DNA of 43,240 nucleotides from Paraphysomonas bandaiensis (taxonomy: Eukaryota > Protista > Chrysophyceae): NCBI GenBank assembly GCA_965644295.1, contig CBFFRP010000252.1:1-43240 (forward strand), in the 5' to 3' direction. Of this stretch, positions 1-43,240 are shown piece by piece (positions within the stretch are counted from its first letter, which is position 1; each line of letters opens with the position of its first letter). Under the pieces are notes generated by a model, which did no database searches, had not been told where the DNA came from, and was given only the letters and a program-made list of their open reading frames with translations. Position numbers and translations under genes: made by a program.

Positions 1-214
1 ATTGATAATCATGTCTTTCTTTGTCTTTTGAATGATTATATAAATATCAATGATAAGCATGAATTGTCATAGTCATAATATATCATATATCTCAGTGTGA
101 GTTATGGTAATAATAATAATATTCAATCTATGTTTGCACAGATGGTATGTACAAACTTAAGCATATACAATAGAGAGCTTGTAGAATAGAATAACCTGAT
201 AGCTGGTTATTACA
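1..214 (-). repeat. 3' LTR (partial; continues left of the window)
   Basis: Matches 9402-9615 with no mismatch seen by eye; ends ...ggttattaca on plus (TGTAATAACC on minus), abutting the PPT. Confidence 0.95.
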
Positions 215-226
215 CTACCCCCTCCA
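215..226 (-). other. Polypurine tract (plus-strand primer)
   Basis: Minus strand reads TGGAGGGGGTAG immediately before the TG of the 3' LTR. Confidence 0.85.
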
Positions 227-269
227 GCAGTCGCATACGCCAGTATGCGGAACGAAGTTCACTGCGAAC

Positions 270-3200
270 CTAAAATGGCTTCATATTAGTAGCATTTATT
301 CGAACCTCTTTTCCTTCAATTTCAGCATCATAAAGTATTGGACTTAGTCGCCGAATAACTTTATAAGGTCCTTCAAATCTAGCTTGTAATTTGGCATTGA
401 TTTTATACAATTCCTCATCATCAGCCGATTTAAACACATTAATTGGACGTCGAATTCTGAAGAATAAATCACCAGCATTATATTCTTTGAACTCTCGAGG
501 TCGCCTAGATACCATATTATGTCGAAGATGATTCTTTTGAGCTTTCTTCGTTGCATAATTCCAAGCTTGTTCCAAAGAAATCAACAAATTATCTATCCAT
601 TCAGCTTCAATAGTTCCAGGTTGTAATCGAAGCTCGGAAAGTTTCGAGGACAATGTAAACTCTATAGATGGTAAACGGCATTCTCTACCGAACATCATAT
701 AATATGGAGTAAAACTTGTGCTCGAGGACACTGTAGTATTATACATCAATTGTACTGTAGGCAAAAATGTATCCCAGTCATCCTGTAATACACCTACAAA
801 ATGGTACAACTGATCCTTCAACGTCTTGTTGTGATTCTCAACTAAACCCTGGCTCCTTGGAGTATAAGGAGTAGTGTTAATCCTTCTATACTTGAATAAC
901 TTGGATATTGCTTTGGTCAGTTTATTGACAAACTCTGTGCCTTTATCACTCACCAGTAATTCTGGTAACCCAAATGGACAAAACACATGAGTAATCAAAG
1001 CATTAGCCACTTCCAAAGGCGTCTTGTTCTTAAGAGGCATAAGCCAAACAAATTTAGTAAGGAAATCCTTTACCACTAGAATATAACTGAAACCACTTTT
1101 GGTTTTCACCAATCTTCCTGTTAAATCAATATGTATTCGTGACAAAGGAAATTTTGCATCAGGGTATTTCATTATTGGAATCTTTGGTCGCGTTTGATAG
1201 GTCTTACGTAATTTACAAGGTATACATTCCTCCACATGTTTCTGTACATCCTTGCGTATTGACGGCCAAAAATATCTCAATTTCAAAGTTTCAAGCATTC
1301 GTTGTGTTCCTGGATGCGTATATCCTTCATGGAAATACTTCATTAGTTGAAAACGTAACACCTGAGGGACCATAATTTGCCAATCTATTGATCCCTTGTT
1401 TTTCTGAACATGTTTTCTCAATAGTGTCTTGTGCGATGGTTCATCTGCATTCTCATGTAACTTGTAAACATGACCATCCACTTCTAACTCATGGCCAGTT
1501 TCAAAATTTGATAACTGTGATATAATCAATCCAAGTTGAGTATCATTTTCTTGGATCTGAAACATACTCTCTCTACTCGAAGGCCACTTAATCTCCGGAT
1601 CTTCTTCCGGATGATCTAATAAATATTGATCTGATAACTCCCATAATCCAGATTCTCCACATACGGCGAATGGGTGAGTATCATATCTATCCAATTTCCC
1701 TGACAAAGGCCTCCTATGACCAACCACTAACTTATGCGTTTCATCATAATGTATTGAAGCAATCTCATATTTTTGGAAATTATCGTCATCAATATACTTT
1801 CTGCCTACCAGATATTGCAATTCGTCAGCAAGTGATTGGCATTGTACTAGGTTCTCATAAGAGTACTTCTCCAAAGCGTCGGTTTCTAGATATCGGAGAG
1901 TTCTCTCGAAATTCCTAGTATTTCGTTCCTCCATCTCAACAAGTTCCTGGATTCTGGAATTTTCTTCATCGCTGTACTTAAAGATTTTGGAATATAGTTT
2001 CTCCTGAACTTTCCGTTTTTGATCGTACACAATTAACTCAAATTCATCTTTAAAAGACACGGTAGTCTTCCGTCGAGATCCATCTAAATTCAGAATTTGA
2101 TTATCTTCTGGACTAAGTTGATCACTTCTAGTACTCCAAAATTCTTTACCATAGTCAAAAAATATTTCATCCCCAGGCAAGATCTCTCTAAGAGCCATCA
2201 AAACTCCTTTAGATTTTTTCCATATCAATTTCGCATTAATCAATTGTTTGGATATCCCATCATTCGCATATCGACCTAAGCTTGAACCAGGTTCCCATCC
2301 ATCAATAACAATCTTACGATGTGCTCCAGCAATCATCTGCATCCCATAATTGGAGCTTAATTGATCCACTCCTTCAGATACAACCGGACCCACATAATCA
2401 CAAATCTCAACATTTGGACAGATCTGTTTGGTGGCAAAAAGTCCCCATCCTGCTTTTAGCTTTGTCGATGGAAGAATAGTACATTGATTGTAACCAGAAA
2501 TTCGTCGTTCTCGAATTAACTTCATATCTTCTGACTCATCTGGATTATCCATATAGTTTGTTCGAGATGGATGAAAGCTAGTTCGGTTCGAGTGTGCAGT
2601 TGCATGTTGTATATTCTGTCCCGAATTGCTGAATTTCATCCTTGACTCACCAGTTTCCTGAACTTCCGTAATATTCAATTCTTTAAGTAGATTCTCAACC
2701 TGGCAACTATATTGTTCTACATCGATGCTCGGCTGCTTCCTTCTTTTTAATGTAGAGCCAGCCACTTTAAATCTAACTTCAGAATTTTCTAATTCTGAAC
2801 TTTCCCCTAATACTCCCCCTTTCTTGACATTAGTCAAAGAAGACAACAAATCCAAATCCAGCGCATCACAATTACAGATTTGAACCTCAAATTTGCTAGA
2901 GCAAGTATGAGTTTTCTTAATAGTTTGCGCCTCCACAACCGCTTGGCGTTTCAATTTACTCAACTGTCGTTTTGCAGCCCCCCATGATCGGATGAGGTCT
3001 GGATCCTCATTATCAACCACCGGCCCGAGATGATCGGAGAGCTCCTCCCTAGTAGCTGGCGGTACATCCCCTATTTGCCAAAGGCGACTTAACATATCAG
3101 CAACTACATTTTCCACCCCTTTTTTGTAATGTAAAGCAAAACGATATGATTGAAGATCCATGAGGTATCCCAGCAATCGTGGATTAAGTGTTGCAGTCAC

Positions 3201-4850
3201 TGAATGGACCATATATTTCAGGCAATTGTGGTCAGAGTGGACTTCAAATTTACGACCACTACTCAGATAAATATGCCAATGGAGAATAACATCCCTGAGG
3301 GCCTTACATTCCAAATCCGTGGCCGAGTAATTTCGTTCAGCAGGAGTTAACTTACGACTGAAATATTCCACCGGATGGAGCTGCCCTGCGTCATCATGCT
3401 GCATGAGAACCCCACCGATACCACGCTTTGTCTTGGAAGCATCCAGGTGAATGACAAACGGTTTAGAATTATCAATGTAACGAAGCACAGGAGCCTTCCG
3501 CAGCGCCTCTTTAAGCCTCTCCATGGCATGGCCGTGTATCTCAGGGCGCCAGAGTTTCTTCACGTTGACATTTTTCTTCGTCAAGTCATACAGAGGCAAC
3601 GCAACGTCTGCGTATTGAGGAATATACTGACGGTAGAATGAAGTACTTCCTAAAAAACATCGAACAGCCGTAACGTCCTCTGGGTCTGCAAGATTTGTAA
3701 TCGCCTCAACCTTTTTCGGATCAGGGCATCGGCCGTTTCTGGACAGAATATGTCCAAGGAACCGCAGCTCCCGATAATTAATATGAGTCTTTTCAATTTT
3801 AAATGTAAGATGACGATTTCGAAGTCTATCGTATATGGACTGCTGTGTCAGGAAATGTGCACGAAAACCCCCAGTATGGTTAAGCACATCGTCCAGGTAT
3901 GCAGAGACTTGAAACCGATCCATGTCTTCAAAAGTCTGGGCAATGACTCTACTAAAGTGTGAAGGTGCATTGACCCAGCCTTGTAACATCACCGTATACT
4001 GTAAATGAGCGTTATGAGTGCGGAATGCCGTTTTAAATCGACTATCAGCGTCAAGCTCCACACAGAAAAATGCATCAGCAATATCGCCCGCTGAAAACCG
4101 GTCAGTTCCCACAGGAATGCTATCTAGCAAGTCATCAATCCTGGGAAGTGGAAAAATATCTACCTTAGTTTTCTGATTGAGCGATCGGACATCTGAACAC
4201 ATCCGAAAAAATGTGGCCACTTCAGGCCAATTAACCTTTTTGAAGATTTCTAAATGTGCCGTGTCTCCCCATTTATCTAAAAATTTCTGAATACGGTCAT
4301 GATAAGGAACCAGAACTAAACCATGGCTCCAATCACTGTTTGAGGGTTGAAGCTTTTTCTGACGAAGCATCATACCAGTTTTAGCCTCTAAAAATGCTTG
4401 TTGCAATAAAGAATATTTCCGAGGTCGCGCCCGAACCGGAACTTCATCAGTAGTTTCAATACTCACTTTATAATCCTTAATCCGTGGAGGGTTATCGGGA
4501 TCAGGAAAACAGAAAACATCAATATTGGCCAAAGCTTGAGCCAAAAAATAATCACGTTCATTATGATGTGAAGCTATAGTATCCGCGTCGATAGAAATCT
4601 CCCCTTGCAACGAGACTGCTTCATCATCCTTATATATATCCAGCTTAGTTAAAATCAGTTCAATACTCTCTTGAAGACGGTCAGGAGTGTACTTGTCAAA
4701 TCGTGGTTGAACTGAATTTCGCTGACACAAATCCACTAAATTCCATAATTCCACAGGGAATGACTCCGGTCGTGGACAATCCGAAGTCGTATCGGCTATG
4801 TTAACAGGCGGTGGCTCCGGAGGTGGCCGATTCACCTCTTTGCCGTCTAC
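270..4850 (-). CDS. pol: Pol polyprotein: reverse transcriptase, RNase H, SET domain, integrase (probably made as a fusion with ORF1)
   Basis: RT: RMCSDVRSLN, FPLPRIDDLL, KTAFRT, MLQGWVNAP, YLDD (3888-3899), FLGH. RNase H: LDAS, ERNYSATDLE, SDH, NVVADMLSR. SET at 2136-2483. IN: H-x4-H...C-x2-C, IHIDL, VSDKGTEF, GLVE, GPY. Frame is open from 4850; the listed start at 4835 is a GTG. Confidence 0.96.
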   Translation of the reverse strand, partial: VDGKEVNRPPPEPPPVNIADTTSDCPRPESFPVELWNLVDLCQRNSVQPRFDKYTPDRLQESIELILTKLDIYKDDEAVSLQGEISIDADTIASHHNERDYFLAQALANIDVFCFPDPDNPPRIKDYKVSIETTDEVPVRARPRKYSLLQQAFLEAKTGMMLRQKKLQPSNSDWSHGLVLVPYHDRIQKFLDKWGDTAHLEIFKKVNWPEVATFFRMCSDVRSLNQKTKVDIFPLPRIDDLLDSIPVGTDRFSAGDIADAFFCVELDADSRFKTAFRTHNAHLQYTVMLQGWVNAPSHFSRVIAQTFEDMDRFQVSAYLDDVLNHTGGFRAHFLTQQSIYDRLRNRHLTFKIEKTHINYRELRFLGHILSRNGRCPDPKKVEAITNLADPEDVTAVRCFLGSTSFYRQYIPQYADVALPLYDLTKKNVNVKKLWRPEIHGHAMERLKEALRKAPVLRYIDNSKPFVIHLDASKTKRGIGGVLMQHDDAGQLHPVEYFSRKLTPAERNYSATDLECKALRDVILHWHIYLSSGRKFEVHSDHNCLKYMVHSVTATLNPRLLGYLMDLQSYRFALHYKKGVENVVADMLSRLWQIGDVPPATREELSDHLGPVVDNEDPDLIRSWGAAKRQLSKLKRQAVVEAQTIKKTHTCSSKFEVQICNCDALDLDLLSSLTNVKKGGVLGESSELENSEVRFKVAGSTLKRRKQPSIDVEQYSCQVENLLKELNITEVQETGESRMKFSNSGQNIQHATAHSNRTSFHPSRTNYMDNPDESEDMKLIRERRISGYNQCTILPSTKLKAGWGLFATKQICPNVEICDYVGPVVSEGVDQLSSNYGMQMIAGAHRKIVIDGWEPGSSLGRYANDGISKQLINAKLIWKKSKGVLMALREILPGDEIFFDYGKEFWSTRSDQLSPEDNQILNLDGSRRKTTVSFKDEFELIVYDQKRKVQEKLYSKIFKYSDEENSRIQELVEMEERNTRNFERTLRYLETDALEKYSYENLVQCQSLADELQYLVGRKYIDDDNFQKYEIASIHYDETHKLVVGHRRPLSGKLDRYDTHPFAVCGESGLWELSDQYLLDHPEEDPEIKWPSSRESMFQIQENDTQLGLIISQLSNFETGHELEVDGHVYKLHENADEPSHKTLLRKHVQKNKGSIDWQIMVPQVLRFQLMKYFHEGYTHPGTQRMLETLKLRYFWPSIRKDVQKHVEECIPCKLRKTYQTRPKIPIMKYPDAKFPLSRIHIDLTGRLVKTKSGFSYILVVKDFLTKFVWLMPLKNKTPLEVANALITHVFCPFGLPELLVSDKGTEFVNKLTKAISKLFKYRRINTTPYTPRSQGLVENHNKTLKDQLYHFVGVLQDDWDTFLPTVQLMYNTTVSSSTSFTPYYMMFGRECRLPSIEFTLSSKLSELRLQPGTIEAEWIDNLLISLEQAWNYATKKAQKNHLRHNMVSRRPREFKEYNAGDLFFRIRRPINVFKSADDEELYKINAKLQARFEGPYKVIRRLSPILYDAEIEGKEVRINATNMKPF
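2136..2483 (-). other. SET domain (protein lysine methyltransferase) within Pol
   Basis: AGWGLFA (GxG), DYVG, LGRYAND (RFxNH-like), NAKL, EILPGDEIFFDYGKEFW (ExxxDY with catalytic Tyr); 116 aa. Confidence 0.92.
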
Positions 4851-7800
4851 TCATTTCGATGAGGACACCAGCCTAGTGACATTTTCGTGATTCTCTTCAG
4901 ATAACATAGAAATATCTGAATGCTGGAATTTGTCGTCAGTAGGCATGATAGTGGTATCCTCCGTCTCAACACTGCCATTCATAGCAGATTCCACCGTCTC
5001 CTGATTATGAACCTGCATCCCCAATAATATGGGTTGAAGTCGTACAACTAAACGCGGTCTACCCGGTAGATGGATCCAATCATCGGTATGATTAGAAGCC
5101 CATATATAAGGTCTGTTCGCCGTACAAATAGCATCTTCAAATTGTAAGACGGGCTCATTAGCATCATCACCTGAATTAATCCTTGCAACCTCTGGCAGAG
5201 TCTGTATCCATCCACCTAACGGAGCACCCTTGCCCACTTGAACAGGAATCCGCATCTTAGAATGCGGTGGGATATGTTTCGATATGCAGACTGCAGCCTT
5301 GTGAGGTTGAGGTTTGTTTTCACGGAGATGGCGTGCAACACATTTCTGTACCACAGGGTCCTGAGCTGATGCCATTTGCGTAACAGTCTCATTCCAGTTG
5401 AATTGAGGCATTGCATACTGAATACCATTAGTTTGGAACAACAGCAGTTTATGATCAAACAAGTCAATCATTTTGATACGTCGTAATGCATGCCCTCCAA
5501 AGATTACATTCATGGAACAATTCGGTATAATTGGTATCCATGCTTTCAACTGAACTTGTTCCCTTGCATTGTTCAAAAGTGGTGCCTCTCCCGGCAACAC
5601 TGCCACAGGTAAGACCCGTTGTGCAGTAACAGTGTAGGTAAGACAAGCTCTCCAACTCACAGCGATATCCTGTGAACCTATTCCCCGAATAATGTACCGG
5701 TCTCTCTTTGGGATTCGTACTCGCTTAAGATTCAAGAGGGCTGCACACTCTTCGTCGATCAAGGACTCCATAGAGCCATGATCCACCTGGTGCCAACCGA
5801 CTCTCTGTACTGGTTTACCAGTTTCATCAACTGTATCATATAGAACACGAAACATGGATAATGTATCTTGAGATTCATCCCTAGGTGTCACAGTGTGCAC
5901 CAAGTATCGAACTTTTTGTGCAGCATGAACCTTTCGTTTGGGTTTTGATTTTGACTTAGTAGATCGTGAACCGGAAAGTGAGTCTGTACTGTGAGCAGGT
6001 ATAGAGTCATCCAGTGTAGAGAAAGAAGAGTCATCATCACTATCCGCCCAATGTACTTGTGGTGTACTAGAAACACTTGATGCTATGGAATTAGATTTCT
6101 TCCGTTCGCCACCAATGAATGTCGTATGCAAAGCACTCCCTCCATCCCACCGGCTAGTCAAATCCCGAAATGCTGCCTGAAATTCCTCCTTCTGAGCCGT
6201 AGGCAACTGAGACCAAGGTTGGCTATACTTATTCAATCTGGACAACCAAAAATTGTATATTCGATTCCTTTCAATGTTACGTGGTGTCTCAGACACAAAT
6301 CCAAGTGGGTCAAATTTCCCATTCGTGATGCGTCGGCATTGAGCGTTGTTTATACTATGTCGAAGGCCACATCGTGAACATGTAAGCTTCGCAATCTCAA
6401 TCGGTGTGAGAGATGGTTTGGGTTCCTCGCGTATGCCGGCATGAACTTTGTGATGTCGTCGTAAGCCACCCTCACCCTTAGATGTGTCTGGTTGTTTACT
6501 AGATTGGACATCAGGACGTATAATGTATAGTAGCGTTCCCTGCTGGAATTCTTCTTGAATCTCTCGCCAGATTGATTCTACCTCCTCCCATGATAGACTC
6601 CAATTTTCAGTCGACTTCGCCCTTTCAATTTTTGTGATCTTATTGTCGTACGCTGCAACCAACGATTTACCCCAAACAGGCTCTTTTCCTACCACTCGGC
6701 GCATAGATTCTTCCATCACCTGTGCCGTCTGGCGATCCGGCGTATTATGTTCAACTACCTCTTTCAGTTCATAATATAGTTGCATAACTGCTGTAGGCGT
6801 AGCGAGGTCAGGAGCAGCCCAGTCCTCAATCTGTTTGGCACGCTGTTCATTGGTCTGTACGGGACAATAATTACGGATAGCCCAATGGCAGAAATGCACC
6901 CAACGACGCATCCAAAATTCATATTCAGTGGCTAATTGGCTATCCTCCTGGTCATCCCATATCTCTGGCACACGATTCAAAGACAACCGTTGCAGTTCCT
7001 CTTTAAAGCCGCCCTTAAAACACCAACCATTCTTCGTCTGTATGACCAGATCTTTCAGCCCCATCTTGGCCTGACGTGCCTTCTGGACAGCAAAACGGAG
7101 TCCTCGTTCAATGGGGTATCGATTAGATTGATCTTTCTCTAGACGCATCTTGTCATCAGTCTTCATGTAGAGAGTAGGCTCCTTGACTTCTCTTCTCCAT
7201 GGAGTAGCTTTGGGCAATGCTTTAGACATTAACCGCATGGCTCTCGACGATCGCATTTGGTTACAGAGCAGTGACCAGTGTTGCTCTCCAATTTGTTGAA
7301 GGTGACACCCGAATGCTTGTGCGTCTAGCAGTCTGCCATCTTCAGTTGGATAAATACGGGAATTCGATCTTGAACCCCTAGAACTCAACACTCGGGATGT
7401 ACTTGATCTGGTATCTGCTGACCGACTTCCTCTGCTGACAAAGGAACCCCGACTACCATTGCTGACGAAGGAGTGGTATGACTCATCGTCAGAGTCAACG
7501 GTCCTCTCTTCCCAAGATCCAAATTTTTTATTTTGCTGACTGAGTTGTTTGCTGAGGAGATTGCAGCGCATCATTAGTTGGCTATCGGCCTCCTCCCACA
7601 TAGTTTCAGCCATGTCTCTTATATCAAGGTATTGGTTCAGCACCATGCACAATTCCGCTGTTTCGTAAATGTGCTCTTCAGCCACTAACTCATGTACATT
7701 GTCAAGAACTGTCAGCCTACTTAACCACTCGCGAACATTTGATGGTAATTGCAAGCCGTTTCCTCGATTTAAGACTAGTTGGGCAAGCTGAGAAATATCT

Positions 7801-8921
7801 TCCGCAGAACTCTCTCTTGCTATTTTCATTTGCTCAAAAAAGTGGTCCTGTAAACGATCAGTGACCTCAGTAGCTGTACAAGCCATGTAAATCTGCTGCT
7901 CCCAATGCTGCAGTGGCTCTGCTATATGAGCGGTGTATCGCTGTTTTGACCATCTGGTGGTATGCACCCTCCGTCGATCTGCGTACTGTTGCAGGATGTC
8001 AAGAGAAATCTTTAGGTCCATAGGATCTCTAGCCCCACGATCCAGGTACAAATGCTCCATATATGTGTCCTCGTTTAGGTCTGGCCGAGGACGCAATCTT
8101 CTATGGCCCAATATTATGCACTTCTCTAATGTGTCTGTGGTGGGTCTCTTTGATCTGAGTATCCCCCTTCTTACTCGGCATCGATAACATAGACCACCCT
8201 GAATTTCCATTGAATTTACCTGGTCCTTACAATCGATACATTGATTTTCCGAGCAATAATAACATATTCCTCCTGCGGTGAGACGCTTGGGATCTGTGAG
8301 TCGCTGACAGATTTGACACCTATCCGCATCTCTACCTAGTTGGTCTGGTCTGCTGGTGTTATATACACCTTGCAATCCAGAGGTGGAATGTAGCACATTG
8401 TGTGCCTCATCCCCTGCGTGAGGTAAGGATGTATAACGACACTCCTTTGCCTCAGCCTCCTTGTTACTTTGTTCCTTGAATGGCAAGGGGTCCATATGCA
8501 ATGGACTATCTCCTGTCGCATCTGCATCAAACGAACAAAAATCATCCTGAGCCCTCAATGGTTGAATAGCGTCCTTACCGAATGCGAGAGGTTTTCGGGC
8601 TGACAAGGGTACCTCCTCCGGACTACTAAGACGATCCACCAGTTCTGGAACAGTCGTTGCTTGACTGTCTGCTTCATGAGTTTCTGTCTCTCTAAAGTCG
8701 TCACTTTGTTTATTGAGAGATGAAATTTCCTTAAAAAATTGAGACACCAACGTCTCTGATTCGACCTCGGACAACCCAAATGCCAAGCCTATATCCCGGA
8801 TTTGATCCTCACTGGCATTGGCAATGGAAGGGTCTAACCCTCCAAGCATAAGCCTGAGGGTCCTTCTCACTGACTCGAATTTAGTAGACTCTTGTGCGCT
8901 ATCAAGAGTCTCCTCCTCCAT
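4851..8921 (-). CDS. gag: Gag-protease polyprotein (twin C4 Zn fingers, CCHC-like knuckle, atypical aspartic protease)
   Basis: 1356-aa ORF upstream of pol; CSRCGLRHSINNAQC knuckle at 6336-6380; protease-like QVDHGSMESLID, IRGIG flap and VIFGGHAL. Confidence 0.85.
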   Translation of the reverse strand: MEEETLDSAQESTKFESVRRTLRLMLGGLDPSIANASEDQIRDIGLAFGLSEVESETLVSQFFKEISSLNKQSDDFRETETHEADSQATTVPELVDRLSSPEEVPLSARKPLAFGKDAIQPLRAQDDFCSFDADATGDSPLHMDPLPFKEQSNKEAEAKECRYTSLPHAGDEAHNVLHSTSGLQGVYNTSRPDQLGRDADRCQICQRLTDPKRLTAGGICYYCSENQCIDCKDQVNSMEIQGGLCYRCRVRRGILRSKRPTTDTLEKCIILGHRRLRPRPDLNEDTYMEHLYLDRGARDPMDLKISLDILQQYADRRRVHTTRWSKQRYTAHIAEPLQHWEQQIYMACTATEVTDRLQDHFFEQMKIARESSAEDISQLAQLVLNRGNGLQLPSNVREWLSRLTVLDNVHELVAEEHIYETAELCMVLNQYLDIRDMAETMWEEADSQLMMRCNLLSKQLSQQNKKFGSWEERTVDSDDESYHSFVSNGSRGSFVSRGSRSADTRSSTSRVLSSRGSRSNSRIYPTEDGRLLDAQAFGCHLQQIGEQHWSLLCNQMRSSRAMRLMSKALPKATPWRREVKEPTLYMKTDDKMRLEKDQSNRYPIERGLRFAVQKARQAKMGLKDLVIQTKNGWCFKGGFKEELQRLSLNRVPEIWDDQEDSQLATEYEFWMRRWVHFCHWAIRNYCPVQTNEQRAKQIEDWAAPDLATPTAVMQLYYELKEVVEHNTPDRQTAQVMEESMRRVVGKEPVWGKSLVAAYDNKITKIERAKSTENWSLSWEEVESIWREIQEEFQQGTLLYIIRPDVQSSKQPDTSKGEGGLRRHHKVHAGIREEPKPSLTPIEIAKLTCSRCGLRHSINNAQCRRITNGKFDPLGFVSETPRNIERNRIYNFWLSRLNKYSQPWSQLPTAQKEEFQAAFRDLTSRWDGGSALHTTFIGGERKKSNSIASSVSSTPQVHWADSDDDSSFSTLDDSIPAHSTDSLSGSRSTKSKSKPKRKVHAAQKVRYLVHTVTPRDESQDTLSMFRVLYDTVDETGKPVQRVGWHQVDHGSMESLIDEECAALLNLKRVRIPKRDRYIIRGIGSQDIAVSWRACLTYTVTAQRVLPVAVLPGEAPLLNNAREQVQLKAWIPIIPNCSMNVIFGGHALRRIKMIDLFDHKLLLFQTNGIQYAMPQFNWNETVTQMASAQDPVVQKCVARHLRENKPQPHKAAVCISKHIPPHSKMRIPVQVGKGAPLGGWIQTLPEVARINSGDDANEPVLQFEDAICTANRPYIWASNHTDDWIHLPGRPRLVVRLQPILLGMQVHNQETVESAMNGSVETEDTTIMPTDDKFQHSDISMLSEENHENVTRLVSSSK

Positions 8922-9238
8922 AATAATAACAATATAATCAAATCACAATGAACGAATATATGTCTACAACTACAATGCTATCTACCAGCAATTTCAAGAG
9001 TAAGGAAATTGCATCTTATTATCAATAATATAAATATGTCTACCTACGATTCCGTGATCAATGGAATGAACATCATTCATATTCAATACCAAACACATCA
9101 GTCTAACACAGTTGATCATAATAACTCATTACAACTGTATAAGGGAAGATACATTCAGTATTCTCATTGTAGTTGAAGCCTGGTATTCGTACTCTTTAGT
9201 ACAATCAATCCCCAATAAGCACTGAAGGAAATACGTAA

Positions 9239-9615
9239 TGTATAACTGTATTACTGGATAATCTGGCAATACACATCTATCAGCGTGGATATCAAACCCG
9301 GAATTCTCCAGTAAACTTCTCCAGCCTTAAAGTCAATATATATATATAATAAGAACATATATATATATCATCCATCATCAGTATCATCATTATGTCTCAT
9401 TATTGATAATCATGTCTTTCTTTGTCTTTTGAATGATTATATAAATATCAATGATAAGCATGAATTGTCATAGTCATAATATATCATATATCTCAGTGTG
9501 AGTTATGGTAATAATAATAATATTCAATCTATGTTTGCACAGATGGTATGTACAAACTTAAGCATATACAATAGAGAGCTTGTAGAATAGAATAACCTGA
9601 TAGCTGGTTATTACA
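9239..9615 (-). repeat. 5' LTR (right boundary firm, left boundary tentative)
   Basis: 9402-9615 matches 1-214; right end TTACA at 9615. Left end guessed from TGTATAAC at 9239, a near inverted repeat of the right end; alternatives are 9136 and 9247. Confidence 0.8.
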
Positions 9616-9638
9616 AGTAATATATGTACATACATATG

Positions 9639-9850
9639 TTATCTACGACAACACCTTCATACAAACATGTACACAGATCTTATCTACGACAACACCTTCA
9701 TACATACATGCACATACATCTTATCTTCGACATCACCTTCATACATACACATACATCTTATCTTCGACATCACCTTCATACATGCATACACATCTTATCT
9801 ACGACATCACCTTCATACATGCATACACATCTTATCTACGACATCACCTT
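9639..9850. repeat. Minisatellite, 6 copies of a 37-41 bp unit
   Basis: Core TTATCT(A/T)CGACA(A/T)CACCTT at about 9639, 9680, 9721, 9758, 9795 and 9832, separated by CATACA-type sequence. Confidence 0.9.
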
Positions 9851-10589
9851 AATCTTGACTAATGATATATGTATACTTCAGTCATATTTACAGGACACAA
9901 CAGATCATTACGAATGATACAGCATTAGGAGTCATATGGTCGACAGGCTCTTCACTGGTTGGGTCGTAAGAGGTGCCCCTCTACCACATACATACACTCT
10001 CACCACCCCCACAACTCATCAACACTCTCATATTACTCATATGTTATCCTTATAGAGGAAGTCCTCATATGGACGATCACCACCAGCTCCATTAACAACA
10101 TCGTCACAGTCTTCTAACGGATACACATGCTTCCACAGCACCATTAATGCAGATAGACCATATAAAATAACATACTCAGGAGCGCATTAGTGGTGAACGC
10201 TTCTGGTTCAGTTGTATGACTATTCAGGGTGCTCCATGCGGTCTATGCATGTATATGTGTGTGGGTGTTCTGTATGTATATGTGTGTATCTGCTGCGGTA
10301 TTATTCATATGATCATACGAGTCTCTCTCCTCATGAGGAGCACACACCACTATACACCACTATGACCACACACTGTTCATAGTCCTCACTCGTGTCTGTG
10401 AGTAGAGGCAGCAGCAGAGCCTCTGAATCATGTACTCGTATATGCATATATCCACATCACATTCACTTCGAAGTCACCCAGAGGTATACTCCCATATACG
10501 CACACGTATACCTATGTATTCCATATACACAGTATACAGAGAATACGTAGCTTCACAGATGCAGCAAAAAGCTTCACATATGCACTCAT

Positions 10590-10591
<2 letters not shown>

Positions 10592-10621
<30 letters not shown>

Positions 10622-10858
10622 TGTATGTATGTACTGTATGTATGTATGTATGTATGTATGTATGTATGTATGTATGTATGTATGTACTGTATGTATGTAT
10701 GTATGTATGTACAATGTATGTATGTATGTATGTATGTATGTATGTATGTATGTATGTATGTATGTATGTATGTATGTATGTATGTATGTATGTATGTACG
10801 TATGTATGTATGTATGTATGAATGTATATGTATGTATGTATGTATGTACGTATGTATA
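10592..10858. repeat. (TATG)n microsatellite
   Basis: Long, slightly imperfect TATG run. Confidence 0.98.
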
Positions 10859-10975
10859 GGTAGGTAGGTACATCAGGAGGTACATATGTGTGTGTATCGC
10901 TCATTCATGATCCTCACAGTTAACTAACAGGAACAACTTAACGACTCCCATCCCATCTCATCTCCTGCAACCACT

Positions 10976-12390
10976 ATGCATACATCACGTAGATACATAC
11001 CCCCTCTATCATCTCATCCAATATTCTTCCTATTCCTCATCCACTGCATATGCTCATACGGTTTCAATGTACTCATAGCACAGCCATATGGATCCATTAA
11101 GAAACTCCGTATCAGTGAAATCCAATTATTCAATCAGGTAACATGAGCTCCCTCATACCACTCATATACATCATATACACACAGGGATATCCTCTGCCGA
11201 TGTCAGCTATACATATACAGTATTATGATACTGACATGAACTCATCCACAGGCGATACACTCATACATCTCATTGATGAGGACCTCACTACATACTTCTC
11301 GATTAATCATGCTAGTAGTCAAGTTCCTACTGTTGAAATATCTTCAGGAAGTTTATTTTTTGATGAGATTGTCATTCATGCTGATCGCGATGCTGTGTAT
11401 GGTGCTGTGATCTCAGTTTCCCAAGATTATGATGTGTTCTGGAATACAACTGTGACTATGAAACACTCCGTGTATATATTTTCTTTCCACGAGCAGGCAA
11501 TTGCAAGTTTTCCAATTAAAATTGTTGATACTTTTTCGTATAATGGTGAACCGGCAGCACTATTCCACGTCCGATATTTATATTCTGCAGTTAATGAGTT
11601 TTTGATTGCAGAGAGCTGGTACACCAACAGCGGCAAGCGCAAACCCTTTCTGTTTTTTCAACAGTCCAAGACACAAAAAGAGTTTGCCCCGTATATGGAT
11701 AAAATTCGTTTTGTAGTGATTGATGAAGTTCCTTCTCGACCATCTGATTGGATCGACCCGCAAGAGCACTTCTGGATCCTGCCTGAGAGCTACGATTCGT
11801 TTTGGAGCGATCACTATCAACGCCAGTACATAAAGCAGTATGTCGATCCTGCTGTTAAGGCTTTATTTATATGTGTTGACGCGGATGAAGTAATAGATAC
11901 TGGAATAGTGGCAAAGTTTCGTAATTCCGATTTGTACGATGAATTTCGTCAGAAGGTTCGACTGGAACAAAGGTTATTTTACTACAATTTCAAGTGGTTA
12001 CATAGTCGTATATGGCTTCACCCCTTTGTACTTAATACGGAAGCTTTTCTGGCAGAGCCAAATATGATACAAGCTCGAGCCCATTACTTATATGACGACT
12101 CTTTAGATAGGGATTATATTATACTAAGAGCTGGGTGGCATTTGAGCTATTTCATGTCTGTTGATGATGTCGTGCGGAAAATAGAATCTGTAGCACACAG
12201 AGAAATGGATACAGAAGCTGCTAAATCCCGAGAAAATGTTATAGAATGTATGTTGGAAGGGAGGGATTTGTATAATCGAACGGCTCTGTTGTACAGCGCC
12301 TATGATTTTGACGGAGAATCTCACTTGCTACCTGATGGGTGGGAATGGTTTCAAGAATACGTGTTACGGTTACAAGGCTTGACTTATTGA
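10976..12390 (+). CDS. Glycosyltransferase family 17 (MGAT3/GnT-III-like); exons 10976-11137 and 11185-12390
   Basis: Motifs DTFSYNGE, ESWYTNSGKRKP, YQR, DADEVI, GWHLSYF, KIESVAH; upstream exon with a hydrophobic N-terminus joined in frame by a 47-nt GT..AG intron. Confidence 0.85.
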
Positions 12391-12470
12391 GTAAATCAAG
12401 CTTTAACGTAAGTGTTATGTTCGTTTGTTCAGTGGCGTTGTGTTTTCTCCACAATATACTGTGTACTTCA

Positions 12471-12706
12471 CAGGCCTGCGTAACAATTAATTATTAATTA
12501 ATTTGCCCAAGTTGTAGTCTACTATAATTGCTATTAATCCTTGCTATTCCATTTTATTGCATTGCATTTAATTGATACTAAACTACGTACGTAGATGCCT
12601 ATACATTAGCTGCCAACATAGCTCGCTCAACTGTCATTTCACTCCAGATGTGACGATTCATACGTAAAAACATAATTAATTAAGTGTTACGCATTACGCA
12701 GCCATG
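12471..12706. mobile_element. MITE, probably hAT-derived (236 bp)
   Basis: Imperfect TIRs CAGGCCTGCGTAA / CATGGCTGCGTAA (reverse complement), both followed by TTAATTA runs; 8-bp flanks GTACTTCA and GTACTTTA (7/8 match). Confidence 0.7.
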
Positions 12707-13110
12707 GTACTTTAGTATAATAGTGAATGTCTAATTATTTAGCAATAGGCGTTGAGACCTTGCATCAATTAGTGGCTAGGTACTTTAGTATATACGTGTT
12801 GAAGAATTTGGATTCAATGGTCATAAGCAATCGAATATTAGTCGGTAGATTTTTATATATCTTGCAATCTTATAATGGATTATTTCTCTCCTCTATATGA
12901 GTGGGAAAAAAAACAATATAATGCGCTATCAAACATAGAAAATGACTACTTATTATAGACACTGTGTAAATCTAAAATGTAATGAATAATAGCTGCATGT
13001 CAATTTTGCATTGTAATATTCAACTATATCTTGCTACCACGAAATCCAATAGATATTTTTATAGTTTATAGCCATAATCATGGCGGCGTATGCTACGTCA
13101 TCGGCATTAG

Positions 13111-13957
13111 CAGGGCCAGTCAAAAATATATTGGATTGCAATATATTGCAATTATTTATTTTTGCTCGCTCCAATATATTGATTATTATTTTAGCAAAAT
13201 TTGGCCTCGCAATATATTGCAATATATTGATATATATTGCTCATGCTTGTGTGTCTTGGAAAATATGTTTGATTAAGCATAAATTACTCTTCATAATCAC
13301 ATAACTCTTCATCTCAAGATACCTGCAACAAAGAACGGTATTCATGTTCGATATTAGAATTCGTCTTGATGTGTTTTGATCGACGCATTCCTCTGAGTTC
13401 ATTGTTTCATTAAGTAAACAATTCGTAAACGTGGAAAAACTAGGGTTTTTACACTATTACTGTAGAAATGTTTAGAAAACTAGGATTTTTACACTATTAC
13501 TGTTGAAATGTTTAGAAAACTAGGATTTTACAGTATAGCTGTAGAAATGTTTCAAATTTTCTACACACTTGCGACAAGGAATGACCCCACGACGCCTCGA
13601 ACTGCTGCTGTTTCTTCGCTTCAACAAGCACTTGTGGACCGCAAAGACAGTGCAACAGGTCATCGATCATGGACCGTCCGATCAGGACAAGAATGAGGAC
13701 GACAGTGACGAAGATTTGGAACACTTAGAGTACTAGTTGCTGCATTTTTATTGGGTATTCATCATTATGTTGTAACCTCTACTAACTAGTTACTGCCGAT
13801 CGAGCTCATTTCTTCTTCTTAGCCCCCAATATATATCAATATATTGCAATATATTGCAGCATATTTAATCATTATTATTGGTCTTGAAAATATTATTATT
13901 ATTATTATTATTTATTTTTGCTAGCAATATATTGCAATATATTGTTGACTGGCCCTG
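13111..13957. mobile_element. Non-autonomous hAT-type DNA transposon (847 bp)
   Basis: TIR CAGGGCCAGTCAA(A/C)AATATATTG; perfect 8-bp TSD GGCATTAG (13103-13110 and 13958-13965); subterminal CAATATATTG palindromes; internal ~39-bp tandem repeat x3 at about 13436-13552. Confidence 0.92.
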
Positions 13958-14240
13958 GGCATTAGAGTACGTATATAGTAGAAGATGTGCTAATACTATA
14001 GGGCACCAAGGCCTCGATTCCTTTTCGAGTAACACATCAGCATTTAATATTTTATTAATCCTGAACATCAAACGCAGCTTCCGCAGCCGTCAAATACAAC
14101 ACTAGAACTAATTTCGTGAGCTGACGATTGAATCCATAGTACATATACTACTCTGTCCATCACGTGTAAAATCGTAGTACTGTTTGTTGCCTATTAATAT
14201 TTGCATAGCACACAATTATACCTTCACGTGATATTATAGG

Positions 14241-17200
14241 CTACAGCTTTTTGGCCACAGTTGTGTCAAGATGAATACAGGAGCAAGCCCCCATAAGCAC
14301 TTCAGGGAGTTCATTTTCATCATTACCCTGAGATTAAACGAGTCACTTGTATATAATACACCTCCAGTATAAAAATCCAGTATATTGTAGATGTAACCAT
14401 GCACAGAGTAGTAATACCTGCAAGCAAAAACCCATATCGACAACAATAGCTTTCGAGTAACCAATAGCAATGCCCACGGTGTGCCTATCCAAAATATATC
14501 GTATTACTATATATAGTGAAAATATATATACAAGATCATTGCGTAAGGACCTAAAAGTGTTGCCAACACAGCAGTACTGTACATATCAAACGGAATACAC
14601 AATTAGGTACGTACTTTGCCACACTAGATGACCCAACATCAACATCGAGTTCGAAATAATTATCTCCCTGCAGAGAAGTTATTGATTATCAGCACAACGA
14701 GGTTTCAAGATGTCTACAAGTATTTCCAAAAGCTTACCCTATAATAATACTGCTTAAGCTTGTTCCCTAGAAGAGTTGGAGTGTCTTTCACTGCCATTTT
14801 TACAACCATATTCCCATCTACCACCTTGGGAATCAATTTAAAACGGTTGTTTCTGAAGTCATCGTCGTTGCCAAAGAAAAAAGGATAAGCTACTCTACCA
14901 AAAGGTGTATCCTCCTCGAATAATTTCTGCGCATACATGTCACTTAACTAATAGTAACACACTGCTATAGCATTCGCACCTTATCGCCTTCAAAATAGGC
15001 GACGAACGATATGAATGGTGGGCCAGGGACCTAAATTCACGACACACTCATTCGAGGCATTCTACTTTGCAATAAATTTACCATGATGTTAACCACAAAA
15101 ACCCACGTATCTTCCCCTCTCTGCAGGGCTTGGAAAACTCTACATGCATCACAATATAAAATTAGATACCTCAAGCCTCTCTTTACGCAAAGTATCAGTT
15201 ATATAACGTATATCGTATTAAGCAACAAATATTGAAGTGAAACACCCATCTACAACAACGTGCCTAACTTGACGAACCTATTGCGTGGATGGGCTGCTAT
15301 ATTTCGTGTCGTATCAGGAACCTCAAAGAGATCAACAGCCACCAGCTTGAATACGGCAGGCGCAGAGGCTTCTTTAACTTTATCCTGTACAACGCATATT
15401 GTAAGGCATGACTTCGAATGTGCATACATATATGACAAATTACTTGCGCAAATATGATAAAATACAATTATAATGCACACAGGCAGAAAATAAACAATAA
15501 TCACAACTGTGAACGTCTTTTGCCTGAATATATGTGCTGCCTCTGACTCTAAATGTCGATGAATCTGGGTTGCCCCACATTTCAAGGGGGAGGGTAGGTG
15601 CTGGGGTGTTACCAATAGTCGGCTCTTCAGCTGAATCTTAAGATATGAGTTGATGACGGTAAATTTCGCACATTTCAATACATACTTGCACCGGAATCTG
15701 CGGTAGACGCTGCCAGGGAAAGCCCAGCAGCACTGACATCAGATTTCTCCGTCGACGCTTCAAATTGGACCTATACACTCCATTAGAATAAGCACAAATA
15801 TACAAGCAGCACATCACATAATTAGGTGACATAAGGGCAACAGACCTGCATGAATCGTTCTGCATTTACAGAATCTCGAATGTCGCACACGTGCAGTATA
15901 AACTGTACACCAGTACATGTTAGCAACCGAAGGCAGGACACGAAGAACTAATACAGTCACTTTAATAGCCTAACAACACACCTCTTGAAGCATACGAGTT
16001 TTGTATCCACCAAACTCCCATATCCACCCTCTTGGATCATACTGCATCAACTCATCATCAGCATGACATCGTAAGACATAGATTCAAGATCTCAACAATT
16101 CAGACATGTTAATGCTGCATGCACTGCTAGGTGAACAACTGCATTGAAGGTGTACCCTATACAGAGACAAAGTTCGCTCCAATCGTTGGGTCATACCTGT
16201 CCAATGAATGTCAGTAAGCTTTCAGCTTGGTATTCGTCATTGTCAATGTCCTAAACAGAGTAGAATTAGCACAATGAGCCGGGAATTGTAAGTCCAAGAC
16301 AGATCACCTTGGGAGGTGTAAGGATATATACACCGTGCAGCTGTCCCCTATACATAAGAAACATTTTGTCATTGCTATAACTAACAGCACCAAAAGCGCC
16401 GCGATCATACTGTGTCTACCTACCGCACGTATTCGGATCCCACAGGGTATTCTCTGTGCTCCACGGAATCCAAGCATATTACATAGCTTCCATCGGCATT
16501 GTGCTTCCAGTACCTTGCCAATAGCAAGTCTCGCGGCGCTGAAAAATCATGTCAAAACGTTCACAAGGATGTGCTACCGAATTGCCATACTCAGTTGTTT
16601 AATTCCAGAACACCATACTTATTCATAGCATATGACGAAAAAAGTGCACACAATGTATATCAGCAATATATAACACGCAATCACTACATACGCAGTAAAA
16701 TTACATACCCGTATACGTAGGATATATATACTGCGAATCGAGCTGCATATACACGATATCTGTTTGATTATCCATGCTCTCAACCACTCGAAAACTCCGT
16801 ATAATACCGGTCAAACATGCAGGTGGCATATTCATCAGAGTAATGAACACATCAGAAGTAGAGGCATTCATTCCGACATTTACACGTAACAAAGGTAGTG
16901 CAGGAGAGCTGGTAGACGGTACATTGGTTGGTCCCTCAGCCCTAGGACGAGAAGAATCACTGGGTTCAAAATCTTGTTCGTATACACGGGTCCCATGAAG
17001 TACTGTGTTCAGCTTCCATCGAGACCAACGGACCCACTGTTCAACTACTTGAAGGCGTTGTTCAGGAGGGGCATTACGGCTAACACCACCGGGATCAAGG
17101 CCACGTATAAAGGGAAAGTCATGTAATGATTCTCCTAGCTCTCTGATTTGGCTCTCGATTGCATGTGTCCATCGTTCCGCATCTCCATAGGTGTCACATG

Positions 17201-17774
17201 CCAGTGTAAGAAACTTTTCCTTCTCTCCTGACCGTTGAGTAATTGCTGCAGCTCCGCCGCCAGCTGCAGCACCCATGCCGACTACTACCATCCCTGCAAC
17301 CAATCCGACACCGGCTGTTAGTGCTCCTACCACCACGCCTCCAACCGCCAAAGCTGCAATTTTGCCAGCAGACATCGACGCCCCTGACCCAGCGTTTCCA
17401 CTTCGACGGCGGTGACTATGTTTTCGCCCTTTTCGGAGTGCAAGGACATCAGAAGGAGTTATATCCTCCTCGGCCTCTTCATCCAATGGCCAAATAATTC
17501 GAAACAAAAATTGTTTCCGCTTTTTATTAATATCAGATCGAATTTCAGATACTTTACAGGTAGGTTGCAAGACGAATACTCCTTTTGGCTCCTAAATTAC
17601 GAAACATTACATATGAACGCCATAAAGTTGTCTTAATAATACCAAATCAGCAGACTTTATGAAATAAAATAAAGAGGGTCCTCGAAGAACAAAGTATCTC
17701 TCAGCCCATAAATTAGCTCTACTTCCTTTCTTACGAAGCCAACCTTCTCTCACTATACCAGAGTCGAATTCCAT
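14241..17774 (-). CDS. EDR2: EDR2-like protein (PH + START + DUF1336/EDR2_C), multi-exon
   Basis: N-terminal PH (MEFDSGIVREGWLRKKGSRANLWAERYFVL); START-like FRVVESMDNQTDIVY; C-terminal RNNRFKLIPKVVDG, TPTLLGNKLKQ, NYFELDVDVGSS, ELPEVLMG. Internal exon limits not all resolved. Confidence 0.85.
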
Positions 17775-18366
17775 TCAGTATAGTCTAGTATCTAGTTTCT
17801 ATGTATGTATCCTGTGAATATCTCTACTGTTACTATATATTAATATCTATGAACTTTCTCAGCAATCGTAGTGTCTGGTAGTATGACCGAGATCACTAAG
17901 ATAGTTCAAAAGATTGCTGGATAGTCAAATAATGAGATGATGTTACTGTATGTAAACACTGGGATGGTTTGCTATGAGGTGTGTGCAGTACACCACGACC
18001 AAAACTTCTACTACGATCATACGCATAATATTGATATGAGAGGTCTACCCCAGGCTATCCGTATCCTTCTGTACCGGCCGTCTGTTAAGGAAATCTCCCG
18101 TTTTTATTATATGGTATGGTGTGTACTGTATTCCAGCACTGTATTCTGTACTTCCAACATATATTTTCCCAATGATTCAATATCTTCGGCCTGTGATTGG
18201 ATATTACGAGTGACTTCTATTTGCCCGTTGTAGCTTTGACTTCTTGAACACACTTCATTCTTTAACTATAGATAGTTGTGTAGAGTTAACGTGATGTATA
18301 TGCATATATATGAGGGAATGAAGGCTCCTAACTGTATATATATATGACTGATACTTTAACAGTGTC

Positions 18367-21300
18367 ATGTCCCTTACATACAAGAAACGTTTACGAGAGC
18401 TACATCAAGATCTCAGAGATCTCTCCTCTCAAACATCTGATACAACAAAAGAGATAGAGACCAAGGACAGCATTTGTATTGTACAGAGAGGACAAATAAC
18501 TAAAGTAAGTGTCTTATATATAGTAACAACCTCTAATCTGACGATTACTGTTTGTTATCAATAGAAAACACTGCAGATATGGAAACAGAAGTTTCCTGAA
18601 ATCAATAATCATTTCAAGTTAACTGATAGAATTGAATCATCAACCACATACATTGTATTGCCAGATGACTATACTGTTGATAAGGTTTATAAACTTGAAT
18701 TCGATTCGTTACTGTATTAATTGTTAAGTATAGTTCAAAAAGTGGGCATCTGATATTGACTGGACCGATCATAAAGAAATTTTATTTTTGCGTGCCAATT
18801 GGATGTTCGATTTTCTGAAATCTAAGCAGTTTCCAAATCCCAATGTGTATCTTCATAAGGAGGTTTCTTGGGAAGGAATTATACGTTCAAATCAGGATGT
18901 AATAAACGACATACAGGACGAAAAGTTTACATTCCCGCCAAAGAAGCCCAAATTAGAAACCACTGAAAAAGCTGAGAGCTCCTCTACTAAACTATCAGAA
19001 GAACTTAGACAAAGTCCATTTGGTTCTCATGATAACAGTAGTATTTTCATACATGCACCTGGAAAGGTATTAACTGTGTATGTACTGTGCCTTCGTGTTA
19101 CACAATCCTGTGAAATCTAGGAAGAATTTGCATTAACTTTTTATATAGGGATCGTATGCATGCATGACATCAGGGATCTCAACTTCGCATTCGTCAGATG
19201 GAACACAAGGAAATCAAAACAAGCACGTGACTGATATATTAGATCAGCTACAGGAAATATATGAGGTGAGAATACAGATATTGATGTGCTGATAGTTACC
19301 CCGTCATACTGTGTTCTCAGTTGGAAGGTGATGAGTGGCGAGCTAACTCGTACAAAAAGGCTAGCACATTGCTCCAGAAAATGCATCGGTAAAGATACTA
19401 TATCTATTACAGTATGTGAAATATATTGAATGCGTGTTGAATAGTGTGTAAATTTCTGAGTATAACTTTCATTTATATGCTTCTGTTCAGAGTGGTAGAC
19501 AGTGACCAACTAAAGAATGTCCGAGGAATAGGAAAATCTATCCGAGATAAAATTCAGGTGAGACGAAGATATAAATATTCTTGCATTTACATTCAATACA
19601 CCGCATGTTGTCGCCTTCTGATTTTGTGTTTTGACGGTGCCGATGAATGCGCTATAGGAAATTCTCACCACTGGAACTCTTCAAAAATTGGAGTGTTTCA
19701 AAAGTAATGACGCTGTGACACTTCGTACAGCGTTTTCCAAGATATGGGGTGTTGGACCATCGACTGCGCATCAGTTAGTCAATAAAGGATATAAGTATGT
19801 ATATATATATTTGAGTATTTTGAGCAAAGACGCAATTAAACTACGCTAATATATATTTATTTTGTATTACTACTACTTGTGTAAAATGGCGCTGGTGCAG
19901 ATCAATTGCTGATTTGCGGGAAAGAGGACAGCATGATTTAAATACACAGCAACGAATTGGTCTAAACCGGTATGTTTCCGAAAATATTATTCATAGATTT
20001 ACATGAAGTGTATTGCTATTTACAGTGTGCCTTAATGATGGCTTCTCACAACGACTGTATTTTGTTGAATGTATACATGTTTGTCTGCAGGTATGAAGAT
20101 TTGCTTGAGCGAATGCCACGGTCGGAGGTGCAGGAGATCGAATATGTGGTCTTGCAACACCTAAAGGCTCTGGACCCAGGTAGTTTTTGAGTGGGATGTT
20201 TCTTTTCATGTGTGTTTCATGATATGTAATGGGCTTTTGCTTTATTCTTCAAGTCTAGAATAGAGCTCCATATGTACATTATTAACTCTTCCACCTATAA
20301 TTTAGGAGCGGGGGGAGTAGTGTGTGGGTCTTATAGGTATACTTCGAAGGACATTTCACTGGTGCTGTACATTTTATAGTTGTGTTAATTAGACGCGGAA
20401 AAGCTTCAAGTGGAGATGTGGATATTCTGGTGTATCCTGATGACGGGCGAGAAACAGTAAGTAGACGACGTTATATTCACTTAAGCTTTAATTGTAGAAT
20501 AAAGTGTACAATAACGAATTTGACATTTATTATTTTACGTTTGTAACAGAGTATAATGAGTGCACTCTAGCTGTACTTACTGGTTACTTATATTTTATAG
20601 GTTGACGTTGTTCCTGCATTGATCGAGCGTATGTCGGATTGTGGCTTTCTTACGGATCATCTCACGTAACACATAACTGTGCCCTTTGTTATCATCATTT
20701 TAATATTGTGCATATGTCGTATTTGATAGTATGCCGTCGGATAAGAATGAGGAGAGTGGAAGAGTCAGTTACATGGGAATTTGTAGGTACTATGAAGAAT
20801 ATACTGTCTACTATTTTCAACAATATTGTTATGATTTTAGACTCAATAAACCGAACAGTTTACATCGCCGGATTGATATAAAGGTATTATCAGTATTGGA
20901 TTAGAATGAGATATTTTTTTGCTCACTCACTCTATTGCTGTATCAGAGTTATCCCCGCTCGTGTCTAGCATTCGCAATGTTATATTTCACAGGATCAGAT
21001 CATTTCAATAGGTAGAACAAATGCGATTTATTATAGCGAAACTAATATTAGGGTATTGTTAAATTTTTGAATTCAGGTCTATGCGTTTATATGCGAAAAA
21101 CATGGGCTACACTATGAATGACAAGGTTGTTGCTTATGTAGCATTCATTAGTTTCTAATTTTGAATACTAGGGTTTGTTTCCATGTGGTCGAGATGTGTC
21201 GAACAAAAAAACATGGAAAGGAGGTAAAATTGAATGCTACACCGAAAGAGAAGTATTTGACGCTCTTGGGTTAGAATATAAGTAAGGTTTATATGTTGAG

Positions 21301-21466
21301 TTGTGGTTGGGCACCATTTAATTCACGAGGTATTCATTCTTGATATCACATGGTGTGTCTATGTAGGGAACCTGGAGAAAGAAATTGTCTTGATACCGAA
21401 ACAATTGTGATTAAGCAGAAACCTGAGTCTCGTGGCGACTCTGATGATCCTCTCTGGCAAGTGTAG
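18367..21466 (+). CDS. POLL: DNA polymerase X family (Pol lambda-like) with N-terminal BRCT-like region, multi-exon
   Basis: Across exons: VRGIGKSIRDKI, IWGVGPSTA, YEDLLERMPRSEV, CGSYRRGKASSGDVDIL, HRRIDIK, LYFTGSDHFNRSMR, TEREVFDALGLEY, EPGERNC. Confidence 0.9.
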
Positions 21467-21781
21467 TTGAAAAGAGAGCTGTATCACCAAATTTTTAAAC
21501 CTTATACTGCATGTTTTGTTATTGGTTGTTTTAGCTGGGTGTCCTCCCTTGTTTATCATTGATACGAATATTTGAGTAACTTCATATGTTCTGTGTTATA
21601 TTTATTACCCAGGAATTACTCTTATTCAATTATCAATATTTTTTAATCTTAAACAGATAGTATTTTAGTTTACTGTAACTTGCTAGCGATATTTTTTGAA
21701 AAAACGAACCACATAAACGTAATCAAGCACGCATATAATCGTGAATGAAATACTTTACCAACACTGCACTTGTACCTCGCG

Positions 21782-23618
21782 CTAATCACTCACTGTGGTA
21801 GGGGGAGAAGTATTCGCCACAATAGGATTAATAACAGCCTCTTCATCTTTTACAGAAGAATTAGGTGGTACATACGAACCACTATCATTGGACTTAGATG
21901 CATTAGGTGGTGTCAACTCACTAGCTAATACCTGATAAATACATCGTTAAACATGGACGACGATTTAGCAACGGAAGCATTAAATTCGTAGTGTGAATTT
22001 CTTACAACATACCTCTCCCAGCTCCGTTGTATTTGTAGAGTCAGAGGTTTTAGTCACCCCCTTTTGATTAGTGTGTAGCATACTGCAAAAACTAATTATA
22101 TATATAACAGCGTCATAGTGTCGTACCCCGTGAGCATTGTACGTTGCGTCCAGCAACACCATGCTACAACTATACCAGTGATTATGAGAACCGGTACAAG
22201 AGTTCCAATCAAAATAGCTTCACTGTTGTCATCATCATTTGAACTTCCACCATGCACATTCACGGTACTAGTCGGAGTCTATGAACAAAATACATAAAGA
22301 AATAATTAGGCGATATAAAGCAATACGTTGAAACCGTGTATCAGCTAACTACACCTCCATACACGTACACTGCAATTACGTATTGTGCAATTACTCGAGC
22401 ATTTTGTGCTATCTCTTCCAGTACCTGAGTTGGTTTAGGAGTTGGGAAAGAAATTGGTGCCAGCGTAACGGGTGGTACGTCGCATTTCATAACGAGACCC
22501 TCCAGCCATAGGTACCCAGTGTAGTGCTCAATATCTCCATAATACCAACCGTTTGCTACACATGCAGAGTATGTTCCATTTCCACCACCAATGCCATATG
22601 TTGATACGTTGATATTTGCTGTATACGATCCGGGAGCACTACTCATCCACGATGTCGGCCAAGAACCCACATATTCGACGGTGGGGATATAATATTCATG
22701 TCCACCTATCTGAATACCATAAGTATCGGTGGTGTGATATAAAAGGAAAACAAAGTCCGCAGCTACTTCATCATCGCTACCACCATAAAACAGGCTGGCA
22801 TTAACGCTTTCTAGGGATTCATTGGCTCCGAAATTAACGCAAATAGTTTCTGCTCCGGACAGAAACGTATCAAAGGATATCGTGACCATTGTGTTACACT
22901 CAGAGGATACATAAATAGGAGTAGATGTAGGAGCATTAGATATACTTGGAGTAGATGTTGGAGATAATGACGGGGATACAGATGGGAAATGCGATATGGA
23001 GGGAGAAAATGTTGGCGAGTAAGAGGGAATAAACATTGGAGAAGAAGTTATTGTAGGAACCTTCGAAGGAATGCCAGATGGTAACGAAGACGGATGTAGT
23101 CCATATGTAATAAGTGATTGGGAAAAATCAAGAGTACCATCATACGATACGGAAAAAAGAGACTCTTCCCAGCCATTCCCCACACACACTGACCAATACT
23201 GACCGCTAAATTGAGCGCGGGCAACATCCGCTGTGGCGGTGTAGGTGCCATCTGAAGATGAGTCCCAGCTCTCTGGCCAATGCCCAGCCTTACCACATCC
23301 TTCATAGTCATAGTCATAACCTCCGTACATTAAACACTGAATAACATCTCCTGTTTGATCGAGTTGTTTGATGGCTATAAACATATCTGATGCATCCGAA
23401 AAGAAATCATAGAAACTCGTATCTAAATACAGTGATGTGTATATGCTGGTTAAGTTTCCTGTAGCTAATAGAGAGGTACATTCACTCTGACCTCCACTAA
23501 CTGTCATATCAAACGCTATAGTAGCGACTTGACCAGCCTCTGATGACTGATATATACTACCATATGTGTAAATATAGAGAGATAGATGTGTCATAAGAAT
23601 GAATATGATTGTATACAT
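21782..23618 (-). CDS. Predicted type I membrane/surface protein with two copies of an unassigned beta-rich domain and Pro/Ser/Thr-rich linkers
   Basis: Hydrophobic N-terminus; duplicated motif (GG-Y...G-WP-SW-SS--G-Y-A...C-V-NGW); PS/PT repeats; later exon with TM helix AILIGTLVPVLIITGIVVAWCC. 3' end approximate. Confidence 0.65.
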
Positions 23619-24215
23619 TGTAGTGTTGTTATATGCAAGGGAGGGTTGAGATGTATTGCTGTAGAGAGCATGTGGAGATATGCTTCATATCGTATCTCTG
23701 GATATGTTTCTATATGTTAAGATGTGTGTATGTGTATGTGGTATCTAACATATGGATATGTGTGTATCTCTGTATGTGTACTGTAGTATGCTATGTAGAT
23801 CTGGTGTGGGCTGTATTCTCACTTAAGTTGTGAGTATACGATATACGGCGTATAGTATACACTGCTGGAGTGGCCTTCCTACCATACTGTGTACGTATGT
23901 ACGCATACATATCTAGATATTCACTACGTACAATTACACATACCCTGTGTACCCGTATCGTCAGTCAGTATCTTATTTTGCGGAAATAAATTGACGCATA
24001 TATCCTCTATATTAGTGATATACAACTACGGCTAGAATACATATAATTGTTGTCTCAATATTAGAGGCATCTTTGAACAAAAATATACAAAGGATGCCGA
24101 TAGGCCTGTGTACAGCACTATACCACACACAGATCTCCATATAGAAATGCATGCATATATATTCCGCTTCAAGAATTGCAACAAGATCAACTCATAACTA
24201 CACAGACACACAAAT

Positions 24216-25082
24216 ATGTCTCGTCGTCTACTAAGATCAGCTCTCTTTTGTCCTGGAGATAAACATAAAGCCCTTAAGAAAGCCTCTACCCTCCCATGTG
24301 ATGGTATAGTGTTTGATTTAGAGGATGCTGTTGGACCTGATAATAAAATTACTGCAAGAGACACTGTCGCAACATTCCTTAATATAGAACAGTTTAATGC
24401 AACTCGTGTGGTACGGATAAATTGTCCCAAGACAACTGAATGGGGAGAAGAAGATATGGAGATTATATCTCAAGTAGATAATATTGATGCTGTTGTATTG
24501 CCTAAAGTTGAAGATATTGAAACGATTGAATTCGCAGAATACTTGATGGGAAGTAGAAAAATTCCTTTGTGGACAATGATTGAGACTGCCAAAGGCGTCT
24601 TGCGCGCAGATGCTATTGCTAGTCACCCCTCTGTACATTGTTTAGTGTTCGGTAGTAATGATTTGTCCAAAGATCTCCGAGCCAAACAGACGCCCTCAAG
24701 GGAACCTTTATTGTACTCTATGTCACAATGTATTTTATCCGCTCGTGCGCATGGTAAAATGGTTTTAGATGGAGTACACATGGACTTGAAAGACAATGAT
24801 GGACTTGTTGCCTCGTGTGTTCAAGGCCGCTCCCTCGGATTTGATGGAAAAACACTGATACATCCATCACAAATAGCTGCTGCGAACGACGCATATTCGC
24901 CCTCAGAAGAAGAAATTTCCCATGCACGTAGAGTAGTAAATGCATGGAAAGAAGCTAAAGAAGGCGGGAAGTCTCTCGCTGTCGTGGATGGAAAGTTGGT
25001 GGAGGAGTTGCATGTGGAGCAAGCGTTTAATGTATTGAAAGAGGCGGAGTTGATTGAAAATATGCGCAGTTCTAATGAATAA
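24216..25082 (+). CDS. citE: CitE/HpcH family (citrate lyase beta / malyl-CoA lyase-like)
   Basis: RSALFCPG, FDLEDAV, VVRIN, LPKVE, MIETAKGV, FGSNDL, LDGV, GFDGKTLIHPSQI; single exon. Confidence 0.92.
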   Translation: MSRRLLRSALFCPGDKHKALKKASTLPCDGIVFDLEDAVGPDNKITARDTVATFLNIEQFNATRVVRINCPKTTEWGEEDMEIISQVDNIDAVVLPKVEDIETIEFAEYLMGSRKIPLWTMIETAKGVLRADAIASHPSVHCLVFGSNDLSKDLRAKQTPSREPLLYSMSQCILSARAHGKMVLDGVHMDLKDNDGLVASCVQGRSLGFDGKTLIHPSQIAAANDAYSPSEEEISHARRVVNAWKEAKEGGKSLAVVDGKLVEELHVEQAFNVLKEAELIENMRSSNE

Positions 25083-25951
25083 AGTCACTTACTAAGTTTT
25101 CATGATACTTCTGGTGGATTTAATGGACTTGTATACACTATTTTGTAAGTTCGAGTAGTCGATAACTGTACCAGACTCTGACATCTCATATTGCCACGTA
25201 GGAGTAGTTGTTCATAGTTCATAGAATATTATACATTATAGCACCTTTGTTACATCAAATAATATCTCTTGTCAGTGGTATAGTGGTATAGTGCACAATA
25301 GTTATCAAGACTGTTGGTCTTCAAGGCTCTTCAAGACCCGTAGTGTGTTTCCACATCAGTGACTCCCTTAGCTAAATGGAGGAGTCATTTTCGCGTAACA
25401 GTGAGTTGTTAGATTTGTCTTGAGATATATAATTGATCGAACTGGAGAAGGTTATCAAAATGTACTTGTTCCAGTACGCTAGTAAGTATATGAATATACG
25501 ACTATATAATTCCAATAATATCATAGTTTTGACATTTGTTAAGAAAACATAAGTATTCCCACGCATAATACATATTTACCGAAATTGGCATTTATACATT
25601 ACAGCAAGCACAAGCAAGCAAGACCTGTGAGGCTTCTGTTTACTGTATAGATTCATCATATATACAAATTACTATGTCCTAAAATCAAATTACATCACCA
25701 ACTAAATTGATTTATATATATATTTAATATACCTGCGTCCATTCAATATAATATTAGTTACGTTTCTATGTATTAGTTACTAAACAACTTTACTTGTATG
25801 TACAGGAAAGAAGGGTATACGCTACCTTGAATCTCGAGTACGTACCGTATTTCTACATATACTATTTCAGTAGTCTTAACTAAAGATAAATCAATAATCA
25901 ACAATGCACAATGATTTAACTCTAAGCAGTGATCTCTTATATATCGAATTT

Positions 25952-27450
25952 CTACTCTGTTTTGTTTTCATCATTTCGTTTGCTATCGGCTTCCAAAGTA
26001 CTTGCAGCAGCGTCATCCACCATACGAACCTTATGTGAATAGTTTTTCGGCAGTAAAAACTCCTGATCAAAGGAATTATTTGCGAAGGCTGCTTTGTCCA
26101 CCTGTCTCGCCTTTCGAATCATATCATCGCGTTCTCCCCTATCCTTTGCCTGGGCTGTGAGGGCTTCTTGCACTGCAGCCTCACCTCCGCATCCCCACAC
26201 CTCCATGACATCAATGTCAAATGATCCTGACGATGAGGAATCAATAAAAGCTCCTGGCTCATAGGTCAGGCAGCTGGAGTGAGCCACACATTCTTCAAGT
26301 GTATCAGGAATAAAGAGTCGGAATTTTTCAAGAGAGCCGCCCATACCAAGGCCATGAGGCATTCCGTAGGACTATCCAAAGCATAAATAACTAACACAAT
26401 ATATAAGCTACTGCTACTGCTACCTTCATATTGAGCCACTGATAATGTTGGTTGGAATCCGCTTTACTTCGAAATATCTTCATGTCGGGTGCAAGAGCAC
26501 AGAGAAAGGAAGCAGAGTTACCATAAAACCTAAAGTGCAAATATTAACACAAGAACATATTTAGTAATGAATTCCACAGAGAGCTACCTATTTGAGTCCC
26601 TCCATCTATCTTCATTGTACGCACCAATGACAACATCAGAGCCAGAACATTTTATGAGAATTAAAGAAGGTCCCTGTGTACGAACACCGTCATTGAAAAG
26701 TACCAATACAAAGTTACTTACGCTGTACCCAAGAATATGATGGGCAATGCGATTGAAGCTAAGGCCGTCCTGTTGAGTTGTGTACAATTTCTTCCACCCA
26801 CCTTGAAGAGATTTGTCATATAGAGCAAGTGGCATGAGATCACTTTGCGTAAGTACGGAACTTCCTCCGTTCAGAATAGGTGGGTTAAAAGGGGTATACT
26901 GCAGTTCTAGATCCCCAAAGCATTTGCGATTTATATATGTTACAAACACTTTTGCAGTGTATGGGGCATATTCATTGGTCCAATTAATTAGAGTACCACA
27001 CTGAACGACATCTGATTGATCCTTGTGACACGTTCTACGCACATGATTGCTCAAGCGTGTGGCAGTTATATCCAACCCATCGTGCTCACATCCACTGAAC
27101 TCCAAAACTAATCGAAAAAAATAATCCAATGTTTGGTCTTCACTCACTGTGGGATCACTCTGGATTATATTCCATATGATCTGTAAGGTTTTGGTCGATG
27201 TCGATCGCGCCACATCAATAACAAAAGTCTGAAATGAGGACAGTGACATGGACTGATCATCTACTATATATGAATAACATGATGTACCAAAATTCGTGTA
27301 TTGTGAGGAGTGAAATATGGAGCAGAAGGTGTCTTTAGATGGCTTGTTCTCTATCATAAAATTGGAATAGAATTTCTCTAAACTCACACGTTCATCTTTG
27401 TTAAGAGGGTTATCATCAATCTCAGCAGCACTGCTTTTAGTATTTCCCAT
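25952..27450 (-). CDS. TLDc-domain protein (MEAK7/TLDC1-like), probably N-myristoylated, multi-exon
   Basis: MGNTKS N-terminus; WKKLYTTQQDGLSFNRI, GPSLILIK, IGAY, GLGMGG, FDIDVMEVWGCGG. Confidence 0.88.
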
Positions 27451-28132
27451 AGTTTCAGTAGTAGAAGTTTATTGTTTCGTGTTGTATATATGAATGAGTT
27501 AGAGGGATGTTGTGTGTCCATGTATCATAGAATATATATGGAGGGAGGATCCACTGCTGCTGCTGTGTGCATGTGTGTATGTATGTTCCTAAAACTATTA
27601 CACATAAAATACATCTACAGATCACTCATGTATAGTATTTTCACTGCTAAAAATCAGTGATTTTATATGACATATATTAATAATTGAACATTTCCTTCCA
27701 AAACAGGTATAAATATACACTGAAATGTCTGTTTCATTATACACAGTGGTAACATCTGCGTGTTATTCTATATACTAGACTATACATACATCTACATATA
27801 CAGTACATACATATATGTACACAGCAGTACAGTGTATCTCCTATAGCCGCTTCACTAGAGCATAGAGCTGGCCAGGGACATTAACATCAAGCACATATCA
27901 GAACATACTATCGTTATGTATCAATAATCTTTTCCATACATTACAAGAGATATTATCACTACTCTCTCAGTCTTATAACACTGGCAATAAGGATTAATAC
28001 CGTTTACTTATATATATATACATACATCTGCTGGGTGGCTATAGAAAAGTCTGTATATAGACTGTAATTATGTATAACTGTTAACTATAACTAGTACATC
28101 ATCAGTATATAGAAGTTACAAATTGTGATCTT

Positions 28133-31100
28133 ATGGATAACTTTAAGAAGAAGTCTCCTGTGTTAGATGAGAACGTCAGATTGAGTTCTACAGTTATTGC
28201 TGAAATCCTTAGCATGTTCTTGAAGTGTAATCCACAGAACTCATCCGTTTTTCTTCCTCCCTTTAGGATTAAACAATTGGCTAAGTGTACTCGTACTTTA
28301 AGTGGAAGGACTCGTATTACTGAGGGTGATGCGTTTGAGGGTCTGGGTTCTTTCTATGCCATCTGTATGTATTATGGCGGCACGGCCGACTTTGGAACTC
28401 TGGATGTCCTCCGGAATAGTGTTTCGATAATTCAAACTGTGCTGTCAGAGTGTATGATGGCAATGCAGCTGATTGGTGAAGTCACAATTGCACATACTGA
28501 TGATAAAATACGAAACTTTATACACTCCATCGACTCCCTGAAACAACACCAGTTGACAATATTTGCCCTCGGAAACGAGTTAGCCAAGGATATTTTGAGA
28601 GATATCATCAGGCAAGTGCGTATCTGCAGGGAAAAGAATAACGCCCGAACGAAGGCTAAACAACCCGTCGACTGTTTAATGCCACATTCTATCTATATGA
28701 TGGCATCATACGCTCTGGCCCATATCACAGCAGTTCTTCATGCTGAGGGACGGCTGAAAGATGTTCCAGGTTTATATGAGTCCTTGGTGTGTGTCATACA
28801 TTTTGAATTTAAGAGAGACCAATACAAAGCAAGGGCGGCAGAAAGAGTCCGTAAGGCGAAGCGTATCATTGACAATGACCGTTTTGAGCAGTGTGTACAA
28901 ATGGCCAAACAGTTGTCGTACGTGGTGTTCAAGAGAGTGGACATTCGATATGTTCGAAAGGTATTTGTTTGAATCATATTAAACTTGTAATCGCTGTGCA
29001 TATGTAATTTTTGTACAAATTATATCATGTGTGTTTCTTTGATAATACTAGTCGTTCAATGCAGTTACGGCTGATGAGGGGGCGACTGGCTCGAGGGGAA
29101 TCGAGCCCATGTAAGTCACAACAGTTTCTGTTACACGATCATACATTAATTCAATTCATTTATGATACCAGATATAGAATTTGCGAAGTTAAAAGTGCAA
29201 ACGCTACATATTACACTATTGCAGCAACCAAAGCCCGATGACGAGAATGCCGATGAAAGAAAAGGAACCGATGTCAAGGCACTTCTCAAGTGGAACTCGA
29301 GGTAGTTGTAGTGCCAGTTACATTTTGCTCTACGAAATATACCCACAACTGTAGCATGTCCGGTTGTATTGTTTTTTCCTGCAGATATTATTAATATGCT
29401 CTTTTTGTCGAAGCTTTGTTGTGTATACAATTTAACTTCGTGTCGGAATATACTTTGCCGACGATGATCAGAGCTTGTACTCTTAATTCCTTCTGATGAC
29501 ATGTGTTACAGTGACGAACAGAGTGTTGCAACTTCTATCACCAAGCCGAAGGAAGACAAGTATCCCGTTAGAGAAGTTTCAGCTTGTAAGTTTCGATTAT
29601 GTCGAACTCGTTTAGGTGTTGCTGAGTATCATTCGTTTTGCCTGGCCTCTGTTCGCGAATGACATTTGGTGTGTAGATGATTGTGTAACTAATGTGGGGA
29701 AGAAACTACCAGAGAGCTTGACGTCTATGTTAGACGAAGTACCAGTGGATGAAGCCGCTCCTCTGACTTTGTCGCAACAAGAGGTGCAATGTTACTTCAG
29801 AATATGCCAAGAGTGTAATTGCTACCTTGTTTGACGATGACATTATTTTTAATGATATATATATGTACTTAAGTTCTGTAAAACGGCGTTTCCTAATTGT
29901 CAAATATACAGGCGAAGAATAGGCACACTGAGGAAGCGTCAGAAGTAACAGAGAACACTGATGACGAAGCCACCGTCAGTAAAGAAGTGAAGGTTTGTTA
30001 TTGCAGTTTATTCTATCTACTCCTAAGTTTTTATAGGAAATGGCTGAAATGAATCAACTTACTATAAATATTCGCCACTATTACTTACTGTCTCGGTCAC
30101 TGAGGGAGTTTTATGAGGTATGTTGTTCAGTAAGAATGGCCGAGAGACTAAAATAGTATCACTCTATTAGTCAGGAAGGGTATATTTTAATCCACAAGAC
30201 AAGGACCAACGAGTACTCCTGTTGGACAAAACGAAAACTGCAAGTATGCACATTTATTCCTTACATTTTGACTATTTACTCGCATTCAGCATGTATTTGT
30301 ATTCGTATTGCGTGCATATCATGTGGGTGTAGTGTTTGTGACAAATGTTGACATGGATGGATATCTATGCAGGAAGCAAGTGCGGTGGTTCTTACTCGAC
30401 TGCAGAGAGTGAGATCCGCGATATGCAACAAGTGTATTACGATTCTGCCCAGCGTCCGCTGCCTAGGTGTGCTTATTCGCTACACTGTGTTATCGATATG
30501 TGATTTCCTTAATTGAACAGGTTTTTAAATCAGACTGAAGGAATGTATTGGGTATGTGATGTGCTGATTGAGCACATATACCAGCAGGTCAGTGAGTTAG
30601 AATGTTACGTATATTGCGACGTCTTCCACTGCATAAAGATTATCTTACAATCTGTTTTGCAGATACATGCCGGAAATATGTTTGCTGCACTAAATCAACA
30701 TTACCTATTATCACTACAAGAAAAGATTAAAAGGGAAGCACGAGATGTTCGGAAGTGCCGAGTGAAAGGTGTTAAAGAAATTGCAGTTGTAGCGCAGCCT
30801 GTCAGCACTGACGATGAGTACGATTCCCCCAGTCCAAGAAGTGCGTTGAGTAATCATACCAACAATACGTTGGGCTCATCTCAATGCTCTACATTTTCCG
30901 CTCATTCATCCCGACCTATATCTCCCGAAAAATCATTGACATCACGTAAACCTGTCATAAAAAATGTAACGTGCAAGTTAAATATTTTGGAACGGCTTCA
31001 GTTGGCGCATGATGAAGCTCTCTTGGAAAGGAAGATTGATGCGTTATCAGAAAAGTCTCATGATCATGAAGTTAAACGGCGGAGGGAGCGGGCAAAATAT

Positions 31101-32938
31101 TTGCAAGAGAAGTTCCCACATATAAACGTATCTAATGGATGCACAACAGATAACACTCAGCCCAGTACATCCGATCATAAAATGCCTGCACTCGATAAAA
31201 CTTCTTCAGCTGATGATTCCTGGAGCACACAGAGTCCTGTTGACGCATCTTCCAGAAACAAACCTACACAACCACAGGATAGGTGCACGGTATGTTGATG
31301 ACTAGGGATAGTATGTAATAGTTTTGTATGGTTTTTTGGATTGGCGGTGCTGCTGCTGTGAGCTCATATCGAACAGGGTCCATATATTACTGTTGAGATA
31401 ATATATGCAGTGCGAGTGTTGATTGGATACTGTGTGTGTTTCTTTACGAGTTGTGTGTTTTTGTAACAGCAAACATCTGTCGTGTGGACTGCACCTCCTG
31501 ATCCGGAGGATGAAATGGCTGTCCGTAAAAAGCAAGAAAAGGAAGCGGCTGAGAAGAGGAGGAAACAACAAAGAGAGAGAAATTTCGATGAAGTCCCTGA
31601 CAACGTAAGTTTGTCGTTGAACATGTCATTGTACGTGCAGTAGACTGAAAACGTGTACATATGTGTATACTGTCTGCATATGATGATCAGTAACGTGTGG
31701 CTTGTAGTTTGGTCTGGAATATGCGCGATCCATATTGCGTTATAAAGAAGAGAGGAAACGTCAAGAAGATCAACAAGCACAGGAAATCCAGGATTTACTT
31801 GAGGTAGCAATGTTACCGTTTGTGTGAATTTTATTTCATAGTACGTGCACAGATGGAAGCGGCCAAAATTAAGTATATAAAGAAAAGTATCGTTCAAGGT
31901 AAAAAGGACGCAGAAAAGCGTGAAGTCAATGACAGTTTGAACTACAAGAAAGTATTGGAGGATCAGAAGAAGTATGTAGTCACAAGCTACAACATATATA
32001 TGTGATTGGGCTGACGTCGGTATTGTCTTACCAGAGAAATAAGAAAGAAACAGAATCACGACCGAAAACTTGCCGAAAAGAAGAAGCAAGAAGAGGAAGA
32101 AGAAGAAATGGAAAAGATTAGGTATATTTTACTTTACTATATTTCTGCTATACATGCAGAAAAATTTACTGCGCCCCTGCGTTTTGCGTTTACACGAACC
32201 ACATATCTCTATACCTGCACAATCTAATATGGAATACAATGTATGCAGAGATATCCAGGCCTGGGCACGGTTGCGTGAGGACAGGTATGTTGTTGCATAG
32301 ATTAGCTGTCCAATCTTATCTCATCGCTCTTTAGGGAACGACGTTTGAAGGAAGAAAGGCACGCTATGGAGGAAATTCGAATAAAAAATATGGCTAGTAA
32401 GAAGGAGCATGAGGAAATACTGCGCAGACACAAAGAGGAAATGCGGATGAAGTATCTAGAAGAAATTCAGCGTGCGAAAGAAGAACACCGCATGGAAGAG
32501 GAAAGGAAGAAGGCGTTAGCCCTTATGAAACGCCAAAGAAAAGCTAGGGAGGAAAAGGAAAAAGTATTGGCCAAGATTCGAAAAGGAAACTTCATGTATC
32601 ACCAAGGAAAGTTGGGGTATTACGATAACGTTCGGGAAGGTGGTGCTCCGTTTATACAATACGAGGATGACGACGGTACACCGTACTATTTTGACACTGT
32701 GACACTGCGTACATCCTACGATATGCCACCTGCAGATGCTACAATTGTGCATTATACAGTGAAAGAAAGAGAAGAATATGATAGGCTCTACGGTGCAGGG
32801 ACATATGATGCAATGTTGGCAGACCAGCAGTACAAAATGCAGTGTAATGCAGATGGTGGCTATTTCGACGAGAACGGAATATGGCATATGTTGAATGGAT
32901 ACTATGATGAAAACTACGAGTTTGTTAGTTCTTATTGA
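28133..32938 (+). CDS. Uncharacterised multi-exon protein with Glu/Lys/Arg coiled-coil region and C-terminal WW-like motif (may be more than one gene)
   Basis: Long + strand ORFs at 28133, 30513 and 32345 with intervening GT-AG-bounded segments; FIQYEDDDGTPYYFDTVTLRTSYDMP at about 32650-32730. Confidence 0.5.
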
Positions 32939-33676
32939 TGTGATGAATAGCAATATTGTAAAAATTGTCGTAGCTCTCTCTAACGTTCTTAGATGTGGTT
33001 TTTGTAATAAGTATGTTGATATCGATTTCTCTTTCATCGCCGCGCGACGTGTTTTCTGTAGCATTCCGCACTATCCTTGTTGAGTTCTGCAGTACGATGC
33101 GGTATGTATTGTGAAATTGATGTGAGTTAACAGTGTGCAACAGGTAGAAAAAAATCATAAGTGTAACGGGCGAATAAAGCTACAAAGGAAGGAAGTTCAG
33201 TAGCTGATGTGTGACTGTAGAAGATATAGGAGTGACTGGTGAATATATAAAGATAAACAAGTATAATGTTTCTGAGCAAGTATGTAACTTGATATTACTA
33301 GGATATGCTGTGAAGTGTTGAGATTATTTAATTCTTTCTTGAAAGTGCATTGCCATATTCTAGCAATCCTCAATTCTCCTGGTCTGAGACAAATGCACCT
33401 GCTTCAGCAGAATAAAACTACAGTGGCGTTTCCTACCTCTTCACTTCCAGAATTCAACAAGATTTAAGTAGAATTTTTTATCAGAACTAAATGGAATACA
33501 TAAATTTTTAAAATTTTTTATCGCCTTGCACTTGAGGAATAAAATCTTGAAGGTCTTGTCAACCACAGCTATGTCTATAACATCGAGTTAAACCTCATAC
33601 GCCACACTAGAGGCAAAACAAGTGTATTTTACGACCTAAGTTAATACACATTCTGCCTGTCAAGAAATCGATGTAT

Positions 33677-34974
33677 CTATATACGTGTAACATCACCATC
33701 ATCATCCGCTTCGCTGCTAACACGGAAATACTTAATACTATCTGCGTCAGTTTTTCTTGTAAGTGCTATATTTCCGAACTCTACTGCTGATTTAGTCCGG
33801 CAACTGTCAATACTTTGATGGTCATGATCAGTCTGACTACGGAGGACAATGATAATACAAATTCCTAAAATTACGAGCGCTGCGCCTGCCATGGTCAGAG
33901 CATCAACAGTATCAGCAGTAAAAAACTCCTGCCATATTAAGCCGAATATCACGTCTGATGTACGCACACCATTTGCGCGAGCAGCTTTTTCTCTCTGTAG
34001 ACCTACATATAAAGTATCCGGTCATTAGTATATATTACTCAACGCTTAACACATGCGCATATATTCAATGTAGACATAAGGAAGTAACGAACCGTATGTT
34101 AAGCTAGCTTGGCTAATGGTTCCAATTACAGCCGTTCCAGCAATCATGGACCAGGTATGGGACGACAAGTCCAGTTTTAATGTTTGACCACTGATCAAAA
34201 GGCAAGGTCCTAGGTACAAAAACTCATTACAACGACACAGGAAACGAATAATAAACTCCATCAATCCATGCATGCACACACCTGAAAGAATAAGCTGCGA
34301 AACACTTTGTGCCAGAGTCACCTGTGGCCATGGAGTCTTAACAGATGTACCTAGCGCTCGCACCGTAGTGTATGCTCCCGCAGCAAACAGCGCTGCCAGA
34401 AGTCCACATACAACACCCATAACTTTTACTGGTTCACTCTCTGACACGGAATGGGAACCATATACCCATTTTTGTATAATTGGTGGCTGGGCAACAAGAA
34501 CGATGCCAAGTAATGACACAATTGTAGCGACGACTTCAGGGAGTAGCCACGGTTCACCCAGAAAAAAATATGCAAAAAGGGCACTGAATATTAGGCTCTG
34601 GCGATCAAGTATCAGAGCATATCCAACCGGCAAGGCATCAACCGCCAAAACAATAAATGCTAGACCAATGTAAGCCAATACACTTGTGAGAACGAGAATT
34701 TGGTTGCTGCGGTCATTGGATCCAAACAGATTGACACTGTGTCCTTGTAAATGCTGCCGATAGATAAAAGAAAGAGCAAATACTAGTTGACAACATCCAC
34801 GAATAAATAGCAGTTGAAATGTACTATGAAAATGTACTACAAGTAGAGATTAGTGGGAAGAAGTATATGAAATGTTGAGCACTTACAGTCATCTGCTAAT
34901 ATCTTTATCATTAAATTTTGAACCGAAAATCCCAGACCACTGAGGAAGATCATAAGCAAAGGGATCATTGGCAT
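33677..34974 (-). CDS. Drug/metabolite transporter (EamA/SLC35G-like), multi-exon
   Basis: Multiple TM helices; LFIRGCCQ, LPVGYA, FSALFAYFFLGE, GIVLVAQP, MAGAALVILG; start codon tentative. Confidence 0.85.
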
Positions 34975-35420
34975 GGTGTTTTAAGGAATTAAACGAGGTA
35001 ACTCAGTAGCATTATCCAGCCTGTTGTCTTATGAGTGTTATGTGGACACTGCAGAGGCTCAATGCATCATACCGTTACTGGACACACGCTACACACGAGG
35101 CGTCCTTGTGACAGTATTCCACGGTATTGTGCTGTATACACCAGTAAAGTACAGCAGTGTGATGTTGTACTGTGTATAGATACAGCAGTACACAGTACGA
35201 TAGTATGATACACTGTAAAGTATGAGTCGAGTCGTGCGTATACTACTGTATACTATACTCTTGTCGTGTAGTGGTGCTGCTGTGTAGCGTATACGGTATA
35301 CCGCATAGTTGTACAGGAGTATCATCACACAGCAGTATCATGCTATGCATACTCTAGATACAACTCACAGGCAGATACCCACACTCTCATCCACACTCTC
35401 ATCCAGAATAAAGAAATAAC

Positions 35421-37883
35421 ATGCCGTTATTTTCTTCCCTGGGACAGGGAGATATCTGGTCCATCAATGGAATCAATTTTTCAAGGTCAGTACAGTAAAG
35501 TATCGTTCTATGTCCTCTTAAGATATTCATACTATACATATGGATGGATATAACAGCCCAGTCAATGATATCCTAGATAAAGAATTCTATACTCTAGAAG
35601 AACTTTTACAGGAAGATGAACTCTTTGAGGAAGTGAAATCTGGCAACGGGCGTGTCATTGAATTGTAATGCTCTCATATGATATGACTGATGCTACTATT
35701 GACCATGCTTTTGTATATAGCCTTACAACAGAGGAAGCCATTGATAAGTTAGTTGGATATATTATAACTCCCGCTGATGAAGATGCTAGTGACATTAGAA
35801 AGTATAAGTAAGCGCGTATTTTAGAATGGATTATGTCTGTGACTATTATGCTCTTACACACAGATATCCGTTTGCGAGCTGTGAAGTGTTTTGTTGTGAG
35901 GTACCCAATATCTTAGAGACTTTGGTGAATGGATATGAGGGGAAATATTTTGACCGATTGTTTTCTATTCTTACGTTAGATTCTCCGCTCGATCATTTTC
36001 TTGCAGGATACTTTGAGAAAATTCTTGCGATACTTTTTCGTCGAATGACAGAGCCTGTCATGACTTACCTCAATAGGGGTGGAATGGCCCTGCTTCACAA
36101 GTTTTTGGTACATATAGATAATTATTCTGTGATGCAGATTGTACAACGTTTGATGTTGCCCCACATTCCATTCTCGAATGAAGACATTGAGTCCATGAAA
36201 GCGGAAGAGCGTATATCCTTTCAATGCAACTGGCCCTACCAGAAAGATACATGTAATATGCTTTTCGAAAGAATGTTGGACAAACATTCGCCCGATATTC
36301 CCTCTCATATATCCGATCTGCTCATCACTGTTTTACAGCTATCTCCGCATGAATCTTCATTTCTAACGAACCTATGCGATTCTAAACATATACCTGAGTT
36401 GTTGTCCTATGCTGCAATGGTGTATTCCCAGCCAATGGCTCTTACTGACCCACCTACTGTGGAGCTTAGTATCAGCCTTGGTTCCATTTGTGTGCTTGAA
36501 TCTCTGATCTCGAGGCTGTGTGAAGTATTGAGTCCCTTCGAGTTTGATGATGCCCAGCATGGAGATGAGGCTGCTAATACGGCTGGGCGGGTCTCTGTAG
36601 CCATCGCAGAGAGCGTTGAGAAATTGAGCTGCGCCTTAATCCAAGTGGTACCTCGGATTTCCGACCAGCTTAGGGCTTACTGTACTGGGAATTGTCCCAC
36701 TTCTTCCGCTCTGTGTGGGAACTTTGATGCCCAGTGTAACCAAACCTTCTGCCGCCTTGGCCCGAGGGGTCTTAACCTAGTGAAACTGGTGGAAGCGATG
36801 GTGAGACTAGCCAATGACGACTTGGATGACGCTCTTTGCAATTCGGGAGCCTTTTTTGCATGCATTGACCTCATGTTTTCATATCCCCTGAACTCCCTTC
36901 TGCATCTGTCCGTACAACGTATAGTACTCATTCTCATCGAAGGCGGTGCTTCTGATCGGTACGCCTACCACTACTGTATCCATGAATGCATTCGTGACAT
37001 TAATAATATTTTTCAGTACTCTTAAGCACCTATTTGCTGACTGTGGACTGCTAGAGCGTGTGATGAAGGTTGTTGGACAGGAGGCTGGTGCTACATCTAG
37101 CAGTGACGCTACAACAAGACAACTTATCGCTGGGAGCAGACGTCCAATAGTGGGGCATGTCATAACAATTGCACAGGTAGTGCAGTCGATTGGCGGTGTC
37201 TACCTACTTTGTATAACTATTGCCGGTGTAGACTCTATGTGCTGCGTTGCGGACTGAGGACAATAGCGTTCTGGTGATGTCAGGGGAGAATGATGCAGAA
37301 AACAACTGGAAAACAGCTCCAAACATTATGTGAGTTTCCCAGAATGAATGTCGAGTATGTGTGCATATAACTGGTAGCCAGTCAGGATAATGAGAAAATT
37401 CCCTCTTGTGCTTCTTCACTTCGACGTGTGATAGAGGAATGTGACCTGGCCCAAGAGTGGGATACTTTTGAAAGTAGGGAGTTGCACATGCTTATTGAGA
37501 AGCAGACAGGAGTCGCCGCAGTAGATGTGACACCTGTAAGTTTTTTATGCCTAGTTACATTGACTGCACCCTTATTGTGGATAATACAGGAGTCCAGCCC
37601 CAAGTCCGAACCCGCTTCTCATGTAGATGGTGCTTTAGAATCCCTTTCTCTGAGCGATCGATCAGCTTGGGAGAGTATTAAGGAGGATGGGATCAATGCA
37701 TCTGCTCGTGATAGCGATGCCAAGGATCATGACATAAACTTGAATGATGATGATACCCCCCACGCAGCAATCAGTCGCTCCTTATCATCCTGTGATAATA
37801 GTGATGATGATAACGACATGGAGAATATAGAAGCCAGCGAGATCGGAGAACTGTGCAGTCCGTTGGAAAATACGGACTTGTGA
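35421..37883 (+). CDS. SIT4-associated protein (SAPS) / protein phosphatase 6 regulatory subunit, multi-exon
   Basis: SPVNDILDKE...TLEELLQEDELFEEVK, YPFASCEVFCCEV, LAGYFEKIL, RLGPRGLNLVKL, IDLMFSYPLNSLLH, acidic C-terminus. Confidence 0.88.
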
Positions 37884-38692
37884 TAATACTTTGTCCTTTG
37901 ACACGGGTTTTTCAGCCTTGGGGTCCACAACGATCGCTGCACCTTTTAATACCGACTTTTATTCAAGTGGTTAGGCTGAAGTATATGTAGATTCTTCGAC
38001 TAGTGCTTTGGATTTTATCCCAACACCCTCCGGTTGGTCACTTACTCCGTAATGTCTACTACACATGCCGCCCACTTCATATATTTTTGGAGCAGATAAT
38101 ACTTTTGATCCTTTTGGAAATGTATCTGCTATGGATACCTTTGTGGTTTCAATTAACGAAGATGTCAAGACAAGGATCTGTGTCAAACGTAGTATAGATA
38201 TTCTGGTGTTGTACAATATTAAATGTACCCATGATCAAAGTTCCATGTGCGTATTTGCAATGAAATTATGTTATACACTATACCTTGGGATCCACATTTC
38301 CTCGAGAATGTTCCCGTTCGGCGATCAAATAATTCATTATCATTTCACTAATGCAAATGTTTTCATTCGTTACTTTTGAGTGTTATATATTGCGAAAAAT
38401 CGGATAGTGAATTAATCCGGAGCAGATTTATCGTATGCACTTACTAATCACCAGTGAATCATAGATAAGTGACGCTAAATGCCCTTACGTGTCTCAATTG
38501 CTCCTGAAAATCAGTCACATTTAAGCATTTACCAGATTCGCTGACAACAACTAGGCTCAATGCAGCCTGAAACTATCACATTTCGAGCCCCAAACTCGTC
38601 GTCATTCAACAACTTTCTTATATTATTAAAGGTTGTATATTCTTCAGCTATAACTACGAGTCAGATTGAGGAAAATAGCTACATATCCAAAA

Positions 38693-38747
38693 GAGATGCG
38701 CCATCAGGTTGCACTGACATGCTGCAAACCGTCATTCACGCTACCCC
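38693..38747 (-). promoter_or_regulatory. Candidate SECIS element
   Basis: About 30 nt after the stop: GGGGUAGCGU-GA-AUGAC-GGUUUGCA-loop-UGCAACC-UGAU-G-GCGCAUCUC, i.e. helix I, UGAC/UGAU quartet and helix II; apical AA is missing. Confidence 0.6.
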
Positions 38748-38775
38748 AATAGATATATTCTGTAGTAGCTTACAT

Positions 38776-39667
38776 TTATGCATCCTCACACGACTCAAGA
38801 AGGACTTCAGCAATTACTTCTGGTGGCTATACAAGACGTACTATAATATCAGCAATCATGTCATGGAAATTACGTACACAGTACCTGTGCTCCAGAAAAT
38901 GCCGTGGGTCTCCCGTTGCAATTCTCAATGATGAAGTAGGGCACACCTGACACACGCATTGAGTGTTTTGCTTGCCGATCGGCATCTATCACTTCCTGTC
39001 GATACATATCCTTGTTTCCTAGCACAGTACCAACATCCTCGCTGCTGAGGCCTACTTCGGTTGCTACAGCTTCGAGCTCGTCCCTCTTCGAAAGGTCCTT
39101 CGCCTCTTCGAAGTATGCATGAAACATTTTCTGCATCAGTGCATCACTCTTTTGTGGATTCTCGCGATTGCACCATTCAACCAATCGATGACAGTCCACG
39201 GTATTAATGAAGCGACGCCCCTTGTTAAATTGAATACCAACTTTCGCGCCAGCAACATCCAGGGGGTTGTTTGGGCGCTCAAATCGCTCAATAGCCTCTC
39301 TGCCGTATTTGGCGACGAGATGTTCTCGCAGATCCTCTCCCTACAACATGCACTGAGACAGCGAACCATATCCCTGATGTATTTCATACTTCAGGAGGGG
39401 TGTTCATATCTAAGAAGAAAGGCATCCATTTGACGTTAATCGGAACGCCAGAGTCCTTCGAAGCACGCTCCAAGTTTCTGACGCCGACAAAGCACCAGGG
39501 TCATACAACCTACTCAATGTAATGATATATATATACATATATACAGTTCAGCAGTACATATATATATATATATATACAGATGATACTATACTACAATACA
39601 TGCATCAGACACAACACCGATACTGCTAACTCACATCTGATATAATCTTCACAGAGACTGGTTTCAT
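38776..39667 (-). CDS. DsbA/FrnE-like thioredoxin-fold oxidoreductase, probable selenoprotein (UPWC)
   Basis: Exon 1 MKPVSVKIISD (39667-39635), GT-AG intron 39634-39510, exon 2 VV-TGA-PWCFVG. Downstream WMPFFL, NTVDCHRL, FHAYFEE, VSGVPYFII, SGAQ|PPEV are all FrnE-type motifs. Confidence 0.88.
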
Positions 39668-41386
39668 TCTTAAGGTTCAAAGGTTGATTTCTTTGATCTT
39701 CTATAGTTAAATGGAGTTATTGTGAGTGTTGCAATGTATGGATAGTTATGTATGGACATATACATACATTCATACCTCACACCGCAATAGGAATTTCCTC
39801 ATAGGAATTCCTACAGCAGTATATGCATCATAGCAACTGTACAGCTGGACACTGTTCTATAGAACACACACTTAGCGAATCAAATATCTTGGATTTTGGA
39901 GAAGTTACAGAGAAAGTATTCTGTATTCTGGAAAATCATTTCGTCCAAAACCCAGGGTTTTGGTCTTTGCTCAATATCTTTTTTTGTGCACAGAGATTGT
40001 GGCTGCTTTCTCATAATGATAACCATCTCAATACTCTCTTAGTTAGAAGAACGAAAGGATGTGCTAAAGGAGAGGTGAAGGAGGACGACTCAACAGATAT
40101 CTGAAGTGAGGGAGGAGCTGAATTCTCAGCAGATGTCTCAGAGTTATACACTCTCCGTTAGAGCCACTCAAGAGGCTTGTTCACTGCTTATTCGATGTGG
40201 AGAATGCCCCTCTTCTTTTGATCGGACTGGTGTGGAGAAGCCATTGAATGGTAAGTTATTATAAACTATATATCCAGTGGTCCCAGTGAATCGGTGAAAT
40301 AAAGGGAATTTAGTACGCATAAAAGCTAGAGGGGAAGTTATCCTGGGATTATAACGTGAGTTTCAGTGAGAGGATAGCAGAGTGATGATTCCCGTAATGA
40401 GGCTAATACAAGCACCACCAACCCGATAATAGAATCTCTCCAGTACTTATTTCTTATAATACCATGGAATGGGGTGAGCCAGCACCTGCTATAGGTGCCG
40501 ACAATGCTGACTTTGAATTAGTCGCAATCAGTGTTAGTCGAATGGAACTAAACAACACTGTTGTTATTTCCTCTACATTCATTGATTTACTTTTACATCA
40601 TTTAATGTCATTATATACTTCATTTCTTAGCTACACAGCAAGATATATTGCAGTGAAAATGACGATTTTGACTGTTTCTATTTTCTGTCACAGGACGTAG
40701 TATTTTAGCATCCCACCACTACAACAGCTAAATAAACCAAGGATGCATATCAATTAATTATCAATTAATTGACTCAGGTTGTAGCCAATTATAATTGCAA
40801 TTATTACTTGTTGTCTCAATTTTAATATTTAAATTATTGCAGTTAATAGACATGGCATTCTTTTTCAATTACTTGTGCTGGAAATCGAAGATAGCATCTA
40901 TTCTTGATTAAAACTTTGATGTTAACTGTTACAATCAAAATCGAGCGTTAAAAGTGAGCAATGAGAAGCTACTTCTGGTAAACTATAGGACAGCAATTCT
41001 TGTACGAAATAAGTTCATGAGTGGTTGTTATAATTAACCCAAAAGAATGACTCTGCTTACTCTAATTTCTACACATGTCCATAAGAATGTATTATGAACT
41101 TCGAAGACGACTAACATACATAATAGAACGGGCACTATACGCTATACGTGGTCTTCATCTGTAATAAACGTATGATATTAATGTGATACAAATTTCACAA
41201 TGTCACTTGCCGTTAAGGCAATATAAAATGTACCTGACAATAAATCCGCTTTGATATATATATCACTTTGGGAACTTCCTGTATCACTACAATGCATAAG
41301 GCACTCCCCAAGAGAGATTTTATTGGCATCCAACGAACCCAGTCTAGGCTACACAGAATGGCACAGAAAATGTTAAATTTCAACAG

Positions 41387-42533
41387 CTAGCAATGTGTGT
41401 AGATCAGGAATACAGCCGTAGCTATATCTCCAGCTAACATACATTTCCTCAATACGAGACTATGCATTCCGGTAACACAATATCTCACCTCATACATACT
41501 ACTTTGTCTTCCATCCGAGGAGACAGAACTGTAGACACTTGACTGTAAGGCGTACCGCCCGTTGTGTACACATAGTACCCTTTTGTTGTGATGACTACCC
41601 TTTTTCATTAAAAGCATCAGCGCAATCGAAGATACGCCACGTGGTAAAAACTCCGCCAAAGTAAACCACAAGGAGCCATAATGAGGAAAATAATACTGCA
41701 GTTCAACCCATTGTTAAAAAGTACAATAAATATCAGACACTGTAAATAATTTACTGATGTGTCACAGGTTTTACTTACACTAGAGATATCAAAAGAAGAT
41801 TTGAGTGAACATATTTGCAATACACATATCAAAAGTCGCAGCAACGATGCTAGACTTGTTATGCCTAACGTCACTGTAAGCCTTACTAGTATACTCCTCA
41901 ACATAGTCACCCCGCTTGTGGCTGCATGGTTTTGCAGTCTGTAGACAGAAAATTACTTCAAAGAAAGTAAGCTACATAGTTGATTCACCGAATTATAAGT
42001 TTGGCACCAAATATAGACAGCCCAGTGCTGTATATGAGGCTCTGTAGAATTTCTTCCACAACAAAAGCCACGAATAAATTACTATGAAAGAATTGTGATA
42101 GAGAAGGGGATGTAAGACATGCGACAAAGGAATAAGCTTGAATCGTCGCAACAACTAAATTTACTAATAGCAAACCATTTTTGCTGTAAGCTAGAGACGA
42201 TACTGGGCCCAACTGAAGCACACAGGACCACATGTAACAAACACTACTCAAACTTGCAAAAAAAAATGCCCCACCCAATATATGAAATGCATAAGCGACA
42301 CGAGACTCATACTCATCATTTACAGAGAAAAGAATATATCTAGGTAACTCACATATTGCCATTAGAGATATTCCAATGAAAAAATATTTTGAGATGATAT
42401 GTTCAGTAGCCCGAAGTCCTCTAATGCCCATGACAAACACAGTCACGAACACTACAACTCCACAATAACCGGTAATGTAATACTCATTCTTTCTAGGACC
42501 AGTTTCGCCATAGTAAATATCATCATTGGCCAT
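41387..42533 (-). CDS. Multi-pass (about 7 TM) membrane protein, possibly TOM1/GPR137-like
   Basis: Five hydrophobic helices in 41985-42533 and more in 41387-41940 after a GT-AG intron; family assignment weak, 3' exon structure uncertain. Confidence 0.6.
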
Positions 42534-42786
42534 ATTAACACTGCCTTTGACAACTACATCCAGTTGAAAGCTTGAAAGACAGAGATATCTACATAGATAT
42601 AACTAATCACTCTGCAGGCTACTGCGGGCAGACACTTCCACTATGACTTACTCTGCGACTAGTATGACTGCCACTAAATGCACTGCGAGTGAAAGAATGT
42701 GGTTTTACATTCCAGCTCTGTGTGCGTGGACATATGGAACTGATATCTATAATATCTACACCATCAAATTACCTTGTAATGTATCA

Positions 42787-43040
42787 TGTATGTATGTATG
42801 TATCATGTATGTATGTATGTATGTATGTATGTATGTATGTATGTATGTATGTATGTATGTATGTATGTATGTATGTATGTATGTATGTATGTATGTATGT
42901 ATGTATGTATGTATGTATGTATGTATGTATGTATGTATGTATGTATGTATGTATGTATGTATGTATGTATGTATGTATGTATGTATGTATGTATGTATGT
43001 ATGTATGTATGTATGTATGTATGTATATATATGTATGTAT
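42787..43040. repeat. (TATG)n microsatellite
   Basis: Near-perfect TATG run. Confidence 0.98.
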
Positions 43041-43240
43041 TCCACAGTATTATCTCTACCCCACTTTAGGTCACCACTCATCTTCTAGGTCTGCATGTAC
43101 ACAGCTGAGAACGTCCACATGAATCATGAGCAGATATGGTGGAATTGCATCCTTTCAATTAAATAAGATTGAACTATTCTCCATGTTCACTTCCCATGAA
43201 CTTGTCCATTTCACACGAATCAATAATGAGTTCATTCGTG

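Follow-up and report, generated by a model that had tools for sequence, protein, structure and literature searches.

A selectively maintained SET-fold domain lies in frame between RNase H and integrase in a Ty3/Gypsy retrotransposon of Paraphysomonas bandaiensis

The sequence under study is contig CBFFRP010000252.1 of the Paraphysomonas bandaiensis assembly GCA_965644295.1, analyzed at its full length of 43,240 nt (the window). On the minus strand of the window is a 10.28-kb Ty3/Gypsy element that is cut by the contig start (Table 1). Its assignment to Ty3/Gypsy is based on TG...CA long terminal repeats (LTRs) with a short target-site duplication (TSD), and on the order of reverse transcriptase (RT), RNase H (RH), H2C2 and rve domains in one frame. 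Sibling copies establish the full LTR as 876 bp (TG..CA); of the 3′ LTR the window contains just 214 nt, because the contig start falls inside this repeat, and the 3′ copy of the TSD lies beyond this point. An intact element with identical LTRs had been described in the initial annotation, and this holds for the open frames and for the 214 nt that can be compared, which are 100% identical, but not for the 3′ LTR, which is truncated. The same description is corrected here in that the element is encoded by the minus strand, that a second conserved module (MOD2) between the SET domain and the integrase (IN) had been overlooked, and that the sequence RYAND, quoted without remark, replaces the canonical NH motif. 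No tRNA-type TGG primer site was obvious by eye in the letters following the 5′ LTR (ATTTTTTAAGG...). Elsewhere in the genome SIT-type silicon transporters were found, and a search for LHC was without match.

The Pol ORF encodes 1521 aa (270-4835, minus strand) and is presumably expressed through stop-codon readthrough of the TGA that follows ORF1, the two being in one common frame in all eight genomic copies in which both are open. The first ∼60 codons of ORF1 lie within the 5′ LTR, as judged by direct reading of the boundary. No Gag family was matched by ORF1 in a Pfam search; a retropepsin is probable near its C-terminus (about 5661-5789), where a weak, sub-threshold match to Asp_protease (PF09668, E 0.021) was detected. 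A chromodomain was not found in Pol by Pfam search at E up to 0.1, and the match to the SH3-like C-terminal region of integrase is stronger in a second family of the element (see below). The linker between RNase H and SET is little conserved among relatives and evolves with an omega of 0.2-0.3, above that of the domains.

Table 1. Features of the Ty3/Gypsy element in the window (positions are those of the forward strand)
Feature	Position	Strand	Pol residues	Basis or remark
3′ LTR, first 214 nt only	1-214	-		100% identical to 9402-9615
Polypurine tract GGAGGGGGTAG, adjoining 3′ LTR	215-225	-		Direct reading; same letters in all sibling copies
Pol open frame, RT-RH-linker-SET-MOD2-IN	270-4850	-		1526 codons; TAG at 270-272
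Integrase C-terminal SH3-like region, weak match	327-407	-		PF24626, E 0.0023, below cut-off
Integrase catalytic core (rve)	858-1148	-	1230-1326	PF00665, E 8.8e-9
Integrase H2C2 zinc-binding domain	1200-1370	-	1156-1212	PF17921, E 1.5e-16
MOD2, ∼100 aa	1569-1880	-	986-1089	Conservation, model, omega
SET domain and C-flanking helix	2109-2498	-	780-909	PF00856; profile, fold, omega
SET Pfam core	2148-2450	-	796-896	PF00856 above cut-off
Linker, RNase H to SET	2499-3143	-	565-779	No Pfam family
RNase H	3144-3536	-	434-564	PF17917 and PF17919, E about 1e-27
Reverse transcriptase	3744-4208	-	210-364	PF00078, E 1.4e-18
Lone in-frame TGA, ORF1/Pol boundary	4851-4853	-		One frame for ORF1 and Pol
ORF1, Gag-like, 1356 aa from ATG	4854-8921	-		Open in 8 copies, omega 0.11-0.18
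5′ LTR, 876 bp, TGTAATAACC...GGTGTCTCA	8740-9615	-		Direct reading and sibling copies
5′ copy of expected 4-bp TSD, TACT	9616-9619	-		Direct reading

The interval 2136-2483 (minus strand), which corresponds to Pol aa 785-900, had been proposed to encode an uninterrupted SET domain in frame between RNase H and the integrase zinc finger, and the profile search bears this out. PF00856 is matched in a single frame over all 105 of its positions (1-105) at E 3.6e-7, with a score of 31 bits (cut-off 22.4), which is far beyond chance, and the match is located between the RT_RNaseH domain and the Integrase_H2C2 and rve domains. When the domain was used in a profile search, G9a/EHMT2 was recovered at 1e-13 and EZH2 at 9e-11, and SET8 and PRDM9 were also matched. 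Viral SET domains are matched at E 1e-9 to 1e-6. Structure prediction, which had been suggested as a further check, agrees. An AlphaFold model built on an alignment of 132 sequences reached a pLDDT of 86.9 overall and >90 across the SET domain, an earlier alignment of four sequences having given an unusable pLDDT of 43. The SET beta fold is present in this model, which aligns with SET8 over 126 aa (Z 14.4, rmsd 2.4), with SET7/9 at Z 14.1 and with the PR domains of PRDM5, PRDM2, PRDM3, and PRDM9 at Z 13-14; PRDM9 was the top Foldseek match. The PRDM2_PR profile reaches its cut-off in two copies of the second family only and not in this element, and no C2H2 zinc fingers were found in Pol, so that the likeness to PR domains is one of fold and does not extend to PRDM membership. 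As had been noted, Cys clusters of the pre-SET or post-SET kind are absent on both sides of the domain.

The motifs quoted initially (GWGLFA, DYVG, RYAND, GDEIFFDYGKEFW) are all present, and most of the residues associated with SET function are retained across the clade. The GxG and YxG motifs, lysine-channel Tyr830, Arg855, Asn867, and Glu890 are kept in 24-26 of 26 elements, as are the catalytic Tyr895-Gly and Tyr/Phe899-Trp900; G796-x-G798 and Y895-G896 align to the SAM-pocket GxG and catalytic Tyr motifs of G9a. Across 132 members of the SET subfamily, conservation is at least 90% for the GxG motif, for the aromatic lysine channel and for the catalytic Tyr. The canonical NH motif (R-F-I-N-H-S/C), a SAM contact, is not matched, the Pol of this element having R-Y-A-N-D at this point; the NH position is QD in 16 of 25 relatives, most of which have R-F-A-Q-D, and Asp in place of His is nearly invariant in the subfamily outside these elements (98/104 members). 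Mutation of the NH-motif His kills SUV39H1 and SET7/9, yet PRDM9 lacks that His and is active. Catalysis is thus plausible but unproven, since the GxG motif and the lysine-channel and catalytic Tyr residues are kept while NH is ND or QD. The substrate is not readable from the fold, because the best matches span H4K20, H3K4, H3K9, H3K27, and H3K36 enzymes.

MOD2 is present in all 19 aligned elements, with 13 invariant columns, and is modeled with a pLDDT >90 as a helix, three strands, and a helix. Pfam gave no family for it even with E as high as 10, PDB sequences yielded nothing convincing, and an ESM Atlas feature search was empty, while the fold searches with the whole model were taken up by SET matches; at a guess, the predicted structure could be a chromo- or Tudor-like small barrel.

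The element is very young, recently active and mobile. Nine contigs of the genome carry copies, eight with both reading frames open and one decayed, and each of the six complete copies is flanked by a different 4-bp TSD and bounded by LTRs that are 99.7-100% identical. Poly-A metatranscriptomes contain short contigs of low depth that are 99-100% identical to parts of MOD2/IN and constitute weak RNA evidence for the element; none of these contigs covers SET.

It had been proposed that the RT-RH-SET-IN architecture be sought elsewhere, and it recurs well beyond the sibling copies. A second, diverged family in the genome, in which the SET domain is 36-38% identical and scores 44-51 bits with PF00856, has the same RT-RH-SET-MOD2-IN order, which is also found in at least 16 contigs from marine metagenomes, at loci without stops, and in seven metagenomic protein clusters. 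In a word-index protein search, the single Pol sequence as query matched solely the metagenomic twin of the element (P0001), and a profile of 11 sequences matched three metagenome fragments. Purifying selection acts on SET and MOD2 as strongly as on RT and IN, with omega values among relatives of 0.03-0.07 and 0.02-0.04, respectively, and the SET domains of L054 and L056 differ by 44.5 synonymous and 14.5 nonsynonymous changes (p 7e-20); general loss or decay of SET in siblings, raised at the outset as a possible objection, is not what is found. The suggested comparison of phylogenies gave agreement: the trees of IN and of SET+MOD2 have all major splits in common, with 98% SH-aLRT in both, and the 26 Gypsy SET domains all fall in one clade (96% support). 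This match between the SET/MOD2 and integrase trees indicates that the domain was acquired once, long ago, and the element belongs to an old clade within which the cassette was gained a single time.

The same SET subfamily adjoins an APE-type endonuclease in many of this genome's LINE-like elements, such that in Gypsy and LINE-like elements alike SET is the neighbor of the enzyme that makes contact with target chromatin. This recurrence makes a general strategy likelier than an oddity. A direct exchange of endonuclease domains between the two kinds of element was also considered; it is without support, because an HMM of the Gypsy EEP domain found none of those from the LINE-like elements at E 1e-3.

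Taken together, these observations can be accommodated in a model in which the Pol of this clade would have gained, once, a two-part cassette of a minimal SET domain and MOD2 between RNase H and integrase. Pol would be produced via readthrough of the single TGA after ORF1, and the cassette, since it directly precedes the integrase zinc finger, most likely stays with the integrase or matures beside it. On the assumption that it stays, SET-MOD2 would enter the nucleus with the cDNA-integrase complex, where SET most likely methylates lysines of nucleosomal histone tails in a SAM-dependent manner, at the insertion site or close to it, and MOD2 could help docking. The resulting methylation may determine the state of the chromatin on the new copy, or may mark and hold the target. 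Anatomy, mobility, copy number, SET fold, motif conservation, purifying selection, and co-inheritance with IN are observed, catalysis, substrate, retention with the integrase and chromatin effect are inferred, and we consider the chances of this reading as a whole, i.e., a cassette that accompanies the integrase and a SET domain that methylates histone tails at the insertion, to be about even.

An alternative that should be judged unlikely, if still worth serious attention, is that SET is a pseudo-enzyme in which the fold and the lysine/peptide groove are kept without catalysis and which, together with MOD2, tethers integrase to particular histone tails or chromatin proteins and steers integration in the manner of the chromodomain of chromoviruses. 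Several PRDM PR domains have no detectable activity, and many PR domains are among the nearest fold and Atlas matches of the SET domain; NH has become ND or QD throughout the clade. A targeting cassette would fit both the location immediately N-terminal to IN and the close association of SET with MOD2. However, a binding module would not need the GxG motif, catalytic Tyr and aromatic channel that 24-26 of 26 elements have unchanged, and the near-invariance of the substituting Asp points to a functional form of the site and not to decay.

It is rather improbable that SET is active on a non-histone substrate, either a protein of the element itself (Gag or IN) or a host factor involved in restriction or silencing, and thereby aids particle maturation, entry into the nucleus or evasion of defence. 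SET7/9 and SET8, the top structural matches, methylate non-histone proteins, the zinc clusters of pre-SET and post-SET are missing, and the readthrough layout points to a polyprotein that would assemble with Gag in the cytoplasm. Against this, the best sequence matches of the domain are histone methyltransferases, and the subfamily is fused to an endonuclease in LINE-like elements that are without Gag or IN of the Gypsy kind, so that a common role at chromatin or the target site is the simpler explanation. Retrotransposons sometimes transduce host sequence, and SET is absent from those descriptions of Gypsy elements that literature searches retrieved, but a neutral passenger derived from recent capture of a host gene fragment, or from an assembly chimera, has next to no chance of being correct, misassembly and one-off capture being ruled out by nine copies on nine contigs with six different TSDs, by the same domain order in the diverged family and in independent metagenome assemblies, and by the low omega of SET and its co-phylogeny with IN.

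The preferred reading, a histone-directed enzyme delivered with the integrase, can be extended tentatively, and at somewhat less than even chances, to the proposal that a marine-protist Gypsy clade and, separately, LINE-like elements carry their own histone-lysine methyltransferase beside the enzyme that attacks target DNA and so write the mark of their own insertion. Transposon chromatin marks are as a rule written by the host, and elements read such marks through chromodomains or, rarely, carry DNA methyltransferases. A SET domain that is under strong selection beside an integrase suggests that mobile elements can also bring to the insertion either a histone-directed enzyme or a pseudo-enzyme that grips histones. 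If active, it would represent a natural fusion of integrase and writer, would allow a direct test of whether elements decide their epigenetic fate themselves (self-silencing that spares the host vs. anti-silencing that keeps the element active), and would expose a so far unexplored side of the conflict between transposons and hosts in marine protists.

The initial view that SET is not a standard part of Gypsy Pol is in keeping with searches of the published literature, which gave no description of an in-frame SET domain inside Pol, although SET genes borne by transposable elements are not wholly without precedent. The nearest precedent is the proto-Helentron of Phytophthora infestans, likewise a stramenopile transposable element with minimal SET coding sequence, which carries a separate minimal SET ORF of about 153 aa (Thomas et al., 2014; PMC4067079); it is, however, a rolling-circle DNA transposon in which SET is an occasional, separate ORF and not an in-frame Pol domain, and neither selection on it nor co-phylogeny is shown in that study. 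Retrotransposons of Symbiodinium and Klebsormidium carry cytosine DNA methyltransferases (de Mendoza et al., 2018; PMC5890265) and similarly represent protist or algal elements with an acquired epigenetic writer kept in many copies, but that enzyme acts on DNA and has no SET fold, and SET or lysine methylation is not mentioned in PMC5890265. Chromoviruses resemble the present clade in having a Gypsy Pol with a chromatin-related accessory domain on the integrase, inherited vertically within the clade, but their accessory domain is the chromodomain, a reader located C-terminally in IN, whereas here a SET-fold domain of writer type and MOD2 are N-terminal to IN. The minimal SET enzymes (SET8/KMT5A, SET7/9, PRDM PR domains, and SETs of giant viruses, e.g., chlorovirus vSET) share with the Pol domain the fold, the lack of zinc-binding pre-SET and post-SET regions, the C-flanking helix, and a domain end of the form (E/D)EI..YG..(Y/F)W; unlike them, the Pol domain has ND or QD for NH, resides in a retroelement polyprotein and is not accompanied by PRDM zinc-finger arrays. 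SETMAR (Metnase) also unites SET in a single polypeptide with an enzyme of DNA integration that derives from a transposon. It is, however, a host gene that arose by domestication, when an existing SET gene gained a mariner transposase, whereas the element described here is an autonomous, currently mobile retrotransposon.

The SET domain that the initial annotation placed at 2136-2483 is borne out as residues 785-900 of a Pol polyprotein encoded on the minus strand, with a chance match ruled out; Pfam SET scores 31 bits against a cut-off of 22.4 (E = 3.6e-7) and is covered over its entire profile. Five Pfam domains lie in one open frame, with SET between RNase H and the integrase as described, each motif quoted for the domain was recovered, and the domain has no flanking Cys clusters. 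ORF1 and Pol share one frame, interrupted by a single TGA (4851-4853), so that Pol is presumably expressed by readthrough; the metagenomic relative L053 has the same one-frame layout of Gag-like ORF1 and Pol with a single TGA. A retropepsin match near the ORF1 C-terminus is sub-threshold in Pfam. Window positions 1-214 exactly repeat 9402-9615, and sibling copies show a full LTR of 876 bp (TGTAATAACC...GGTGTCTCA) and a complete element of ∼10.28 kb. The 3′ LTR, adjoined by the polypurine tract GGAGGGGGTAG, is truncated where the contig starts, the window being the entire contig C252. No obvious tRNA-type TGG primer-binding site was found just inside the 5′ LTR (8715-8739, minus strand; ATTTTTTAAGGAAATTTCATC), and the ORF1 ATG and first ∼60 codons fall within that LTR (8740-8921). 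Outside it (9666-9887, 10557-10907) are a 37-nt tandem repeat in five units and a long (TGTA)n microsatellite, and a glycosyltransferase-17-like ORF (11143-12390) begins ∼1.5 kb from the element.

Features of the SET-bearing element and of related elements
Feature	Location	Strand	Basis
5′ LTR	window 8740-9615		
ORF1 (1356 aa, upstream of Pol)	window 4851..8921	minus	ORF reading
Pol ORF (1521 aa)	window 270..4835	minus	ORF reading
RVT_1	Pol aa 210-364		Pfam
RT_RNaseH	Pol aa 434-564		Pfam
SET (PF00856)	Pol aa 796-896		Pfam
MOD2	Pol aa 986-1089; window 1569-1880		element alignment
Integrase_H2C2	Pol aa 1156-1212		Pfam
rve	Pol aa 1230-1326		Pfam
Exo_endo_phos upstream of RT (metagenomic loci; proteins P0018, P0023)	L047:5260-6120, L049:3327-4196, L053:8769-9629, L054:2132-2992, L056:2005-2865		
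SET-Exo_endo_phos-RT frames	contigs C143, C440, C426, C644, C433; loci L027+L125, L126, L128, L130+L131, L132		

The SET region occurs at nine places on nine contigs of the source genome, with 96-100% amino-acid identity. Both reading frames are open in eight copies (seven full-length, one truncated by a contig end), the ninth, on C238, being older and broken. Six complete copies have LTR pairs that are 99.7-100% identical and target-site duplications of 4 bp that differ in every case (CAAA, AGTC, AATA, TTTT, CTAG, and ATAT). These near-identical copies and distinct duplications rule out misassembly and show that the element transposed very recently, in keeping with the intactness and seemingly identical LTRs initially reported. 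Nearly the entire Pol sequence was also detected in two independent ENA metagenome contigs and in no fewer than 15 public runs, which come from many studies and are for the most part marine or seawater metagenomes. Poly-A metatranscriptome contigs (150-317 nt, 99-100% identical) fall on the integrase and MOD2 part (727-1043, 1424-1719), with none over SET; they are a weak sign of transcription of the element and cannot prove it. The occurrence in marine metagenomes, several SIT-type silicon transporter genes and the lack of a chlorophyll a/b-binding (LHC) match in the source genome hint at a silicon-using marine protist host, possibly non-photosynthetic or heterotrophic.

The search for further RT-RH-SET-IN elements proposed initially was productive in both the source genome and metagenomes. 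A second Gypsy family of the same genome (family 2; C476, C654, C661, C339, and C463) carries a SET domain 36-38% identical in the same order, with stronger scores of 44-51 bits. At E ≤ 0.001, an exhaustive HMMER protein search with the SET profile returned 9114 proteins; among the best matches are metagenomic polyproteins of this architecture (P0018, P0020, P0023, P0008, P0013, P0022, and P0153), and a scan of JGI metagenome contigs detected 16 loci in which the match extends past SET, without stops and in long open frames, in the fixed order RT, RH, SET, MOD2, integrase zinc finger, integrase core. A one-off capture of SET is rejected by this shared order. MOD2, a strongly conserved module of ∼100 aa located 60-100 aa downstream of SET, has 13 invariant columns among 19 aligned elements and is modeled as three strands with one helix before and one after them (pLDDT above 90); no relatives were found among Pfam families, solved-structure sequences or in an Atlas feature search. 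One metagenomic Gypsy subclade encodes, besides its integrase, an APE-type endonuclease/phosphatase domain (Exo_endo_phos) in frame upstream of RT; such a domain is not known from described LTR retrotransposons.

All 26 Gypsy SETs that are carried by elements group in one clade (96% SH-aLRT) of a phylogeny of 158 SET domains. The remaining members of this clade are short metagenomic fragments; the three that are long enough also show MOD2. Trees of the integrase and of SET plus MOD2 (23 elements) share every major split, the deepest with 98% support in both. This agreement and the single clade indicate that the SET-MOD2 cassette was gained once and thereafter inherited vertically with the integrase.

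The same SET subfamily is found elsewhere in the 62.6-Mb source genome, where a profile search gave 77 matches. Apart from those in the two Gypsy families, dozens are located in single open frames 1000-3700 aa long, and the five frames examined all have the order SET, Exo_endo_phos, RT. These are LINE-like elements, and their SETs form a separate clade (100% support) related to that of the Gypsy elements. On C143 the copy lies between direct repeats of 880 bp with 100% identity, an unusual arrangement for a non-LTR element. Among other proteins, the second-best profile match, P0003 (XP_061624999.1; 4152 aa) from the seadragon Phyllopteryx taeniolatus, carries five SET domains in tandem and lacks any retroelement domain; giant cellular proteins on 140-kb metagenomic contigs (P0027 and P0028) combine subfamily SET domains with a PRMT5 arginine methyltransferase, and in P0027 also DOT1-like domains, giving several histone-methyltransferase types per chain. 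In both element types SET adjoins the enzyme that engages target DNA, the integrase or the endonuclease, an arrangement that provides the chief comparative case for a role at target chromatin. The reading ranked most likely, to which we give about an even chance, is that the cassette would accompany the integrase and methylate histone tails at the insertion site or close to it, and that MOD2 would assist docking.

Structure prediction bore out the SET fold. A model of Pol residues 765-1155 from a 132-sequence alignment (mean pLDDT 86.9) is matched by VIA-align to SET8 (Z 14.4, rmsd 2.4 over 126 residues), SET7/9 (Z 14.1) and the PR domains of PRDM5, PRDM2, PRDM3, and PRDM9 (Z 13-14). SET8 and SET7/9, like the element domain, have no zinc pre-SET or post-SET and end with a flanking helix. 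The top Foldseek match is PRDM9 (E 3.6e-8), giant-virus SET proteins match at E 1e-9 to 1e-6, and ESM Atlas matches are to clusters mostly of PRDM proteins; by sequence profile G9a/EHMT2 is closest (1e-13), followed by EHMT1, EZH2, Set2, SET8, KMT2, and PRDM9. Invariant in 24-26 of the 26 elements are G796-x-G798, Y814-x-G816, the lysine-channel Tyr830, Arg855, Asn867, Glu890, the catalytic Tyr895-Gly896 and (Tyr/Phe)899-Trp900. The single clear departure is the NH motif canonical for active SET enzymes, where the window element has N-D and 16 of 25 relatives have Q-D. The His of this motif is required in SUV39H1 and SET7/9 but missing from active PRDM9, and methyltransferase activity is thus plausible but not assured. 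A catalytically dead tethering module, like many PR domains, is weighed as a less likely alternative; the near-invariant Asp, which recurs in 98 of 104 other subfamily members, points to a variant form of the active site and away from decay. Less probable still is an active enzyme directed at a non-histone substrate.

SET as a neutral passenger is excluded. Pol omega is 0.13 between the window copy and the older C238 copy. Within the family, changes in the 121 SET codons are too few for a separate test; the more diverged pairs are decisive for the dN/dS comparison proposed initially. Between family-2 copies L022 and L024, SET has 15 synonymous vs 4 nonsynonymous changes (p 4e-7) and MOD2 11 vs 1; between metagenomic loci L054 and L056 the values are 44.5 vs 14.5 (p 7e-20) and 47 vs 16 (p 7e-19). 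Omega of 0.03-0.07 for SET and 0.02-0.04 for MOD2, equal to RT and the integrase core, reflects purifying selection. Pfam, the copies, the relatives and selection support the initial interpretation in its architecture, intactness and conservation.

The element is a member of a Gypsy clade with an accessory cassette of putative writer type. Full-text literature searches, in answer to the initial question of novelty, yielded no paper in which a SET domain is described within retrotransposon Pol (Repbase, Dfam, and GyDB lay outside their scope). The accessory domains named in a review are the chromodomain, exonuclease, helicase and DNA methylase, with SET absent, and the paper on retrotransposons that carry DNA methyltransferases makes no mention of SET (de Mendoza et al., 2018; PMC5890265). 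The nearest precedent is the proto-Helentron of Phytophthora infestans, which, like some Helentrons, has a SET ORF of ∼153 aa (Thomas et al., 2014; PMC4067079); there SET is a separate ORF, whereas here it is a domain inside Pol.
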